NCBI GenBank assembly: GCA_022226935.1 | Contig: CP092081.1 | Location: 3,471,547-3,535,546 of the forward strand | Origin: Nitrospira sp. | GTDB lineage: Bacteria; Nitrospirota; Nitrospiria; Nitrospirales; Nitrospiraceae | Reading direction: 5' to 3' | Length of the DNA stretch: 64,000 nucleotides | Part shown: positions 1 to 64,000 of the stretch, piece by piece | How positions within the stretch are numbered: position 1 is the first letter of the stretch | Layout: each line of letters opens with the position of its first letter | Made by a program: the position numbers and the translations under genes | Notes under the pieces: model-generated | Databases searched by the model: none | What the model was told of the DNA's origin: nothing | What the model saw: the letters and a program-made list of their open reading frames with translations, nothing else

Positions 1-782
1 AATCCCTGGCTCCGATAGACAAATCCAAGATTGTAATGGGCATCGACGAGATCGGCTTTCACCGCAATGGCTTCTTTGAATGCCGCAGCCGCGGCATTCA
101 GGTCATTGCCCCGTTCAGCCAGACGCCCCAGGAGATACCAGGCGTTGGCATGTCCGGGATTGGCTTGGGTAAGACGGGATAAATAGTCGCGCGCCTGCTT
201 GAGATCGCCCTGGCTGTCATACAGACTCGCCAGATGATAGAGCGCCTCAGCGTGGTCCGGCCGCATGCGAAGGAGGGATTGGTACATTTTGACGGCATTC
301 GCGCGGTCATGCCGCTCTTCGTAGAGCCGCGCTAGATCCAAATGCGCTTCTTCATTGCCAGGGGCGATATCCAACACCTGGCGCAGCACCTGCTCCGCGT
401 CGTTCCCCCGCCCCTGGGCCAGATACACGTCGGCAAGATCGTTGAGAATCTCGGCCGACGGCGCACTCAGTTTGAGCGACTGTTTGTACGCTTGAATGGC
501 CTCATCGGGATTGCGCTTGCTTTGAAAATAGACCAGCCCCAGCACATGATACGCCTCAGCCAATTTAGGATTTTGCGCGAGCGCTTTCTTCAGGGCGTCG
601 ATAGCGCCGTCGGCATTGCCTTCACGGAAGAGTGTTACTCCACGCTCATAACTGCGCCGCGCCGTTTCCGACGAGGCGCTTGAAGCGGCGGAGGATTCGG
701 GAGTCCACACAACGAAAAGAGCCACACACAAGAGTGGAACGCTCGTGAGGAGATGACGCGAAGAGCTGGCACTATGCCGCAT
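1..782 (-). CDS. Tetratricopeptide repeat protein with N-terminal signal/TM segment (partial, runs off left edge)
   Basis: Manual translation of the minus strand from ATG at 782: MRHSASSSRHLLTSVPLLCVALFVVW...YERGVTLFREGNADGAIDALKKALAQNPKLAEAYHVLGLVY...AHYNLGFVY. Repeated ~34-aa TPR pattern. No stop in the window, so absent from the ORF track. Confidence 0.85.
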   Translation of the reverse strand, partial: MRHSASSSRHLLTSVPLLCVALFVVWTPESSAASSASSETARRSYERGVTLFREGNADGAIDALKKALAQNPKLAEAYHVLGLVYFQSKRNPDEAIQAYKQSLKLSAPSAEILNDLADVYLAQGRGNDAEQVLRQVLDIAPGNEEAHLDLARLYEERHDRANAVKMYQSLLRMRPDHAEALYHLASLYDSQGDLKQARDYLSRLTQANPGHANAWYLLGRLAERGNDLNAAAAAFKEAIAVKADLVDAHYNLGFVYRSQG

Positions 783-935
783 CGAAATCCGCAATGGAAT
801 CCGTGGGTGACATCGCCGAGAGAGTCGACGAAGTGGTGGGGCCCACTATAGATCTGAGCGCATCCGAAAGCAACGACGAGGCCCGTATCACAGCCGCGCA
901 TCGCAAAGCAGTTGAGACCATCGCCCCTGTTTCGG

Positions 936-964
936 TAGGATTCGATGACGGATTCCTGTATACT
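936..964 (+). promoter_or_regulatory. Possible sigma70-type promoter for secA (TAGGAT-N17-TATACT)
   Basis: TATACT at 959-964 with a weak -35 17 nt upstream, in the divergent TPR/secA gap. Confidence 0.3.
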
Positions 965-1034
965 CCGCCGCCGAGCCCATGCCCGAGAGGCGAGCCTTGC
1001 CCGTGCGGGCTCGTGAGAATGAAGGTACGCCTGC

Positions 1035-3740
1035 ATGCTGACCCAAGTCCTGAACATCATATTCGGCAGTAAAAACGACCGCGAGATCAAGGCGTTGCGT
1101 CCGATTGTCGAGCGGATCAACGGGCTGGAAGCAAGCCTCACCCCCTTGTCCGACCAAGCCCTCGCCGAGAAAACACAAGAATTCAAACATCGTCTCCAGG
1201 ATGGGGAAACGATCGACGACATTCTGCCAGAGGCGTTTGCCGTCTGCCGCGAAATGTCCCGACGCCGGCTCAATATGCGGCACTTCGACGTGCAGCTCAT
1301 CGGCGGCATGATCCTGAACAAGGGCCGGATCGCCGAAATGAAGACCGGTGAAGGCAAGACCCTGGTCGCCACCCTCCCGCTGTATCTCAATGCGCTGGAA
1401 GGGAAGGGCGCCCACCTGGTCACGGTCAACGACTACCTGGCGAAACGCGACGCCTCCTGGATGGCCCAGCTCTACCATGCGCTCGGTCTGACGGTCGGCA
1501 TCATCCAGCACGACGCGTCGTTTCTGTATGATCCGACCTACGAGGCGGCGGACAAACGGCTTCAGCATCTTCGCCCCTGCAGCCGGCATGAAGCCTATCG
1601 TGCGGAAATCACCTACGGCACCAACAACGAATATGGCTTCGACTATCTGCGCGACAATCTGATCGTCAGCGACTTGAGCCAGTGCGTCCAGCGCCCGCTG
1701 CACTTCGCCATCGTGGACGAAGTCGACAGTATCCTCATCGACGAAGCGCGCACGCCCTTGATCATTTCCGGGCCGACGGATCAAACCACGGACCTCTACT
1801 ACCGCATCAATTCGATCATTCCGCAGCTCAAGCCGGAGCACGACTTCACGATCGAAGAAAAGACCAAAACCGCCTCGCTTACGGAAGAAGGCAACGTCCG
1901 CGTGGAGAAACTGCTGGGCGTGGATAACCTCTACGACCTCCAGCACATGGATCTGGTGCACCACGTCGTCAAGGCGCTCCAAGCCTATGCCCTCTACAAG
2001 CGTGATGTGGACTATGTCGTGAAAGACGGCGAAGTCATCATCGTCGACGAGTTTACCGGTCGCTTGATGCCGGGCCGCCGCTGGAGCGACGGGCTGCACC
2101 AGGCTGTAGAAGCCAAAGAAGGCGTCAAGATCGCCAACGAGAACCAGACCCTGGCCTCCGTCACCTTCCAGAACTATTTCCGGATGTATAAGAAACTGGC
2201 AGGCATGACCGGCACCGCCGACACGGAAGCGGGCGAGTTCGCCAAGATCTACAATCTGGACGTCAACGTGGTCCCGACCAACCGGTCCATGATCCGCAAA
2301 GACTACGCCGACGTCGTCTTCCGCACGGAAAAAGAAAAGTTTACGGCCATCGTCGAGGAAATCAAAGACTGCCACGAACGCGGACAACCGGTCCTGGTCG
2401 GCACCATTTCCATCGAAAAATCTGAACGTCTGGCGGGCTACTTAAGCCGCAACGGCATCAAGCACAACGTGTTGAATGCCAAGTTCCACGAGAAAGAAGC
2501 GGAAATCATTGCGCAAGCCGGCCGGAAAGGCGCCGTCACCATCGCCACCAATATGGCCGGCCGCGGAACGGACATTCTCCTAGGCGGCAACGCCGACTTC
2601 CTCTTCAAGCGGATTCTCTATCAAGACGACACGTTGACAGACGCGCGGAAGCAGGAAATTTTCGACGAGATCAAGGCCGATTGCGAGACAGACAAGCAGG
2701 CCGTGGTGGCTGCGGGAGGCTTGCACATCCTCGGGACCGAGCGGCATGAAAGCCGCCGCATCGACAACCAGCTCCGTGGTCGGGCCGGCCGTCAAGGCGA
2801 TCCGGGCTCCTCGCGTTTCTACCTGTCGCTTGAAGACGATCTCATGCGGATCTTCGCCTCCGAACGTGTCTCACAGATGATGCTCAAGCTCGGGATGGAA
2901 GAAGGCGTGCCGATCGAACATGGCATGGTCACGCGCGCCATCGCGAACGCCCAGAAAAAGGTCGAGGCGCATAACTTCGAAGTCCGCAAACAGCTCCTCG
3001 AATACGACGACGTCATGAACAAGCAGCGGGAAGTGATCTACCAGCACCGGCACGCCGTGCTGGCGGGCGAACACATCCAGCAAGACATTCACGACATGAT
3101 GAAGGATCTGGTGAATGCCTTCGTCGAGACCTACTGTCCGGTCGATCAATACCAGGAAGAGTGGGACTACAACGGTCTGGGGGAAGCGCTGCAGGGACAA
3201 TTCGCCATCGACATCACGCAGGGCAAAGGCAACATCGCCGATCACTTCAAGGATGTCGGCCGTGACGCGATGATCGAGGAAATTCAGACCCAGGTCCGGA
3301 AGGCCTACGATCACAAAGAGCAGGAACTCGGCTCTGAGCTCATGCGCTACCTGGAAAAGATGCTGCTGCTTCAAGTGATCGACCACCACTGGAAAGATCA
3401 CCTGTTGGGCATGGATCATTTGCGGGACGGCATCGGCCTGCGCGGTTACGGACAGAAAGATCCGCTGATCGAGTACAAGCGCGAAGGGTTCGACATGTTC
3501 TCCTCCATGATGGAGCGTATTAAGTCCGATGTGCTGGAGCGCATGTTCCGCGTGCAAGCCGTGCGGGGCGAACAACCGCCTCCCCCTGCACCTGAACCGA
3601 TCCCACCGCCACGCATGGTCCTTAACCGCAGCGACGAACCGGCGACGCAGACCGCCCAAAGCCAGGGCGACAAGACCGGCCGCAACGATCCCTGCCCCTG
3701 TGGCTCGGGCAAGAAATACAAAAAGTGCCACGGGGCGTGA
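1035..3740 (+). CDS. secA: Preprotein translocase ATPase subunit SecA
   Basis: 901 aa with MKTGEGKT Walker [31 protein letters not shown] and the C-terminal SEC-C motif [18 protein letters not shown]. Confidence 0.99.
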
Positions 3741-3994
3741 GGAACCGAGTGGCCAGTGCGCCCGACGCTGAAGCGTGGCTCCAACAGAACTTCGAACAAT
3801 GCGCGCTGCTCGTCAAGCAGCATGTCGCGCTTTCGCTCTGCCGGTTCTCGAACTTCCGCCACTCGTGTCACCAGACCAGCTCGCCCCATCTAAATAAATG
3901 AGCACCGATTCGCCGCTTGCTTTTCCGAGAATCGCAATAGGCGGGAAAGGAACTTCAATGGTCTCCCGATATTGCCTGGTTCTCTTCATTTGGA

Positions 3995-4084
3995 GGTAGA
4001 TCAGGCGGCCTCCAACTGCGCGCGTCGAACGAGAGCCTTCCGAGGCCGCGCGTTCCGCGAGCAAAGGAGGCCACCTGATCTACC
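3995..4084 (-). repeat. Structured intergenic repeat, copy A (conserved core with 19-bp inverted arms)
   Basis: Arms GGTAGATCAGGCGGCCTCC and GGAGGCCACCTGATCTACC are complementary at 18/19 positions. Reverse complement of 4009-4070 matches 5821-5882 at 59/62 positions. Confidence 0.85.
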
Positions 4085-4098
4085 GAGGGTCTTTTGCC

Positions 4099-4128
4099 TT
4101 GACTTGCCGCTGAGGCAGCGGCTAATCT
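4099..4128 (+). promoter_or_regulatory. Putative sigma70 promoter for the methyltransferase-nuo operon
   Basis: TTGACT (4099-4104), 18-nt spacer, TAATCT (4123-4128). The spacer contains the inverted repeat GCCGCTG-AGG-CAGCGGC. Confidence 0.5.
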
Positions 4129-4222
4129 AACCCCCTCTTTTCCCTAGAGAATCCGGTAGAAGAGCGGTTTCTTGCGATGGCGCCTGAAACGGCCGTCGAC
4201 TACCGACAAGGGTGGTGTCACT

Positions 4223-5395
4223 TTGAGCACTGGGCATCCACAACTCCTGGCGGAAATCAGGGCTGAAATCGCGGCGGCGGGACCTATTCCCTTCGCCCGT
4301 TTCATGGAGCTGGCCCTGTATCATCCGCAATACGGCTATTACGTTCGTCCTGTCGAAGATCCGACACAGGAACGTATCGGATGGTCGGGTGATTTCTATA
4401 CGAGTTCCGATGTGCATTCGATTCTCGGCCAGGCGCTGGCTAAACAAGCGCAGCAACTCGATGCCTGCCTCGGACACCCAGATCCGTTCACCGTCGTGGA
4501 GATGGGGCCGGGCAAAGGATTGCTGGCTCGTGATTTTCTCACCGCCTGCCAGCACGCTCCCGGCAATCTGAGCGAACGCCTCCGTTACATCCTGATTGAA
4601 CGCAGCGCCTCGATGCGCGCCCTCCAGCATCAGCATCTCGCGCCATGGATCGGCCGAGCCGGTCACGTGGCCTGGCTTGATCGCCTGGAAGATCTCCCGC
4701 CGGGCAGTGTCACCGGCCTCTTCTTTTCCAACGAATTGGTGGATGCCTTCCCAGTGCATCGCCTGGTGGTGGATGGTCGTCCACAAGAAATCTACGTGGA
4801 TGTGCGCGACGAAGGCTTCACGGAAATCCATCGTCCCCTTTCGAACGAGCTGTCGGCCTATTTACGAGACGGTGGCATCAGCCTGCCTGACGGATATCGA
4901 ACCGAAATCAATCTCAAGGCCATCCAATGGATGAAACAGGTGGCGCAGGCGATGGCGCGCGGCCTGGTGATGACCATCGACTACGGCCACACGGCCGAGG
5001 ACCTCTACGGCCCTGAGCGCAAGAACGGCACCTTTCTTTGTTACTACAGTCAGACCACTTCAGAAGACGCCTACGAACGGGTCGGCGAGCAAGACATGAC
5101 GGCCCATGTCGACTTCACCGCCCTGGCGCAGGCGGGCCAGGCGGCCGGCCTCGAGCTGACCGGCTTTACGAATCAAATGAGTTTTCTGATCGGCCTGGGC
5201 GCCGAACAGTTCCTGGAGTCGCTACAGCCGGAATCGGCCGAGTTTTATGCCGCGATCCATCTCCTGCGACCGGAGGGAATGGGGCGAACGTTTAAAGTGC
5301 TGGTGCAGCATACGGGCATGGACAAGCCCGAACTGGATGGCTTGAGGTTCAAGCCATTCTTCGGATCGATTTTGGCGGCTCGCTCCGCCGCATAA
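4223..5395 (+). CDS. Class I SAM-dependent methyltransferase, MidA/NDUFAF7 (DUF185) family
   Basis: GPIPFARFMELALYHPQYGYY, GDFYTS, VEMGPGKG, FFSNELVDAFPVH, IDYG and QDMTAHVDF are typical MidA motifs. TTG start at 4223 chosen for its upstream SD-like GGTGG. The ORF track starts at 4172. Confidence 0.9.
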   Translation: MSTGHPQLLAEIRAEIAAAGPIPFARFMELALYHPQYGYYVRPVEDPTQERIGWSGDFYTSSDVHSILGQALAKQAQQLDACLGHPDPFTVVEMGPGKGLLARDFLTACQHAPGNLSERLRYILIERSASMRALQHQHLAPWIGRAGHVAWLDRLEDLPPGSVTGLFFSNELVDAFPVHRLVVDGRPQEIYVDVRDEGFTEIHRPLSNELSAYLRDGGISLPDGYRTEINLKAIQWMKQVAQAMARGLVMTIDYGHTAEDLYGPERKNGTFLCYYSQTTSEDAYERVGEQDMTAHVDFTALAQAGQAAGLELTGFTNQMSFLIGLGAEQFLESLQPESAEFYAAIHLLRPEGMGRTFKVLVQHTGMDKPELDGLRFKPFFGSILAARSAA

Positions 5396-5418
5396 CAGTC
5401 ATACGTCCTGGACGAACC

Positions 5419-5790
5419 ATGGGTAACGAAGCCGCACCGCTGAATTACATCCCGATCCTGATTTTTATCGTGATCGCATTTGCGTTCGGAGCGGTGCAGA
5501 TTCTGGTGGGCCGTATCGTGCGGCCGAGCCGGCCCTATCGCGCCAAACTCGCGCCCTATGAAAGCGGCAGCCCGTTGTTTTCGGACGCGAAAGTGCAGTT
5601 CCCAATTCGCTATTACATCATCGCGATGCTGTTCGTGATCTTTGATATCGAAATCGTGTTCATGTTTCCCTGGGCCGTGGCATTCAAGAAACTGGGGTTG
5701 GTAGGGTTAGTGGAGATGGTGGTGTTTATCGGCATCCTGATCGTCGGGTTCTGGTATGCGTGGAAAAAAGGGGCACTCGAATGGGATTGA
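5419..5790 (+). CDS. nuoA: NADH-quinone oxidoreductase subunit A
   Basis: 123 aa, 3 TM segments, YESG, YYIIAMLFVIFDIE, KKGALEW. Confidence 0.97.
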   Translation: MGNEAAPLNYIPILIFIVIAFAFGAVQILVGRIVRPSRPYRAKLAPYESGSPLFSDAKVQFPIRYYIIAMLFVIFDIEIVFMFPWAVAFKKLGLVGLVEMVVFIGILIVGFWYAWKKGALEWD

Positions 5791-5803
5791 GTAGCGGGGC
5801 TAT

Positions 5804-5899
5804 GATGAGCGACCTTGCCCCCTCCGTTGCTCGCGGAACACGCGGCCTCGGAAGGCTCTCGTTCGACGCGCGCAGTCGGAGGCGACCAGGCCACCCATC
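5804..5899 (+). repeat. Structured intergenic repeat, copy B (between nuoA and nuoB)
   Basis: Same core as 4009-4070. Flanks GATGAGCGACCTTGCCCCCTCC and GGAGGCGACCAGGCCACCCATC are imperfectly complementary. Confidence 0.85.
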
Positions 5900-5932
5900 C
5901 TCCTTCTCGCTAAAAAGAAACGTGAGGGAACG

Positions 5933-6412
5933 ATGAGTTTTTTAGAACGGCAGCTGGATGCGAATATTCTGACGACGAATCTCGATGCCTTCGTCGGCTG
6001 GGCGCGCAAATCGTCCCTGTGGCCCATGACCTTCGGGTTGGCCTGCTGCGCCATCGAAATGATCGCCAGCGTGTCCTCGCGCTATGACATCGATCGGTTC
6101 GGCGCCGGCGTGTTCCGCGCCTCGCCCCGCCAATCGGATCTCATGATCGTGGCCGGCACGGTATCCCGGAAGATGGCGCCCGTCATTCGCCGTATTTACG
6201 ACCAGATGGCCGAGCCGCGCTACGTCATTTCCATGGGGTCCTGCGCGACCTCCGGCAACCACTACAACAGTTATGCCGTCGTACAGGGCGTCGACCAGAT
6301 CGTTCCGGTCGATGTGTATATCGCCGGCTGCCCGCCTCGTCCGGAGGCCTTGATCGACGGGCTCTTGAAATTGCAGCAAAAGATTCAACGCGAAAAGATT
6401 TTCGTCAAGTAA
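5933..6412 (+). CDS. nuoB: NADH-quinone oxidoreductase subunit B
   Basis: [25 protein letters not shown] and IAGCPPRPE (N2 cluster ligands). Confidence 0.98.
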
Positions 6413-6427
6413 CAGACTCGTCTCACC

Positions 6428-8182
6428 ATGCAACCGCTGCTTGAACGACTCATGACCACCTTTCCCGACGCTGTCCGCGGCGTGGAGGTGGATGCCGCCC
6501 GGAACGAAATAACGGCGCGGGTATCCGCCGCGCGTATCGTCGACGTCGCGCGCTGGCTGCATGACACGCCCGAAGCCGCGTTCGATCACATCACCGATAT
6601 TTGCTCCGTCGATTATCCGAACGATACGGAACGGTTTGAGGTCATTTATCAGCTGTTGTCGCTCCCGCATCGGCGGCGCATCAGACTCAAAGCGCGCCTC
6701 AGCGAGGAACATCCGGAAATCGCCTCCGTGACCGGCATTTGGAAGGGCGCGGATTTCATGGAGCGCGAAGTCTACGACCTGATGGGGATCACCTTCGTCG
6801 GGCACCCGGATCTCCGGCGCATTCTGCTGCCGGAAGACTATGGAGAAGGCCATCCCCTGCGGAAAGACTTTCCCGCTGAAGGGCGAGGCTGGCGCAGCGA
6901 GTTTCCATTCATCCCCCGATTGGATGAAGCACCTGAAGAACAATCGGCGGAAGGTGAAATCCCCGAATCGGAAAAGCAGGCCTTTCGGGCAGCCGAACAG
7001 CCGAGCGGCACGAGGCGGCGGGAAGAACTCCTGCTCAACATGGGGCCCCAACATCCCAGCACGCACGGGGTGCTCCGGGTGGTGCTGGAATTGGACGGCG
7101 AACGCATCGTCAAAGCCACCCCTGATCTCGGCTATCTCCATCGTGGCGTCGAAAAGCTGGCAGAAGGCCTTCATTACATGCAGGTCATCCCCCATACCGA
7201 CCGGCTCGACTACGTCTGCGCGATGACGAATAACTACGCCTATGTGCGCGCCGTGGAAAAACTGCTCGACATCACCGTGCCGGAACGGGCGGAGTACATC
7301 CGCACCATCGTCGCCGAGATGCAGCGCATCATCGGCCACCTGTTCTGGCTCGGCACCCAGGCGCTGGACATCGGCGCCATGACCGTCTTTTTCTGGACGT
7401 TTCGCGAACGCGAAATCCTCCTCGACATGTTCGAAAAGCTGTGCGGCGCGCGTCTGACGCTGAATTACTACCGCATCGGTGGAGTCGACAGCGATTTCAC
7501 ACCCGATCTGGTTACGCGCTTGAAGGCCTTCCTGCACACGTTTCCGGACAAGGTCAATGAATACAATCAACTGCTGATGTCCAACCGCATCTGGGTCGGG
7601 CGAACAAAGGACATTGCGGTGATCTCAGCTGAAGATGCCATCAATTTCGGCCTCACCGGCCCGACGCTCCGCGGATCCGGCGTCGATTACGACATCCGCA
7701 AATATGAACCCTACGGCGCTTATGACAAGGTCGAATGGGAAGTGCCAGTCGGCAAGCGCGGCGACACGTACGATCGTTACTGGGTCCGCATGGAAGAAAT
7801 GCGGCAAAGCGCCCGGATCATCGCCCAGTGCCTCGACCAGATGCCGGAAGGCTCAATCATGGCCGATGTGCCGCATGTGATTCCTCCGCCCAAGGCGAAG
7901 GTCATGCGCGACATGGAGAGCTTGATTCACCACTTTATTATTTTCACCCAAGGCTTCAAGCCGCCGAAAGGCGAAACCTATTGCGGCACCGAAGTCCCGA
8001 AAGGCGAGCTCGGGTTTTTCATCGTCAGTGACGGCAGCCCTCGCCCCTATCGGCTCAAGATTCGCGCCCCCTCCTTCATTCATATGGGGGCATTCGACCA
8101 TATGGCGCGCGGGTATCTGATTTCAGACATCATCACGATCTTCGGCACCTACGACATCGTGATGGGGGAATGTGATCGATGA
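6428..8182 (+). CDS. nuoCD: Fused NADH-quinone oxidoreductase subunit C/D
   Basis: N-terminal NuoC (EREVYDLMGITFVGHPDLRRI, GHPLRKDFP) fused to NuoD (NMGPQHPSTHGVLR, GYLHRGVEK, DIVMGECDR). Confidence 0.97.
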   Translation: MQPLLERLMTTFPDAVRGVEVDAARNEITARVSAARIVDVARWLHDTPEAAFDHITDICSVDYPNDTERFEVIYQLLSLPHRRRIRLKARLSEEHPEIASVTGIWKGADFMEREVYDLMGITFVGHPDLRRILLPEDYGEGHPLRKDFPAEGRGWRSEFPFIPRLDEAPEEQSAEGEIPESEKQAFRAAEQPSGTRRREELLLNMGPQHPSTHGVLRVVLELDGERIVKATPDLGYLHRGVEKLAEGLHYMQVIPHTDRLDYVCAMTNNYAYVRAVEKLLDITVPERAEYIRTIVAEMQRIIGHLFWLGTQALDIGAMTVFFWTFREREILLDMFEKLCGARLTLNYYRIGGVDSDFTPDLVTRLKAFLHTFPDKVNEYNQLLMSNRIWVGRTKDIAVISAEDAINFGLTGPTLRGSGVDYDIRKYEPYGAYDKVEWEVPVGKRGDTYDRYWVRMEEMRQSARIIAQCLDQMPEGSIMADVPHVIPPPKAKVMRDMESLIHHFIIFTQGFKPPKGETYCGTEVPKGELGFFIVSDGSPRPYRLKIRAPSFIHMGAFDHMARGYLISDIITIFGTYDIVMGECDR

Positions 8183-8285
8183 GGTTCATGAGCCATGATG
8201 TCCGCAGTGCTCGCGGAACGCGCGCCCTCGGAAGGGCCTCGTCCCACGCGCGCACGTAGGGACACCATGGCTCACGCCCTCATCG
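8177..8285 (+). repeat. Structured intergenic repeat, copy C (overlaps the nuoCD stop)
   Basis: Core TGCTCGCGGAACGCGCGCCCTCGGAAGGGCCTCGTCCCACGCGCGCA with different but complementary arms (CGATGAGG..ATGAGCCATGATGTCC / GGACACCATGGCTCAC..CCTCATCG). Confidence 0.85.
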
Positions 8286-8295
8286 TTTTGAGGCA

Positions 8296-8841
8296 ATGGG
8301 AACTATGCTGAAGGAAAAACATCAGGCGGAGATCGACGATATTCTGAGCCGTTATCCGGTGAAGCGGTCGGCACTCCTGCCGCTGCTCTACATGGCGCAG
8401 CGCGAAGAGGGCTATGTCACCGAAGCCGCCATGCAGGAAATTGCGGGCATCTTGAAGCTGACCCCGCCGCAGGTGTATGAGACGGCCACGTTTTACACGA
8501 TGCTGAACCTGAAGCCGGTGGGCAAGTTCCATCTACAGGTCTGCAAATCGTTGATGTGTGCCTTGGTGGGCTCGGATACGGTCATCGGGTGGATCGGCAC
8601 GAAGCTGGGTATCAAGCCGGGTGAAACGACCCCCGACAAACTGTTCACCCTCAGCATCGTCGAATGCCTGGCCGCGTGCGGAACCGGCCCGATGATGCAG
8701 GTGAATGACGATTATTACGAGCGATTGACGGAAGATAAGCTGGATCGCATCCTGGCGGATTTACGGCAGACGGGCACCTCCTCGCTGAAGACCGGCCCAT
8801 TCATGTGGCCGGAACCGGCCCATGCCGTGAAGGGTGCGTAA
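8296..8841 (+). CDS. nuoE: NADH-quinone oxidoreductase subunit E
   Basis: VCKSLMC...ECLAACGTGP 2Fe-2S ligands and the ATFYTM motif. Confidence 0.96.
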   Translation: MGTMLKEKHQAEIDDILSRYPVKRSALLPLLYMAQREEGYVTEAAMQEIAGILKLTPPQVYETATFYTMLNLKPVGKFHLQVCKSLMCALVGSDTVIGWIGTKLGIKPGETTPDKLFTLSIVECLAACGTGPMMQVNDDYYERLTEDKLDRILADLRQTGTSSLKTGPFMWPEPAHAVKGA

Positions 8842-8878
8842 CACATGAGCCGGCACAACAGGAAACCCAGATTCAACC

Positions 8879-8906
8879 TTTCACGTGTCACCTGTTCCGT
8901 TTCACG
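8879..8906 (+). repeat. Heptamer tandem array (TTTCACG-like x4)
   Basis: TTTCACG TGTCACC TGTTCCG TTTCACG immediately upstream of nuoF. Confidence 0.6.
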
Positions 8907-8914
8907 CTGAAGCT

Positions 8915-10222
8915 ATGAAGACGTACGAACCGATTCTGCTCAAGAACATGATGCAACCCGGGTATGCCGGCTCGCTGCCGGAATATGAGCGCGCGGGCGG
9001 ATACCAGGCATTGCGAAAAATGCTGGGGAAAGTTACTCCCGCAGAAGTGACCGGCGTGGTGATGAAGTCCGGCTTGCGCGGACGCGGCGGAGCCGGATTC
9101 CCGACCGGGGTGAAATGGGGTTTCTTGCCCAAAGATTATCAGGGGCCCCGTTACCTCTGTTGCAATGCCGACGAGAGCGAGCCGGGCACGTTCAAGGATC
9201 GCCAACTGATCGAGCGTGACCCGCATCAACTGCTCGAAGGCATGTTGCTCGCTTGCTACGCCATCGGCGCAGCCAGTTCGTATATTTATATTCGCGGTGA
9301 GTTTGTCCTGGGAGCCAAGATTCTCGAAGCCGCCATCAAGGAAGCGCGCGCCGCAGGGTATGTCGGCAAGAATATCCTCGGCACCGGTGTTTCGATCGAC
9401 ATCTGGGTCCATCGGGGAGCCGGCGCGTATATCTGCGGTGAAGAGACGGCATTACTGGAATCACTGGAAGGGAAACGCGGTCTTCCTCGCGTCAAGCCGC
9501 CGTTCCCGGCCACGCACGGCCTCTACAATAAACCGACCGTCGTAAATAACGTTGAGACCCTCGCCAACCTACCGCATATCATGAATCGTGGAGCCGAATG
9601 GTTCGCCTCCATCGGATCCCCGCCGAAAAGCACCGGCACGCGAGTCTTTTGCGTGAGCGGTCATGTGGCGCGGCCCGGCAACTACGAAGTCCCGATGGGC
9701 ATTACCTTTCGCGAGTTGATCTACGAGCTGGCCGGCGGCATGCGGTCGGACAAGAAACTCAAGGCGTTTATTCCAGGCGGCGCCTCTGCGCCCTTTCTGA
9801 CACCCGACCACCTCGACGTCAAATTGGATTTCGAATCGGTGGCGCTGGCCGGGTCAATGCTGGGGTCGGGCGGCGTGACGGTCATGGAAGAGGGCACCGA
9901 TATGGTGTGGGCTGCCCTGCGGCTGATGGAATTTTTCTACCATGAGTCCTGCGGCAAGTGCAGTCCCTGCCGGGAAGGCAGTTCCTGGCTCGTGCAGATC
10001 ATGCGCCGAATCGTCAACAAACGCGGACAGATGGCAGACCTTGAAACCCTGACCGACCTGTGCAAAAACATCGCCGGGCGGACGGTCTGCGCATTCGGCG
10101 ACGCCGAAGTGTCTCCAATTTTGAGCACGCTCAAACATTGGCGCCACGAATATGTCACGTTGATACACGCGGCCGAGGCCGCCAACTTGATCCGGCCGGA
10201 ACCGGCAGGAGCGAAACATTGA
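8915..10222 (+). CDS. nuoF: NADH-quinone oxidoreductase subunit F
   Basis: SGLRGRGGAGFPTG, CNADESEPGTFKDR, GAGAYICGEETALLESLEG and ESCGKCSPCREG. ATG 8915 preferred over GTG 8885, which lies in the heptamer array. Confidence 0.97.
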   Translation: MKTYEPILLKNMMQPGYAGSLPEYERAGGYQALRKMLGKVTPAEVTGVVMKSGLRGRGGAGFPTGVKWGFLPKDYQGPRYLCCNADESEPGTFKDRQLIERDPHQLLEGMLLACYAIGAASSYIYIRGEFVLGAKILEAAIKEARAAGYVGKNILGTGVSIDIWVHRGAGAYICGEETALLESLEGKRGLPRVKPPFPATHGLYNKPTVVNNVETLANLPHIMNRGAEWFASIGSPPKSTGTRVFCVSGHVARPGNYEVPMGITFRELIYELAGGMRSDKKLKAFIPGGASAPFLTPDHLDVKLDFESVALAGSMLGSGGVTVMEEGTDMVWAALRLMEFFYHESCGKCSPCREGSSWLVQIMRRIVNKRGQMADLETLTDLCKNIAGRTVCAFGDAEVSPILSTLKHWRHEYVTLIHAAEAANLIRPEPAGAKH

Positions 10223-10224
10223 CG

Positions 10225-10252
10225 TCTCTCGTTTCACGTTTCACGAATAACG
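10225..10252 (+). repeat. Heptamer tandem array (TTTCACG-like x4)
   Basis: TCTCTCG TTTCACG TTTCACG AATAACG between nuoF and nuoG. Confidence 0.65.
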
Positions 10253-10258
10253 GCCATT

Positions 10259-12928
10259 ATGCCTGATCAAAAACCAGATACCGTCCGGCTCACCATCGAC
10301 GGCACCACCGTTGCGGTTCCCAAAGGCACGCTCGTGATCGAAGCCGCGCGCCGCGTCGGGGTCATGATCCCGCATTTTTGCTATCACCCCAAATTGAAGC
10401 CGGATGCGAACTGCCGCATGTGCCTGGTCGAAGTGGAAAAGATGCCGAAGCTGCAGACCGCCTGTAGCACGCCGGTTGCCGAAGGGATGGCCGTACGCAC
10501 CGCCACGACCACGGTGGACGATGCCCACAAGTCGGTGCTCGAATTCATTCTGGCCAACCATCCGCTCGATTGTCCGGTCTGCGACCAGGGCGGCAAGTGC
10601 GATCTTCAAGACTTCTCGCATCAATACACGCCGACTACCAGCCGGTTCACGGAAACCAAGCGCATCTTCCCAAAAGAATACTTCAGCCCGCTCATCGAAA
10701 CGCAGATGAATCGCTGCGTGCAGTGCCTGCGTTGCGTCCGGTATTGCGACGAAATCATGGACGTGAAAGCGCTGGCGCCTGTCGGCCGCGGCACGATGAC
10801 GGAAATCAAACACTTTGGCCCGCATGAACTCGACTGCGAATTCTGCGGCGGCTGTATCCAGATCTGTCCGGTCGGCGCGATCACGAGCCGACTGTCCATG
10901 TATGAATACCGCCCCTGGATGCTCAAGCGAGCTGATACGATCTGCACCTTCTGCGGCGACGGCTGCCGCATCACGGTCCAGACCAAAGGAAATGAACTCA
11001 TTGAAGTAAATTCTTCGCACGGCGCCGGCCGGAATAATGGCGATCTCTGCGCCCGCGGCTTCTTCGGCTTCCATGCGAGCACCCATGCCGGCCGCCTGAC
11101 CCATCCCTTGATCCGACGCGACGGCGTGTTGGTGCAAGCCACGTGGGAAGACGCGCTGGAATATGTCGCCGAACAGTTCCTCCGTGTGAAGCTAGCCAAC
11201 GGCCCGGATGCATTCGGAGGCCTCATCAGCTCCCGTTGCACCAACGAAGACCTCTATGTGTTCCAGAAATTCATGCGGCAGGTGATCGGCACCAACCGGA
11301 TCGATAGTAGCGCACGATACGGCCACCTGAGCGGGGTGCGAGCGCTACGTCGCGTGCAAGGAACTCACCGTTGGACCATCGCGTTCGAAGATATTGTGGC
11401 CGCCAACGCCTTGTTGTTGGTTGGCACCAACATCACGGAGACCAGCCCCATTACCGGGCTCAAGGTCAAAGAAGCCGTCAAGAAGCGTCAGGCCAGTCTG
11501 TTCACAATTGAGTCCCTGGAACCAGCGGTCGACACATTGAGCAATATCGCGAACCTGGCCACGCAGCATTTCTCTACCCATCCCAGGCAGATCGGCAATA
11601 ACGTCTTGGGCCTGATCAAAGCCGTCATTGACGACAACTTGGTGGACGCAGGCCTGGCTGAACAAGCGCCGGCCTTCGTGCAACGGCTGTCCGCCACTGT
11701 GCAACAGACTTCTTGGGACACGCTCGAAACCGCCACCGGCCACAGCCGCGCCCAATGGGCTGAGACCGCCAAGCTTCTGGCCGCTGCCAAACGAGTCGTC
11801 ATCCTGGTGGGAAACGGCGTCCTGCGCTACCCCGACGGAGAAGGGACGACCACGAATCTCCTGGATCTGCTGATTCTGTTGGGCAAGCTCAATCAACCTG
11901 GTTGCGGGCTCGGTCCGCTGGCCGAAGAAAACAACGATCAGGGCGCGGTCGAAATGGGCGCCGTGCCCGATTTCCTCCCTGGACCGACCCCGATCAACGA
12001 GCCAGCCTCCAGAGAGCGCCTTGCCTCGCTCTGGCGTGAGGAATTGCCCCGTACCCCAGGCATCCCGTTGACCGAGATGCTTGCCGCGGCCAATACCGGC
12101 TCCCTCAAGGCCTTGTTTGTGGTCGGAGAAAATCCTGTCGGCACCTTGCCTGCTGCAGCGCAAGCCAAAGAGGCCCTCGCCAAACTGGAACTGCTGGTCT
12201 GTCAGGAATTATTCCTCACCGAAACAGCGGCGATGGCTCACGTGGTACTTCCCGCCTGCTCCTATATGGAGAAGGACGGGACTTTCACCAATTCCGAAGG
12301 GCATGTGCAAGCCGTTCGTCAGGCGATCAATCCGGTCGGCGACAGTCGCCCCGATTGGGAAATGTTGTCGGCAATTTCCGTGTTGATGGGTTCGCCGCTC
12401 GAATATGGAGATGCGCGGGAAATCTTGAAAGAAATTCGCAGCGTCATCCCTGGATATGGCCTGTTAGGCCCGACACCCACGTCGCCCAAGGTGGATCAGG
12501 CCACACTAAGCCGCTACCTCGCGGAGGGCGCCGCGACCGACATGGCGGTCCGGTACTCCATACGCCAGGCGCCGAAATCCAATGATAAGACCTTGACGCT
12601 GATGTTCACCCAAACTCTGTTCCACTCAGGCAAACTCTCCACCCATTCCAAGGGACTCCTGCAACTGCAGCAGGAAGGGTTTCTCTCCATCAATCCGGCC
12701 GATGCGGCCAGAGTGGGAGTGACCGACGGCGAAAAAGTCACGGTCTCGAACGCGCGCGCCTCCATCACCACCATCGCGAAGATTCGCGAGCGCGTGCCGG
12801 CCGGCCTGGTGTGGTTCCCTGAACATTTCGACGGCGAGGCCAAACAACTCGCTGAATGGACGATTGATCCCCAGACTCAAATCCCCTATTTTAAGCTCGC
12901 GTACGTGTCTCTGGCGAAGGTCTCGTAG
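10259..12928 (+). CDS. nuoG: NADH-quinone oxidoreductase subunit G (long form with N7 cluster motif)
   Basis: FCYHP..ANCRMCLVE..LQTAC, HPLDCPVCDQGGKC, CVQCLRC..CEFCGGCIQICPVGA, CTFCGDGC..LCARG and a molybdopterin-oxidoreductase-fold C-terminus. Confidence 0.96.
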   Translation: MPDQKPDTVRLTIDGTTVAVPKGTLVIEAARRVGVMIPHFCYHPKLKPDANCRMCLVEVEKMPKLQTACSTPVAEGMAVRTATTTVDDAHKSVLEFILANHPLDCPVCDQGGKCDLQDFSHQYTPTTSRFTETKRIFPKEYFSPLIETQMNRCVQCLRCVRYCDEIMDVKALAPVGRGTMTEIKHFGPHELDCEFCGGCIQICPVGAITSRLSMYEYRPWMLKRADTICTFCGDGCRITVQTKGNELIEVNSSHGAGRNNGDLCARGFFGFHASTHAGRLTHPLIRRDGVLVQATWEDALEYVAEQFLRVKLANGPDAFGGLISSRCTNEDLYVFQKFMRQVIGTNRIDSSARYGHLSGVRALRRVQGTHRWTIAFEDIVAANALLLVGTNITETSPITGLKVKEAVKKRQASLFTIESLEPAVDTLSNIANLATQHFSTHPRQIGNNVLGLIKAVIDDNLVDAGLAEQAPAFVQRLSATVQQTSWDTLETATGHSRAQWAETAKLLAAAKRVVILVGNGVLRYPDGEGTTTNLLDLLILLGKLNQPGCGLGPLAEENNDQGAVEMGAVPDFLPGPTPINEPASRERLASLWREELPRTPGIPLTEMLAAANTGSLKALFVVGENPVGTLPAAAQAKEALAKLELLVCQELFLTETAAMAHVVLPACSYMEKDGTFTNSEGHVQAVRQAINPVGDSRPDWEMLSAISVLMGSPLEYGDAREILKEIRSVIPGYGLLGPTPTSPKVDQATLSRYLAEGAATDMAVRYSIRQAPKSNDKTLTLMFTQTLFHSGKLSTHSKGLLQLQQEGFLSINPADAARVGVTDGEKVTVSNARASITTIAKIRERVPAGLVWFPEHFDGEAKQLAEWTIDPQTQIPYFKLAYVSLAKVS

Positions 12929-12952
12929 GACGGGACGAGGAGTATTGCTGTT

Positions 12953-14020
12953 ATGGAAATCGGATTACGACTGGCGGTGTCGTTGGCACAAATCGCCGCG
13001 GTAATGGGAGTGGTGATGCTGACCGTCATGGTCCTGACCCTCGCGGAGCGAAAGGTCCTCGGCTGGATGCAGGATCGCATGGGCCCGATGGAAGTCGGCC
13101 CCTACGGCGTCCTTCAACCGATCGCGGACGGATTGAAACTCTTCTTCAAAGAAGACATCATTCCGGCCGGCGCGAATAAGTTCCTCTTCACCTTGGCGCC
13201 GATTCTCGCCCTGGTACCAGCCATGATCGGCTTTGCCGTCATTCCTTTCGGCCCGACCATGACCATCGAGCTGTTCGGCATGCAGGTCAAGCCGTTCGTC
13301 ATCAGCGATATCAACATCGGCATCCTCTATATTCTGGCCTTTGCCTCCATCGGCGCCTACGGCATCATCCTCGGCGGCTGGTCCTCCAACAGCAAGTATT
13401 CCCTCCTCGGCGGACTGCGATCCGCCGCGCAGGTCATCAGTTACGAATTGAACGTCGGTCTCGCGATCGTGGGCGTCATTCTCCTGTCCGGCTCTCTGAG
13501 CCTGGTGAAAATCACCGAGGCGCAGGCCGGAGGGTTTTGGAATTGGTTCATCATCGCCATGCCGTTCCCCCAAATTTTTGCCTTCGTCGTGTATGTCATT
13601 TCGTCGGTGGCGGAAACGAACCGCGTCCCCTTCGACCTTCCGGAAGCGGAAAGCGAACTGGTGGCGGGATTCTTCACGGAATACAGCGGCATGCGCTTCG
13701 CGTTTTTCTTCATTGCGGAATACGCGAACATGATCCTGGTGTCCTGTGTCGCGGCGGCGCTGTTTCTGGGCGGGTGGAATGCCCCCTATCCCGGCACGAT
13801 CCTCGGACATCTCGGACTGGATGCCCTGGCCTGGATCGAAAACGTCGTGTGGTTCGCCGCCAAGGTGTACTTCTTCCTGTTCCTGTTCTTCTGGTTGCGG
13901 GCCACGCTGCCCCGCCTGCGGTACGACCAGCTCATGCGGTTCGGATGGAAGGTGATGCTGCCCATCGCCCTCGGGAACATCGTGTTGACAGCCATCGCCG
14001 CCTATTTCTTCCCGCGGTAA
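12953..14020 (+). CDS. nuoH: NADH-quinone oxidoreductase subunit H
   Basis: ERKVLGWMQDRMGP, QPIADGLKLFFKE, AETNRVPFDLPEAESELV, LPRLRYDQLM. Confidence 0.98.
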   Translation: MEIGLRLAVSLAQIAAVMGVVMLTVMVLTLAERKVLGWMQDRMGPMEVGPYGVLQPIADGLKLFFKEDIIPAGANKFLFTLAPILALVPAMIGFAVIPFGPTMTIELFGMQVKPFVISDINIGILYILAFASIGAYGIILGGWSSNSKYSLLGGLRSAAQVISYELNVGLAIVGVILLSGSLSLVKITEAQAGGFWNWFIIAMPFPQIFAFVVYVISSVAETNRVPFDLPEAESELVAGFFTEYSGMRFAFFFIAEYANMILVSCVAAALFLGGWNAPYPGTILGHLGLDALAWIENVVWFAAKVYFFLFLFFWLRATLPRLRYDQLMRFGWKVMLPIALGNIVLTAIAAYFFPR

Positions 14021-14029
14021 CGGAGCGAG

Positions 14030-14605
14030 ATGAACGTCGCCATCACGGCACAGCCTAAGCGGAAACCGTCGTTCAGCGAGTGGCTGAAAACGCTGACCTT
14101 CTATGAACTGCTGGTGGGCATGAAGGCCACGCTCAAGCACCTGCTCAACTACAAACCCATCACGCTGCAGTATCCGCATGAGAAGCGCCTCCTCCCCGAG
14201 AATTATCGCGGGATGCTGGCCTTGTTGCGGTATGACGACGGAACAGAAAAATGCGTCGGCTGCGACTTGTGTGAGGCCGCCTGCCCCTCGCGCGTGATCC
14301 GGGTCGTCAGCGGTGAAGTGCCGGGAGAACCGACGAAGCGGTACTCCAAGGAATACTACATGGATATGACGCGATGCCTCTTCTGCGGCCTCTGCGTCGA
14401 CGCCTGTCCCGTGGATGCCCTGGGCATGACCCGCGAATTCGAATGGGCCGTGTACGACAAGCGCCAACTCCATCTCAATAAACAACAGCTGCTCGCCATC
14501 GGCGATCGCGCCTATCCCGTCCGGGAAAAGCGCCTCGAGCTGCAGCATCCGAACGTGGCGTTTTTTAACGTGACGTTCAAGCATCTCCCGCAAAAGGAGA
14601 ACTAG
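14030..14605 (+). CDS. nuoI: NADH-quinone oxidoreductase subunit I
   Basis: TLQYPHE with CVGCDLCEAACP and CLFCGLCVDACP (2x4Fe-4S). Confidence 0.97.
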   Translation: MNVAITAQPKRKPSFSEWLKTLTFYELLVGMKATLKHLLNYKPITLQYPHEKRLLPENYRGMLALLRYDDGTEKCVGCDLCEAACPSRVIRVVSGEVPGEPTKRYSKEYYMDMTRCLFCGLCVDACPVDALGMTREFEWAVYDKRQLHLNKQQLLAIGDRAYPVREKRLELQHPNVAFFNVTFKHLPQKEN

Positions 14606-14733
14606 GCCTTCCGCCTCGTCCTCCGTGCTGGCCCCCCACACCGAGACGAATGAGGCAAACAGGCTGCCACCGGGCAGAGAGCCAGGGCGACAGGGGGCAG
14701 GGTTTCAGTTGGTTCGGTCGAGATAACGGATAC

Positions 14734-15249
14734 ATGGATCACATTTTCTTCTTTTATTTTGCTGCGGTGATCGCCACCACTTCTGTGCTGGTGGTCGCCT
14801 TGCGCAACCCGGTGTATAGCGCGCTGGCATTGTTGATCATGTTTTTCCATGTCGCGGGACTCTACGTCACGCTCCACGCAGAATTCCTGGCCGCAGTCCA
14901 AATCGTCGTGTATGCCGGTGCCATTCTGGTGCTCTACCTGTTTGTCGTCATGCTCCTGAGCATCAAATCTGAAGAGCGCTATCACAACCAACTCCCCGTG
15001 GCAGGACTCCTGGGGGTGATGTTGTGCACGGAAATTATCCTCTTGTTGATTCAATCACGGACGGCGGCCTCGGCCCAGGCGATCCCCGCCGATCCTGTCA
15101 CTGGATCGGGCAATACGGAAATGGTCGGGGAAGCCTTGTACTCGACCTATTTGTTTCCCTTTGAAGTCGCCTCGTTGATCCTGCTGGTCGCGATGATCGG
15201 GGCCATTATTCTGGCGAAAAAAGATATCAACGACCAGGTTCAGCAATAA
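14734..15249 (+). CDS. nuoJ: NADH-quinone oxidoreductase subunit J
   Basis: [34 protein letters not shown] and [20 protein letters not shown]. Start moved to ATG 14734 (track gives 14650). Confidence 0.95.
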
Positions 15250-15260
15250 CCGGTACCGTC

Positions 15261-15566
15261 ATGACTGTTCCCCTGTCCTATTATCTGGTCCTAAGCGGGT
15301 TTGTGTTTCTCACCGGGGTGGTGGGGGTGCTCATCCGGCGGAACATCATCGTGATTCTGCTGTCAGTGGAGCTGATGCTGAATGCCACGAACATCAACTT
15401 CGTGGCCTTTTCGGAATATTTTCACAATGTCGCGGGACAGGTCTTTGTGTTCTTCGCCTTGACCGTGGCAGCCGCGGAAGTGGCAGTGGGCCTCGCGATC
15501 ATTATCGCCCTTCACCGGACCAATTCATCGATCTATATCGACGACCTGAATTTGTTGAAACGATAG
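15261..15566 (+). CDS. nuoK: NADH-quinone oxidoreductase subunit K
   Basis: [17 protein letters not shown] and [13 protein letters not shown]. Confidence 0.97.
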
Positions 15567-15582
15567 GCCGACCGTACCAACC

Positions 15583-17481
15583 ATGATCTATGCGCTGATC
15601 CCATTTCTGCCCTTGTTCTCCTTTCTGATCGTCGGCATCGGCGAACAATGGATCAAGGACCGCGCGCACCTGGTGGCTGTCCCCGCGATGGTGGGCTCGT
15701 TCCTGCTGTCGCTCATGGCCTTACATGATGTTGCGACCGGCCAGGCGATCAATGTGACCCTGTACACCTGGCTGACCTCAGGCAATCTCGACATTCACAT
15801 CGGCATTTCCATCGATCGCCTGACCGCCGTCATGCTGATCCTAGTCACCACCGTCAGCACGCTGGTGCACATCTACACAATCGGCTACATGCACGGCGAG
15901 CCTGGCTACGCCCGCTTCTTCGCCTATATCGCCCTCTTTACCTTCTCGATGCTGATGCTGGTGATGGCGGATAACCTCCTGCAGTTATTCGTATTCTGGG
16001 AAGCGGTGGGGCTCTGTTCTTATCTCCTGATCGGCCATTGGTATGAACGAGCGAGCGCCTGCGCCGCCGCGACGAAGGCCTTCCTCGTCAACCGCATCGG
16101 CGACTTTGGGTTCATCCTCGGCTTGTTCCTCGTCTGGTATTCCTTCGGTTCGCTCGACTATGCGACGGTCTTTGCCCAAGCAGGGCAACTGGCGTCCAAG
16201 ACCACGAATCTCCTGGGCCCGTTCGGCGGCACCTGGGACGTCTCGGTCATGACCATGATCTGCCTGCTGCTGTTTACCGGAGCCGTCGGTAAATCCGCGC
16301 AAGTTCCGCTGCATGTCTGGCTTCCCGATGCGATGGAAGGCCCGACGCCGATTTCGGCCTTGATCCATGCCGCCACCATGGTTACGGCAGGCGTCTTCAT
16401 GGTCGCGCGCTTGGCCCCGCTGTATAACCTGTCGCCCACCGCCATGACGGTCGTCGCACTCGTCGGCGCGCTCACGATGATGCTGGGGGCCACCATCGCC
16501 CTGACGCAGACGGACATCAAGCGTGTGGTCGCCTATTCGACCATGAGCCAGCTGGGGTACATGGTGATGGCCTGCGGCCTGGGCGCCTATAGCGCCGGCA
16601 TGTACCATCTACTCACCCATGGGGCGTTCAAGGCACTTCTGTTTTTGGGCTGCGGCTCGGTCATCATCGCGCTGCATCACGAACAGGATATGCGCCACAT
16701 GGGAGGGCTGAAGGACAAACTTCCCGTCACCTATTGGACCTTCCTCGTGGGCTCGCTCGCGTTGGCCGGGTTCCCGCTGACCGCCGGATTTTTCAGCAAG
16801 GACGATCTGCTGGTCTCCGCCTGGTCGGCCGGGCCTCTTGGCCAGGTCCTCACCATTTGCGGATTGGTGACGGCTGGTTTAACCGCTTTCTATAGTTTTC
16901 GGCTTGTGTTCGTCACCTTCTGGGGCAAGTCCCACGTCGATCCGCACCATGCAGGGCATGTTCACGAACCTTCGACGACGATGACGGCGCCGCTGATGGT
17001 GCTAGCCGTGCTGAGTATCGTCGCCGGCTACCTCGGCATCCCGGCGTTTCTGGAACCGGTCTTTCATGGCGAAGGCACAGGCGCCCATCATGAAGGAAGC
17101 GCTGCCTTGGGCATCATGGCCGTGGCGACGCTGATGGGCCTGACAGGCATCGGCGCGGCCTATTACCTGTATGTGCTGAATCCCGGGTTGCCGGATCGGC
17201 TCGCACAACAGTGGCGGGCGGCCTACGAGTTGTCGTTGCACAAGTGGTATATCGATGAAGCCTACGACCGCTCCTTTGTCCGTCCGACCCTGTCGGCCGC
17301 ACATGGGTTGTGGAAACATGTCGATGTGGCCATCATTGACGGCGCCGTCAATGGAGTCGCCCGTGCGGTGGCCTGGGGCGGCTGGTTGATCCGGTTGACA
17401 CAGAGCGGCCAGACACAACATTACGCGCTCGGCATGACGCTGGGCGCCGTGGTCATTTTGACGGTGTATTTGCTGTTGTAG
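15583..17481 (+). CDS. nuoL: NADH-quinone oxidoreductase subunit L
   Basis: 632 aa; WEAVGLCSYLLIG, KAFLVNRIGD, GKSAQVPLHVWLPDAMEGPTP, THGAFKALLFL. Confidence 0.98.
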   Translation: MIYALIPFLPLFSFLIVGIGEQWIKDRAHLVAVPAMVGSFLLSLMALHDVATGQAINVTLYTWLTSGNLDIHIGISIDRLTAVMLILVTTVSTLVHIYTIGYMHGEPGYARFFAYIALFTFSMLMLVMADNLLQLFVFWEAVGLCSYLLIGHWYERASACAAATKAFLVNRIGDFGFILGLFLVWYSFGSLDYATVFAQAGQLASKTTNLLGPFGGTWDVSVMTMICLLLFTGAVGKSAQVPLHVWLPDAMEGPTPISALIHAATMVTAGVFMVARLAPLYNLSPTAMTVVALVGALTMMLGATIALTQTDIKRVVAYSTMSQLGYMVMACGLGAYSAGMYHLLTHGAFKALLFLGCGSVIIALHHEQDMRHMGGLKDKLPVTYWTFLVGSLALAGFPLTAGFFSKDDLLVSAWSAGPLGQVLTICGLVTAGLTAFYSFRLVFVTFWGKSHVDPHHAGHVHEPSTTMTAPLMVLAVLSIVAGYLGIPAFLEPVFHGEGTGAHHEGSAALGIMAVATLMGLTGIGAAYYLYVLNPGLPDRLAQQWRAAYELSLHKWYIDEAYDRSFVRPTLSAAHGLWKHVDVAIIDGAVNGVARAVAWGGWLIRLTQSGQTQHYALGMTLGAVVILTVYLLL

Positions 17482-17520
17482 TTGAAAGCACTAGTGGAGT
17501 CGCTGACGCACGGTCGGTTC

Positions 17521-17548
17521 TCTTACGTGCCACGTTTCGCGTTTCACC
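17521..17548 (+). repeat. Heptamer tandem array (TTTCACG-like x4)
   Basis: TCTTACG TGCCACG TTTCGCG TTTCACC just upstream of the nuoM start. Confidence 0.55.
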
Positions 17549-17558
17549 CGTGGAGTAG

Positions 17559-19124
17559 ATGTTCGTGACGTCGTTTCCCTGGTTGAGCCTGATCGTCTTT
17601 TTCCCGTTGATCGGAGCGGTGCTCTGCCTCCTGGTCAAGGTTGAGTCGTCCCGTTGGGTCGCACTCGGCTTTACTGTCGGGAATTTCCTCCTTTCTTTGC
17701 CGCTCTGGTGGTTGTTCGACAGCTCCGCCGCCACCATGCAGTTCGTGGAACGGGCTTCCTGGATCAATTCGCCGCCGGTGAACTACAGCCTGGGCATGGA
17801 TGGGATCAGCTTCCCCCTCGTGCTCATGACCACCTTCCTCATGCCGTTTTGCGTAACCGTGTCCTGGACGGCCATCGAGAAACGTGTGCAGCTGTTTATG
17901 TCCATGCTCCTCGTGATGGAAGCCGCGATGGTGGGCGTGTTCGTGGCGCTGGACTTCGTGCTCTTTTACGTGTTCTGGGAAGTCATGTTGATTCCGATGT
18001 ATCTGCTCATTGGCGTCTGGGGCGGTCCGAATCGCTTATACGCAGCCATCAAATTCTTTCTCTACACGTTGGCGGGGAGCTTACTCCTGCTGGTCGCCAT
18101 CCTGGCCCTCTACTTCCAGGGCGGGCATACCTTCGACATCCTCGAACTCAGTCGCGGGACCTATGGGGCATCACTTCAAATGTGGCTGTTCCTGGCCTTC
18201 TTCGCGGCCTTCGCAGTCAAGGTTCCGATGTTTCCGTTCCATACCTGGCTGCCGGACGCGCACGTAGAAGCTCCCACCGCGGGCAGCGTTATTCTCGCCA
18301 GCGTGTTGTTGAAGATGGGAACCTACGGATTCCTCCGTTTCACTTTGCCGATGCTTCCCGATGCCACAGCGGCATTCACCAAACCGATGATTGCCTTGTC
18401 GATCGTGGCCATCATCTATGGGGCCTACATGGCGCTGGCACAGTCGGACATCAAGAAGCTGATTGCCTACTCCAGTGTCAGTCACATGGGTTTCGTAACT
18501 TTGGGCATCTTCGTGCTGAATATCCAAGGCATCGAAGGGGCCGTCATGCAGATGGTCAACCACGGCATCACCACGGGGGGACTGTTCCTCTGTGTGGGCA
18601 TCGTATACGAACGAACGCATAGCCGTCAGATTCTGGACAATACCGGACTCGCCGGCCCCATGCCGCGTTACGCCATTTTTCTGATGATTTTCGCCTTGTC
18701 CTCCTTGGGACTTCCGGGCACCAATAGTTTCGTGGGTGAATTTCTCGTTTTGGCCGGCACGTTCGTCTGGAGTCAGTTTGCCACGGCCTTCGCCGCACTG
18801 GGCGTGATCCTCGCCGCCGCGTATATGCTGTGGCTCATGCAACGGGTCGTGTTCGGCACGCCCGCACCCGCGCATCGGGCCCATCTTCTGGACCTCAATG
18901 CGCGAGAGACGGCCACGCTGGTTCCCTTAATCGTGCTGGTCTTCGTGTTGGGAATTTTCCCGAACCCGCTGTTGACCCGCATGCATGCCAGCGTGACGAA
19001 TCTCTTGAGCGGGCAAAAGGCTCCCGCGTATGCGACTGCGCCTCAACAACCGGCGCGCCCGCAACCGGCAGCACCGATGGCGGTCATGTCATCCTCATCT
19101 TCTGAACAGGCAACGGCACGATGA
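17559..19124 (+). CDS. nuoM: NADH-quinone oxidoreductase subunit M (single copy)
   Basis: FYVFWEVMLIPMY, FAVKVPMFPFHTWLPDAHVEAPT, KKLIAYSSVSHMG, LGLPGTNSFVGE. Confidence 0.98.
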   Translation: MFVTSFPWLSLIVFFPLIGAVLCLLVKVESSRWVALGFTVGNFLLSLPLWWLFDSSAATMQFVERASWINSPPVNYSLGMDGISFPLVLMTTFLMPFCVTVSWTAIEKRVQLFMSMLLVMEAAMVGVFVALDFVLFYVFWEVMLIPMYLLIGVWGGPNRLYAAIKFFLYTLAGSLLLLVAILALYFQGGHTFDILELSRGTYGASLQMWLFLAFFAAFAVKVPMFPFHTWLPDAHVEAPTAGSVILASVLLKMGTYGFLRFTLPMLPDATAAFTKPMIALSIVAIIYGAYMALAQSDIKKLIAYSSVSHMGFVTLGIFVLNIQGIEGAVMQMVNHGITTGGLFLCVGIVYERTHSRQILDNTGLAGPMPRYAIFLMIFALSSLGLPGTNSFVGEFLVLAGTFVWSQFATAFAALGVILAAAYMLWLMQRVVFGTPAPAHRAHLLDLNARETATLVPLIVLVFVLGIFPNPLLTRMHASVTNLLSGQKAPAYATAPQQPARPQPAAPMAVMSSSSSEQATAR

Positions 19125-20596
19125 CCTTTCCACTCCAAGATCTCCTGGCTATTCTTCCCGAACTGATCGTCATCGGCACAGCCTGCCTCATTCTGGCATT
19201 GGACCCGATCCTGGGAGCAGATAAAAAGGACGTCCTCGCCTGGCTGACGCTGGGTGCTCTGGCGATGTGCATGGGTCTGACCTCGTCCCACCTGACCGGT
19301 CATACCTATGCCTTCAGTAATCTGGTGGTGATCGATTCGTACGGCGCCTTCTGGAAGCTCTTGTTGTATGTGGTCACGGGACTCACGGTTCTTCTGTCTC
19401 TGGCCTATCTCAAAGCCGAGCGACTCAGCATCGGGGAATACTACGGCTTCATTCTGCTGGCCTTGGTCGGCATGATGGTCATGGTGTCCGGCGCCGACCT
19501 GCTGACCATTTATCTCGGCACCGAGTTGATGTCCCTTTCGCTCTACGTCATGGCGGGATTAAAGAGGACGGAAGCTCGCTCGCTGGAAGCGTCAGCCAAG
19601 TATTTTGTGCTGGGAGCCTTCTCCTCAGGCGTCTTGCTGTACGGAATTTCTCTGCTGTTCGGTCTGGCCGGCAGCACCAGGTTGTCCGTGATCGCGGAGG
19701 CCATCGCCACGCAGGGCACGGCCAATCCCATGTTGTCCCTGGCACTCGTGCTCCTAGCCGTCGGATTCGGATTCAAATTGGCGGTCGTGCCCTTTCATAT
19801 GTGGACGCCGGACGTGTACCAAGGGGCGCCGACCTCCGTCACCGCCTTTATGGCCGTGGCTTCCAAGGCTGCCAGCTTCGGCGCCTTTCTCCGGGTATTC
19901 GTGGAGGGCTTGGGAGGAGCGAGCGCCGACTGGTCGGTCCTGTTTACCATTATTTGTCTGGCCACTCTGGCACTAGGAAATCTCGTTGCGATCGTGCAAA
20001 CCAGCATCAAACGGATGCTGGCGTATTCCAGCATCGCCCACGCTGGATACGCCCTGATCGGCGTCGTTGTGGCAGCCCGTCACAGCGGCGAAGGTGCCTC
20101 CAGCGGGTTCGCCAGCGTGCTGCTGTATATCGCCGTCTATTCCTTCATGACCCTCGGGGCGTTCGCCCTGGTCGGTATGTTGCGCAAAGAGGGGCAGGAG
20201 AGCGAGAACATTGAGGATTACGCCGGACTGGCCAAACGCGAACCGCTGGCGGCCTTTTTCATGCTGGTGTTTTTGGTGTCGCTGGCCGGCATTCCTCCAA
20301 CGGCAGGGTTCATCGGCAAGTTCTATATTTTCATGGCCGCTGTGAACGGCGGCATGACCTGGCTGGCCGTTGTCGCGGTCATCTTCGCCGCCATCTCCGC
20401 CTTCTATTACCTGCGGATTGTGATGGTCATGTACATGCGTGAGCCCGAGGGAGCCGTCGCCACTCACTCACGGCTGGAAACCTCTCCCGCGCTGTCCTTT
20501 GTTCTCGCGTGCGCCATTGCCGGAGTGGTCTTTCTCGGCCTCTTCCCGAACGGCCTGTGGTCGCTGGCCACCCATGCGGCTCCGTTACTGAAGTAG
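19121..20596 (+). CDS. nuoN: NADH-quinone oxidoreductase subunit N
   Basis: EASAKYFVLG, FKLAVVPFHMWTPDVYQGAP, KRMLAYSSIAHAGY, LAGIPPTAGFIGK. Confidence 0.98.
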   Translation: MTFPLQDLLAILPELIVIGTACLILALDPILGADKKDVLAWLTLGALAMCMGLTSSHLTGHTYAFSNLVVIDSYGAFWKLLLYVVTGLTVLLSLAYLKAERLSIGEYYGFILLALVGMMVMVSGADLLTIYLGTELMSLSLYVMAGLKRTEARSLEASAKYFVLGAFSSGVLLYGISLLFGLAGSTRLSVIAEAIATQGTANPMLSLALVLLAVGFGFKLAVVPFHMWTPDVYQGAPTSVTAFMAVASKAASFGAFLRVFVEGLGGASADWSVLFTIICLATLALGNLVAIVQTSIKRMLAYSSIAHAGYALIGVVVAARHSGEGASSGFASVLLYIAVYSFMTLGAFALVGMLRKEGQESENIEDYAGLAKREPLAAFFMLVFLVSLAGIPPTAGFIGKFYIFMAAVNGGMTWLAVVAVIFAAISAFYYLRIVMVMYMREPEGAVATHSRLETSPALSFVLACAIAGVVFLGLFPNGLWSLATHAAPLLK

Positions 20597-20726
20597 CCTC
20601 AGGCGCCACACGCCCCATTGACCGGCGCCTCGACACCCGATGATGTCCCGCCGTGCATTACCCGGCTCTTCTCATCGATCCGAGGAGTCCATCGCTCCGC
20701 ACCGATCCTGAATCGCGCGGGTCTAC

Positions 20727-21578
20727 ATGACTGAGCTCACATTTCTTTCCAACGTGTTCGACACCTTTCGACGTCGCGGCTGCCCCAGCCTGGCGGCCTC
20801 GTTAGCGTTCTACTCCCTCCTCTCCCTCTTCCCGATGGTGTTCCTGCTGCTATACGGCATTAGTTTCATCGTCAGCCAAGATGTGATCGGCTATCAATTC
20901 CTGCTCGGCTTTCTCAAAGGATTTCTCCCCAGCATGGGCGAGCGCCTCGCCAGGGATATTCGACGGGTCGCGGAGCAGGAAGAGGTGCGCTGGGCCGTCT
21001 TTTTGGCCTTCGGATGGTTCAGCGCACTGGTCTTCTACGAACTGGACTACGCCATGAATACCGTGTTCGGTACGGCCGCCAAGCGGCATCCCTTGATTTC
21101 CACGTTAGTCGCGGTGGCGTTGATCTGGATGCTGGGATTTCTGACGCTCATCTCCTTTGTTGCCACGCAGGCCATCGAGTTACTCACGGCCTATGCTCCC
21201 CGTTTTCTCGGGATGAACCTGGTGGCGATCGCCGCCCATGACTTTCTCCTGACCTATACGCTTCCGTTCCTGCTCGCGTTTGCCTCCGTCACCTGCTTGT
21301 ATCGCTTTCTTCCTCACCAGCGGCCGAACTGGCGAGAGGCGACGATCGGCGGCGCGGTGTTCAGTCTGCTGTGGGTCTCCGCCAAGGTACTCTTCGTCAC
21401 CTATCTAGAAGACGCGGCTGTCTATACCCAGCTGTATGGCTCGCTGCTCGAGGTCGTCCTGTTGATGTTGTGGGTGTACTACTCCTCGGCCCTGGTCCTC
21501 CTCGGAGCCGTGGTCACCTACGAGTGCCAATGCCGACGCCCTGCCCTACTCGATGAATCGGCGACGCTCCCCGGATGA
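20727..21578 (+). CDS. YihY/virulence factor BrkB family membrane protein
   Basis: LAASLAFYSLLSLFP, LYRFLPH, YGSLLEVVLLMLWVYYSS..LLGA; multi-TM. Confidence 0.85.
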   Translation: MTELTFLSNVFDTFRRRGCPSLAASLAFYSLLSLFPMVFLLLYGISFIVSQDVIGYQFLLGFLKGFLPSMGERLARDIRRVAEQEEVRWAVFLAFGWFSALVFYELDYAMNTVFGTAAKRHPLISTLVAVALIWMLGFLTLISFVATQAIELLTAYAPRFLGMNLVAIAAHDFLLTYTLPFLLAFASVTCLYRFLPHQRPNWREATIGGAVFSLLWVSAKVLFVTYLEDAAVYTQLYGSLLEVVLLMLWVYYSSALVLLGAVVTYECQCRRPALLDESATLPG

Positions 21579-21654
21579 CCAGGCAAATTGATCTGTCACA
21601 GAACAGCCGACAGCGTTTTGATGCGGGGGGCCAAAAGGGAAGGAGGCCGTCCGG

Positions 21655-22830
21655 TTACGAAGAAGAGGAGCTCATGCCTGACGGATGGCGCTGCTCAATA
21701 AAGTGTCCGATGGACGCGCGTGTCACCAGACCGAGCAACTCGCCGTCCTGAACCACGACCAATCGTTCGGCCCCGACCGCCATCATCTGCTCTAATGCCT
21801 GCATGGCCGAAAGCTCCGGCGAGACGACCATTTCCTCGCTGGAGGGCTGCATGATATCGGCGACGCGACGAAACGCCCAGAGAGAGTTTTTGACGGTCTG
21901 AATATCGCGAACCGCCACCACGCCCACCAGACGGCCGTCGTGCACCACCGGAAACCCTCCATACCCGTACGGCAGGAAGTATTGGTTCACCGCTTCTTCC
22001 AGCGAGAGTTCCGGAGACAAAGCCACGACATTCCGAACCATGAGTTCGCGGACCGGTACCGATGCCAGCGAAGCGCGAATGGCCGCCTGCTTCCGGCTTC
22101 CACGGGCCGCCGTAAATAGAAAGGCACCCAGCAGGACGATCCACCCTCCACTGCTCGCCAGCGCGCTCGACGCCGTACCTGATAGGGCCCCGAACAGAAG
22201 CAACGCGCCAAACAAGGCAAACGTGACTCCGAACAGCAGCCCGACGAGGGCGGCCTGGCTCGTGGCACGATAATAGTCCTTGCTCCAGGCCCACAGTCCC
22301 GCTCGCAAGGCGCGGCCACCGTCCAGCGGGAAACCGGGAAGCAGATTAAACAAGCCCAACTGCGTATTCACCATACCGAGCAACGTGCCCAAGGCCATCA
22401 GGCCGTGTAGAGACGACTCCGCCGGAAACAATTCTAATATGGCGACCAGCAGGAGAGAGAGTCCTGCCAATATAAAACTGACGACGGGGCCGGCGATTGC
22501 GATCAGGAATTCTGCCCGAGGATGGGGCGGTTCTTTTCGCATCTGCGCCACCCCGCCGAAGATGAACAGCGTAATCTGCCCAATCGGGATGCGGTAGCGC
22601 AGCGCCACCAGCGAATGACCAAGCTCATGCAACAAGACCGAGGCGAACAATAACAAGGCGGACACGCCGCCCATCGCCCAATAGCGAGGCTCGGACAAAC
22701 CGGGCAGCATGTCGGGCAGATACCCGGTCGCCAGCGACCAGGTCATGAACAAAAACACGAACAGCCAGGAGGCATGCACGTGAATGGGAATGCCGAACAT
22801 GCGGCCGATTTTCCAATCCGGACCTTGCAT
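21655..22830 (-). CDS. Site-2 protease (M50) with tandem CBS domains
   Basis: HELGH zinc motif, FNLLPGFPLDGG and C-terminal CBS pair (GFPVVHDGRLVGVV, LVVVQDGELLGLVT). Start set at ATG 22830. Confidence 0.92.
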   Translation of the reverse strand: MQGPDWKIGRMFGIPIHVHASWLFVFLFMTWSLATGYLPDMLPGLSEPRYWAMGGVSALLLFASVLLHELGHSLVALRYRIPIGQITLFIFGGVAQMRKEPPHPRAEFLIAIAGPVVSFILAGLSLLLVAILELFPAESSLHGLMALGTLLGMVNTQLGLFNLLPGFPLDGGRALRAGLWAWSKDYYRATSQAALVGLLFGVTFALFGALLLFGALSGTASSALASSGGWIVLLGAFLFTAARGSRKQAAIRASLASVPVRELMVRNVVALSPELSLEEAVNQYFLPYGYGGFPVVHDGRLVGVVAVRDIQTVKNSLWAFRRVADIMQPSSEEMVVSPELSAMQALEQMMAVGAERLVVVQDGELLGLVTRASIGHFIEQRHPSGMSSSSS

Positions 22831-22901
22831 GGATTCACCGTAGCAGCCACCTGGATAAAGCGTCAACTATCGCGGATGCGCGCCATCGGGTATACTGCGC
22901 C

Positions 22902-23624
22902 ATGCGCCGGACGGACTTGTGGAGCGGGATTGCGGTGATGTGCTGGTTGGTTTTCATCATGGAGGCCGGTCCCTCATCGGCACAGGTCATCAAAGCCGGT
23001 CCAGCCTCTTGCCCTGCCGTGGCGTTGACCTATGATTTGTGCCCCGTTCGCTCCGCCTCCGGGTTCGATCGCGAGTTGGTCGACTACCTCATTGAACATA
23101 AGGTGCCGACGACCTTCTTCATGTCCGGCCGATGGATGATCAAGCACGAGGCCGAGGTGAAACAGCTGCTCGCCGTCCCTTTTTTCGAGATCGGCACACA
23201 CGGCGACATACATGCGCATCTTCCCATGCACGACGTCGAGGAGCAGCAACAGGAAATCATGGGACCGGTGCGGCTTCTCAAGACGAAGTACGGGCGGCCA
23301 GCAACACTGTTTCGTCCACCCTATGGCGAATATAATGACGTGACGGTTGATGCCGTGAAGGCGCTGGGGCTGCGTTTCATTTTGTGGAATATTGAATCGG
23401 GCGACCCCGATCCGTCCCTGAGCGCCGAAGCGATCCTAACCCGTGTGCAGAAACGGCTCAAGCCGGGCAGTGTCATCGTCCTGCATGCCAATGGAAAAGG
23501 CAAACATACCCGGGAAGTGACCCAGGCTCTGGCCGGACACCTTCTGCCCGACAAGGGTCTCATCCCCATGACCGTATCGGATCTTCTGCGATGCAACCAA
23601 TCGACAGTCGCGCCGGCACCATAA
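22902..23624 (+). CDS. Exported polysaccharide deacetylase (NodB/CE4 family)
   Basis: Signal peptide, VALTYD, EIGTHGDIH, LFRPPYG, GSVIVLH. Confidence 0.88.
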   Translation: MRRTDLWSGIAVMCWLVFIMEAGPSSAQVIKAGPASCPAVALTYDLCPVRSASGFDRELVDYLIEHKVPTTFFMSGRWMIKHEAEVKQLLAVPFFEIGTHGDIHAHLPMHDVEEQQQEIMGPVRLLKTKYGRPATLFRPPYGEYNDVTVDAVKALGLRFILWNIESGDPDPSLSAEAILTRVQKRLKPGSVIVLHANGKGKHTREVTQALAGHLLPDKGLIPMTVSDLLRCNQSTVAPAP

Positions 23625-24079
23625 TTCGCGACATGCATGAACGGGATCGCGATGCCGTGATCGCCATCCTGACCGGCTCCGATCCCTGGAAGCGTCTCGG
23701 ATTTAGCGCCTCCGACTGGCTACGCATCTTTGCGCCGCTACCGGCGGGGCGCGACACCTTCATTCTGGACGTAGAAGGGACCGTGGTGGGGATTGCGATC
23801 GTGCGTCGGAAGTTTCTCTTCGGCGATTATCTCGAGTTGCTCGGGATTGCCCCTTCAGCAACAGGCCGTGGGCTAGGCAGTAGTCTGCTGTCCCACGTCG
23901 AATCGCTCACGTTTGCGCGAGCCCCGAACTTGTTTGCTTGCGTCTCGGACTTCAATGAGGCCGCCCGCGCCTTCTATCGCAAGCAGGGCTACAAGGAAAT
24001 CGGACCGATGCCCAATTTTCTGATACCCGGATATGCCGAAATTCTCCTGCGCAAAACAGCCGGCCCGGCGAGGAGATGA
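23591..24079 (+). CDS. GNAT family N-acetyltransferase
   Basis: LGIAPSATGRGLGSSLL (motif A) and NEAARAFYRKQGY (motif B). Confidence 0.88.
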   Translation: MQPIDSRAGTIIRDMHERDRDAVIAILTGSDPWKRLGFSASDWLRIFAPLPAGRDTFILDVEGTVVGIAIVRRKFLFGDYLELLGIAPSATGRGLGSSLLSHVESLTFARAPNLFACVSDFNEAARAFYRKQGYKEIGPMPNFLIPGYAEILLRKTAGPARR

Positions 24080-24145
24080 CGTGACCTCCCAAGGTTCGTT
24101 AGACAGGCGAATCATGCCTTTCAGCAGCCGGTGAACGGGGGAGCG

Positions 24146-24550
24146 ATGAGTATGAAAGTCACCAGACTTCTCCACACGCGCATGCGCGTCAGCGACATGG
24201 ATCAGACTATCCGCTTTTACCAGACCGTGTTAGGCCTGGAAGTGATGGAACGCAAAACATCTCCGCGCGGATCACAGTTGGCGTTCTTAAAAGTCCCCAA
24301 CAGTGAGGAACTCATCGAACTGTGCAGCTTTCCCGCGAGCGGACCGGTGACCGTGCAGGAGGATCTGGTCCATCTCGCCTTCGAGGTCGAAAACCTCGAC
24401 GAGACCATCCGGAGTCTGGAGTCCAACGGCATCCGGATTACCGACGGGCCCACACGCACGTCATCCGGCAGCCGTTTTCTCTTTATCGATGCGCCGGACG
24501 GCTATGAAGTGGAGCTCATCGAACGCCCGCCCGGCACGGCACTCGTGTAA
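24146..24550 (+). CDS. VOC family protein (lactoylglutathione lyase-like)
   Basis: LLHTRMRVSDMDQTIRFY, IELC, VHLAFEVENLD, FIDAPDGYEVELIE. Confidence 0.88.
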   Translation: MSMKVTRLLHTRMRVSDMDQTIRFYQTVLGLEVMERKTSPRGSQLAFLKVPNSEELIELCSFPASGPVTVQEDLVHLAFEVENLDETIRSLESNGIRITDGPTRTSSGSRFLFIDAPDGYEVELIERPPGTALV

Positions 24551-24553
24551 GTC

Positions 24554-24718
24554 GCGTCGTTCGTCCTCCGTGAAACGTCACTCGTCTTTCAACAGCGAAC
24601 GAGGTGCCCCCCCTCACCGGCCCTTCCGCGCCCCACTGCCTGCGCCAACCCATTGACGAATTCAAATCCGCCCAAGTATTGTTCGTTCGCTTCACGTTTC
24701 ACGAGCGACCAACGACGA
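24554..24718. repeat. Two heptamer arrays in inverted orientation bracketing the VOC-dapF gap
   Basis: TCGTTCG TCCTCCG TGAAACG TCACTCG (24557-24584) versus TCGTTCG CTTCACG TTTCACG AGCGACC AACGACG (24683-24717). CGTGAAACGT and ACGTTTCACG are exact reverse complements. Confidence 0.6.
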
Positions 24719-24733
24719 ACAAGGAGAGTGCAG

Positions 24734-25603
24734 ATGAAGAACGGGTTTTTTCGCGGGCACGGACTCGGCAATGACTATGTAGTGATGGACCCCAAGGAGC
24801 TGAGCTTCAGCCTGACCCCCGGAAAAATTCGCGGCATTTGCGACCGTCATTGGGGACTCGGGAGCGACGGGATCCTCGCGCTGGTCCCTTCAAAGAAAGC
24901 CGATTTCGGTCTGCGCATTTACAATCCCGATGGCAGTGAGGCCGAGAAATCCGGCAACGGACTCCGCATCTTCGCCCGCTACCTGCATGCCACCGGCAAA
25001 ACAAAAAAACGCGCGTTCACGGTCGAGACCAAGGGTGGGCTGGTTTCGATCACGCTCCATGTCGATCGCCATGGAGATGCGGCGTCTGCCACGGTGGAAA
25101 TGGGCAGAGCCACCTTTCAACCGTCGGCGCTCCCCTGCACCTTGCCCGTCGAGGAATTGATCCAGGCTCCCATCCAGGCCGCAGGCCGGTCATTGCAATT
25201 TACGGGTGTCAGCGTCGGTAATCCCCACTGCGTGGTGTTCAAAGAAGCCGGCCACACCTGGACGCGTGAAGATCTCCTCACACTCGGACCGGCCCTGGAA
25301 AATCATCCGCTGTTTCCCAAGCGCACCAACGTTCAACTCGCCGTGCCCACCGGGCCAAAAGAAATCTTCATCCTCATTTGGGAACGCGGCGCCGGGGAAA
25401 CCCAGGCTTCAGGCTCCTCCTCCTGCGCGGCAGCCAGCGCCGCCGTGAAGTTGGGGCTCGTGAAGGGGCCGGTCAAGGTCAACATGCCGGGAGGGACGCT
25501 CAACATCGAGGTCGCCAAGGATTTCAGTCTCACGATGAAAGGCCCTGTGGCGGAAGTGGCCAGGGGCAGCCTGAGTCCGTCGTTTGTGCGAGGACTTCGC
25601 TGA
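24734..25603 (+). CDS. dapF: Diaminopimelate epimerase family protein with Ser/Ser in place of the catalytic Cys/Cys
   Basis: GHGLGNDY, RHWGLGSDG, YNPDGSEAEKSGNGLR, VSVGNPHCV, FPKRTNVQ, WERGAGETQASGSSSCAA. Start set at ATG 24734 behind AAGGAG. Confidence 0.85.
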   Translation: MKNGFFRGHGLGNDYVVMDPKELSFSLTPGKIRGICDRHWGLGSDGILALVPSKKADFGLRIYNPDGSEAEKSGNGLRIFARYLHATGKTKKRAFTVETKGGLVSITLHVDRHGDAASATVEMGRATFQPSALPCTLPVEELIQAPIQAAGRSLQFTGVSVGNPHCVVFKEAGHTWTREDLLTLGPALENHPLFPKRTNVQLAVPTGPKEIFILIWERGAGETQASGSSSCAAASAAVKLGLVKGPVKVNMPGGTLNIEVAKDFSLTMKGPVAEVARGSLSPSFVRGLR

Positions 25604-25607
25604 ACCA

Positions 25608-25727
25608 GGGTGCTGAAACATTCCGCCAGCTTCGTTCTCGCATCGCTCAGAGCCTCAACGTACCGCAAGCGTACGACTCGGCTCTTCACTCGCTGCGGCC
25701 TGACTGGACGGTCTTTGTGAGCATCCC
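25608..25727. mobile_element. ~120-bp MITE-like element with imperfect terminal inverted repeats
   Basis: Left GGGTGCTGAAACATTCCG; right end reverse complement GGGATGCTCACAAAGACCG. No ORF. Resembles, from recall only, IS5/IS1182-type ends and a repeat seen in Nitrospira genomes. Confidence 0.6.
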
Positions 25728-25838
25728 GTGATGGTTTGTGACCCTGCCTTTCACACCCGCCCGTCCGGCATGTTAATGCTCCCGCGTTCTGGAGCGATCC
25801 GGCGAGTTCCTGGTATCCTGGCAGAAGACGGTTGATGC

Positions 25839-27647
25839 ATGACAACGGATCTCCTTCAATCCAAGCTCGACCATCTCTCCGTACAACCGGGCTGTTACAT
25901 CTTCCGGAATGCGAAGAGAGAGATTCTCTATGTCGGCAAAGCTGCCGTGCTGGCAGACCGGGTGCGCTCCTATTTCCAGAAGGGGAACGACCAGACCCCC
26001 AAGACCAGCCTGCTGGTCAGCGAAGTCGCCGACCTCGAAACCATCGTCACCCGTTCCGAGCTGGAAGCGCTGATCCTCGAAAGCAATCTGATCAAGCGGC
26101 ATCGGCCGCGCTTTAATATCGTCCTGCGCGACGACAAACAATATCCCTATCTCCGGTTGCCGATCAAAGAACCGTTCCCCCGCCTGTCCATTGTCCGGCG
26201 CGTCCAAAAAGACGGAGCGCTCTATTACGGTCCCTATACGCCGGCCGGAGCTCTCCGCGAGACGTTGAAAGTCATTCGGAAAGCGTTTCCGCTGGCCACG
26301 TGTGAGATCGACATCGACGGCCGGGCTGAGCGGGCCTGTATCGAGTTTGAAATCAAACGATGTATGGCGCCTTGCACCGGCAATCAGTCCCGTGAGGACT
26401 ATCATGTGATCGTCAAACAAGTTCGTCAATTTCTTGAAGGCCGGGACCGCGAACTCCTCGACAGCCTGCGCCAGGATATGGAATCGGCGGCGGAACGGGA
26501 GGAGTTCGAGGAAGCCGCCCGTCTGCGGGATCGCCTCTTTAGCGTCGAACGTACGCTCGAGAAACAGCGGATTACCCAAGTCACAACATCAGACCAGGAC
26601 GTGATCGGGATCGCACGGCAGGGCACGGCCGCAGACCTGCAACTCCTGTTCGTGCGCGGTGGTCTCCTGATCGGCCGAAAAGATTTCTTCTGGCCGCAGT
26701 CCGCCGACTCCCCTGACGAGGAACTCGTCCGGTCCGCCATCGAGCAGTTTTATAACAAGGACGGGCAGCCGCCGAAGGAACTGCTGGTCCCGACCGACCT
26801 CGTCGACGCCTCGCTGATCGAGCAATGGCTGAGTGAGAAACGCGGCGAGACGGTGCGCCTCCTCACCCCCGAACGAGGCACGAAACATCAACTGGTGCTG
26901 CTCGCAGAAGAAAATGCTGCCGCTGCCATTGCCGACCATCTGCGGAACGAAGCCATCGATCGGCAGGCCACGGCCGAACTCAAACGCCTGCTTCGGCTCG
27001 ATGCCGTGCCTCGTCGTATCGAAGGGTTTGATATCTCCAACATCATGGGCAATCAATCGGTCGCTTCCCTGGTCGTCTGGGAAGACGGGCAGGCAAAAAA
27101 ATCCGACTATCGCAAGTTCCGTATTCAGACGGTGGAAGGCGCCAACGACTTTGCCAGCATGCAGGAAGCGGTGATGCGGCGATATGGTGCCGCGGAAGAT
27201 CTTGCTCGCCCGGATCTGATTCTGATCGACGGCGGCTTAGGCCAATTGAGTGCCGCGCTCGAAGGATTGAAACAGGTCGGCCAGGAGCAGATTCCGATCA
27301 TGGGCTTAGCAAAAGCGCGGGGGGAAAAAGAGGAACGGATCTTTCTGCCCGGCCGCAAAAACCCCATCCTGCTGCGCCCGACTTCACCCGCCACGCATCT
27401 CGTTCAACGGATTCGTGACGAAGCCCACCGGTTTGCCATCACGTATCACCGGAACTTGCGGGGCAAAGCCTTGCTCGCCTCCGAGCTCGACCAGATTGCC
27501 GGCATCGGTAAGGTCCGGCGCAACCGCCTCTTGAAACAGTTTGGGAGCCTTCAGCACGTGGCCGCCGCGACCGACGAGCAACTCAAATCGGCCGGTCTCG
27601 ATGCCGCCACCGTCGCCGCATTACGTAAAGCCCTCACCCCTGCCTGA
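25839..27647 (+). CDS. uvrC: Excinuclease ABC subunit C
   Basis: GIY-YIG (GCYIFRN..ILYVGKA), UVR (EEFEEAARLRD), RIEGFDISNI, DLILIDGGLGQL, IRDEAHRFAI and C-terminal HhH. Confidence 0.98.
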   Translation: MTTDLLQSKLDHLSVQPGCYIFRNAKREILYVGKAAVLADRVRSYFQKGNDQTPKTSLLVSEVADLETIVTRSELEALILESNLIKRHRPRFNIVLRDDKQYPYLRLPIKEPFPRLSIVRRVQKDGALYYGPYTPAGALRETLKVIRKAFPLATCEIDIDGRAERACIEFEIKRCMAPCTGNQSREDYHVIVKQVRQFLEGRDRELLDSLRQDMESAAEREEFEEAARLRDRLFSVERTLEKQRITQVTTSDQDVIGIARQGTAADLQLLFVRGGLLIGRKDFFWPQSADSPDEELVRSAIEQFYNKDGQPPKELLVPTDLVDASLIEQWLSEKRGETVRLLTPERGTKHQLVLLAEENAAAAIADHLRNEAIDRQATAELKRLLRLDAVPRRIEGFDISNIMGNQSVASLVVWEDGQAKKSDYRKFRIQTVEGANDFASMQEAVMRRYGAAEDLARPDLILIDGGLGQLSAALEGLKQVGQEQIPIMGLAKARGEKEERIFLPGRKNPILLRPTSPATHLVQRIRDEAHRFAITYHRNLRGKALLASELDQIAGIGKVRRNRLLKQFGSLQHVAAATDEQLKSAGLDAATVAALRKALTPA

Positions 27648-27882
27648 TGCGACGCTTCGCAGCCTATCCTTGATTGTATGCGGTTCGATACACCCGTATC
27701 TAAATGGGTACGGTTGCGCGGCCCCGCCGGTCGACTGCCGATTTGAGACACGCATATTTTCCCCTTGCGCCACAGGGATTTCATCGTTACGCTGGCGCCG
27801 CATGGCAATCTACGTATCAGGTACGTAGATTGCCTTTCCTTCCGATAGCGCCGAACGATTTCGCTGACCAGGAGGCATCCCG

Positions 27883-28524
27883 ATGAGGATGTGGCCCATC
27901 ACCGGTATACTGACCCTCGTCCTTCTTTCCGCCTGCACGACCCCGCCGGAAATCAAACAGGCACTCGCGACGAAAGACCACGCGTACGCAGAAAATGAAC
28001 GGCTCATGCAGCAGTATCGCGAGCTCGTCAGCCGCATCACGACGCGTCATCAGCTCTGGTACCGCTATGTTCAGACCCGCCTGAAATTGAACTTGGCGCT
28101 GCAGTGGGCCACCACCAATCCGCGACTCATCGAGGTGGCAGATCCCGACCTGGCACAGGACGATGCCGCGCTGCTGGGTCCCGACGTGATGGCGGTGGTG
28201 AACCACATCCGCCTGAAGTCCTTGCCGGAACGCAAAGGGCCGACCGGGCAGCCCGTCTTCATGGCCGGCACAGGCGACATGAGCAATCTGGTTCAGAACC
28301 TGCCTGAGTTGATCAGCACGGTTGAACGGTTGGTGGAGCAGGACGCAAAGAAGCCCGCCGCTCTCGACCTGTCTGCCTTCGACCGGTATCGTACCAACGT
28401 CCAGGCTCTCCGCCGGATCAACGGTACCATCAAACACTATCTCGATATCGATGTCACCCTCGACCGGGGCGAGGTTCAATCCTTGGCCGAGGCGCTGCAG
28501 CAGACTGGAAGGAGCCTCCGATGA
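27883..28524 (+). CDS. Hypothetical lipoprotein, predicted alpha-helical
   Basis: Lipobox LSAC after a hydrophobic core. ATGA overlap with the next ORF. Confidence 0.75.
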   Translation: MRMWPITGILTLVLLSACTTPPEIKQALATKDHAYAENERLMQQYRELVSRITTRHQLWYRYVQTRLKLNLALQWATTNPRLIEVADPDLAQDDAALLGPDVMAVVNHIRLKSLPERKGPTGQPVFMAGTGDMSNLVQNLPELISTVERLVEQDAKKPAALDLSAFDRYRTNVQALRRINGTIKHYLDIDVTLDRGEVQSLAEALQQTGRSLR

Positions 28525-29231
28525 TCGGACGCCACGTCTCCTTACTCACACTCCTCGGGCTGCTCGTCGCGGCCCCAGGATGCCACTCGATCCACAGCGG
28601 ATCTGTCCGCGACCTCATCCAGCTCGAAGGCACCAAGATCGATGCCGCTCAAACCAACATCGATACCTTTCAGAAGGAGACAGAAGAGCGTATCAAGCTG
28701 CTGGAGAAGGCACGCGCTGAATTGCATCAGAGTTATAAAGATCTGCAAACCGTCGAAGCCAAACATCGCTTTGCTCTTGGCGCTTTTCGCCAGGCGACGA
28801 ACAAAAAAGGCGAAGCCGCCTATGCCGCAGCTTACCTCCTCAGCCTGATTCACATGGCTGAGGCCCAGGGCTTGGAGAAGGCGGTCTGGGATCAGTTCGA
28901 AGAGGACTTTTGCGGACTGCGGGATACGGCCAATGCCTTGAACGACTCCTGGAAACAGACCGCCACCCTGCACGCAGAACTCCAGCGTTTTGCCAAAAAA
29001 TCCGCCCTGGCTTCCGTGGACCCCGAACTCGTCAGCGCCCTGATGGACCAGGCGCCAGGCGGCTCGGAACGGATCATGGAGATCCTCGACCATTCCCGCA
29101 CCGTCAATGACGCGCTTGAGGAAGTGGTCGGGGCTCGGATTCTTCGCATCGGCGGATTGGACCGGGCGCAGAGCATGACCGCCGATCTCGTGGAACTCCT
29201 CGACCGCATGCAACGGGAAGAGAGACAGTAA
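28521..29231 (+). CDS. Hypothetical lipoprotein, coiled-coil-like
   Basis: Signal with APGC lipobox-like motif, heptad-rich EK/A helices, translational coupling. Confidence 0.75.
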   Translation: MIGRHVSLLTLLGLLVAAPGCHSIHSGSVRDLIQLEGTKIDAAQTNIDTFQKETEERIKLLEKARAELHQSYKDLQTVEAKHRFALGAFRQATNKKGEAAYAAAYLLSLIHMAEAQGLEKAVWDQFEEDFCGLRDTANALNDSWKQTATLHAELQRFAKKSALASVDPELVSALMDQAPGGSERIMEILDHSRTVNDALEEVVGARILRIGGLDRAQSMTADLVELLDRMQREERQ

Positions 29232-29242
29232 CGGAGGCCTCC

Positions 29243-29764
29243 ATGAACCGCAGCATCGAGGGTGTAGTCACCTTTCTTCAGGACAACGACAATCTGATCA
29301 AGCAGCTGATGGAGACCGCCGAGTCCGCCACGACGGAGATCGAGCAATTGGCGACACAGGTCGATCATGCCCGGGACGAGGCTCAGGTGTTGGTGGATCA
29401 ACTGGGCGCGGCAGAGTTCAGCATCGGACGGGAAGACGACACCAAGGTGCGCCAGACTGCCCTGCTGGAAGCGGTAGCAACGCTGCGAAAGAAATTCGAG
29501 ACCTATAAAAACGATCCCTTGCGGCGGGGCATCTATGCAGCCGAGATTGCCAACCTGTATCTGCAGCTAGCCAATACCTTCAACAACGAAACCGTCGCTC
29601 GTATCGTCCCGTTCGAAGCCGACGAAGTCGCGACCTACAAGGATCTGCTGAATAAAGCGATCCTGGACGCGGCCACTCGCAAGCGGCGCGCTGCCACTAT
29701 CAAGGCCGCCGCGAACATCTCCAAATTGGCTCTTGGTGTAGCCGGGAAGCTGGCTTTGGTGTGA
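29243..29764 (+). CDS. Hypothetical all-helical protein with hydrophobic C-terminal helix
   Basis: GGAGG SD, no signal peptide, ends AANISKLALGVAGKLALV, tight operon spacing. Confidence 0.75.
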   Translation: MNRSIEGVVTFLQDNDNLIKQLMETAESATTEIEQLATQVDHARDEAQVLVDQLGAAEFSIGREDDTKVRQTALLEAVATLRKKFETYKNDPLRRGIYAAEIANLYLQLANTFNNETVARIVPFEADEVATYKDLLNKAILDAATRKRRAATIKAAANISKLALGVAGKLALV

Positions 29765-29765
29765 C

Positions 29766-30554
29766 ATGATGAACCGCTGTGCCGCCACATGGATTTCGCT
29801 GCCGTTGATGGCGGCGCTCGGGGCCGGCTGTACACTCGATGCGGGCTCGCGGGGGCCATTTGGTCCGCAGGATCCGGAAACCGCCGTCCCCAAAATGGCG
29901 CTCCCTCCACAAGTCCCTTCCAGGCATGCCCTCGCCTTTACGGCCGATGAATCCCCGGGCCGACACCTCAAGCCCAAGATGGCCGGCACGGTTGCGGACA
30001 TAGCCTTGAAACGGTCGCCGAACCCGAGCGCGATACTCACTGCGCCCGAGATCGCCGCCTTACGGGAAGCGGCTGAGTCTGATCCCCGCGTGGCCGCGCT
30101 GCTTGGCGACCGCTGGGGTTTCATAGAGGCGAACAGGTCCGCCCCTGAGGGCAAGGTCGCCTTCGGCTGCTGTCGAGACGAAGCGCGCTTCGCCACCCTC
30201 ACCTACTTCAGCTACAGTCAGAACGTCGCCGTCGAGGTCCGATTGAAGGAGCAGCGCGTCATCGATGCCGCCCGGCGCGGGGGCTATCTCCCGCCTGAGG
30301 GGCCGCAGGACGTCGAACGAGGCATCGCCTTGGCTCGTGCCGATTCGCGACTTGCCGGCAACGTGCAATCCCTGCAGGGTCATGGGCTGTTGATGCAACC
30401 CGATATCGGCTTCTTGAAAAACGATCCGGGGTATGGACACCGCACGATTTGGATCACGTTTTCCCAAGGGCAGGACGGTGATCCGAAATTCTGGGCCGTC
30501 GTGGACCTGACCGATGACCGCGTGTTGGACGCGGGCCAGGAACCGCCCCGCTAG
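29766..30554 (+). CDS. Hypothetical lipoprotein resembling the N-terminal (D2/D3) domains of copper amine oxidases
   Basis: GAGC lipobox; two repeats of helix(A..DPRV/DSRL)-strands ending AVEVRL..RV / AVVDL..DRV, as in CuAO N2/N3 domains (by eye). Confidence 0.55.
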   Translation: MMNRCAATWISLPLMAALGAGCTLDAGSRGPFGPQDPETAVPKMALPPQVPSRHALAFTADESPGRHLKPKMAGTVADIALKRSPNPSAILTAPEIAALREAAESDPRVAALLGDRWGFIEANRSAPEGKVAFGCCRDEARFATLTYFSYSQNVAVEVRLKEQRVIDAARRGGYLPPEGPQDVERGIALARADSRLAGNVQSLQGHGLLMQPDIGFLKNDPGYGHRTIWITFSQGQDGDPKFWAVVDLTDDRVLDAGQEPPR

Positions 30555-30569
30555 GCGAAAGGAACCGGA

Positions 30570-31550
30570 ATGAATCGGATGGCAATCGGCTTGACTCTCT
30601 GGCTCGGCATCCTGATGCTTCCCATAACCGGCTCGGCGGAACCAGCCGCGGAACATGTGGAATGGGGTCGCTGGGCCCTCGATTATGAAGTTCGCGATAA
30701 CACGGGCCTCACGCTGCGGAACGTCTCCTACGGCGGGGAACTGGTCTTGGGCAAAGCCAGCATGCCGGTCGTGCGGGTCAAGTATGTGAAGGAACGCGTC
30801 TGGTGGAATCCCTTCACCTGGTTCGGATCCCGGGCCGACAGCGGCCGCTGCGGCCCGTTCCAAGATCGACTACGCTGGCAGGATCTGGCCCCGATCGCCA
30901 ACTGCGCCGACAACAAGGTCTGCGTCGAACGCGCCACCGTGAACGGCATACAATGGCTGGAGATAGGCATCTATGCGCGGATCGGCGAATACCACCTCTA
31001 CCAGGCCTGGCACTTCTCCGAGGACGGCGAGATGCGTCCCCTCCTCCATAGCCGCGGTCTCTCCTGTAACACCGACCACCATCACCACCCGTACTGGCGA
31101 TTGGACATTGACGTGAACGGGAACGGTCTGGATCAGGTCTTCGTGCATGATCAGGGCGGACCGGACAGCGGTTGGGGACCGGGCTGGCGAAAATATACGA
31201 ACGAACGGAACGACGTCAAAAGCCCCGCCACCCAGCGTGTCTGGTTCGTGCGAGACCAACCGACGGGACACGGCGTATGGATCCTGCCGGGCGACGGCTA
31301 TCTTCCCCTCAAAGACGACGGCGAACGGGACAGCTTCGGCGACCATGATGTAGCCATTCGGCGCGCGAGTTCGGCCGAAGATCTCCCCTGGGTCTTCGGC
31401 GCCCGTGGCCAGCTGGGATACGACGAAGACAACCAAGGCGTCCAAGAACAGGATGTGGTGGTATGGTATGTGGCGCACCTTCCGCACATGGCCGCCCTTG
31501 GCCCGACCAAATGGCTGACGCTGGGACCGACCTTAAAAGTGCAGCGGTGA
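30570..31550 (+). CDS. Secreted compact copper amine oxidase-like catalytic domain
   Basis: Signal peptide; VEWGRW..GLTLRNVSY, IGEYHLYQAWHFSEDG, HHHHPYWRLDIDVNG and DVVVWYVAHLPH align in order with the CuAO blocks IHWRNW..GPMISTVTY, VGNYDYIFDWIFHENG, HQHIYNFRLDLDVDG and DAVVWMTTGTTH. Confidence 0.75.
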   Translation: MNRMAIGLTLWLGILMLPITGSAEPAAEHVEWGRWALDYEVRDNTGLTLRNVSYGGELVLGKASMPVVRVKYVKERVWWNPFTWFGSRADSGRCGPFQDRLRWQDLAPIANCADNKVCVERATVNGIQWLEIGIYARIGEYHLYQAWHFSEDGEMRPLLHSRGLSCNTDHHHHPYWRLDIDVNGNGLDQVFVHDQGGPDSGWGPGWRKYTNERNDVKSPATQRVWFVRDQPTGHGVWILPGDGYLPLKDDGERDSFGDHDVAIRRASSAEDLPWVFGARGQLGYDEDNQGVQEQDVVVWYVAHLPHMAALGPTKWLTLGPTLKVQR

Positions 31551-31640
31551 CAGCCATCCCTCCGCCCGCCACCCCCTTCCGTGGACTTCACAAATCTTCC
31601 GGCTCTTCCCCATTGCGGTTCATACCTTAAGCACTCTATA

Positions 31641-31660
31641 CTAGGGGCTGTTTACCCTAG
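31641..31660. promoter_or_regulatory. 20-bp dyad CTAGGG-N8-CCCTAG upstream of luxR
   Basis: Perfect 6-bp arms, centred about 43 nt upstream of the start inferred from a TACAAT -10 at 31682-31687. Confidence 0.45.
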
Positions 31661-31803
31661 ATACAGTCCCTTCGGTCGCAGTACAATCAGCCGTTCTCAC
31701 GATGATACAGCTGCCTCAACATGAACCACGGCCGAATTTCTGAACGCCTCCGGTTGCTCGTCATTTTTTCAGCAACAGGGCGCGTTCACCGGAAAGAATT
31801 GGC

Positions 31804-32601
31804 ATGAGTCAGCCGGCGTTTTCCGCAAAGGAGTTTCAGCGGCTCGGTGAGATCATGTATGACGCGCGCTCTGTCGATCGCAACGACGGGGTGTGGCAGC
31901 TGGTATCGGCCGTCCAGCGCGTCGTGCCGTTTGAATTTTCAGGATGCGGGGCGGTCGATCTTTTGCATGGAATCGATCCTTCTCTCGGCCATTCCACCTA
32001 TCCTCGAGAATTCTGCCAGCTGTATATGGGCCAGGGCCTCGCCGCAGACCCTGCCGTCAATCGTCTGCTCACTTCCGGCCAAACCGTCACCTCCAGCGCC
32101 GATGAACCGGTGATCCACGAGCCGAAAGGGATCACGTCGCTCAAGCTCGATTTCGGCATCAAAACCTGTCTTTCGGCCGGGGTACGCGGAGACCATGGAG
32201 CCTGCTCCTACTTTGCCTTCAGCAATTTTGACGCCAAACAGGCGGATAAGTTGCGTCTCCTCCTCGACATTCTGACTCCGCATTTCCACTTGAGTTATAT
32301 GCGCTGCAAATCGGCCTGGAGCCCGAATCGGCCGGCCCAACCTGCAGTGGTGCTCAGTAAACGGGAAGAAGAAATTTTGCGCTGGGTGGCGGCAGGCAAA
32401 ACGAATTGGGAAATTTCCGTCATTCTGAAGGTCAGTTTGAACACGGTCAAATTTCATCTCAAGAATATTTTTCAAAAGATCGGCGTCGAAAACCGGTGGA
32501 GCGCCATTGCCTACTGGCAAAATGGTGAACAGCATCGCATCACTCCATCCTCGGCGCCCAGTGACGATCGCCCCCCTTCCGCTTCCAACCGCCCGACCTA
32601 A
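31804..32601 (+). CDS. LuxR-family regulator (autoinducer-binding domain + HTH), no adjacent luxI
   Basis: YPREFCQLY..ADP ligand-domain pattern and LSKREEEILRWVAAGKTNWEISVILKVSLNTVKFHLKNIFQKIGVENR HTH. Confidence 0.9.
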   Translation: MSQPAFSAKEFQRLGEIMYDARSVDRNDGVWQLVSAVQRVVPFEFSGCGAVDLLHGIDPSLGHSTYPREFCQLYMGQGLAADPAVNRLLTSGQTVTSSADEPVIHEPKGITSLKLDFGIKTCLSAGVRGDHGACSYFAFSNFDAKQADKLRLLLDILTPHFHLSYMRCKSAWSPNRPAQPAVVLSKREEEILRWVAAGKTNWEISVILKVSLNTVKFHLKNIFQKIGVENRWSAIAYWQNGEQHRITPSSAPSDDRPPSASNRPT

Positions 32602-32672
32602 CTCGCACCATGCATGTCGAACCGCGCGCCGCCCAGTCCGTCACTCTCTGACCGACCGGAAACGGAGCCGTC

Positions 32673-32692
32673 GCCTACCCCGATGGGTAGGT
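32673..32692 (+). promoter_or_regulatory. lux-box-like operator GCCTACCCCGATGGGTAGGT
   Basis: 20 bp with CT at 3-4 and AG at 17-18 (NNCT-N12-AGNN). Dyad extends to 26 bp with 10/11 pairs. TAAAGT -10 at 32714-32719 places the centre near -43. Confidence 0.7.
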
Positions 32693-32830
32693 GACGCCGG
32701 TCCATACCTCTCGTAAAGTCTGCCTATACAAACGTCGCGCACAACGTGACGTGTCAGCATTCAGTATCACTGCCACTTACATCACCGGCCAGGGCCGAAT
32801 GGCCCCAGGAAAACCGGAAGGAGAGGCCCT

Positions 32831-34102
32831 ATGAAGCAGCTTGCCGCACATCCTGCAGCAATGGACGCAACATTCACTCTGCTCGACCTCCTACAACAGC
32901 GCAAGACGCGACGCTTCGGCCGCGGCATGACTCTGCCGGGCGGTCCGCTGGAATACACGAGCCATCATGAACCGGTCCCGCTTAGCAGGGAAGAGGAACG
33001 ATATCTCATCTATGCGGCGATCGGCCGATCAGGACGCAACCTCGGCGACATGCAATTTGTCGGGCGTCCGGGAGCCGGAGTCGGACAAGGCAATGCGCTG
33101 ATGAATTTCAGCAGCCGCACGGTCCCCAGTCCCTGCTCCGCTCAGACTACGCAGCTGTTTTACACCAACGATGACGGGGTCTTTTTCGTCGCCGACGCCG
33201 CGGGACCCGACCACCCATGGGATCTGGAGGTCGTACAACTGCAATCCACCCGGCTGGATATTCCTCGGGAAGCCCCGTTCATGCTCCCGTTCAACCAATG
33301 GTATACGAATCGGCCCGGCACCACGCTCTTCATGCCCGTGACCAACATCGCGTTGCTGTATCTGAATCTCCTGTTGATGATGTTCAGCGAAGAGACGGGC
33401 TATTTCATCGTCGATACGGACAACGGCAATGTCGGATGCGGCCTCGATGCCTTCCGGAAAAGCGCAGGCGGGCATTTGCATGACGACTTGAAAGCCCGCC
33501 GCATGTTCAGTTTGCGCGAACTCGATGCCGCGATTTGCGAAACCGCCATCCAAGAGCAAGGGATCATCTGCGAACACATCTCCCTGATGCAGCAAGCGCT
33601 CGGACTCGGGGGCGGAATCCAAAGCGTCGGGAGCGGCCGGCATCTCCTTGGTATGGAGCCTCACATCTACCCCGGACTCGGATTTCACTTCGTCGTCCCG
33701 CCTGGAAAACCGCTGCGGGCGAATCCTGTCGGTATTGCACAGGTGTGGGAAGGCCCCACGCCGCCGTTCGTACCGTCGATGACGGACGCCGTGACCCGGC
33801 TGGTCGCCAGCAAGTTCGGGCCTGAAGGCACCTTCAGGAAACCGCAGGAACAACCCTGGGCACACCGCAACACGGCCCAGCAAGTTCCCCAGCATTCGGA
33901 ACGCGCCATCGAGGCCACGATCGCCTTCACCGAATATGTGCTTGCGACGTACGGCCGTTTTCCGGCGCATGCCGATGCCTGCAAGTCGATCGTGGCCTGC
34001 CAGACCCATCATCTGGACGAAGACTTCTACGCAACGTTTTATCCCGACTCCGCGTTGCCGGACGCGCATCGCGAACATATGCATACGTGGCATACCCATT
34101 GA
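32831..34102 (+). CDS. Uncharacterised protein, probable nitroreductase-like (FMN) fold
   Basis: LLDLLQQRKTRRF (R-x-x-R-R-F), RTVPSPCSAQTTQLFY (PS motif) and EHISLMQQALGLGG (helix-ALGLG) are nitroreductase-superfamily hallmarks. GGAG SD. Confidence 0.6.
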   Translation: MKQLAAHPAAMDATFTLLDLLQQRKTRRFGRGMTLPGGPLEYTSHHEPVPLSREEERYLIYAAIGRSGRNLGDMQFVGRPGAGVGQGNALMNFSSRTVPSPCSAQTTQLFYTNDDGVFFVADAAGPDHPWDLEVVQLQSTRLDIPREAPFMLPFNQWYTNRPGTTLFMPVTNIALLYLNLLLMMFSEETGYFIVDTDNGNVGCGLDAFRKSAGGHLHDDLKARRMFSLRELDAAICETAIQEQGIICEHISLMQQALGLGGGIQSVGSGRHLLGMEPHIYPGLGFHFVVPPGKPLRANPVGIAQVWEGPTPPFVPSMTDAVTRLVASKFGPEGTFRKPQEQPWAHRNTAQQVPQHSERAIEATIAFTEYVLATYGRFPAHADACKSIVACQTHHLDEDFYATFYPDSALPDAHREHMHTWHTH

Positions 34103-34143
34103 CGACAAACATTTTCACGCTCTTGCGAGCACAGGAGGGCATC

Positions 34144-35469
34144 ATGACACCACAGACCTCTCGTCGAGTCGTCATCACCGGAATGGGAGTGGTTTCTCCA
34201 TTGGGTTCGACAGTCGATTTGTTTTGGCATTTATTGAGTCGGGGAGAAAGCGCCGTTCGCCCGATCACCTCATTCGATACGTCACCATTTCAGGCGTGCC
34301 TCGCCGCCGAAGTGCGGGACTTCGATCCCGAAGATTTCCTGCACCGCAAGCAGGCTCGCCGCATGGGCCGAGCCACCCAATTTGCCGTGGCCTCCGCCAT
34401 GATGGCCGCGCGCGATTCGGGCATCGATCTGGAACAAGAAGATCGCGGATCCATCGGCATCAGCATCGGCACCTCCATCGGCGGCATGAAGGAAGCCTTT
34501 GAGTTTCACGACGCGGCTAAAATTACGGCCTATGAACGGGTCAATCCCTTCACCATGGGCATGACCTTTCCCAATGCCATTTCGTCGGAAGTCGCCATCG
34601 TTCTGGGCCTGCACGGCCCTTGCGAGACCTATTCCATCGGCTGTTCGTCTACGGCAAATGCCATCGGGCGCGCCTATGAATGGATCAAATCAGGCCAGGC
34701 CTCGTTGGTCGTAGCAGGCGGAACGGAAGCGCCCCTGCACCCGAGTGTCTATGCGGCCATGAACGCCGGACGCGCGCTGGCGCCGGATGAACGGGGCGCG
34801 ATCAGGAATCTCCCGCGGCCTTTTGACAAGACCCGTTGCGGCATGGTGCTCGGCGAAGGCGCCGGCTCGTTCATTCTGGAGGATTACGAACATGCCCGCG
34901 CGCGGGGAGCCAAAATGTATGCCGAACTCGAAGGGTGGGGTTTTACGTGCGATGCCCATTCGATGGTGAAGGCGGCCACGACGGGGCAAGAGCAGCAACG
35001 AGCGGCCAGGTTGGCCCTGTCAACCGCCCACTGGTTCCCTGAGGAGGTCGACTATGTCAACGCCTGCGGTCTCGGCACCATGGAATTGGATGCGCTGGAA
35101 ACCCACACCGTGAAGCAGGTCTTGGGAACCCACGCGTATCACGTCCCTATCAGTTCATTCAAAGCGGCACTGGGACATGCTTTCGCCGCCAGCGGCGCCT
35201 TCCAACTCATCGGGACGGCCAAGGCGATGGAACATCAATTCATTCCGCCGACACTGAATCTCACGACTCCAGACCCGTCCTGCGATCTGGATTATGTCTC
35301 AGGTGAAGGGCGGGTCGCGCACATCGATCGCGCTCTGATCAATAGCTTTGGATTCGGCGGCAAGAACATCGTGCTGGCCCTATCTCGCGTAGATGCCGGC
35401 GTCGCAACGACCGGCTCGGTGGCTGCGACGGCGGGACATGGTCTGCATCATTTGGCAGGAGTGTCATAG
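34144..35469 (+). CDS. FabF-like beta-ketoacyl synthase with a non-canonical catalytic triad (Cys-Cys-His)
   Basis: RRVVITGMGVVSPLG, SIGCSSTANAIG (Cys), RPFDKTRCGMVLGEGAG, DYVNACGLGT (His to Cys), SSFKAALGHAFAASG (His), NSFGFGGKN. ATG 34144 follows AGGAGG. Confidence 0.85.
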   Translation: MTPQTSRRVVITGMGVVSPLGSTVDLFWHLLSRGESAVRPITSFDTSPFQACLAAEVRDFDPEDFLHRKQARRMGRATQFAVASAMMAARDSGIDLEQEDRGSIGISIGTSIGGMKEAFEFHDAAKITAYERVNPFTMGMTFPNAISSEVAIVLGLHGPCETYSIGCSSTANAIGRAYEWIKSGQASLVVAGGTEAPLHPSVYAAMNAGRALAPDERGAIRNLPRPFDKTRCGMVLGEGAGSFILEDYEHARARGAKMYAELEGWGFTCDAHSMVKAATTGQEQQRAARLALSTAHWFPEEVDYVNACGLGTMELDALETHTVKQVLGTHAYHVPISSFKAALGHAFAASGAFQLIGTAKAMEHQFIPPTLNLTTPDPSCDLDYVSGEGRVAHIDRALINSFGFGGKNIVLALSRVDAGVATTGSVAATAGHGLHHLAGVS

Positions 35470-35712
35470 GCTCGCAAGATGAGGGACCGCAGGCATATAA
35501 CGGCTGGCATCGCAAAGGCGACGGTCCATGCGGCCCGGTGTTTCATGCCGGGCCGCACGATGCCGCGTCAGCCCCTTCCCTCTATCACGGCCAGCAGGGT
35601 GGACACCGACCGCTGTGCGCCTTTTCACAATCGTCCCCACACATCACATCCATGGGCGCAGGCATATGCAAGAAGTACCAGGCATCCATCCACATTTAGG
35701 TGAGAGTCGAAT

Positions 35713-36369
35713 ATGAACGAAACATCCTACATTCCAACACGGGTCTTCATCATCAATCCTCAGGAATTGGTCCGAGTCGGCCTGCGAACGCTGCTGAATT
35801 CTGTTCCGGACTTTACTGTGGTCGGGGAGGCCTCGACTCAAAGCGATGCCCTCCCTCTCGTGCTCCAACACAATCCTGATATCGTCGTTGTGTTTCTGCG
35901 TGTACAGGACGGCACCGGCATCGAGACGGCGCAGGAAATCCTGACACATCTTCCGGAAACCAGGCTCCTGTTCCTTGCCGACACGCTCAACGACACCATC
36001 CTCCTGTCGGCCGTGTCCACCGGGGCGCACGGGTATGTCTTGCAAGACTCCGGATCGGAGACGCTGATGCATGCGCTGCGCAGCATCACCAAAGGACAGG
36101 CCTACCTGGACCCCGGGGTGACCCGCCATACCTTCGCCTATCTCCGCAAAGTCGCCGATCGGGAACCTGAGCGGGGCCGGCATCTGCTGTCGCCGCAAGA
36201 ACGGCGCCTCCTCCCCCTCATTGCGCAGGGAAAAACCAATAAAGAGATTGCCGCCGAACTGGGACTCAGCGACAAAACCGTCAAAAACTATTTGGCCAAT
36301 GTGTATTCCAAACTTCACCTCACCAGGAGGTCCCAAGCCGCCGCCTTTTACTTGAAAACCATTCCCTGA
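35713..36369 (+). CDS. NarL/DevR-type regulator with a degenerate (pseudo) receiver domain
   Basis: LuxR HTH intact (GKTNKEIA..LSDKTVKNY). REC has INP instead of xDD, VVVFLR instead of xxxDxx and YVLQD instead of YxLKD. Confidence 0.88.
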   Translation: MNETSYIPTRVFIINPQELVRVGLRTLLNSVPDFTVVGEASTQSDALPLVLQHNPDIVVVFLRVQDGTGIETAQEILTHLPETRLLFLADTLNDTILLSAVSTGAHGYVLQDSGSETLMHALRSITKGQAYLDPGVTRHTFAYLRKVADREPERGRHLLSPQERRLLPLIAQGKTNKEIAAELGLSDKTVKNYLANVYSKLHLTRRSQAAAFYLKTIP

Positions 36370-36473
36370 TGAAAGCGTGGCCGGACAGCGACTGATGCGA
36401 TGCTCAAGTTCTTCCGCGCGAGCGCCGACAGAGTACCGACGGACTCTCTCGCCTCCGCGGGATCACCTGACGC

Positions 36474-39400
36474 ATGCATCATCTACGATCGTTCCAGCTC
36501 CGTGACATGACCGCCTGCGGAGCGGCACTCCGGCAATTGGGCGCCGGGGCACAGACCTTCGACGAAGTTGCCGACCGCCTCGTTCGCCACCTCTACACAT
36601 CCCTGACTATGGTCCAGACCGGAGAGCCGGCCTGCGTCCTGATCCGACTCTTTAAGACCACCCCCTACGAGCTTCTGGCGCCAGACCTCAAGGCTCTGGC
36701 CGATCAACGGCTTGGCGACACACCGAGCGCTCCATCGATGACCTGTTTGACCCTCTTGGCCAGTGCCGGCATGTTCCCAGGCTGGAATGCGCCCGCGCTG
36801 TCCAGCCGCTTTCGGATCATTCCCCTCGGCACCTCCGACGACCTGAACAAGCTCCCGATGTTCAGTCAACTGTTTCGCCAGTTGGGCCTCGAATTGCCTC
36901 ATCTCGCGGAACCGGAGCAGAGCCTGCTCGTTGATCCGGACGAGCATGCGTTCAACGTCTTTCACGTTCCCGAAGCCGTGGGGAGCCCCTATGTACCGGC
37001 GCAAGAGGCATTCGTTCAGAAATACGGTGTCCGATCGGTACTCGGATTCGGAGCGCCGCTGCCCGATGGGCAGCTCTTCTCGATCATTCTGTTCAGCCAG
37101 GATGTCATCCCCGAAAGCACCGCGCAACTGTTCAAACCTCTGGCTCTCTGCGCGCAGACGGCCCTTGCCCCTTATGCTGTGAAGCCGGCCCCTTCACCCA
37201 CTGAGCCGGTCGCGCTCGGGAACCACCGCCATCATCAGGCGTCCTTGTCCATCGGTCATTTGGAATCACGCATCATCGAACTCGAACGACTCCTCGCTGT
37301 TCAAGAACTGACGGTGGCTTCCCAGGCAGAACGGATGGATCTCGTCGTCCGCGGCGCGGAAGCGGGCACCTGGGACTGGCATATCAGCACCGGGCACGTC
37401 ACCTTTAACGACCGCTGGGCGACCATGCTCGGCTACCAACTTCACGAACTCGAACCACACGTTCGAACGTGGGAACACCTCGTCCATCCGGAGGACCTGC
37501 CCGCTGTGATGGAGAGCGTGTCTGCCCATCTTCGCGGAGAAACCCCCCTCTATTCCACTGAACACCGCCTGCGGACCAAGTCCGGCACCTGGTGCTGGGT
37601 TTTTGACAGCGGACGTGTGGTCGAGCGCGATGCCACAGGCAATCCGGTGCGAGCCGCCGGCATCCATCTCGACATTTCCGCGCGCAAGGAACTGGAAGCG
37701 GCCCAAGCTCGCGCCCAGCGAGATCTTCAGGCCAAGCAGCTGGCGCTGGATGAGGCGCAAACGCTCGCCCATCTCGGCTTCTGGGAGTGGGACATTGTCA
37801 CGGGGGACGAACAATGGTCGGACGAACAATGCCGGATATTCGGATTTGATCCCGGGGCCATCAAGCCGACGTACGCCACCTTCCTCTCAGCCGTACATCC
37901 GGACGACAAAGGCCGCGTCCAGCAGGCGATTGATGCGGCGATCAATTATGACTTCCCCTACAACGTCGACTGCCGCATTCACCGGCCGAGCGGCGAAATC
38001 CGCCACATCAACTGCCGTGGGATCGTCCGCCGCAAGCCTGACGGCTCACCCGCCTCGATGACCGGAACGGTGCAAGACATTACCGCGCACAAACGAGCCG
38101 AATCGGCGTGGCGGGAGAGCGAGGCCCGCATGCGCTCGATTTTTGAGAGCGCGATCGAGGGGATTGTCGTCGTCGACGAACGGGGACGAATCGAGAGCGC
38201 GAATGCGGCCCTGCTGCACCTGCTGGGATATGAGGCTCACGAATTGATCGGGCAGAACATTTCGATGATCATGCCCCAACCCTATCGCGACAACCATTCG
38301 CAGTATCTTGCCAATTACCTGATCACGGGCAAACGGGTGATCATCGGCAGGGGCCGCGATGTGCCTGCCGTGCGAAAAGACGGCGCGCTGATCGATATCC
38401 ATGTGTCCATCAGCGAGATGCAAATCGGCGCGTCGAAAAAATATACCGGCATGATCCGTGACATTTCCGAACGGAAGCGGATGGAAGAAACTCTCCGAGA
38501 GAGTGAGGAACGGTTCCGGCAATTAGCGGAATCGATCGACGCGGTCTTCTGGCTCACGACCCCGGACAAAAGTCAGGTGCTCTACGTCAGTCCCGCGTTC
38601 GATACAATCTGGGGATGTTCTCGAGAGGCTCTCTATTCGAATCCGTTGTATTGGCTCGATCACATCCATCCGGAGGACCAAAAACGCGTGTCCGTCGCGG
38701 CGGCCTGCCAGGCGCATCTGCCCTATGACGAGGAATATCGCATCATCACGGCTACGGGGCGTGAGCGCTGGATCAGAGACCGCAGTTTCGCGATTAAGAA
38801 CGTTGCCGGACAGACCTATCGCGTGGCGGGGATCGCCCAAGACATCACCGAAGCCAAAGAGCTCGAAGCTCAACTTCGCGCCAGCGAACAGCGGCACCGA
38901 GCCCTGGTGGAACTGTCTCCCCATGCCATCTTCGTCATCCACAACAACACGATTGTGTTCGCCAATCACGCCTGCGTGAAACTCTTAGGCGCGATCGCCC
39001 CCTCGCAGCTCCTCGGAAGGCCGGTGATGGATTTTATCCATCCCGATTCGCGCGCCATCGCGCAGGAGCGCATGGCGCATCTGCGCTCGACGAATGGAAG
39101 CGTGCCACCGATAGAAGAACGTTTCATGGGGCTGGATGGTTCCCCCATCGAAGTAGAGATGGTCGCCGCGGCCATCCGATTCGAAGGGAATCAGGCGATC
39201 CAAGTCATTGTGACCGATATTCGCGGCCGCAAGGAGCTCGAACGGGCCTTGGTCGCGACCAACCTGCAGCTGGAAACCATTCTTGCCAGCGCCACCAAAG
39301 TGTCCATCATCGCCATCAACACCGAAGGAATGATGACGACCTTCAATCCCGGCGCGAAAGACATGCTCGGATATTCGGCCGATGAGATGATCGGACAACA

Positions 39401-41351
39401 GATGCTCATCGCTCTGCATCTGCCGGAAGAAATCGACAAATATGCCCGGGACATGAGCCAGTTCTATGACGTTCCGCTCCGGGGCTTGGAAGCTCTGACG
39501 TGGCAGGCGCGGCTGGGCGGATTCGACGAACAGGAATGGACCTACTGCCATAAAGATGGCCACCGTCTCACCGTTCTGGTCACGATTACGGCCCTTAAGA
39601 ACAACGACGGCGCCGTGACGGGATTTCTGGCGATCGGCAAAGACATCACCCAACGAAAAGAAGCGGAAGCCGCACTGACCGAAGCGGCCCGCGAATTAGC
39701 GCGAAAAAACGCCGAACTTGCCGAGGCAAGAGACGCCGCACTCGAAGCCGCCAAGCTCAAAGCGGACTTCCTTGCCACCATGAGTCATGAAATCAGAACC
39801 CCGATGAACGCGATCATCGGGATGACGGGACTCTTATTGGATACGGCCCTCACCGAGGAACAGCATGACTTCGCCGATACCGTCCGCCGTTCCAGCGACG
39901 CCCTCCTGACGATCGTCAACGATATTCTCGACTTCTCGAAGATCGAGGCAGGCAAACTCCATTTCGAACAGGTCGCCTTTGATCTTCGATTGGCCGTCGA
40001 AGACACGATTGAGTTAATGGCCGAACAAGCACAGAGCAAGGGCCTCGAATTGATTGCCCTGGTCGATGCCGCCGTTCCCGCCGGCGTACTGGGCGATCCG
40101 GGCCGGCTGCGGCAAATCCTGGTCAACCTCGTCAGCAATGCCATCAAATTCACGCCAACGGGCGAGGTCTTTGTCCATGTCAGTCGAGAGACAGGAGAAA
40201 GCCCGAATCACCTGCGATTCGCCATCACCGATACGGGCATCGGCATCTCGGATGAGGCGCAGAAGAAATTGTTCCAGGCCTTCGTCCAAGCCGACAGTTC
40301 CACCACGCGCCGCTTCGGAGGGACCGGTCTCGGACTCGCTATTTGCCAACGTCTCGTCCAGCAAATGCAGGGGCGCATCGGCATCGAGAGCCGGCCAGGG
40401 GAAGGGAGCACCTTCTGGTTTACCGTCCAACTTCCCGAAGCCGTGCTTAGCTCTGCGCCTTCCACGCTCTCATGGGATCGACTCAGCGGGCGGCGCATTC
40501 TTCACGTCGATCCGAACAACATGAGCCGAAAAGTCTTGCAACAAGATCTGACGTCCAAAGGGCTGCAGTGCAGTGGTGCCAGAAACGCCGGAGAAGCCGT
40601 GGACCTGGCGCAGGCGGCCGCCGCTGCACAGAAGCCCTTCGATTTCGCGTTGATCGAGTTGCATCTCCCCGACAAGGACGGGTTTGAGACAGCCACCTTG
40701 CTGAAACACAATCCCGCCACCAGCGCCATACGTGTGGTGATTCTGACCACCGTCGGCCGGCGGGGAGACGGCGGGACTGCCCGCGCGCTCGGCATCAGCG
40801 CCTATCTCACCAAACCGCTCCGGCACACACAGTTGCTCGAATGTTTCTGCCAGCTTTTGGATGTCGCTCAGACAGACGCCGCTCCGGATACGGCTTCCAC
40901 CGGCGCGCCCCCATTGGTGACCCGCCATACCTTGAGCCAGGCCCCGACAGCTGCCACCACACGCCTGCTCCTGGCGGAGGATAATCCGGTGAACCAGAAA
41001 GTGGCCTGCAAGATGCTGGAGAAGCTCGGCTATCGCGTCGATATCGCCAGTAACGGCCAGGAAGCGGTGGCAGCCCACGAGCGGATGCGCTACCCGTTGA
41101 TTTTCATGGATTGCCAAATGCCCGAAGTCGATGGGTTCGAAGCCACCGCGCTGATCCGCAAAATGGAAGGCCGATCCGCCCATACCCCCATCGTCGCCAT
41201 GACGGCCAATGCCATGCAGGGAGACCGCGAACGCTGTCTTGAGGCGGGAATGGACGACTATGTCGCCAAACCGGTCCGGCCGAAAGACCTCCAGACCGTG
41301 CTGGATACCTGGCTCGGGAATCACGCAGAGAAAACCGGCACCACCGGATAA
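36474..41351 (+). CDS. Hybrid sensor histidine kinase (uncharacterised N-terminal domain, ~6 PAS, HisKA, HATPase, 2 REC)
   Basis: FLATMSHEIRTPMN, NLVSNAIKFT, DTGIGI, GGTGLGLAI, REC2 LIFMDCQMP and repeated PAS/PAC motifs. Confidence 0.95.
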   Translation: MHHLRSFQLRDMTACGAALRQLGAGAQTFDEVADRLVRHLYTSLTMVQTGEPACVLIRLFKTTPYELLAPDLKALADQRLGDTPSAPSMTCLTLLASAGMFPGWNAPALSSRFRIIPLGTSDDLNKLPMFSQLFRQLGLELPHLAEPEQSLLVDPDEHAFNVFHVPEAVGSPYVPAQEAFVQKYGVRSVLGFGAPLPDGQLFSIILFSQDVIPESTAQLFKPLALCAQTALAPYAVKPAPSPTEPVALGNHRHHQASLSIGHLESRIIELERLLAVQELTVASQAERMDLVVRGAEAGTWDWHISTGHVTFNDRWATMLGYQLHELEPHVRTWEHLVHPEDLPAVMESVSAHLRGETPLYSTEHRLRTKSGTWCWVFDSGRVVERDATGNPVRAAGIHLDISARKELEAAQARAQRDLQAKQLALDEAQTLAHLGFWEWDIVTGDEQWSDEQCRIFGFDPGAIKPTYATFLSAVHPDDKGRVQQAIDAAINYDFPYNVDCRIHRPSGEIRHINCRGIVRRKPDGSPASMTGTVQDITAHKRAESAWRESEARMRSIFESAIEGIVVVDERGRIESANAALLHLLGYEAHELIGQNISMIMPQPYRDNHSQYLANYLITGKRVIIGRGRDVPAVRKDGALIDIHVSISEMQIGASKKYTGMIRDISERKRMEETLRESEERFRQLAESIDAVFWLTTPDKSQVLYVSPAFDTIWGCSREALYSNPLYWLDHIHPEDQKRVSVAAACQAHLPYDEEYRIITATGRERWIRDRSFAIKNVAGQTYRVAGIAQDITEAKELEAQLRASEQRHRALVELSPHAIFVIHNNTIVFANHACVKLLGAIAPSQLLGRPVMDFIHPDSRAIAQERMAHLRSTNGSVPPIEERFMGLDGSPIEVEMVAAAIRFEGNQAIQVIVTDIRGRKELERALVATNLQLETILASATKVSIIAINTEGMMTTFNPGAKDMLGYSADEMIGQQMLIALHLPEEIDKYARDMSQFYDVPLRGLEALTWQARLGGFDEQEWTYCHKDGHRLTVLVTITALKNNDGAVTGFLAIGKDITQRKEAEAALTEAARELARKNAELAEARDAALEAAKLKADFLATMSHEIRTPMNAIIGMTGLLLDTALTEEQHDFADTVRRSSDALLTIVNDILDFSKIEAGKLHFEQVAFDLRLAVEDTIELMAEQAQSKGLELIALVDAAVPAGVLGDPGRLRQILVNLVSNAIKFTPTGEVFVHVSRETGESPNHLRFAITDTGIGISDEAQKKLFQAFVQADSSTTRRFGGTGLGLAICQRLVQQMQGRIGIESRPGEGSTFWFTVQLPEAVLSSAPSTLSWDRLSGRRILHVDPNNMSRKVLQQDLTSKGLQCSGARNAGEAVDLAQAAAAAQKPFDFALIELHLPDKDGFETATLLKHNPATSAIRVVILTTVGRRGDGGTARALGISAYLTKPLRHTQLLECFCQLLDVAQTDAAPDTASTGAPPLVTRHTLSQAPTAATTRLLLAEDNPVNQKVACKMLEKLGYRVDIASNGQEAVAAHERMRYPLIFMDCQMPEVDGFEATALIRKMEGRSAHTPIVAMTANAMQGDRERCLEAGMDDYVAKPVRPKDLQTVLDTWLGNHAEKTGTTG

Positions 41352-41365
41352 AAGGAAGTGTCATC

Positions 41366-44221
41366 ATGTCCGTCCATCCTCTTCGCCTCAAGCATCGGCA
41401 TGAACCGGCGCTGGACCCCAGCATCCTGCATGTCTTGCCGGCCAATATCGCCGTGCTGGGCGCCGACGGAACGATCCTCGCCGTCAACGAAGCCTGGGAA
41501 CGGTTCGGGGCCGCCAATGGCTTCACCGCGGAGGCCTACGGGGTCGGCTTGAATTACCTTCACGTATGCGACAGCGCCGGAACCCATCCGGATGCGATGC
41601 ATGTGGCGGAGGGCATCCGGCATATTCTCGATGGCACCATTCGCGCCTTCTCGTACGAATATGAAAGCTCCAGCCCGTTCCTCCGGCGCTGGTTCCGCAT
41701 CATTGTCACGCCCATGCAAGGGCATGGGCGTTATGGCGCGGTCGTCATGCATATCAATGTGTCCGACCTCAAGCAGGCGGAAGCCGCCATGCATCGCAGC
41801 GAAGTCCGGCTACGCGCCATCGTAGACACGGCGGTGGACGGCATCGTCGTCATCAATGAACGGGGCGTGATCGAATCCGTCAATCCCGCCGTCACCAAAA
41901 TGTTCGGGTACACTCCGGGCCAGTTGCTCGGCCAAAATGTCAAAATGCTCATGCCCGATCCCTACCATACGGAGCATGACCAATACCTGCGCAATTACCT
42001 GGCGTCCGGCCTAAAGAAAGTCATCGGCATCGGCCGGGAAGTGCTGGGACGACGCAGCGACGGCGCCTCGTTCCCGATCGAACTGGCCGTCAGTGAGATG
42101 CGGGTCGATGGGGCGAGAAAATTCACCGGCATCGTCCGTGACATCTCGTCCCGCATCCAGGCCGAAATGCAGTTCCGGCAGGTGGTCGAATCCGCGCCGA
42201 ACGGGATGCTGATGATCGATCCGAAGGGCACCATCACGATGGTCAACAAACAGGTCGAAGCCATGTTCGGCTACAGCCGGGAGGAAATGCTCGGCCACCC
42301 GGTCGAAATGTTGATACCGGAACGGTTTCGTCCCAATCACCCGAGCCATCGCATGGGCTATTTTTCCGCTCCCACCTCGCGGGCCATGGGGGTGGGACGG
42401 GAACTGTTCGGATTACGCAAAGACAGCACAGAGTTCCCCGTCGAACTCGGCCTCAATCCCATCGATACGTCCAAGGGGCAACTCGCCCTCGCCTCCATCG
42501 TCGATATTTCGCTCCGAAAAAAGACCGAGAATGCCTTGGCAAAGGCGGCGCAGGACCTCGAATGGAAAAACTGGGAGCTCTCAGAGGCGCGTGATCAGGC
42601 GGTCAGGGCCGGCCAGGCCAAGACCGATTTTCTGGCGACCATGAGTCATGAGATCCGGACCCCGATGAACGGGGTTTTGGGCATGACGACGCTGCTGCTC
42701 GACACCAGCCTGACAGCGGAGCAGCGGGACTATTTGCAGACCCTCCGGCATTCCAGCGAATCCCTGCTGCGCATCATCAACGACATTCTGGATTTTTCGA
42801 AGATCGAAGCCGGCAAATTTACCATCGAGCACATTCCGTTCGATCTCCGGCTGACGATCGAGGATACGCTGGACATCCTGGCGCCGACCGCGCAAGGGCG
42901 GCAGCTTGAGTTGGTCGGCTTGATTGACGCACAAACTCCCCGCACCGTCGTCGGCGATCCCGGCCGCATCCGTCAAATTCTCACCAACCTGGTGGGCAAT
43001 GCGATCAAATTTACCGAACACGGGGAAGTCCTGATTCAGGTCTTGCAGACAGACGAAGATCCAGGATCGGTCGCCCTTCGGTTCGAGGTGATCGACACCG
43101 GAATCGGCCTCAGCCCCGAGGCGCAAGCCAAGATGTTTCAAGCGTTCACGCAAGCCGATAGCTCAACCGCCAGGAAATATGGGGGAACCGGCCTTGGCCT
43201 CACGATTTGCAAACGCTTGGTGGAGTTGATGGGGGGACAAATCGGCCTACAGTCGATCGCCGGACAGGGAACGTGCATCTGGTTTACCATTCGGTTCGGC
43301 ACGCAAACCGACGCAACCCCGGCCCTCCCGCCGTCTCCGGCGGTCAAGGACCTCACCGGCTTGCGGGTCTGTCTGGTCGATGATAACGCAACCAATCGGA
43401 GCCTGCTCCAGTACCATGTGTCGGCGTGGAACATGCACCACGAAAGCGTGGTCGATGGCCCGTCGGCACTGGCCTTGCTGCGGAGAGCGGCTGAAGAAGG
43501 GACGCCGTTCGATCTCGCCATTATCGATATGTACATGCCGGAAATGAACGGTCTCGAGCTCTGCCGGCTGATCAAGCAGGATCCCGTGATTCGCAAGACG
43601 CATCTGATCATGCTCACCGCATCCGGCCAGCGGGGCGATAGCTTGGCCGCCCAAGAAGCCGGCGCCGCCGCGTACCTGACCAAACCGATTCGCGAACGCC
43701 ACCTGGCCGATTGCATCCGTCTCATCTTCAGCCGGGATGATGCCGAGGAACAAGCCGCCCCGCTGATCACACGTCATACCATCACGGAGACCGTCGCCCG
43801 TTTCGCGCCGCGGGTACTGGTGGTGGACGACAATCCGGTCAATCAGAAAGTCGCCGTCAAGATGCTGGAAAAGTTGGGATGCCGCGTGGATTTAGCCGGA
43901 AACGGGATGGAGGCGCTGGCCGCCGTCTGCCGGCATCGGTACCCCTTGGTGTTTATGGATTGTCAGATGCCGGATCTCGACGGACTTGAAACCACCCGGC
44001 TGATTCGGTCTCAGGAAAAACCGGGCGAACATCTCCCGGTTATTGCCATGACGGCGAATGCGATGGAGGGCGATCGCGAAACCTGTCTCAAAGCCGGCAT
44101 GGATGACTTCATCAGCAAACCGATTATCACCTCTGATCTGAAGAGGATCCTCGCGCGATGGGTTCCGCAGAACCAAGTCGAGGGCGAACAAGCCGCCTCA
44201 CCTCAAACGCCTGCAGCCTGA
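41366..44221 (+). CDS. Hybrid sensor histidine kinase (3 PAS, HisKA, HATPase, 2 REC)
   Basis: FLATMSHEIRTPMNG, NLVGNAIKFT, AIIDMYMP, VFMDCQMP and a FixL-like PAS. Confidence 0.95.
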   Translation: MSVHPLRLKHRHEPALDPSILHVLPANIAVLGADGTILAVNEAWERFGAANGFTAEAYGVGLNYLHVCDSAGTHPDAMHVAEGIRHILDGTIRAFSYEYESSSPFLRRWFRIIVTPMQGHGRYGAVVMHINVSDLKQAEAAMHRSEVRLRAIVDTAVDGIVVINERGVIESVNPAVTKMFGYTPGQLLGQNVKMLMPDPYHTEHDQYLRNYLASGLKKVIGIGREVLGRRSDGASFPIELAVSEMRVDGARKFTGIVRDISSRIQAEMQFRQVVESAPNGMLMIDPKGTITMVNKQVEAMFGYSREEMLGHPVEMLIPERFRPNHPSHRMGYFSAPTSRAMGVGRELFGLRKDSTEFPVELGLNPIDTSKGQLALASIVDISLRKKTENALAKAAQDLEWKNWELSEARDQAVRAGQAKTDFLATMSHEIRTPMNGVLGMTTLLLDTSLTAEQRDYLQTLRHSSESLLRIINDILDFSKIEAGKFTIEHIPFDLRLTIEDTLDILAPTAQGRQLELVGLIDAQTPRTVVGDPGRIRQILTNLVGNAIKFTEHGEVLIQVLQTDEDPGSVALRFEVIDTGIGLSPEAQAKMFQAFTQADSSTARKYGGTGLGLTICKRLVELMGGQIGLQSIAGQGTCIWFTIRFGTQTDATPALPPSPAVKDLTGLRVCLVDDNATNRSLLQYHVSAWNMHHESVVDGPSALALLRRAAEEGTPFDLAIIDMYMPEMNGLELCRLIKQDPVIRKTHLIMLTASGQRGDSLAAQEAGAAAYLTKPIRERHLADCIRLIFSRDDAEEQAAPLITRHTITETVARFAPRVLVVDDNPVNQKVAVKMLEKLGCRVDLAGNGMEALAAVCRHRYPLVFMDCQMPDLDGLETTRLIRSQEKPGEHLPVIAMTANAMEGDRETCLKAGMDDFISKPIITSDLKRILARWVPQNQVEGEQAASPQTPAA

Positions 44222-44367
44222 TCCGCGGTCCGTTCGGAACAATCTCCCGGCAACCGGCTCCCTTGCCTTCGCACAAGCAGCGCCGCCTCGTCTGTAACTA
44301 TCTCGCGATTGACAGAAGCCGACGCGCCCACTAGGATACGCCCTCAACAAGGAGGGTACGTACAGGC

Positions 44368-44925
44368 GTGAGTCATTCTTCTCCACCCCATACCGCATCG
44401 GTGCCGTCTACAGCAGCCCATCGCGTCGAGCAGCTCTTCGAAATCCTGATCTTCGGCAGCCGCTGGATTCAAGCTCCGCTCTATGGCGGTCTGATCGTCG
44501 CCGAACTCCTCTATGCCGCCAAGTTCTTGACGGAACTCTGGCACATGATCGTCCATTTCCGCGAGGAGACCGAAACCCTGTTCATGCTGGGTGTGCTGTC
44601 ACTGATCGACGTCACCATGGTGGCCAACCTCTTGACCATGGTCATCATCGGCGGCTATGCGACCTTCGTCAGCAAACTCGATCTGGAAACCCACCCGGAC
44701 CGCCCGGAATGGCTCACCCATGTGGACCCCGGCACCATCAAGATCAAGCTGGCGGCGTCGTTGGTCGGTATTTCCAGCATTCACTTGCTCAAAGCCTTTG
44801 TGGACGTCACCAACGAAAACCCCGAACACATCAAATGGAAGATCTTTATTCACATGACCTTCCTTGGTTCGGCAATCTTTCTGGCCTATACCGACAAGCT
44901 GATGCAGCGAGACCGGAAACACTAA
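44368..44925 (+). CDS. TIGR00645/UPF0114 (YqhA-like) membrane protein
   Basis: SRWIQAPLYGGL, LSLIDVTMVANLL, GGYATFVSKL, IKLAASLVGISSIHLLK. GTG start with GGAGG. Confidence 0.85.
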   Translation: MSHSSPPHTASVPSTAAHRVEQLFEILIFGSRWIQAPLYGGLIVAELLYAAKFLTELWHMIVHFREETETLFMLGVLSLIDVTMVANLLTMVIIGGYATFVSKLDLETHPDRPEWLTHVDPGTIKIKLAASLVGISSIHLLKAFVDVTNENPEHIKWKIFIHMTFLGSAIFLAYTDKLMQRDRKH

Positions 44926-45203
44926 CGGCACCTCTGGAAAAGATACGGCTGGATCCTTTTCGCCGTATCGATTGAGATACGGGTGGTATCTATTCCGATA
45001 ATCGCTCGCCCATGTCGTCAGACACCATCGCTTGTATCTTTGGGTGCTCCTTCGCCGTTGACGGCCCCGCGCGCTTACCTCGATTGACCGCATCCTCCAT
45101 CTTCACGAGGCATGTGCTTTGCCTTGTCTCAGCCTAAACGGACTGATCCGCCATCTGGCGGCCGATCGTCCATCGTCCCCATGATTATCGCCATGGAGTC
45201 CTG

Positions 45204-48200
45204 ATGACTAGTCCCAGTCCTCAGAAAGATACCTTTCTGACACTCGCCAACATTCTGGGAGAGGAAACGGAATTGCTCCACGGCCCTTTCTCGGAAGACC
45301 ATCCCCTGAAGGTCCTGGAACGGGCACCTTCCACAGAAGGGTCGGACAAGCGGTATCTCGACGCGCTCAACCGCCACATTCACGCGTGCCATCCGAAGCG
45401 CGCCGGTTTGTGTCTATCCGGAGGAGGGATACGGAGCGCAACCTTCGGATTGGGCGTCCTGCAATCCCTGGCGCGCCTGCAGTTATTGGACAAGTTCGAC
45501 TACCTTTCCACCGTCTCCGGCGGCGGGTATATCGGCAGCTGGCTCACGGCCTGGATCCATCGCCATCCCCGCGGCCTGGCAGGCGTCATCGAAGATCTGA
45601 ACAGAACATCGAAAGCCGGTTCGGATGAAGCCTCTCTGCCGGTCCGCTGGCTCCGGAACTACAGTAACTATCTCAGTCCGCACCTGGGGTTCTTCTCCGC
45701 CGATTCCTGGACCTTACTCGGCATCTATTTGCGCAACCTTCATCTGAATTGGATGGTTCTGCTCCCGTTGCTCATGATGCCGCTCCTCGCGCCGCGCTGG
45801 ATCATCGCCCTCGCCCAGCTCAATGCCCCAAACACCTCGCCGCCGTGTATGGCGCCCTCCTCCCTCCTGGTCATCGGGATCGGCCTCGCGGTCATGGCAT
45901 TGATCTATTTGCATCTCTGCCGCCCTACCCTCCGCGAATATCGCCGCGACACCTGGTGGCAAACGCTGGAAAGCCAACGCTGGTTTCTGATGACCTGCCT
46001 CTGTCCCTTGATCCTTTCGGTCCTCTGCCTCACTACCGCCTGGGCCTGGTTTCGCAACGGCGGCGGAAAACCTGACGTATTTACGCTGGATCATGCCGTC
46101 TTTGGTGGTGCGATCGTTCATACGGGCAGCTGGCTCTTTTCCGCCGTCGTCCTCAAGCGATTCAAGACGTTCACGCGCTGGCTCCTTTGGGAAACCCTCG
46201 CCGTGGCGGCGACCGGCGCGCTGGGCGGATGGTTTCTTCGCGCGGCGCTCATCAAAACCGCCGACCAATTGACCGTCACCTCTCACGCGGAATGGTTTAC
46301 CACACTCGCCGTTCCCGGCGTCCTGGCGATATTTCTGCTCACGGCGACGATCTTCATCGGGCTCGCCAGCCGGTTCACCGAAGAGCAGGACCGCGAGTGG
46401 TGGGGGCGCACCGGTTCGTGGGTGCTGATCGCGATGGTCATGTGGTCCGGCCTCTGCGCGATCGTCATCTTCGGGCCCGGTCTCATGTACTGGATGACGC
46501 CCAAAGTCGCAGCCTCCGTCGGCGGACTGTCCGGGTTGCTCACGCTGTTCCTCGGCTTCAGCTCCAAGACCACCGCGCAAGAACAGGAAGAGCGCTCGCG
46601 GATGACAATCCTCTCGGATGTGGCCGTCAAGGCAGCCGCGCCGATCTTCATGCTGTGCGTGTTCATCGCGCTTTCACTGGGCACGAGTTGGGAATTGGAC
46701 CTGCTCGCTCAGCAGTACGGGAAGGCGCCTCTTGGCAGCCACACCGCTTCCCAGGAGGCTGAAGACACAGGTTGGACCAACCCCTGGGCTCACGAACGAG
46801 TGCTCCACCACACGCCCATGTGGCTGTTGTTCCGGTTCACGGTGACGGTGGCGCTATTGGGCTTGCTGATGTCCTGGCTGATCAACATCAACCGGTTTTC
46901 ACTGCACGCGATGTACCGCAACCGGCTCATCCGGGCCTATCTGGGAGCGTCCCGCCGGCAGGCTGAACGCGAACGGACCTTCAACCCGTTCACTGGGTTC
47001 GACAATCTGGACAACCCCGCCATGGGCGACGTGCGATTCGACGACGTGCGGCTGGCGCGCTGGATGTTCGACAAAGAATTTTCCGCGGACACCCGCGCGT
47101 TGCTCAACGCGTTCCATGCGCGCCCCACGTCGTCACCGGCCGAGCTGGATGCGCTCATGGCCCGGCTGTCGCAGGAGTTGTCCGATGCCGTAGCTCGCAA
47201 GACCCTCGGCCGGATTGCCGACGACTTGCGCATCGGACCTGCCTGCCGCCTGAAAGTCGCCGCGCTACAGCAGCCGGAAACAGCCGGAGGCCGGGTGGCC
47301 GCCACCTGGTTTACCATGCTGTTTGTGAACCAGCTGCATCGGCAAGCGCCGCGCCCGTTCCATCTCATCAATATCGCGCTCAATCTGGTCAAGGGGGACA
47401 ATCTGGCCTGGCAACAACGCAAGGCCCAATCCTTCACCATCAGCGCCCTCCACAGCGGCAGCTGGAATCTGGGGTATCGCCGATCCGAGGAATACGGAGC
47501 GAATCGTTATCTGGATCAGGGCCTCTCGCTGGGGACCGCCTTGGCCATCTCGGGCGCCGCCGCCAGTCCCAACATGGGATACCATTCATCGTCCGCGGTG
47601 ACATTCCTGCTGGCGCTGTTCAACATCCGTCTGGGCTGGTGGCTCGGCAATCCGGGGCCCGCCGGCGCAGATACCTATCGGCGGGCGTCGCCCTCGGTTT
47701 CCATACAGCCCTTGCTGGCTGAAACGTTCGGCCTCACCGACTCCTGCCATCCCTATGTCTATCTCTCGGACGGCGGACATTTCGAGAATCTGGGCTTGTA
47801 TGAAATGGTCCTGCGCCGCTGTCATTGCATTCTCGTGGTGGACGCCGGATGTGATCCTCGGTTGACCTTCGAGGACCTGGGCAATGCCATCCGCAAGATC
47901 AGAATCGACCTTGGTATCGACATCGAACTGAACCTGGACCAAATCAAGCGGGCAGAGGGCGCCAAGACGAGCAATCGCCACCATGCCATCGGCACGATTC
48001 GTTACGACAAAGTTGATGACAACGCGACCGCCGGGACATTGATCTATCTCAAACCGTCCCTGACCGGTAATGAACCGTCGGACGTGCAGGATTATGCGGC
48101 CCGCCATTCCGCATTTCCTCACGAACCCACCTCCGATCAATTCTTCGACGAAGCCCAGTTCGAGTCCTATCGCCGCTTGGGTGAACATGTGGCGCAAGAG

Positions 48201-49205
48201 GTCCTCCGCCCGGCGCTGCATCGCACCGAGCAGGACTTTTCGCGCCTCTGTCATGCGCTGCGTTCGTACTGGGTGACGACCCCGCCGGGGATGCAGGAAT
48301 CTTTCCTCGGTGAAACGGACGACCTGAAAGACCTTGAGCGGCTCTTGCGGGACGATCCGGACCTCCTGCGCTACGACGTGGAAATCTATCCGGAGCTCTG
48401 TTCCGTCTTCGGCTTGGATCCCGGCAGCCTCGCGCTCAATCCTCGCGCCGCGCTGCATACGTGCAACCTGCAAATCCAACTCATGGAGCAGGTCTATCTC
48501 GCGGTGAAGTTGGAAGAATTCCACGGCCATGCGCTCAATCGCGGATGGATGAACCTGTTTCGGCGCTGGACCTCCTCAGCTACGTTCCGGATGTTTTGGC
48601 CCACCGTGTGCAGTATGTACAGTCAACCATTCGTTCGATTCGCGGGCCAACATTTCAATCTCTCGATCGACCAGGTCGCGGTGCTGCAACCGTTGGAACA
48701 GACCGGCGACCTGACTTCATTGTTCCGGGAGCTGTTGATCGAATGGGCATCCGTGCCCGACTATGCGGAGACGTTCAGGCAAGCCCTGAAGCGGCCGTTG
48801 CCGTTGGAAGAGGTCACCGATGGCCCGCCACCGCAACTGGCGGCGTGGCAGATGCGGTTGCCGGCCATCGACTCTCAGGCCGGACCGGTCGGCGCCGGTG
48901 AAATTCTGGCCGTCGTCGCCGTGACGAGGCTCTCCGTGACCGGACACCGGCTCGCTTTATATGGTTGGGTTCGTCCCGCTTATCGGGGGTTGGGCCTCGG
49001 GCACCGTCTGTTCGGCAAGGCCATTGACGAACTGATAGCCGCCTATCCCGGCCACAATCTGATCGTCGACTTGGGCCCGGACGATGCGGCCTGGGCGGGC
49101 ACATCCATTCGCAACGTCGGATGGCTCCGGTTTTATGAACAATTGGGATTTACGCGGGATCGTTCGGACCCGATGCGCTTTCAGATGATTCGCGAACTGT
49201 CGTAA
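45204..49205 (+). CDS. Patatin/cPLA2-like phospholipase with multi-TM insertion and C-terminal GNAT domain
   Basis: GLCLSGGGIRSATF, YLSTVSGGGY (Ser), YLSDGGHFENLG (Asp), many TM helices between them, and C-terminal VRPAYRGLGLG..RFYEQLGF. Confidence 0.85.
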   Translation: MTSPSPQKDTFLTLANILGEETELLHGPFSEDHPLKVLERAPSTEGSDKRYLDALNRHIHACHPKRAGLCLSGGGIRSATFGLGVLQSLARLQLLDKFDYLSTVSGGGYIGSWLTAWIHRHPRGLAGVIEDLNRTSKAGSDEASLPVRWLRNYSNYLSPHLGFFSADSWTLLGIYLRNLHLNWMVLLPLLMMPLLAPRWIIALAQLNAPNTSPPCMAPSSLLVIGIGLAVMALIYLHLCRPTLREYRRDTWWQTLESQRWFLMTCLCPLILSVLCLTTAWAWFRNGGGKPDVFTLDHAVFGGAIVHTGSWLFSAVVLKRFKTFTRWLLWETLAVAATGALGGWFLRAALIKTADQLTVTSHAEWFTTLAVPGVLAIFLLTATIFIGLASRFTEEQDREWWGRTGSWVLIAMVMWSGLCAIVIFGPGLMYWMTPKVAASVGGLSGLLTLFLGFSSKTTAQEQEERSRMTILSDVAVKAAAPIFMLCVFIALSLGTSWELDLLAQQYGKAPLGSHTASQEAEDTGWTNPWAHERVLHHTPMWLLFRFTVTVALLGLLMSWLININRFSLHAMYRNRLIRAYLGASRRQAERERTFNPFTGFDNLDNPAMGDVRFDDVRLARWMFDKEFSADTRALLNAFHARPTSSPAELDALMARLSQELSDAVARKTLGRIADDLRIGPACRLKVAALQQPETAGGRVAATWFTMLFVNQLHRQAPRPFHLINIALNLVKGDNLAWQQRKAQSFTISALHSGSWNLGYRRSEEYGANRYLDQGLSLGTALAISGAAASPNMGYHSSSAVTFLLALFNIRLGWWLGNPGPAGADTYRRASPSVSIQPLLAETFGLTDSCHPYVYLSDGGHFENLGLYEMVLRRCHCILVVDAGCDPRLTFEDLGNAIRKIRIDLGIDIELNLDQIKRAEGAKTSNRHHAIGTIRYDKVDDNATAGTLIYLKPSLTGNEPSDVQDYAARHSAFPHEPTSDQFFDEAQFESYRRLGEHVAQEVLRPALHRTEQDFSRLCHALRSYWVTTPPGMQESFLGETDDLKDLERLLRDDPDLLRYDVEIYPELCSVFGLDPGSLALNPRAALHTCNLQIQLMEQVYLAVKLEEFHGHALNRGWMNLFRRWTSSATFRMFWPTVCSMYSQPFVRFAGQHFNLSIDQVAVLQPLEQTGDLTSLFRELLIEWASVPDYAETFRQALKRPLPLEEVTDGPPPQLAAWQMRLPAIDSQAGPVGAGEILAVVAVTRLSVTGHRLALYGWVRPAYRGLGLGHRLFGKAIDELIAAYPGHNLIVDLGPDDAAWAGTSIRNVGWLRFYEQLGFTRDRSDPMRFQMIRELS

Positions 49206-49240
49206 GACGAGGGCGGGGCGACGGATGGGTCAGCCGAGGT

Positions 49241-49624
49241 TTAAGCGGAAGGCTGCTGTGCCGATGAGAGCAATGTTTGAACTTGTTGAAGCAACATCTC
49301 GCGACTAAAAGGCTTCTCCAGCACTCCATGCGCGCCGAATGCCGTCGCAATCTTGAGGATATCGCATCCTTGCAGCGGTTGACCGGAAATACCCAGAATT
49401 TTCACGGGCGATTGCGCATTCTGTAACATCAGGATTGTTTCGAGACCATCCTGCACCGGCAAATACATATCCAAAATCATCAGATCAGGAGCGTCACGCT
49501 CGATGGCCGCCATCGCCTCCCGGCCGTCCGCAGCCTGGATCACACGATACCCTTCCGCCTCCAAGACAGCCCGTAACCACCCGCAAATTTGCTGGTTGTC
49601 ATCCGCGATCAAGATCAGCGGCAT
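49241..49624 (-). CDS. Single-domain response regulator (REC)
   Basis: MPLILIADD..DLMILDMYLP..GVLEKPF. Start ATG 49624 behind AGGAGG (track ORF is over-extended). Confidence 0.9.
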   Translation of the reverse strand: MPLILIADDNQQICGWLRAVLEAEGYRVIQAADGREAMAAIERDAPDLMILDMYLPVQDGLETILMLQNAQSPVKILGISGQPLQGCDILKIATAFGAHGVLEKPFSREMLLQQVQTLLSSAQQPSA

Positions 49625-49643
49625 TGCAGGGTCCTCCTTGCTG

Positions 49644-50324
49644 TCACACATAGTGGCCGGAAGACATGGACCGGCTCGGCAAAGCCCTGGCGTAAAGTGT
49701 CGCCGCCTGCGTCCGCCTCGTGATCCCCAGTTTGGAAAAAATATTGGCCAGGTAGTTCTTGACGGTTTTAGCGGAAAGGTCGAGGGCAGAGGCAATTTCC
49801 TTGTTCGTTTTACCTTCAGCGACCAGGGGCAATAAGCGGTATTCCTGCGGAGAAAGAGAGGCCAAAGACTTAGACGAGAGGCCATTCCCCATCTCGTGCA
49901 CTTCTTTTAAGACCACGCCGAACAAGTGCGGTTGAATCGAGACGTCGCCGGACGCCACTCTGCGCATCGCAGCCAGCCACGTACCCACCGGCGCATCCTT
50001 CAGCAGATACCCGCGTGCGCCTGCGGCAACAGCCTCTTGGACAACAGCGGGATCGTCCTGAATACTCAGCATGAGCACCCGCCGCGCAGGATCGCGAGCG
50101 ATCAACTTCCGGCAAGCCTCCACGCCAGAGAGATCCGGCAGACGGCTATCCAATAACACCAGGTCGGGGATTACCTGCTCGACGACCTCAATCCCTTCGA
50201 CGGCCGACATTGCTTCGCCTACGATACGAAAATCCGTCGCCGCGAGAAGCTGTTCCCGAATCCCGAGACGCACCATCCGGCTATCATCGATCAAGACAAT
50301 GCGAAAGAACGACTGCCGCTCCAT
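49644..50324 (-). CDS. NarL/DevR-family response regulator
   Basis: IVLIDD, DLVLLD, GYLLKD and LuxR HTH GKTNKEIA..TVKNY. Confidence 0.93.
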   Translation of the reverse strand: MERQSFFRIVLIDDSRMVRLGIREQLLAATDFRIVGEAMSAVEGIEVVEQVIPDLVLLDSRLPDLSGVEACRKLIARDPARRVLMLSIQDDPAVVQEAVAAGARGYLLKDAPVGTWLAAMRRVASGDVSIQPHLFGVVLKEVHEMGNGLSSKSLASLSPQEYRLLPLVAEGKTNKEIASALDLSAKTVKNYLANIFSKLGITRRTQAATLYARALPSRSMSSGHYV

Positions 50325-50483
50325 GTATCCCCCGTCGACACACAAATGAAACCTTGACGGGGTACTAGTTTCGGCGGATTGCAGGTGTAGGAATATAGGC
50401 AGGAGGTGGATTTACACGTCAGTATTCCGCTGACGCAACCTCAGTAGGTACTTTAAGAGCCGGAGGCAAAGAGGAAGGAAAGT

Positions 50484-51122
50484 CTAGTCTATTAATCGCG
50501 CTTCGATGGCGTAGCGGATCAACTCGCCGGTACTCTCGCAAGACAGCTTTTCCAGGATTCTCGCGCGGTAGGTGCTGATCGTTTTCACGCTGAGGCAGAG
50601 TTCTTCCCCGATCATCGAGACCGATTTGCCCTGGCCCAGCAACCGAAGGACTTGCAGCTCACGATCTGAGAGCCTCGCATGGAGCTCCCCTTCCGTGCCG
50701 GTTTCAAAGGCCTGCGCCAACTGCTCGGCAAGGGCCGAGGTGATATACCGGCCACCTTGCAACACGCGGCTCACCGCCGCCAGCAACTCAGAGGGGGCGC
50801 TTTGCTTCGTGAGATAGCCGGAGGCCCCGGCCCTGATCGCCCGCATCGCGAACTCTTTTTCCGGATAGAGACTCAACATCAGCACCGGCAACCGGGGTTG
50901 CAGTAACTTGGCCTCCTTCAAGACATCCAGACCGTGCTTGTCGGGCAGGGCAATATCGAGGATCATCAAGTCCCAGGGCTGACGGCGCACGGCGGCCAGC
51001 GCCTCCTCTCCGGTCTCGGCCTCCAGAATTTCCGAACAGAGCTGCTCATCCTCCAGTAAATCGCGCACGCCTCTGCGTACGACCGGATGGTCATCTGCAA
51101 TCAGACAACGACATTTATTCAT
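50484..51122 (-). CDS. NarL/UvrY-family response regulator
   Basis: LIADDHPVVRRG, DLMILDIALP, GYLTKQSAP, LSVKTISTYRARILEK. Start overlaps the kinase stop. Confidence 0.93.
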   Translation of the reverse strand: MNKCRCLIADDHPVVRRGVRDLLEDEQLCSEILEAETGEEALAAVRRQPWDLMILDIALPDKHGLDVLKEAKLLQPRLPVLMLSLYPEKEFAMRAIRAGASGYLTKQSAPSELLAAVSRVLQGGRYITSALAEQLAQAFETGTEGELHARLSDRELQVLRLLGQGKSVSMIGEELCLSVKTISTYRARILEKLSCESTGELIRYAIEARLID

Positions 51123-54100
51123 CAACTGCTTTCCTCCGCCGTCGACGCGCGGCCGTCGCTTCACGATGTGTGTCACGCGCTGGCTCCGGCTCCGAACTCG
51201 CCGGAATCACCACCTGGACCCATGTTCCTGTCTCAGAACTGGACAGGATCTCGACCTGCCCACCCAGTATTTCCACCCGCTCCCGTATGCCTCGCAAACC
51301 GAAGCCTCCGGTCGGAGCCAGTCCCGCCACATCGAACCCGATGCCATCATCCTTCACCGTCATCCGCCAGTCCTGCGGGCCGCTCGTAATGGCGATGGCG
51401 ACGTTCGTCGCGCGCGCATGACGGATGACATTGGTCAGCAATTCCTGAACAATGCGGTAGAACGCGGTTTCCAGTGTGGGACAGCGGGACGGCCGGCGCT
51501 CCCCTTGCTCGAACACCAGCGTGCACCGTAACCCGGTACGCGCCTGCACGTCCGCGATCAAGGCCTCTAACCCGGCCTTCAGGCCTAACTCTTCCAAAAC
51601 AGGCGGCCGGAGAGCGCGAACGATCTGACGCAGGCGCACAAACAGGAGATCCGTCGTTTCCAACGCGCGGACCAATCGCTCCTGGCTTCGTGGGCCCAAC
51701 GTTTTAGGACGCGCCGCGACGCTCCGCTTGACGGACGCCAGATCGAACTTGAGAGAGGTCAACAATTGCCCCAGTTCGTCATGCAATTCGCGAGAGAGAC
51801 GGCGGCGTTCGTTGGATTCGACCATCTGCAGTTCCTGCGACATGGCCTGAAAGCGTCGGTAGGCCTCTTCGAGCGACGCATAGGCGCGCTTGGGCCCCGT
51901 GACATCGATCATGGCGCCGATCATTCGGATCGCCGTTCCTTTTTCATTCCTCACGATATGAGCTCGATCCAGAAAATGACCGTACGTGCCGTCGCCGAGC
52001 AGGAAGCGGTACTCCGCGGCGAGCGTCTGCACATCCGACTCGATGGCTTGTTGCACCATGGTGAGAATAGAAGCCTTATCTTCGGGGTGTAATCGCACGG
52101 TCCAGGCATCGATGCTCGGTTCACGCTGGGGATCGTAGCCGAACTTTCCGCAGGCATTGGGACTCCACCAGTGTTCGTTCGTCACGAGATCCCAGTCCCA
52201 TAACACGTCGTTCGTGGCCTGAGCCACGAGTCGAAACCGTTCCTCGCTGAACCGCAGCCGCAGCTCGGTGCGCTGTCGCTCCGTCATGTCGCGAACCGTG
52301 GCGAAGTTATACTCCCGCCCTTCGAACACCACGAAGTTCGCCACGACCTCCACAGGGTAGATCTCTCCCGATTTGGATCGGTGTTGCGTTTCCAAGCGCT
52401 GGCGGCCGGTCTCTCGTAGAGCCTGCCAGTGACGGCCCCATAGCTCCATCTGATAATTGGGGTCGATATCCGGCACGGCCAGGCGAAGCAATTCGTCTTT
52501 GGTGTAGCCCATCCGTTCACAGGCCGCCGCGTTCACCAGCAGCAGGCGCGCCGCCTCATCGATCCAGAAGACCATATCGCCCGCCCGTTCAAGGGCAAAT
52601 TGCGTCAAATGCAACTGCGCTTCCGCTCGCTTCCGATCGGTGATATCCCGCATGAACGCGCAATAGTATTCCCGTCCCTCGTGAACCAGAAAATTGATGG
52701 TCGTGTCGGTTTGGATCACGGTGCCGTCTTTTTTCTGATGCCGGGATTCATACGAGAAGGATTTTGTGACTTTCAGATGCTGCCATCGGGACCGCCAATT
52801 CTCACGCGTGAAATTCGTATCGATGTCGTGGACCGTCTTGGCTAGGAGCTCATCGCGGCTATAGCCCAACATGGCGCAGGCCGCTTCGTTGACGTCGAGG
52901 ATACGTGCCTCCGCACTCACCAGAAAGACGGCGTCCACTGCCTGCTGAATAGAGAACTGCGTAAGGCGCAGCGCGCTCTCCGTCCGCTTCCGTTCGATGG
53001 CAAGGCAGGCGAGATGTGAGGCGCGAGCGACTATGGGCGCTTCTTCAGTCGGCTGGCGAGGAGTCTGGTTGTAGATGGCGAACGTGCCCAGAATCTTGCC
53101 TGTTGCCGAGATGATCGGGGTCGAGCAACAGGCCCGTAATCCATGCGCCAGAGCGAGCTCGCGAAACTCCGCCCAGTACGGATGACTTGCGATATCCGTC
53201 ACCACCACCTGCTGCCCCGTAAATGCCGCCGTGCCGCAGGATCCGCAGGCGGGACCGATGGCTATCCCGTCCAACGCCCGGGCATAGGACTCGGGAAGGC
53301 TGGGGCCGGCGCCATGGCGCAAACGGGCTTCATCGTCGTCCAGCAACAACACCGAGCAGAGCACGCCATTGGACACCCCTTCAATCATCCGGCAAATTTC
53401 TTCCAGCACCGCCGACAAGGGCGCATCCGATCCCATCATCTCCAACACGCGTGTTTCCGAGGCGAGCATCTGCTCGACCTTCTTGCGCTCGGTAATGTCT
53501 CGTCCCACGCCCGTAACCCCGATCACGCGTCCCTGCAAATCCCGATAGGGTGCGCCGGTCCAATGGTAGAGCATGGTCCGGCCGTCCTTCGCCAACAGAT
53601 GGCCTTCCAGCTCCGCATAGCCCCGTTCGTAGGCCTCCAGTATGGCGGCCGCCGTTTTCTCGGCTTCTTCGGCCGGCACCATTTCCAGTGCCGGCTTTCC
53701 TTGTAGTTCCTCCGGGGTATAACCCGTCACCGTTTCCAGTCGCAGGTTCCATTTGGACACCCGTGCCTCCAGGTCCAACGCAAAAATCACGTCGGGAACG
53801 GTCTCCATGATCGTCTGAAGATTGCTGAGCGCTTCATCACGCTCCCGTTCAGACTGCTTGCGCGCGCTGATGTCGGTGATGGTTCCGACCATGCGCGACG
53901 GCCGGCCATCCTGCGCTCTGGCAACGACTTTCCCCCGATTGAGATACCAGCGAAACTCGCCGGATTTCTGTCGCAGGCGCACTTCGATTTCTTGCACGGG
54001 AATAAGACCGTCCACATGGGCCTGCAGAATGTCCCCGGTGCGCGTGACATCGTCAGGATGAACCAGCGCCAGAAAAAAGGCGCGGGTGGGCATGATCTCT

Positions 54101-57075
54101 TCGGGCTGATACCCGAGTAGTCGAATCCACTGCGGGCTGTAGTACACCTCATCGGTCTGCATGTTCCAGTCCCACATGCCGTCGTTGATTGCCTCGACGA
54201 CGAAGTGGAACCGCTCTTCACTAGCCCGCAGCGCGCGCTCGGCCGATTTGCGTTCGGTGATGTCCCGCACGAAGGCGAAGTGGCATTCGGCTCCGTTGTA
54301 GCGGATAAAGTTCACATTGACTTCGATCGGAATCAGACGGCCATCTTTGGTGCGATGACAACTCTCAAACGAGACTCTGCCTCGCTCCCTGGTTTCCGCC
54401 CAAAAGGTTTGCCACGCTTCCGCCTGGAAATCCGGATTGATATCGTGAACTTTCATCCGGCGAAACTCTTCTTTCGAATAACCCAGCATGGAACAAGCGG
54501 AATCGTTGACATCCAGCAAGTCCGCATTGGCCCCAACCCAATAAATGGCCTCTGTCGCACTATCAACCGTGTACTTGGCCAGCTGAAGCGCCTCTTCCGC
54601 CCGCTTCCGTTCGGTGATGTCCTGGACCATGGCCAGGGTATACAACGGCGTGCCGGCCTCGTCGCGTATGACGGAGACCCCCACCTGTGCCCACACGACG
54701 CGGCCGTCTTTCCTGAGGTATCGCTTCTCGAATACGTCGTACACACGCGTTCCGGACAGTAAGGTCTGAATGCGACTGAGATTCTGCCCCAGATCGTCCG
54801 GATGCGTGAGCGATTGAAACGTGCGGGTCAGGAGTTCCTGCTCTGAATAACCGAGAATCTTGCAAAGCGCCTGATTGACCTCCTGAATGCGGCCGCCCAC
54901 GTCTGCAATGGACATCCCCACCGCCGCGTTGCGGTAGGCGGCACGGAATCGTTCTTCGCTGGCACGCCGTGCCTGTTCCGCCTGCTTGCTATCGGTGATG
55001 TCCTTCACATAAGCCACGCGTGAGACCGGCACTCCTGAGGCATCCCTGATGAGCATGACCTCAACCAGGACCGGGAAGAGGCTGCCATCCTTGCGCCGGT
55101 GAATGGACTCGAACGTCAAGCCGCCGGTTTCATGAATGCGACGGATTCGCTCCAACAACGCCGCATGTTCCTGAGGGGGGTACACGGAGAAGATCGGTTG
55201 GCCGACCAATTCTTCGACGGTATACCCGCATTGACGGGCGAACGCAGGGTTCACGGCCAGAAAGGTATTGGTCGCCAAATCCGCATGGGCCAGGCCGAGC
55301 TGGGCCTGGTCGAACACCTGCTGCCAACGTCGCGCGGCGTCTTCGGCCTGCTTGCGCTCGGTAATGTCCGTGGTCGCTCCGACCATACGATAGGCGCGGC
55401 CCTGCTCATCCCACAACGCCTGCGCGCGTGTCTGAACCCATCGGTACGTTCCATCCTTATGGAGGACCCGGCATTGCACGTCATAGGGCGTGCGGCGCGC
55501 AAAATGTGTCCGGATGTCATCCTTCACGCGCTGTAAGTCGTCGGGATGCACCCGGTTGAAGAACGAGGACTCATGATCAGGCAGTTCATCCTCGGCAAAT
55601 CCCAATAAGGCCTTCGAGCGAGCAGACAGCACCGCCTGTCCGGTGATCACGTTCCAATCCCAGATGCCGTCGGAGGACCCTCGTAGCGCCAGGGCATACC
55701 GCTCCTCGCTCTCCTTGAGCTGTTGCTCTGCGAGGTGGCGCCCCAATTCACTGCCGGCGCGGCCTGCGGCCACCCGCAGCAATGCTTCGGCGCGCTCGGC
55801 GTCCTGCAACGGAGTGCGGCCGAGCATCGCGATCCACCCGACGGGCACCCCCGTCGGTGAAGGCAGCGTCAGAGCCATGTACGACTCGATCGAAAGGTCG
55901 CGCAGCGCTTTGTCCTTGGGAAACAAGGCCTGCACGCTGGCCGGGAAATGACAAAACTCTTCGCGGAGCACATGCTCGCAGGGTGTCCCTGCCAGATCGT
56001 AGCCGATCGTCTCAAGAGACCCCTCCGGTCCCCACCCTGCCACAGACTCCGCGCGCGCGCCTCCCGGCAGCACCCGCAGACAGAATCCGTAGTCCGCGCC
56101 GATCGTCTCTGCCAGGTTCTCCACGAGCTCCTGAAGGAAAGCCGTGCCTGTGAGCCTGGTGGTCGGCGCCATCAGGCTCAACACCTCTTCATTTCGTTTT
56201 TGCGTCGTGAGATCCCGCACCGAGACGATCCCGCCGATCCAGTCTCCCTGGAACGAGCGCGGCGCATGATTCCAGCGTACCTGTAACAAGGAGCCGGCGG
56301 CGCTCACAAACACATCGTCCTGTCCACGCAGCGAGGTGTCGCTGAGGCAGGCCTTTGCAAGCCGGCACGATCCGGCCTGATGATCGCACGCTCCCTGCTG
56401 ATGACGGTGCACGCACTCATGCAATGACCGCCCCATGAGGTCGGATGTTGGAACACCCAGAAGCTCCTCTGCCGCCCGATTGGTTTGAAGAATCCGACCG
56501 TCGCGATCGATGACGAAGGCCGCCTCGGTCAGGGCCGCCACCTGATCGTCGATGGGCAGGGCTTCGACGAATGCCTGCTCGGCCCTCAACAGACGCAGTT
56601 CCAAGAGCGCCGCGGTCTGACGCGCCAATCGTCGAATGGTCAGGCAGTCTTCCTCGGTCGCCGCCCGCGGAATCGAATCCATTACGGCGATGGTCCCCAC
56701 CGCATATCCATCGTGGGTCACGATGGGCGCGCCACAATAAAATCTGACATGCGGAGAGGTCCGGACCAAGGTATGGGCTGAGAAACGCCTATCGGCGGCG
56801 GCATCCTCTACCACGACCGGATCGGTTCCCTGAACGGTACAGGAGCACAGCCCGCAGGCCCGGTCGGTGTGAGTAATGTCCAAGCCGACTGCGGCTTTTA
56901 CCCACTGCCGGTCTTGGTCGATGAAGGTGATAGCGGCGATGGGAGTCTTAAAGATCGAGGCGGCAAGTTGCACCAGCTCGTCGAAGTCGGCTTCTGGTGG
57001 AGAATCGAGAATGCGGTAGCGGCACAGCGCCCCTACACGCGCGGTTTCATCGGAAGGCAGCGTATGCGTCCCCAT
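51115..57075 (-). CDS. Very large cytoplasmic sensor kinase (3 GAF, ~10 PAS, HisKA_3, HATPase)
   Basis: 1986 aa; ERRRLSRELHDELGQ, FYRIVQELLTNVIRHA, DDGIGF, GFGLRGIRER. No obvious TM. Confidence 0.93.
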   Translation of the reverse strand: MGTHTLPSDETARVGALCRYRILDSPPEADFDELVQLAASIFKTPIAAITFIDQDRQWVKAAVGLDITHTDRACGLCSCTVQGTDPVVVEDAAADRRFSAHTLVRTSPHVRFYCGAPIVTHDGYAVGTIAVMDSIPRAATEEDCLTIRRLARQTAALLELRLLRAEQAFVEALPIDDQVAALTEAAFVIDRDGRILQTNRAAEELLGVPTSDLMGRSLHECVHRHQQGACDHQAGSCRLAKACLSDTSLRGQDDVFVSAAGSLLQVRWNHAPRSFQGDWIGGIVSVRDLTTQKRNEEVLSLMAPTTRLTGTAFLQELVENLAETIGADYGFCLRVLPGGARAESVAGWGPEGSLETIGYDLAGTPCEHVLREEFCHFPASVQALFPKDKALRDLSIESYMALTLPSPTGVPVGWIAMLGRTPLQDAERAEALLRVAAGRAGSELGRHLAEQQLKESEERYALALRGSSDGIWDWNVITGQAVLSARSKALLGFAEDELPDHESSFFNRVHPDDLQRVKDDIRTHFARRTPYDVQCRVLHKDGTYRWVQTRAQALWDEQGRAYRMVGATTDITERKQAEDAARRWQQVFDQAQLGLAHADLATNTFLAVNPAFARQCGYTVEELVGQPIFSVYPPQEHAALLERIRRIHETGGLTFESIHRRKDGSLFPVLVEVMLIRDASGVPVSRVAYVKDITDSKQAEQARRASEERFRAAYRNAAVGMSIADVGGRIQEVNQALCKILGYSEQELLTRTFQSLTHPDDLGQNLSRIQTLLSGTRVYDVFEKRYLRKDGRVVWAQVGVSVIRDEAGTPLYTLAMVQDITERKRAEEALQLAKYTVDSATEAIYWVGANADLLDVNDSACSMLGYSKEEFRRMKVHDINPDFQAEAWQTFWAETRERGRVSFESCHRTKDGRLIPIEVNVNFIRYNGAECHFAFVRDITERKSAERALRASEERFHFVVEAINDGMWDWNMQTDEVYYSPQWIRLLGYQPEEIMPTRAFFLALVHPDDVTRTGDILQAHVDGLIPVQEIEVRLRQKSGEFRWYLNRGKVVARAQDGRPSRMVGTITDISARKQSERERDEALSNLQTIMETVPDVIFALDLEARVSKWNLRLETVTGYTPEELQGKPALEMVPAEEAEKTAAAILEAYERGYAELEGHLLAKDGRTMLYHWTGAPYRDLQGRVIGVTGVGRDITERKKVEQMLASETRVLEMMGSDAPLSAVLEEICRMIEGVSNGVLCSVLLLDDDEARLRHGAGPSLPESYARALDGIAIGPACGSCGTAAFTGQQVVVTDIASHPYWAEFRELALAHGLRACCSTPIISATGKILGTFAIYNQTPRQPTEEAPIVARASHLACLAIERKRTESALRLTQFSIQQAVDAVFLVSAEARILDVNEAACAMLGYSRDELLAKTVHDIDTNFTRENWRSRWQHLKVTKSFSYESRHQKKDGTVIQTDTTINFLVHEGREYYCAFMRDITDRKRAEAQLHLTQFALERAGDMVFWIDEAARLLLVNAAACERMGYTKDELLRLAVPDIDPNYQMELWGRHWQALRETGRQRLETQHRSKSGEIYPVEVVANFVVFEGREYNFATVRDMTERQRTELRLRFSEERFRLVAQATNDVLWDWDLVTNEHWWSPNACGKFGYDPQREPSIDAWTVRLHPEDKASILTMVQQAIESDVQTLAAEYRFLLGDGTYGHFLDRAHIVRNEKGTAIRMIGAMIDVTGPKRAYASLEEAYRRFQAMSQELQMVESNERRRLSRELHDELGQLLTSLKFDLASVKRSVAARPKTLGPRSQERLVRALETTDLLFVRLRQIVRALRPPVLEELGLKAGLEALIADVQARTGLRCTLVFEQGERRPSRCPTLETAFYRIVQELLTNVIRHARATNVAIAITSGPQDWRMTVKDDGIGFDVAGLAPTGGFGLRGIRERVEILGGQVEILSSSETGTWVQVVIPASSEPEPARDTHREATAARRRRRKAVDE

Positions 57076-57219
57076 GCGCGAGCTCCCACGCGCGAGAGAA
57101 TGTAATGGTAGCAGTCACAACCGGGCCGAGTCATACCACAAATATCCACGATGAACTAGGGCCATATGGAAGGACGCCTCTGGTCGGCGCAGCAGCGGGC
57201 ACCGGAATGCGGACCTCGG

Positions 57220-59733
57220 CTACAACCACGCCGGGACTGAGGTGCCATCGGCCGCGCGCCATGTGGGCACCCAAGCCAGCGCCACCAGTTTGACGATGAT
57301 ATTCGACTTGGTGGGCTTCAGCGAAATCAGGTCGAGTTTCTCGGTCAAGGGTTCCGTCGCCGCCATCAGCGCGTCGCTTTCCGACTTGAATTGGGCTTCA
57401 AGGTCCGTCAGCTGCTGCTGGAGGGTGGCGACATTTTCTTCCGCGTGCCCCACCTCTTGCGATTCCTTCATCACACGGCCCGCGCTGCGAATTGCCGTCG
57501 TGGCTCGGCCGATGTTCGTCGCGCTGAGGGTCTTGCGGCCGAGAAAGGCCCCGAGAATCGACGCGCCGACAGAAATGACGGCTTGCACCTGGCTGGATCG
57601 AGATTCGTTCTGCTGCTTCTCCCGGGCCTGCTCGGCGCGCCGGACGCGATCCCGCAGGGCCGTGATCTTCGGCGCATATTTTTTCCGCAGGTCGCCGCTG
57701 AGCTTGTCGCGTTGCTCGCGGCCGACCTGCTGCAACCGGACGCGGAAGTCGCGCTCCGACTCGCCTGGCCGCGACAGCGTATTCGTGGTGGGGCTTCGCC
57801 ACAGCTCAAGCTTGTGTGTGCGAAACACCCAGCCGGAGAGATCGCTCTTCCAGACGTCGTATTGTTTCCCCTTGCTCGCGGCACCCGGCAGAGCGGCAAA
57901 CTCCGCGCCGGGGGCTGGTTCGCGTTCAAGATCCGCGACCTGCACATCCGCAGCCGTCGACTGTTCCCACTCCACCGGAACGACGCCGCTGCTGATGGCG
58001 GCCAGGCGAGTGAGATCGTTCGTGGCCTCGACTGCCATTTTGTTCTCGACGAATCGCACCTGCGCCACGCCTAGGACCATCGGCTGATAGAGGAGCGATC
58101 CGCCATGTGGTTGCGAACCGCGAAGCGGAATAAAATATTGCGGCACATCCGGAGGGAGCATGGGCCGGGAAGTCGTCGCCCTCGAGGTTGCACTCGTCGA
58201 TCCGGAAGTCAGCGCGACGCCCTGCTCCTCCTGCCGGCCTGCGTCCGATGGAAGCTGCCGCTTGATCGGATCCATCAGCTGTCTGATCTGCGTGCGTGTG
58301 AGCGGCCCGCGAAGGTAGGACAACGTCCAGCGGGTTTGAAAAACTTCCGGCGCGTCCTCGTGCACATTGTTCAATAGAAAGACCCGGTTGCCGAGCCCGG
58401 CCAGGATTTGCTCCATCTGCTGGCGATCGAACTTCTTGCCGCTACTGGCCGCCGCTCCCTCCAAGCCTTCGATCACCCGCGCCTTGTCGCGCTCCGTTTG
58501 CAAACGACCGATGAACCAGGTGCCTGTATTGGCCAGCCCCTTGTAATCGAGATCGACCGGATTTTGCGTAGCCAGCACAACCCCTAACCCGAACGCGCGC
58601 GCCTGTTTCAAGAGGGTCAAGAGAGGTGCCTTGGACGGAGGATTCGCGACCGGGGGAAAGTACCCGAAAATTTCGTCCATATAGAGGATTGCGCGCAGGC
58701 TGGTGGTGCCGGATTGAGACCGCACCCACCCTAATGTCTGATTGAGCAGCAGGGAGACGAAGAACATCCGCTCGGCGTCGTTCAAATGCGCAATCGAAAA
58801 AATCGCGATACGCGGCTTCCCCGACGGGCCATACAACATGTGCCCGATATCCAGCGCCTCGCCTTCCATCCAGGCGGCAAAACCCGGCGCCGCCAGCAGA
58901 TTGTTCAATTGCATGGCCAAGGCGAATCGCTCTTTTGAAGGGAAGAACGATTCCACATCCAGCACTCCGACTTTGGTCATCGGGGGCATTTGAATCTGGT
59001 GAATCAGGGCCGCCAGGTCGAGGTCGCGCCCCGCTCGCCAGGCACTGTCCAGAATGGAGGACAATAGAATATGCTCCCGGCTCTTGATCGGATCGGCCTG
59101 GAGACCTATGAGGCCCAACACACTCATTACGGTCGTGGCAATCCGTTCGCGCAAGAGCTCCGCATCATCGAGCATTTCGGGTGCAGGAGCGGCAAAGGAT
59201 TTCAGAATCGATACCGGGAGTCCCGCGTTGCTGCCGGGTGTATAGATGACGACGTCCGCCGCATCGCGTAATTTTTGAATCCGCTCGCCACTCTGGCCCC
59301 ATTCGCCTAACCCTTTCTGCCACAGGGCCGCTTGCTGGGCCGCATACTCCGCTGGCGAAAGCCCTTTTTTGCGGGCATCGTCCTCGTTGATCCAGGGCGC
59401 AAAGTCTTCGCCCTGTAGTTGCGGGAAGGTCAGGAGGAGATTGGCGAGATCCCCTTTGGGATCGATCACGATCGCCGGAATCCCGTCAATTGCGGCTTCT
59501 TCCAAGAGTCCGACACAGAGGCCGGTTTTTCCGCTTCCCGTCATCCCGACACAGACCGCATGGGTCACCAGGTCTTTCGAATCGTAGAGCAGCCATCCCG
59601 GCTTGGATTGTTTCGTCGCGAGGGCATAGGGCCGACCGAGATAAAAGACCCCGAGTTTCTCAAACTCTTCCGTCGGGTGCCCCTGGCTAGGTGCGGCAGA
59701 TGGACGAGCCGTTGATCCCTTCTTGGCGGGCAT
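57220..59733 (-). CDS. HerA/FtsK-like P-loop ATPase (DUF87/DUF853-type) with C-terminal coiled coil
   Basis: VCVGMTGSGKT Walker A, VIDPKGD, ILYMDE Walker B, LKQARAFGLGVVLATQNP. Confidence 0.85.
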   Translation of the reverse strand: MPAKKGSTARPSAAPSQGHPTEEFEKLGVFYLGRPYALATKQSKPGWLLYDSKDLVTHAVCVGMTGSGKTGLCVGLLEEAAIDGIPAIVIDPKGDLANLLLTFPQLQGEDFAPWINEDDARKKGLSPAEYAAQQAALWQKGLGEWGQSGERIQKLRDAADVVIYTPGSNAGLPVSILKSFAAPAPEMLDDAELLRERIATTVMSVLGLIGLQADPIKSREHILLSSILDSAWRAGRDLDLAALIHQIQMPPMTKVGVLDVESFFPSKERFALAMQLNNLLAAPGFAAWMEGEALDIGHMLYGPSGKPRIAIFSIAHLNDAERMFFVSLLLNQTLGWVRSQSGTTSLRAILYMDEIFGYFPPVANPPSKAPLLTLLKQARAFGLGVVLATQNPVDLDYKGLANTGTWFIGRLQTERDKARVIEGLEGAAASSGKKFDRQQMEQILAGLGNRVFLLNNVHEDAPEVFQTRWTLSYLRGPLTRTQIRQLMDPIKRQLPSDAGRQEEQGVALTSGSTSATSRATTSRPMLPPDVPQYFIPLRGSQPHGGSLLYQPMVLGVAQVRFVENKMAVEATNDLTRLAAISSGVVPVEWEQSTAADVQVADLEREPAPGAEFAALPGAASKGKQYDVWKSDLSGWVFRTHKLELWRSPTTNTLSRPGESERDFRVRLQQVGREQRDKLSGDLRKKYAPKITALRDRVRRAEQAREKQQNESRSSQVQAVISVGASILGAFLGRKTLSATNIGRATTAIRSAGRVMKESQEVGHAEENVATLQQQLTDLEAQFKSESDALMAATEPLTEKLDLISLKPTKSNIIVKLVALAWVPTWRAADGTSVPAWL

Positions 59734-59946
59734 AGTTCCTCCTCAGCATGCAAACGGATGGGGCCCCTATCGGCCGGGGCCATTGTATGGTTTGACGGAA
59801 ATGTCCGCAAGCAAGTGGAGTGGCTCTCCCTCGGCAAACTCGGGGACTCCTAGGGCCAAACTAGGGAGCCCCCCAGTGTAGGGATTCGTCTCAGTTTCAT
59901 ACAGTCAACCCTGACAAGTCGGACTTTTTACCGTCAATGAGGGGGG

Positions 59947-60225
59947 ATGGACATGAACAGAGGGTGGGCAATTGGAATCGTGGTTTTCCTGGCAGGATGC
60001 GGACCGCACTACACCATTCCGAATTACGATACCAATGAGATTGAAAAAGTGATCTCCAGCGGCCGTTCCCCTCAGGGATGTATCGAGAACCTGAAAGAGG
60101 ACGCCAAGAATTTGAACGTGGAGGTTCGCCTGACCGATGTCCAGCAGCAGCCGTCCTCAGGACCCATCTCCTGGATCTATACGAACACCTACATGTGCAC
60201 GGGAAAAGTGGTGGCCAAAAAATAA
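59947..60225 (+). CDS. Small hypothetical lipoprotein
   Basis: LAGC lipobox, GAGGGGG SD, two further Cys. Confidence 0.75.
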   Translation: MDMNRGWAIGIVVFLAGCGPHYTIPNYDTNEIEKVISSGRSPQGCIENLKEDAKNLNVEVRLTDVQQQPSSGPISWIYTNTYMCTGKVVAKK

Positions 60226-60244
60226 TTCACGAAAGGCTGATACC

Positions 60245-61069
60245 GTGAACACCGCATCCATGTTGCACGCTGCGAATAACCAGGGATGTGCCGACCGGTG
60301 GCCCGGTACCGACACACCCCTGACCCTGCGCTTCCTGGTGACCTTTGATGACGGGCCTCATCCCAATACCGGCAAAGTCCTCCGGCATCTTGCCCGTAAT
60401 ACGGTGCAACCGCATATCAAGGGCATTTTTTTCGTGCAGACGCGGCACGCGAAGCGAGGAGGCTCCTCCGACGGTCGGGCCATGTTGGAGATTGAACGGG
60501 CCGAGGGGCACCTGTTGGGGTTACATACCGGGACCGCAAAAGGGCATCTCAGTCATACCGGCATGTCGCCGGCTGATCTCGAGCGGTCCCTGCTCGACGG
60601 TAAAGAGGACCTCGACCAGATCACCGGAAAACCGACGATGCTCGTCCGCCCTCCCTATTGGTTGTTCAACGCGGCAACCCTGGACTCTTATGGCCGGCAT
60701 CGACTCCACATGCTGTTGTCGGACATCAAAGCCTTCGACGGGGTGAACTGGGGCATTCATCTATTAAGAAAGCTGAATTTCCGCTCTCAGCTGGCCGGGT
60801 TGCGTACTCGATTCCTTCGGGGGACGTTGCCGGTGATGAATCATACCATTCCCATCGTGGTGACCTTTCACGATACGAATTCTTTCACGGCCGAACATCT
60901 GGGCGACTATCTCTCCCTCCTGGTGGAGGAGGCCGCGCGCTTAGGTCTCCCGCTGCATGACAAGCCTTTCCTCGATGATCCGGACGAATTGTTGGCCGCG
61001 GCGCTTCGATGCGCCAGATCCAGCCCTCACCCGGAACGAACCCCGGCCCTTGTCCAGGAGGCACAGTGA
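60245..61069 (+). CDS. Polysaccharide deacetylase family protein
   Basis: LVTFDDGPHP, GLHTG..HLSH, VRPPYW, VTFHD. Start GTG 60245 or ATG 60260. Confidence 0.8.
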   Translation: MNTASMLHAANNQGCADRWPGTDTPLTLRFLVTFDDGPHPNTGKVLRHLARNTVQPHIKGIFFVQTRHAKRGGSSDGRAMLEIERAEGHLLGLHTGTAKGHLSHTGMSPADLERSLLDGKEDLDQITGKPTMLVRPPYWLFNAATLDSYGRHRLHMLLSDIKAFDGVNWGIHLLRKLNFRSQLAGLRTRFLRGTLPVMNHTIPIVVTFHDTNSFTAEHLGDYLSLLVEEAARLGLPLHDKPFLDDPDELLAAALRCARSSPHPERTPALVQEAQ

Positions 61070-61070
61070 T

Positions 61071-61352
61071 ATGGCGTGTCCATCGCAACCTCAGATTGGC
61101 GCCGACGGCGCGTTGGAGCAGGAACTGGCCGCTCTTATTGTGGACACGCTTCACCTGGAGGTCCTGCCCGAGAACATCGATCCGTCAGCCGCGCTCTTCG
61201 GGGAAGGGTTGGGGTTGGATTCCATCGACATGCTGGAAATCGCCCTCTTAGTCTCAAAACGTTATGGCGTGGAATTGCGCTCGGAGAATAAAGCGGCACT
61301 GGCTTCACTCCGGGCATTGGCGATCCACATCGGCCAACATCGGATTCGATGA
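61071..61352 (+). CDS. Acyl carrier protein (XanC/aryl-polyene-type)
   Basis: LFGEGLGLDSIDMLEI with the phosphopantetheine Ser; ends FASLRALA-like motif (LASLRALA). Confidence 0.9.
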   Translation: MACPSQPQIGADGALEQELAALIVDTLHLEVLPENIDPSAALFGEGLGLDSIDMLEIALLVSKRYGVELRSENKAALASLRALAIHIGQHRIR

Positions 61353-62770
61353 TGATGCCGTCAATCGACCACGAGATAGCTCCGGCCTCTCCTGCCCGTC
61401 GCATCGAGACTTCACTGGCGACGGCTGGTGTTCCCCTCGTCGGGCATCCTAGCCTTACAAGCCCGATAGCCTGGCGCTGCGATCGCGCGCATTCCGTCGA
61501 GGAATTCCTGCGTTCCGCGGCAAGTCTCGCGGCGCAGCTTCCCCGCAGACACTTTGCCATCAATCTCTGCCGGGATCGTTACCAGTTTGCCGTGGGATTT
61601 GCCGCCGCTTTGATAGCACGGCAGATCAGTCTGTTGCCCACCTACCGGGCGGCAGAACCTCTCCAGCAATTGGCGCGACAGTATCCTGGCGCCTATGTGC
61701 TCACTGACCACGACGGAGGAGACATTTCCTTACCCCGCTTCTCCCTAAATCAGGAAATATGGCAGAGTTCTGGTCCGGTCGACATCCCCGTGATTCCAAC
61801 CGATCAGATCGCCGCCATCGCGTTTACATCCGGCAGCAGCGGGTTCCCTCAGGCTCACGCCAAAAGTTGGGGGTCCTTGGTCATGGGCGCACGCGCATTG
61901 GGACGACAGTTCGGCCTCACGCAGTCGCCGCCGCGAATTGCTGTGGGAACAGTCCCCGCGCAGCATATGTATGGATTGGAAACCACCATCATGCTGCCGC
62001 TTCAGTGGGGTTGGAGTTTGCACGCCGGCACTTCGATCCTCCCCGCTGATCTTCGGACGGACTTGGAGCATCTGGAGTCGCCGGCCTGGTTGATGACGAC
62101 ACCCTTCCATCTCAAGGCGTTTCTCAGCGAACGCACGAAGCTGCGGGGCCTGGAAGGGATCATCTCGGCCACGATGCCGTTAGACCGGTCCCTCGCGGTC
62201 AACGCCGAGCGGCTTTGGCATGTCCCGGTGCATGAAATTTACGGATGTACGGAAGGGGGCATGCTCGCGACGCGCCGCACGACGGCCGGCGAGAGCTGGA
62301 CCCTGTGCAACGATTTACGGATGCGGCATGCCGAGGACACCACGTGGGTGATGGGCGGACATGTGGGAGCCTGGCTTCAATTGGCGGACCGCATCACGCT
62401 GCGCAGCCAGCGGGAATTTCTTCTCTTGGGGCCCTCCCGTGATTTGGTGAAGGTGGCGGGCAAACGCGCCTCGTTAATGGCGCTCAATGCCGCCCTGAAC
62501 CGCATACAGGGAGTGGTGGATGGCACGTTTTATTGGCCCGATCCGGGACAACCGGGTAACGGCCGGTTGCGGGCCTTCGTCGTCGCCCCCGGAATCACCC
62601 GTGCGGCCATACTTGCCGAGCTTCGAAAACGCATCGATCCGGTCTTTCTTCCCCGCCCGTTATACGTGGTGGACTCACTCCCGCGGAACACCACCGGCAA
62701 ATTACCGCACGAACATTTGAAAACTTTTGCCCGACACATCATGCATCCCCAACAACACGTTCACGAGTAA
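61349..62770 (+). CDS. AMP-dependent ligase, XanA2-like
   Basis: FTSGSSGFPQ (A3), GTVPAQHMYG, EIYGCTEGG, VKVAGKRASL, LPRNTTGKL. Confidence 0.85.
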   Translation: MMMPSIDHEIAPASPARRIETSLATAGVPLVGHPSLTSPIAWRCDRAHSVEEFLRSAASLAAQLPRRHFAINLCRDRYQFAVGFAAALIARQISLLPTYRAAEPLQQLARQYPGAYVLTDHDGGDISLPRFSLNQEIWQSSGPVDIPVIPTDQIAAIAFTSGSSGFPQAHAKSWGSLVMGARALGRQFGLTQSPPRIAVGTVPAQHMYGLETTIMLPLQWGWSLHAGTSILPADLRTDLEHLESPAWLMTTPFHLKAFLSERTKLRGLEGIISATMPLDRSLAVNAERLWHVPVHEIYGCTEGGMLATRRTTAGESWTLCNDLRMRHAEDTTWVMGGHVGAWLQLADRITLRSQREFLLLGPSRDLVKVAGKRASLMALNAALNRIQGVVDGTFYWPDPGQPGNGRLRAFVVAPGITRAAILAELRKRIDPVFLPRPLYVVDSLPRNTTGKLPHEHLKTFARHIMHPQQHVHE

Positions 62771-62773
62771 CGC

Positions 62774-63094
62774 ATGCATTCAGAGACACAGCGACAAATC
62801 CGCCGGGACCACCCGGCTTTGGCCGGGCATTTCCCCGGCAATCCTGTCGTCCCGGGCGTGGTGCTGTTAACCGAGCTGCTGGGAATCCTTGAAGAGGAAA
62901 GCGGTATGGAGTGTGGCCCCCTCACGCTGAGTTCCGTGAAATTCATGCGACTTCTTCGGCCTGAAGAGTCCTTCACACTGCGCTGGCAATTCCTGCCCGG
63001 CCAAGACATCACCTTTGCCGTGACGCGCGAAAAGGACATGATCGCCACAGGCACGATCCGCTGCGGGTGCCTTACCAAGCAGGTCGCATCATGA
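62774..63094 (+). CDS. FabA/FabZ-like hot-dog dehydratase (ApeI-like)
   Basis: HPALAGHFPGNPVVPGVVLL and VKF. Confidence 0.85.
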   Translation: MHSETQRQIRRDHPALAGHFPGNPVVPGVVLLTELLGILEEESGMECGPLTLSSVKFMRLLRPEESFTLRWQFLPGQDITFAVTREKDMIATGTIRCGCLTKQVAS

Positions 63095-64000
63095 GCACCG
63101 GCTGGCGCCATCAGCCGGAACGAGGGAGCCGAAGCCTGATGCGGCTGCTCGTCCTGATCACCCTCTGGGTAGGACGGCCGGTCGCGCGTGGACTGCTTTA
63201 TCCGATCTGTTCCTATTTCCTCGTCTTTTCCGGCGGCGCTCAACGCACGTCGCGCGACTATTTGCGACGCATTCTGAATCGGCCACCGTCGTGGACAGAC
63301 GTCTTTCGGCATTTTCACGCCTTTGCCTCGACGATTCATGACCGGGTGTACCTGCTCTCAGGACGCCATCGGTACTTCGATATTCACACCGAAGGGGCAT
63401 CTGCATTACATGCCATCCTCGCCCAAAACCGCGGCTGCATCTTGTTGGGTTCCCATCTCGGAAGCTTCGAAGTCCTGCGCGCGCAAGGCATCTTCGATCA
63501 CAAGCTGCCGATCACGGTGATCATGCACGAAGCGGCCGCCTCCAACTTAAACGCCGTGCTGCACAACCTGCGCCCCGAGATCCGGGACCGGATTATTCCC
63601 CCCGGAACCGCCGATACGATGCTGGCGGTCAAGGAGCGACTGGATCGCGGGGAAATCGTTGGGATTCTCGGCGACCGCCTGTTCAACGATGAAAAGGGTA
63701 TGGCCTGCGAATTCCTTGGCCAAACCAGAATGTTTCCCGAAGGGCCATTCTTGCTCGCCGCGCTGCTCCAGGTTCCGATCGTGCTGTTTTTTGGTCTGTA
63801 CCAGGGAGGCCGGCAATACCACCTGTATTTTGAGCCCTTGGCCGACAGCATTCCTGTGAACGGCGCCCGCCGGTCGGAAACACTGCGCCCTTGGATCGAG
63901 CGATACGTCGGTCGGTTGGAACATTACTGCCGATTGTCTCCCTATAACTGGTTCAACTTTTATGAAGGTCCCGATCACGCTCGCCACTCTCATCCTGCTG
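63091..64000 (+). CDS. LpxL/HtrB-like acyltransferase of xanthomonadin/aryl-polyene clusters (partial, runs off right edge)
   Basis: Manual translation from ATG 63091: MSTGWRHQPERGS...GCILLGSHLGSFE...IVGILGDR...PYNWFNFYE. No stop in the window. Confidence 0.85.
   Translation, partial: MSTGWRHQPERGSRSLMRLLVLITLWVGRPVARGLLYPICSYFLVFSGGAQRTSRDYLRRILNRPPSWTDVFRHFHAFASTIHDRVYLLSGRHRYFDIHTEGASALHAILAQNRGCILLGSHLGSFEVLRAQGIFDHKLPITVIMHEAAASNLNAVLHNLRPEIRDRIIPPGTADTMLAVKERLDRGEIVGILGDRLFNDEKGMACEFLGQTRMFPEGPFLLAALLQVPIVLFFGLYQGGRQYHLYFEPLADSIPVNGARRSETLRPWIERYVGRLEHYCRLSPYNWFNFYEGPDHARHSHPA
63962..64000 (+). CDS. Probable start of the next exported protein (MKVPITLATLILL...)
   Basis: Overlapping-frame ATG followed by Lys and a hydrophobic core typical of a signal peptide. 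Only 13 codons are visible. Confidence 0.35.
   Translation, partial: MKVPITLATLILL

Follow-up and report, generated by a model that had tools for sequence, protein, structure and literature searches.

A DapF homologue with serine at both catalytic positions is the only recognisable diaminopimelate epimerase candidate of a Nitrospira genome

The dapF locus of Nitrospira sp.

The DNA analysed here (the window) is a stretch of 64,000 nucleotides from Nitrospira sp. (assembly GCA_022226935.1, contig CP092081.1, positions 3,471,547 to 3,535,546 of the forward strand). It contains a dapF gene whose product carries serine in place of both cysteines of the canonical active site. The gene and the features recognised upstream of and within it are as follows (window coordinates).

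24653..24682, + strand: sigma-70-like promoter match, tentative (TTGACG, 18-nt spacer, TATTGT)
24721..24726, + strand: AAGGAG ribosome-binding site, 7 nt 5' of the ATG, read directly from the sequence
24734..25603, + strand: dapF, predicted diaminopimelate epimerase of the Ser/Ser type (289 aa plus stop, no internal stops)
24947..24949, + strand: Lys72 (AAA), adjoining Ser73; invariant in alignment A2, candidate tuning residue
24950..24952, + strand: Ser73 (TCC) in AEKSGNG, at the first catalytic cysteine position (Cys73 of H. influenzae/E. coli DapF)
24968..24970, + strand: Ile79 (ATC), co-varying column
25334..25336, + strand: Gln201 (CAA), co-varying column
25409..25411, + strand: Ser226 (TCA) in TQASGSS, at the second catalytic cysteine position (Cys217 of H. 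influenzae/E. coli DapF)
25418..25420, + strand: Ser229 (TCC, in SGSS), co-varying column

Because the AAGGAG motif is appropriately placed before the ATG and all close homologues of Nitrospira DapF are 289 aa long, translation likely starts at 24734 and not at the TTG codon at 24653. The promoter-like site, a consensus match only, falls in the 183-nt gap between the preceding glyoxalase gene and dapF (one site found, compared with 0.3 expected from shuffled sequences).

The neighbouring genes encode an M50/CBS peptidase, a polysaccharide deacetylase, a GNAT protein, a glyoxalase-fold protein and UvrC, and give no clue to function. The polysaccharide deacetylase ORF (22902-23624) overlaps the GNAT ORF (23591-24079) on the same strand by 34 nt, provided that the predicted starts are right. 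The glyoxalase-fold gene that follows (24131-24550) has no evident functional link to dapF. Downstream, the minus strand has an ORF of 268 aa (25773-26579) that is antisense to the 5' region of uvrC (25839-27647); in this GC-rich sequence it is almost surely a shadow ORF.

The positions of the two serines were established by phmmer alignment with P. aeruginosa DapF (8qzy) and E. coli DapF (4ik0 and 6d13), which match the Nitrospira protein end to end with E values of 1e-45 to 1e-51. Ser73 and Ser226 align with the catalytic cysteines, in the motifs eqCGNG and etqaCG(t/s)G respectively, and both are invariant in the Ser/Ser alignments A1 and A2. The thiol-thiolate pair that characterises DapF is therefore absent from the Nitrospira protein, its place being taken by Ser73/Ser226. 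A first-pass annotation, made from the letters alone, had proposed that serines replace both catalytic cysteines, within AEKSGNG and TQASGSS; the translation and the phmmer alignment bear this out, with every coordinate correct.

Family assignment, predicted fold and substrate site

The protein scored 228.2 bits against the NCBIfam DapF equivalog TIGR00652 (cut-off 114.65) and contains two DAP_epimerase domains (Pfam PF01678, 181.9 bits). The model for the Chlamydia-type bifunctional DapF/glutamate racemase (NF038284) gave 49.7 bits, below its cut-off of 350. An AlphaFold2 model of Nitrospira DapF, built from 61 aligned Ser/Ser sequences, reached a mean pLDDT of 95.8 and a pTM of 0.91. When this model was compared with the PDB using Foldseek, the top 19 matches were all DapF and the top 26 were DapF or its close relative DcsC. 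The best superposition was with the closed, inhibitor-bound DapF of Anabaena (9mro; TM 0.89/0.92, rmsd 2.0 Å). The naming of the gene as dapF in the first-pass annotation is thus upheld by the equivalog score, the domain pair and the fold alike.

Other members of the superfamily were considered. The PhzF, proline racemase and hydroxyproline dehydratase relatives share 12-16% identity with the Nitrospira protein and gave Foldseek E values of 1e-17 or weaker, compared with 1e-35 for DapF. Identity as PhzF, as a proline racemase, hydroxyproline epimerase or 3-hydroxyproline dehydratase, or as YddE was rejected in view of a fold match weaker than that to DapF and no match to the corresponding Pfam or NCBIfam models.

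In the AlphaFold2 model, Ser73 stands immediately before helix 74-86 and Ser226 before helix 227-239; this modelled placement at helix N-termini is the geometry of the canonical DapF catalytic residues. The residues that bind DAP in Anabaena DapF (Asn13, Asn66, Asn164, Asn197, Glu215 and Arg216; PMC12039745) correspond to N13, N64, N163, N199, E217 and R218 in Nitrospira DapF, and this set is invariant across the Ser/Ser alignments. Nitrospira DapF has Gly46 at the position of Gln44 of H. influenzae DapF, and a glycine at this position has been linked to lanthionine tolerance (PMC12039745).

Comparison with known DapF enzymes

The canonical Cys/Cys enzymes of known structure (EC 5.1.1.7; 1gqz/2gke from H. 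influenzae, 4ijz from E. coli, 8qzy from P. aeruginosa, 9mro from Anabaena and 3ejx from A. thaliana) are 34-38% identical to Nitrospira DapF over the full length. They have in common with it the two-domain pseudo-symmetric fold (TM up to 0.89), the DAP-binding residues and the slot in the pathway. They differ from it in both catalytic residues, cysteine in these enzymes and serine in Nitrospira, and in the further changes M72K, C79I, E201Q, G229S and L251M.

The engineered H. influenzae DapF structures C73S (2q9h) and C217S (2q9j) were among both the fold and the sequence matches. These proteins also have serine at one catalytic position of a DapF scaffold, but they are single laboratory changes in a thiol-adapted enzyme, without the co-evolved second shell of the natural Ser/Ser proteins, and they are reportedly poor or inactive epimerases. 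No natural Ser/Ser DapF chain was found among the PDB sequence, motif-segment or fold matches. The Anabaena entries 9mro, 9mrp and 9mrv were considered as a solved Ser/Ser enzyme and rejected, since they represent the Cys75/Cys224 DapF (PMC12039745).

The first-pass annotation had mentioned a recent report of paired-serine epimerases, and it was right to do so. According to PMC13728532, Lamer et al. 2025 (J Mol Biol 437:169375, PMID 40774471) described active two-serine DapF enzymes of the same fold. One of them, from Anabaena sp. YBS01, is reported to be inactivated by serine-to-cysteine replacement. With bench work on Ser/Ser DapF enzymes published in 2025, this kind of enzyme has already been described. 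In the Anabaena sp. YBS01 protein, too, both catalytic positions of a DapF fold are serine; as reported there, its host encodes a Cys/Cys and a Ser/Ser DapF, and the pair may help against oxidative stress, whereas Nitrospira has no dapF other than the Ser/Ser gene. Neither the listed matches of our motif scan (see below) nor the cluster-member names of 10 representatives included a cyanobacterial Ser/Ser sequence.

Conservation of the catalytic serines

The motifs EKSGNG and ETQASGSS were found in all 121 database homologues sharing 84-91% identity with the Nitrospira protein. The same holds for all 30 loci of relatives, which come from 24 genomes of the genus and, at about 69% identity, from 6 of a sister family. 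Pairwise dN/dS values between Nitrospira dapF and its counterparts in 21 congeners ranged from 0.03 to 0.09. Across 108 Ser/Ser loci, the serine of site 1 is encoded by all six codons, of both the TCN and the AGY boxes, and that of site 2 by all four TCN codons. Since serine has been kept through synonymous changes and through TCN/AGY switches, it is the amino acid itself that is conserved. The dN/dS values and the codon switching substantiate the initial proposal that the paired change reflects selection and not decay.

Cysteine in orthologues had been named beforehand as the observation that would count against this proposal. It was found only in a different DapF lineage, in other families: two other families of the same order carry canonical Cys/Cys DapF proteins which, in alignment, are 30-38% identical to Nitrospira DapF (locus L051, where the wrong ORF had been picked, was left out of this count). 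Given so low an identity, the Nitrospira gene represents a distinct old lineage and not a recent local mutation.

In a 79%-complete Nitrospira MAG (G022:C6:22271-23139, locus L031), the dapF orthologue is broken up between three frames, which is probably an assembly error and not a pseudogene.

The sole DapF of the genome and its pathway

The complete single-contig Nitrospira genome (4.23 Mb, 99.4% complete) contains exactly one PF01678 gene. The search for a second dapF, of the Cys type, that had been proposed as a check therefore yielded none, nor did a second DapF homologue turn up in the other Nitrospira genomes with a match, 23 in number.

The remainder of the DAP pathway was then located in the same genome. 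DapL (LL-DAP aminotransferase) is present, with a TIGR03540 score of 623 and a cut-off of 593; the score for TIGR03542, the model of plant-type DapL, fell short of its cut-off, and TIGR03540 is the correct model. The genome also has a lysA-dapA-dapB cluster, and its MurE bears the DNPR motif, which is a mark of DAP-adding MurE ligases. Since the product of DapL is LL-DAP while LysA and MurE consume meso-DAP, an epimerase is needed. A bypass of DapF through meso-DAP dehydrogenase (Ddh) was rejected, as the genome gave no TIGR01921 match.

A PLP-dependent enzyme is another conceivable source of the activity: the Alr2-like DapF2 of Staphylococcus supplies DAP epimerase activity (GapMind 2026, PMC13759103). 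It resembles the Nitrospira case as a non-canonical supply of DAP epimerase, but unlike Nitrospira DapF it is PLP-dependent and has an unrelated fold. The carriers of the Alr fold (PF01168) in the Nitrospira genome are LysA, one Alr and one YggS-like protein only, and a DapF2-type epimerase was rejected because just the single Alr and the YggS-like protein remain besides LysA. Nitrospira dapF is the only recognisable epimerase candidate in the genome.

Distribution of Ser/Ser DapF and co-varying residues

When 1.84 billion cluster representatives were searched exhaustively with phmmer, 19,555 matches were obtained. Among the best 150 of these (representatives at 50% identity), 99 were Ser/Ser and 29 were Cys/Cys. 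In a quick maximum-likelihood tree of 126 full-length rows, a single branch parts all Ser/Ser from all Cys/Cys sequences (SH-aLRT 78); the rows were drawn with a bias to the query, and branch support is moderate. Within this 126-row sample, the Ser/Ser group is compatible with a single origin.

Eight loci (L076, L077, L079-L082, L085 and L091) from genomes labelled Latescibacterota, Gemmatimonadota, Planctomycetota and Myxococcota encode DapF proteins 71-77% identical to that of Nitrospira; one of these genomes is a closed 4.17-Mb chromosome (OZ241889.1). In a tree that includes them, their rows nest within the Nitrospirales subclade (100% SH-aLRT), which points either to mislabelling or mis-binning or to horizontal transfer.

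Several alignment columns change together with the catalytic pair. Column 72 is lysine in 80% of the Ser/Ser representatives and methionine in 83% of the Cys/Cys ones; column 79 is isoleucine in 96% and cysteine in 86%, respectively; and column 201 is glutamine in 93% and glutamate in 93%. At column 229, serine occurs in 95% of the Ser/Ser representatives, compared with glycine (of CGTG) in 100% of the Cys/Cys ones, and column 251 switches between methionine (Ser/Ser) and leucine (Cys/Cys). Rare catalytic pairs were also seen among the representatives, namely Thr/Cys (P0238) and Ser/Thr (P0260), as well as Ser/Ser in a Cys-type context (P0137, EMSGNG ... ASGTG; P0174, ASGTG, named Nitrospirota). 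These four could be transitional forms or separate origins.

A scan for the motif DGSEA[EG]xSGN, with one genome per species, identified proteins in at least 598 species from a dozen or more phyla. By the submitters' labels, the matches listed include Nitrospirota, Methylomirabilota/Rokubacteria, Thermodesulfobacteriota, Dadabacteria, Bacillota, Chloroflexota and several candidate phyla, together with Bacteroidota (Prolixibacteraceae, including the cultured Tangfeifania diversioriginum DSM 27063) and Aquificota (Sulfurihydrogenibium). Of the five other genomes checked, four have no dapF besides the Ser/Ser gene, that of T. diversioriginum being one of the four.

Clostridium sp. LS (G042; loci L126 and L138) has both a Ser/Ser and a Cys/Cys DapF, the latter with the motifs NMCGNA and LACGTG and 30% identity to Nitrospira DapF. 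This two-copy arrangement is the one reported for Anabaena sp. YBS01 (PMC13728532).

Some Ser/Ser DapF domains are part of larger predicted proteins. Fusions to LysA were found in P0149, P0214 and P0299 (360-429 bits; lysA equivalog cut-off 297.9), a fusion to MurE in P0158 (433.6 against the DAP-ligase equivalog cut-off of 373) and fusions to alanine racemase (Alr) in P0223 and P0261. As all of these are gene predictions from metagenomes, some could be artefacts. Even so, independent fusions to LysA and to MurE, both consumers of meso-DAP, fit the role of a DAP epimerase. In P0157, a Ser/Ser DapF is fused to a gamma-glutamyl cyclotransferase-like domain (GGACT).

Discussion

The genome carries one PF01678 gene together with DapL, lysA-dapA-dapB and a DNPR-type MurE, and lacks a recognisable Ddh; the product of that gene is thus most likely the housekeeping epimerase. 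We consider it probable that Nitrospira dapF encodes an LL-DAP/meso-DAP epimerase (EC 5.1.1.7) of a natural Ser/Ser type, the activity being deduced from family, substrate site and pathway. In the proposed pathway, DapA and DapB would be followed by DapL, and the Ser/Ser DapF would convert LL-DAP to meso-DAP for LysA (lysine) and MurE (peptidoglycan).

Three other explanations of the paired serines were weighed. That they are an artefact, arising from a sequencing or assembly error or in a decaying pseudogene, deserves next to no weight: the ORF is intact and the structure prediction is of high confidence, and the recurrence of both motifs, unchanged, in over 150 independent sequences, together with purifying selection, rules this explanation out. 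Nothing was found in its favour, the only broken copies being those in two low-quality MAGs, G022 (split) and G011 (at a contig end). It is also very unlikely that the protein is a catalytically dead DapF kept for a non-enzymatic role, for instance as a partner of an RNA pyrophosphohydrolase. E. coli DapF does moonlight as an activator of RppH (6d13, 6vck; PMC13728532), and a simple cysteine-to-serine replacement would be expected to cripple catalysis. Yet conservation in the family peaks at the residues of the active site and of substrate binding, which a scaffold would not require, dN/dS is as low as in core enzymes, and the pathway would miss an essential step.

A change of chemistry or substrate is a somewhat more serious alternative, though still an improbable one. 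The Ser/Ser protein would in that case have drifted to the role of an amino-acid racemase, or of a dehydratase or isomerase as in the proline-racemase relatives with a cysteine-to-threonine change, and meso-DAP would be made by an unrecognised enzyme. Relatives with the DapF fold and altered catalytic pairs do perform other reactions (the 3-hydroxyproline dehydratases 6r76 and 4k7g, and PhzF), albeit as weaker fold matches, and the lanthionine-linked glycine at position 46 (PMC12039745) also leans this way. Against this, all DAP-binding residues are invariant, including the Asn/Glu/Arg set of the distal site; the genome has no other route to meso-DAP, be it Ddh, a second DapF or a spare Alr; and the LysA and MurE fusions tie the Ser/Ser domain to the enzymes that consume meso-DAP. 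In addition, the published Ser/Ser DapFs are reported as epimerases (PMC13728532). The conserved DAP site, the gap that would be left in the pathway and the fusions thus disfavour both the changed reaction and the non-catalytic role, and leave a Ser/Ser DAP epimerase as the preferred explanation.

In such an enzyme, the reaction would most likely follow the mechanism of Cys/Cys DapF, a two-base 1,1-proton transfer. From either side of the substrate C-alpha, Ser73 and Ser226 would serve as an alkoxide/hydroxyl pair, both sitting at a helix N-terminus within a closed, water-excluding pocket. As an acid/base, the hydroxyl of serine falls far short of a thiol. In view of this, and of the weakness of the engineered cysteine-to-serine mutants, activity must depend on the context of the serines, which we infer to lie in the residues around them. 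The co-evolved second shell (Lys72, Ile79, Gln201, Ser229 and Met251) probably adapts the pocket to oxygen bases, and Lys72, lying beside Ser73, may serve as an activating partner of the Ser-Lys type.

For a nitrite oxidiser, protection from oxidative or nitrosative stress is an attractive rationale for the serine form. Thermodesulfobacteriota and Bacteroidales are mostly anaerobic, and the presence of a sole Ser/Ser DapF in such lineages is left unexplained by this rationale. Another view, that epimerisation of DAP by serines is a primary solution and not a stress back-up, would accord with a Ser/Ser enzyme that is the only DapF in Nitrospira and in most of the holders checked, with an old group spanning many phyla (at least 598 species) and with a co-evolved Lys72/Ile79/Gln201/Ser229 shell; we put it forward tentatively, and regard it as possible but rather doubtful.

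DapF is the textbook example of a cofactor-free epimerase with two thiols, and a long-standing antibiotic target. A natural Ser/Ser DapF means that the thiol pair is not obligatory, a point published in 2025 (see PMC13728532). What the present analysis adds is genomic evidence that the serine form can bear the whole housekeeping load, in Nitrospira and in many other phyla, and a short list of co-varying residues as candidate enablers of serine chemistry. For annotation, it follows that Ser/Ser genes are correctly called dapF despite the missing "essential" cysteines. In Nitrospira, an environmentally important genus of nitrifiers, the serine DapF is not a second copy beside a cysteine enzyme. 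If this picture is true, and if it has not already been shown by Lamer et al. 2025, the residue signature and the sole-copy status would together make a modest new point on thiol-free abstraction of the C-alpha proton.

Follow-up and report, generated by a model that had tools for sequence, protein, structure and literature searches.

Two adjacent exported proteins of Nitrospira are consistent with a stripped-down copper amine oxidase split into two chains

Can a copper amine oxidase (CuAO) be encoded as two separate exported proteins? According to a review (PMC3382800), all structurally characterised CuAOs are homodimers of 70–80 kDa subunits that carry domains D2, D3 and D4 on one chain and in which the sequence surrounding the cofactor tyrosine is fixed. 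In a 64,000-nucleotide stretch of Nitrospira DNA (the window, meaning the whole stretch that was analysed), a preliminary description had proposed a secreted CuAO-like protein encoded directly downstream of a lipoprotein that resembles the missing domains. When we re-read the sequence, we found that the coordinates given there for the HHHH motif, the tyrosine codon and the span of the two genes are exact (Table 1). Our data support the view that these two adjacent genes encode a stripped-down, split CuAO, whereas the CuAOs described to date are all long single chains.

Table 1. Positions in the window of the gene pair, of putative active-site residues and of the neighbouring helical genes.
Feature	Position	Strand	Basis
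Three helical proteins: 213-aa lipoprotein, 236-aa lipoprotein, 173-aa protein with hydrophobic tail	27883..29764	+	Open reading frames
Partner subunit, 262-aa lipoprotein	29766..30554	+	Open reading frame; fold match to CuAO D2-D3
Catalytic subunit, 326-aa secreted mini-D4 of the CuAO superfamily	30570..31550	+	PF01179, AGAO profile, TynA hhalign, Foldseek
Tyr72, on the strictly conserved TPQ O4-bonding Tyr (TynA Tyr369, HPAO Tyr305)	30783..30785	+	TynA column mapping
Cys94, covaries with Cys166 (codon 31065-31067)	30849..30851	+	Covariation and conservation
Asp99 in C-G-P-[FY]-x-D, candidate catalytic-base Asp	30864..30866	+	Conservation, pattern likeness; alignment ambiguous
Tyr141, on the TPQ precursor Tyr (AGAO Tyr382, TynA TPQ466)	30990..30992	+	Codon TAC; alignments and conservation
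His170-His171-His172-His173 (HHHH), letters CACCATCACCAC	31077..31088	+	TynA column mapping, conservation, covariation
His303-Leu-Pro-His306, within VAHLPH (31470-31487)	31476..31487	+	AGAO/TynA alignment, conservation, covariation

The second gene of the pair, 15 nt beyond the first, has AGGA 8 nt upstream of its ATG. As judged by sequence pattern, its product has a signal peptide at approximately residues 1–23 (30570-30638), with M-N-R, a hydrophobic stretch and G-S-A/E, in line with the earlier statement that the protein is exported. The protein scores above threshold against PF01179 (E = 1e-7, 31.6 bits; cut-off 27), and a 24-sequence profile searched against the PDB found the phenylethylamine oxidase of Arthrobacter globiformis (AGAO; E = 6e-10), the match falling into three collinear segments. 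Using hhalign, we aligned the protein with E. coli TynA over 270 columns at E = 4e-6; when 74 shorter relatives were added, the match reached E = 6e-10 with a probability of 96.6%. The AF2 model has a pLDDT of 82 and a pTM of 0.81, and when we searched the PDB with it using Foldseek, the best 50 matches listed were all CuAOs (top E = 5e-16, TM 0.69). On these alignments and the predicted fold, the product of the catalytic open reading frame is genuinely homologous to the CuAO D4 domain but reduced in size, as had been proposed. We found no canonical CuAO when we searched the genome for one.

In the classical CuAO homodimer, with its topaquinone (TPQ) cofactor, long hairpin arms of D4 hold the two subunits together. 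In the hhalign alignment, catalytic residues 28-309 (282 aa) cover TynA precursor residues 351-722 (372 aa), which bears out the claim that large loops are missing. The catalytic protein has nothing equivalent to ~90 residues of insertions in the TynA D4, approximately a quarter of the domain, and the missing parts include stretches that hold long insertions in canonical enzymes. Because these residues are missing, the canonical homodimer and its buried substrate channel may not form.

To follow the active site, we read residue equivalences from the alignment columns (hhalign to TynA; AGAO profile) and counted conservation in 92 close homologs and 146 representatives of the wider family, with denominators that vary per column. 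The tyrosine that the preliminary description took for the cofactor precursor, Tyr141, is conserved in 91/92 close homologs and 138/140 wider representatives. The H-x-H that it placed within HHHH is the His170/His172 pair, which aligns with the copper ligands His524/His526 of TynA; in the wider family His170 is kept in 140/141 and His172 in 137/141 sequences, while His171 is variable. The C-terminal third histidine, which it had seen in VAHLPH, is His306, aligned with the third copper ligand of AGAO (His592) and TynA (His689) and conserved in 132/133 sequences. Each of the three putative copper-ligand histidines is at least 97% conserved in the wider family. Also kept are Asp179, Asp181 and Asp295, which align with TynA aspartates that we take to form a buried Ca site.

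In canonical CuAOs, a strictly conserved tyrosine hydrogen-bonds the TPQ O4 and a T-x-x-N-Y-D/E consensus flanks the cofactor tyrosine (PMC3382800). The counterpart of the first, Tyr72, is present in 91/92 close homologs and 131/134 wider representatives. In contrast, the consensus is absent from the catalytic protein and is not kept across the family: Tyr141 lies in R-I-G-E-Y-H-L-Y as opposed to the canonical T-x-x-N-Y-D/E-Y, with E-Y-H-L in place of N-Y-D/E-Y just as first read. The flanking positions vary freely across the family (A, S, N, E or K at –1; D, R, H or V at +1), and the 7 relatives that keep N-Y-D at the cofactor tyrosine show no sign of being a separate class. The family has diverged to approximately 30% identity, yet its catalytic residues are almost invariant. 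Since this holds for Tyr141, Tyr72 and the three histidines, the pattern is the one expected of a working active site and not of a decayed binding protein.

Asp99 is our candidate for the catalytic base. It is conserved in 89/92 close homologs and 128/136 (94%) wider representatives, and its aromatic-x-Asp pattern resembles the Tyr381-Leu-Asp383 segment in TynA. In the automatic alignments, however, TynA Asp383 falls on Asp90 (first hhalign) or three residues from Asp99 (with the shorter relatives); we rejected Asp90 as the base because its column is not conserved among close homologs.

We found two further conserved pairs that have no counterpart in known CuAOs. Cys94 and Cys166 (present in 89/92 and 90/92 close homologs) are both cysteine in 101 sequences and are mostly lost jointly; they are kept also in versions of the protein that lack a signal peptide, and they probably form a disulfide or a paired site near the active-site motifs. 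His173 and His303 covary as H,H in 66 sequences and Y,Y in 28. We rejected these two residues as extra copper ligands, given that they do not align with ligands and that Tyr/Tyr also occurs, which makes metal binding unlikely; by strand alternation, their side chains would be expected to point to the side opposite the H-x-H.

The upstream gene encodes the putative partner. By sequence pattern, its product has a hydrophobic stretch that ends in the lipobox G-A-G-C, and at least 90% of homologs retain the lipobox cysteine, Cys22 (codon 29829-29831). In the AF2 model, Cys22 is followed by a low-confidence linker of approximately 65 residues and then by two tandem domains of one helix and four strands (residues ~90-262, ~30033-30551), with a pLDDT of ~90 in the folded domains and 74 overall. 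Sequence searches of Pfam, NCBIfam and the PDB gave no match for the partner, with the single sequence or with a profile. When we searched the PDB with the model using Foldseek, the first 23 matches were all CuAO chains (top E = 1.4e-5). The partner also aligns collinearly with TynA precursor residues 127-314, weakly (hhalign E = 0.035), in an alignment that ends with AVVDLTDDRVLDAGQEP in the partner against AVVDLEQKKIVKIEEGP in TynA, and a second weak collinear alignment joins it to the fused protein P0111 (E = 0.05). Together, the fold match and these weak alignments support the partner as the equivalent of CuAO D2-D3, the resemblance noted earlier. Because the partner aligns with D2-D3 of TynA, the models and alignments put the break between the two chains precisely between D3 and D4. 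The preliminary description had named the lack of a structural match to CuAOs as a finding that would refute it, and Foldseek found such a match for each chain.

The two genes travel together. Of 80 Nitrospiraceae loci, 78 have them side by side and two end at a contig edge; they are also adjacent in 10/10 loci examined elsewhere, among them loci of Arthrobacter and Acidobacteriota, and at the five of these ten that were scored with a partner HMM, the matches have E-values from 1e-17 to 1e-52. The two-gene layout recurs in other phyla at 30–90% identity. Single-chain fusions of 527 aa and 539 aa have the same domain order as the pair. Purifying selection on both proteins is evident, and the putative enzyme is present in 10/10 sampled Nitrospira genomes. 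The near-universal adjacency, the fusions and the near-invariant catalytic residues all strengthen the two-chain reading.

At E ≤ 1e-3 the catalytic family has 1,144 members (~1,100 cluster representatives at 50% identity), with and without signal peptides, and spans several phyla and lifestyles, including Actinomycetota and Acidobacteriota. Among 75 long relatives we found the domains He_PIG (13), Big_9 (8), PKD (7), CBM_4_9 (5), Sde0182_C (3), CBM60 (2) and Ricin-B (2); from these Ig-like and carbohydrate-binding or lectin fusions, it seems that substrates outside the cell or bound to polymers are often the targets of the family. An "amine oxidase" of a wastewater Nitrospira, NOB01_19_62, is listed in one paper as encoded and transcribed (PMC11327836); one of our loci (L073) lies on the same contig, where a crude gene count puts the catalytic gene at number 60-75. 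Our literature search found no paper that describes the family or any split or minimal CuAO, and no biochemical data on any family member. The preliminary description had also seen a relevance to nitrification, a link that proved weak: we rejected a nitrification-specific role, given the spread of the family over phyla and lifestyles and a search of the genome that found no amoA, although its control was uninformative.

Taken together, we consider it fairly probable, by analogy with canonical enzymes, that the pair is a non-covalent, membrane-tethered copper amine oxidase of two subunits with TPQ-type chemistry. The lipoprotein would supply D2-D3 and tether the complex to the membrane facing the periplasm, and the secreted protein (303 aa when mature) would form a pared-down D4 beta-sandwich that binds Cu(II) through His170, His172 and His306. 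The domain would process its Tyr141 into a topaquinone-type cofactor with the help of O2, Tyr72 would keep this cofactor in place, and the enzyme would turn a primary amine into an aldehyde, NH3 and H2O2, with Asp99 probably acting as the base. The sequences and models show the homology and the fold, where the split falls, how the residues correspond and are conserved, and the linkage of the genes; that the chains associate, bind copper and make a quinone, by what reaction they act and on which substrate, we infer.

Of the systems that we compared, AGAO (PDB 1av4, 3wa2, 2cwt and others) comes closest to both subunits in sequence and in fold. It shares with the pair the D4 beta-sandwich, the H-x-H and distal histidine, the position of the cofactor tyrosine and the D2-D3 domains, with approximately 17% identity in the structural alignment. 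However, AGAO is one cytoplasmic 638-aa chain that forms a homodimer and has N-Y-D-Y, whereas the pair consists of two exported chains with E-Y-H-L, a D4 ~90 residues shorter (as measured against TynA) and the additional Cys/Cys and His/His pairs. TynA (ECAO; PDB 1oac, 1dyu, 6ezz) is periplasmic, as is predicted for the pair, but its precursor is one chain of 757 aa that also has a D1 domain, and its operon context includes a phenylacetaldehyde dehydrogenase, a gene that is absent near the Nitrospira pair. In classical TPQ CuAOs (EC 1.4.3.21/22), D2, D3 and D4 belong to one polypeptide; here D2-D3 is encoded apart from D4, in two genes that have their own export signals. Animal lysyl oxidases (LOX/LOXL2, with lysine tyrosylquinone) likewise work outside the cell as copper/quinone amine oxidases and have a small catalytic domain, but their fold is unrelated to that of CuAOs and their cofactor is different (PMC3382800). 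We found no LOX or LOXL2 in the sequence searches or among the best 50 fold matches listed.

The Pichia pastoris lysyl oxidase (PPLO; PDB 1n9e, 1w7c) belongs to the CuAO family and accepts peptidyl lysine. It shows a CuAO scaffold acting on protein-bound amines through an open active-site funnel and is a possible model for the tethered pair, although it is a large, glycosylated single chain and only a marginal sequence match to the catalytic protein (E = 0.55-0.76). For the Nitrospira enzyme a polymer-bound substrate is speculation. In its fullest form, which we regard as distinctly unlikely, the pair would be a surface-tethered quinoprotein that oxidises polymer-bound amines on a minimal scaffold, with a cofactor made without the N-Y-D/E context that is presumed essential, as a bacterial counterpart of lysyl-oxidase cross-linking; in Nitrospira it could act on lysines of the three helical proteins encoded next to it or on matrix polymers that contain amino sugars.

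The active-site data also bear on whether the chemistry is of the TPQ type at all. A copper enzyme on the CuAO scaffold could use another cofactor or reaction, such as a tyrosine radical, a cross-linked Tyr/Cys or the oxidation of alcohols or of further groups on polymers, and we hold this to be unlikely. It would fit the lost and variable N-Y-D/E context, the relatives whose CBM and lectin modules give them the architecture of secreted carbohydrate-active enzymes, and a glyoxal-oxidase-like copper radical oxidase that lies nearby at one locus; the Cys94/Cys166 pair, seen even where no signal peptide is present, and the His173/His303 pair do not occur in canonical enzymes and, with the altered motif, would underlie such chemistry. 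However, the conserved set is the set needed for TPQ (cofactor tyrosine, O4 tyrosine, three histidines and a nearby aspartate), the relatives that keep N-Y-D do not stand apart, and the Tyr/Tyr versions speak against His173/His303 as metal ligands.

The gene neighbourhood raises the further question of whether the pair is an enzyme. Directly upstream lie three genes for helical proteins, separated by gaps of –4, 11 and 1 nt, which adjoin the pair in most of the 80 Nitrospiraceae loci and are inverted but still adjacent in four. The middle gene occurs in 23 of 301 sampled Nitrospirota genomes, all 23 of them among the 26 with the catalytic gene. Searches of Pfam and the PDB found no informative relatives of the trio, with only designed coiled coils matched. 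At the loci examined in other phyla, the trio is absent beside the pair; because the pair occurs there without it, we rejected the trio as part of the enzyme, and the pair therefore has a function of its own. The tight linkage within Nitrospiraceae would suit a non-catalytic copper-binding or structural envelope protein, serving as a scaffold, copper store or sensor together with the helical proteins, as would the degenerate canonical motif and the lack of an aldehyde dehydrogenase or amine transporter among the open reading frames and Pfam matches of the window. We judge such a role very unlikely, as the near-invariance of Tyr141, Tyr72, Asp99 and the three histidines at ~30% identity, over several phyla and whether or not a signal peptide is present, would be difficult to account for in a protein that does not catalyse a reaction, and the trio is missing from the loci outside Nitrospiraceae. 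The comparative data refute the reading of the split as an artefact, a frameshifted or decaying single-chain gene, to which we give a negligible probability: one relative (G036) does have its catalytic gene in two frames, but start, ribosome-binding site and export signal are present separately for each Nitrospira gene, and the conserved two-gene layout and the purifying selection described above argue against decay.

With the two-subunit copper amine oxidase as the favoured reading, these data suggest that the CuAO scaffold tolerates a split between D3 and D4, the loss of approximately a quarter of D4 and free variation beside the cofactor tyrosine, while the copper-ligand histidines and both key tyrosines stay fixed throughout the family despite these departures. 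If TPQ is made, the pair would be the smallest natural system for self-processing quinone biogenesis and would redefine which residues that process truly needs. Since carbohydrate-binding modules are frequent fusion partners in this family, the label "hypothetical protein" may conceal a class of extracellular oxidases that has escaped recognition. In Nitrospira, the pair is predicted to be a conserved envelope enzyme that would yield ammonia and peroxide.

We found that the catalytic subunit is a genuine, reduced copper amine oxidase (CuAO) catalytic domain (D4), as the preliminary description had proposed. The Pfam model PF01179 matches it at 31.6 bits (E 1e-7), above the curated threshold of 27 bits, and a 24-homolog profile searched against the PDB matches Arthrobacter globiformis phenylethylamine oxidase (AGAO) in three collinear blocks (E 6e-10). 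When the subunit was aligned with E. coli TynA (K-12 record) using hhalign, the match covered 270 columns at E 4e-6; adding 74 shorter relatives gave E 6e-10 and a probability of 96.6%. The best 50 PDB matches of its AlphaFold model (pLDDT 82, pTM 0.81) by Foldseek are all CuAOs (top E 5e-16, TM 0.69), and structural-alignment identity to the canonical enzymes is 13–17%, with no nearer PDB entry among the matches listed. Because residues 28–309 span TynA precursor residues 351–722 in hhalign, about 90 residues of TynA insertions are absent from this minimal domain (mini-D4), in agreement with the earlier claim that large loops are missing.

The subunit is encoded in a cluster of five ORFs in one orientation, bounded by uvrC and a LuxR-type regulator gene, with successive intergenic gaps of –4, 11, 1 and 15 nt. 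The stretch that separates the uvrC stop codon from the first helical lipoprotein gene holds a hairpin with a perfect 14-bp stem and a 3-nt loop; it may terminate uvrC or serve the five-gene cluster as an operator. Close homologs of the catalytic gene are named Nitrospira sp., and the Ca. Nitrospira defluvii homolog is 79% identical. In the genome, a single 4.23-Mb contig, we found no second PF01179 match and no amoA match, the control search for amoA being uninformative.

Positions of the features discussed, within the window unless a comparison locus (L) or genome (G) is named
Feature	Position	Strand	Description
Helical protein 1	27883-28524	+	213 aa, lipobox
Helical protein 2 (middle)	28521-29231	+	236 aa, lipobox
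Helical protein 3	29243-29764	+	173 aa, hydrophobic tail
Partner lipoprotein	29766-30554	+	262 aa, lipobox
Catalytic subunit	30570-31550	+	326 aa, signal peptide
Hairpin	27804-27834		
F-G-C-C-R, partner residues 133-137	~30162-30176		D2 loop
Tyr141	30990-30992		in I-G-E-Y-H-L-Y
HHHH	31077-31088		includes His173
Asp179, Asp181	31104-31112		
Asp295	31452-31454		
VAHLPH	31470-31487		
His303	31476-31478		
Fused second copy	L014:1233-2852 (G263:C12)		539 aa
Catalytic gene in two frames	G036:C1:441326-442379		Nitrospiraceae
Cytoplasmic split pair	L005:667-6876		
Pair near copper radical oxidase gene	L096:1543-6939		
Cys-tail partner genes	L009:5336-6001; L005:5546-6001; L099:4254-4982; L098:2227-4926		

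The conserved unit is the pair of partner and catalytic genes. Of 80 Nitrospiraceae species loci, 78 have the partner gene immediately before the catalytic gene, and the other two are cut there. All ten further loci, drawn among others from Arthrobacter oryzae, a MAG of Acidobacteriota and several metagenome contigs, likewise have a partner-type gene immediately upstream, frequently with overlaps of 4–8 nt; five of these partners scored E 1e-17 to 1e-52 with the partner HMM. Some versions lack signal peptides. Single-chain fusions with the partner module N-terminal occur in Sphaerisporangium perillae (527 aa) and in another Nitrospira from this genus, whose second copy (539 aa) unites D2–D3 with a mini-D4 and has no signal peptide; the ORF directly upstream of the latter ends ...KGDDDCCD. 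For a 690-aa multidomain relative, the partner module forms the C-terminal 190 residues of a separate upstream protein. The catalytic gene is present in 26 of 301 sampled Nitrospirota genomes, all from a single family, in which two genera hold it (10/10 and 15/26 genomes, present genome left out). In one Nitrospiraceae genome it lies in two frames (profile positions 6–200 and 203–318), as read from the sequence possibly a broken copy. The helical trio is linked to the pair in Nitrospiraceae only: it adjoins the pair in most of the 80 loci (inverted but adjacent in 4) and is not beside it in the further loci examined from other phyla. Its middle gene occurs in 23 of the 301 genomes, all among the 26 with the catalytic gene, and the trio has no informative relatives in Pfam or the PDB.

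The partner has no sequence match in Pfam, NCBIfam or the PDB. In its AlphaFold model, two units of one helix and four strands each (residues ~90–262) come after a linker of low confidence, and its first 23 Foldseek matches are all CuAO chains (best E 1.4e-5, ~200 columns). A 20-sequence partner profile is collinear with TynA precursor residues 127–314, with a weak score alone (E 0.035), and this alignment terminates with AVVDLTDDRVLDAGQEP against AVVDLEQKKIVKIEEGP. The single-chain enzymes have their domains in the same order as the genes here, D2–D3 followed by D4. The partner carries D2–D3, the domains that the preliminary description had considered missing and had likened to this lipoprotein. 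Nitrospira partners have F-G-C-C-R in the D2 loop, and partners outside Nitrospira have Cys-containing C-terminal tails (KTCECCDEKEVRT, VEHCCDGGQDR, ESPCIQ, KTPCS); judging from these motifs, either may be a built-in copper-delivery motif. The pre-D2 linker of non-Nitrospira partners (L095, L096, L097, L098, L099 and L007) has a conserved G-W-P-P-R/K, where Nitrospira partners have H-x-K-P-K-M-A-G.

Active-site equivalents were obtained by counting columns in the hhalign alignment and subtracting 30 from TynA precursor numbers, taking TPQ466, His524, His526, His689, Tyr369 and Asp383 to be the mature positions. Tyr141 aligns with TPQ466, His170 and His172 with His524 and His526, His306 with His689, and Tyr72 with Tyr369, the tyrosine bonding topaquinone (TPQ) O4; the AGAO profile blocks independently equate Tyr141 with Tyr382 and His306 with His592. 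The H-x-H, third His and cofactor-precursor Tyr had therefore been recognized correctly, as had the positions of HHHH, Tyr141 and VAHLPH. CuAOs are defined by three strictly conserved His, a precursor Tyr in T-x-x-N-Y-D/E, a strictly conserved O4-bonding Tyr and an invariant Asp base (PMC3382800), and of these the three His, the precursor Tyr and the O4-bonding Tyr map cleanly onto the catalytic subunit. The T-x-x-N-Y-D/E consensus itself is not kept, because the subunit has R-I-G-E-Y-H, and the TPQ context is altered as first described. Asp99 is an uncertain candidate for the catalytic base: its context, C-G-P-[FY]-x-D, mirrors the canonical aromatic-x-Asp, and TynA Asp383 falls on the unconserved Asp90 in one automatic alignment and three residues off Asp99 in another. 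Asp179, Asp181 and Asp295 align with TynA Asp533, Asp535 and Asp678, which we take to be a buried Ca2+ site, and are 90–96% conserved in the wider family.

Among 92 close full-length homologs, His170 is present in 92, Tyr141, Tyr72 and His172 in 91 each, His306 in 90 and Asp99 in 89. When 1.84 billion cluster representatives were searched exhaustively with a profile, 1,144 family proteins were recovered at E ≤ 1e-3 (204 at E ≤ 1e-30). In the best 146 of the 1,144, these six residues are at least 94% conserved and the flanks of Tyr141 are highly variable (A/S/N/E/K at –1, D/R/H/V at +1). Another chemistry on the CuAO scaffold is conceivable and rather unlikely, and a non-catalytic copper or structural protein is more doubtful still; an annotation or decay artefact is refuted by the comparative data. 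His173 and His303 covary (H,H in 66 sequences; Y,Y in 28), and Cys94 and Cys166 are retained or lost as a pair (C,C in 101); both pairs are new relative to known CuAOs. Because His173 and His303 covary, HHHH comprises two ligand-equivalent His, one variable His and one of a separate paired site, which looks like a second site on the opposite sheet face from the copper site, the face being inferred.

The two proteins are almost certainly a split homolog of CuAOs. Copper is probably bound at the aligned site, going by the residues found there, and for the formation of a Tyr-derived quinone and the oxidation of amines, an inferred chemistry, the balance tilts in favour. For such a split CuAO, the lipoprotein would anchor the complex to the membrane on the periplasmic side and its D2–D3 chain would dock non-covalently on the mini-D4, where Cu(II) would be ligated by His170, His172 and His306 and Tyr141 would be self-oxidised to a topaquinone-type cofactor; a primary amine would then be deaminated, releasing NH3 and H2O2.

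In 75 long relatives, the catalytic module is N-terminal. Behind it come Ig-like domains (He_PIG 13, Big_9 8, PKD 7) and carbohydrate-binding or lectin modules (CBM_4_9 5, Sde0182_C 3, CBM60 2, Ricin-B 2, others), which is the architecture of secreted enzymes on extracellular polymers. The cytoplasmic split pair comes straight after a soluble di-iron monooxygenase operon of four genes (MmoB, a Fer2 reductase and two Phenol_Hydrox subunits) and precedes an FAD aromatic-ring hydroxylase gene. On a metagenome contig, a lipoprotein/mini-D4 pair has, four genes upstream, the gene of a 596-aa copper radical oxidase that resembles glyoxal oxidase. According to a wastewater study, Ca. Nitrospira 'encoded and transcribed' a set of genes that includes the 'amine oxidase' NOB01_19_62 (PMC11327836). 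Because homolog locus L073 is on the same contig and its catalytic gene is about number 60–75 by a crude ORF count, NOB01_19_62 is probably this gene, annotated without study. None of the papers that our literature search covered describes a CuAO that is split or minimal.
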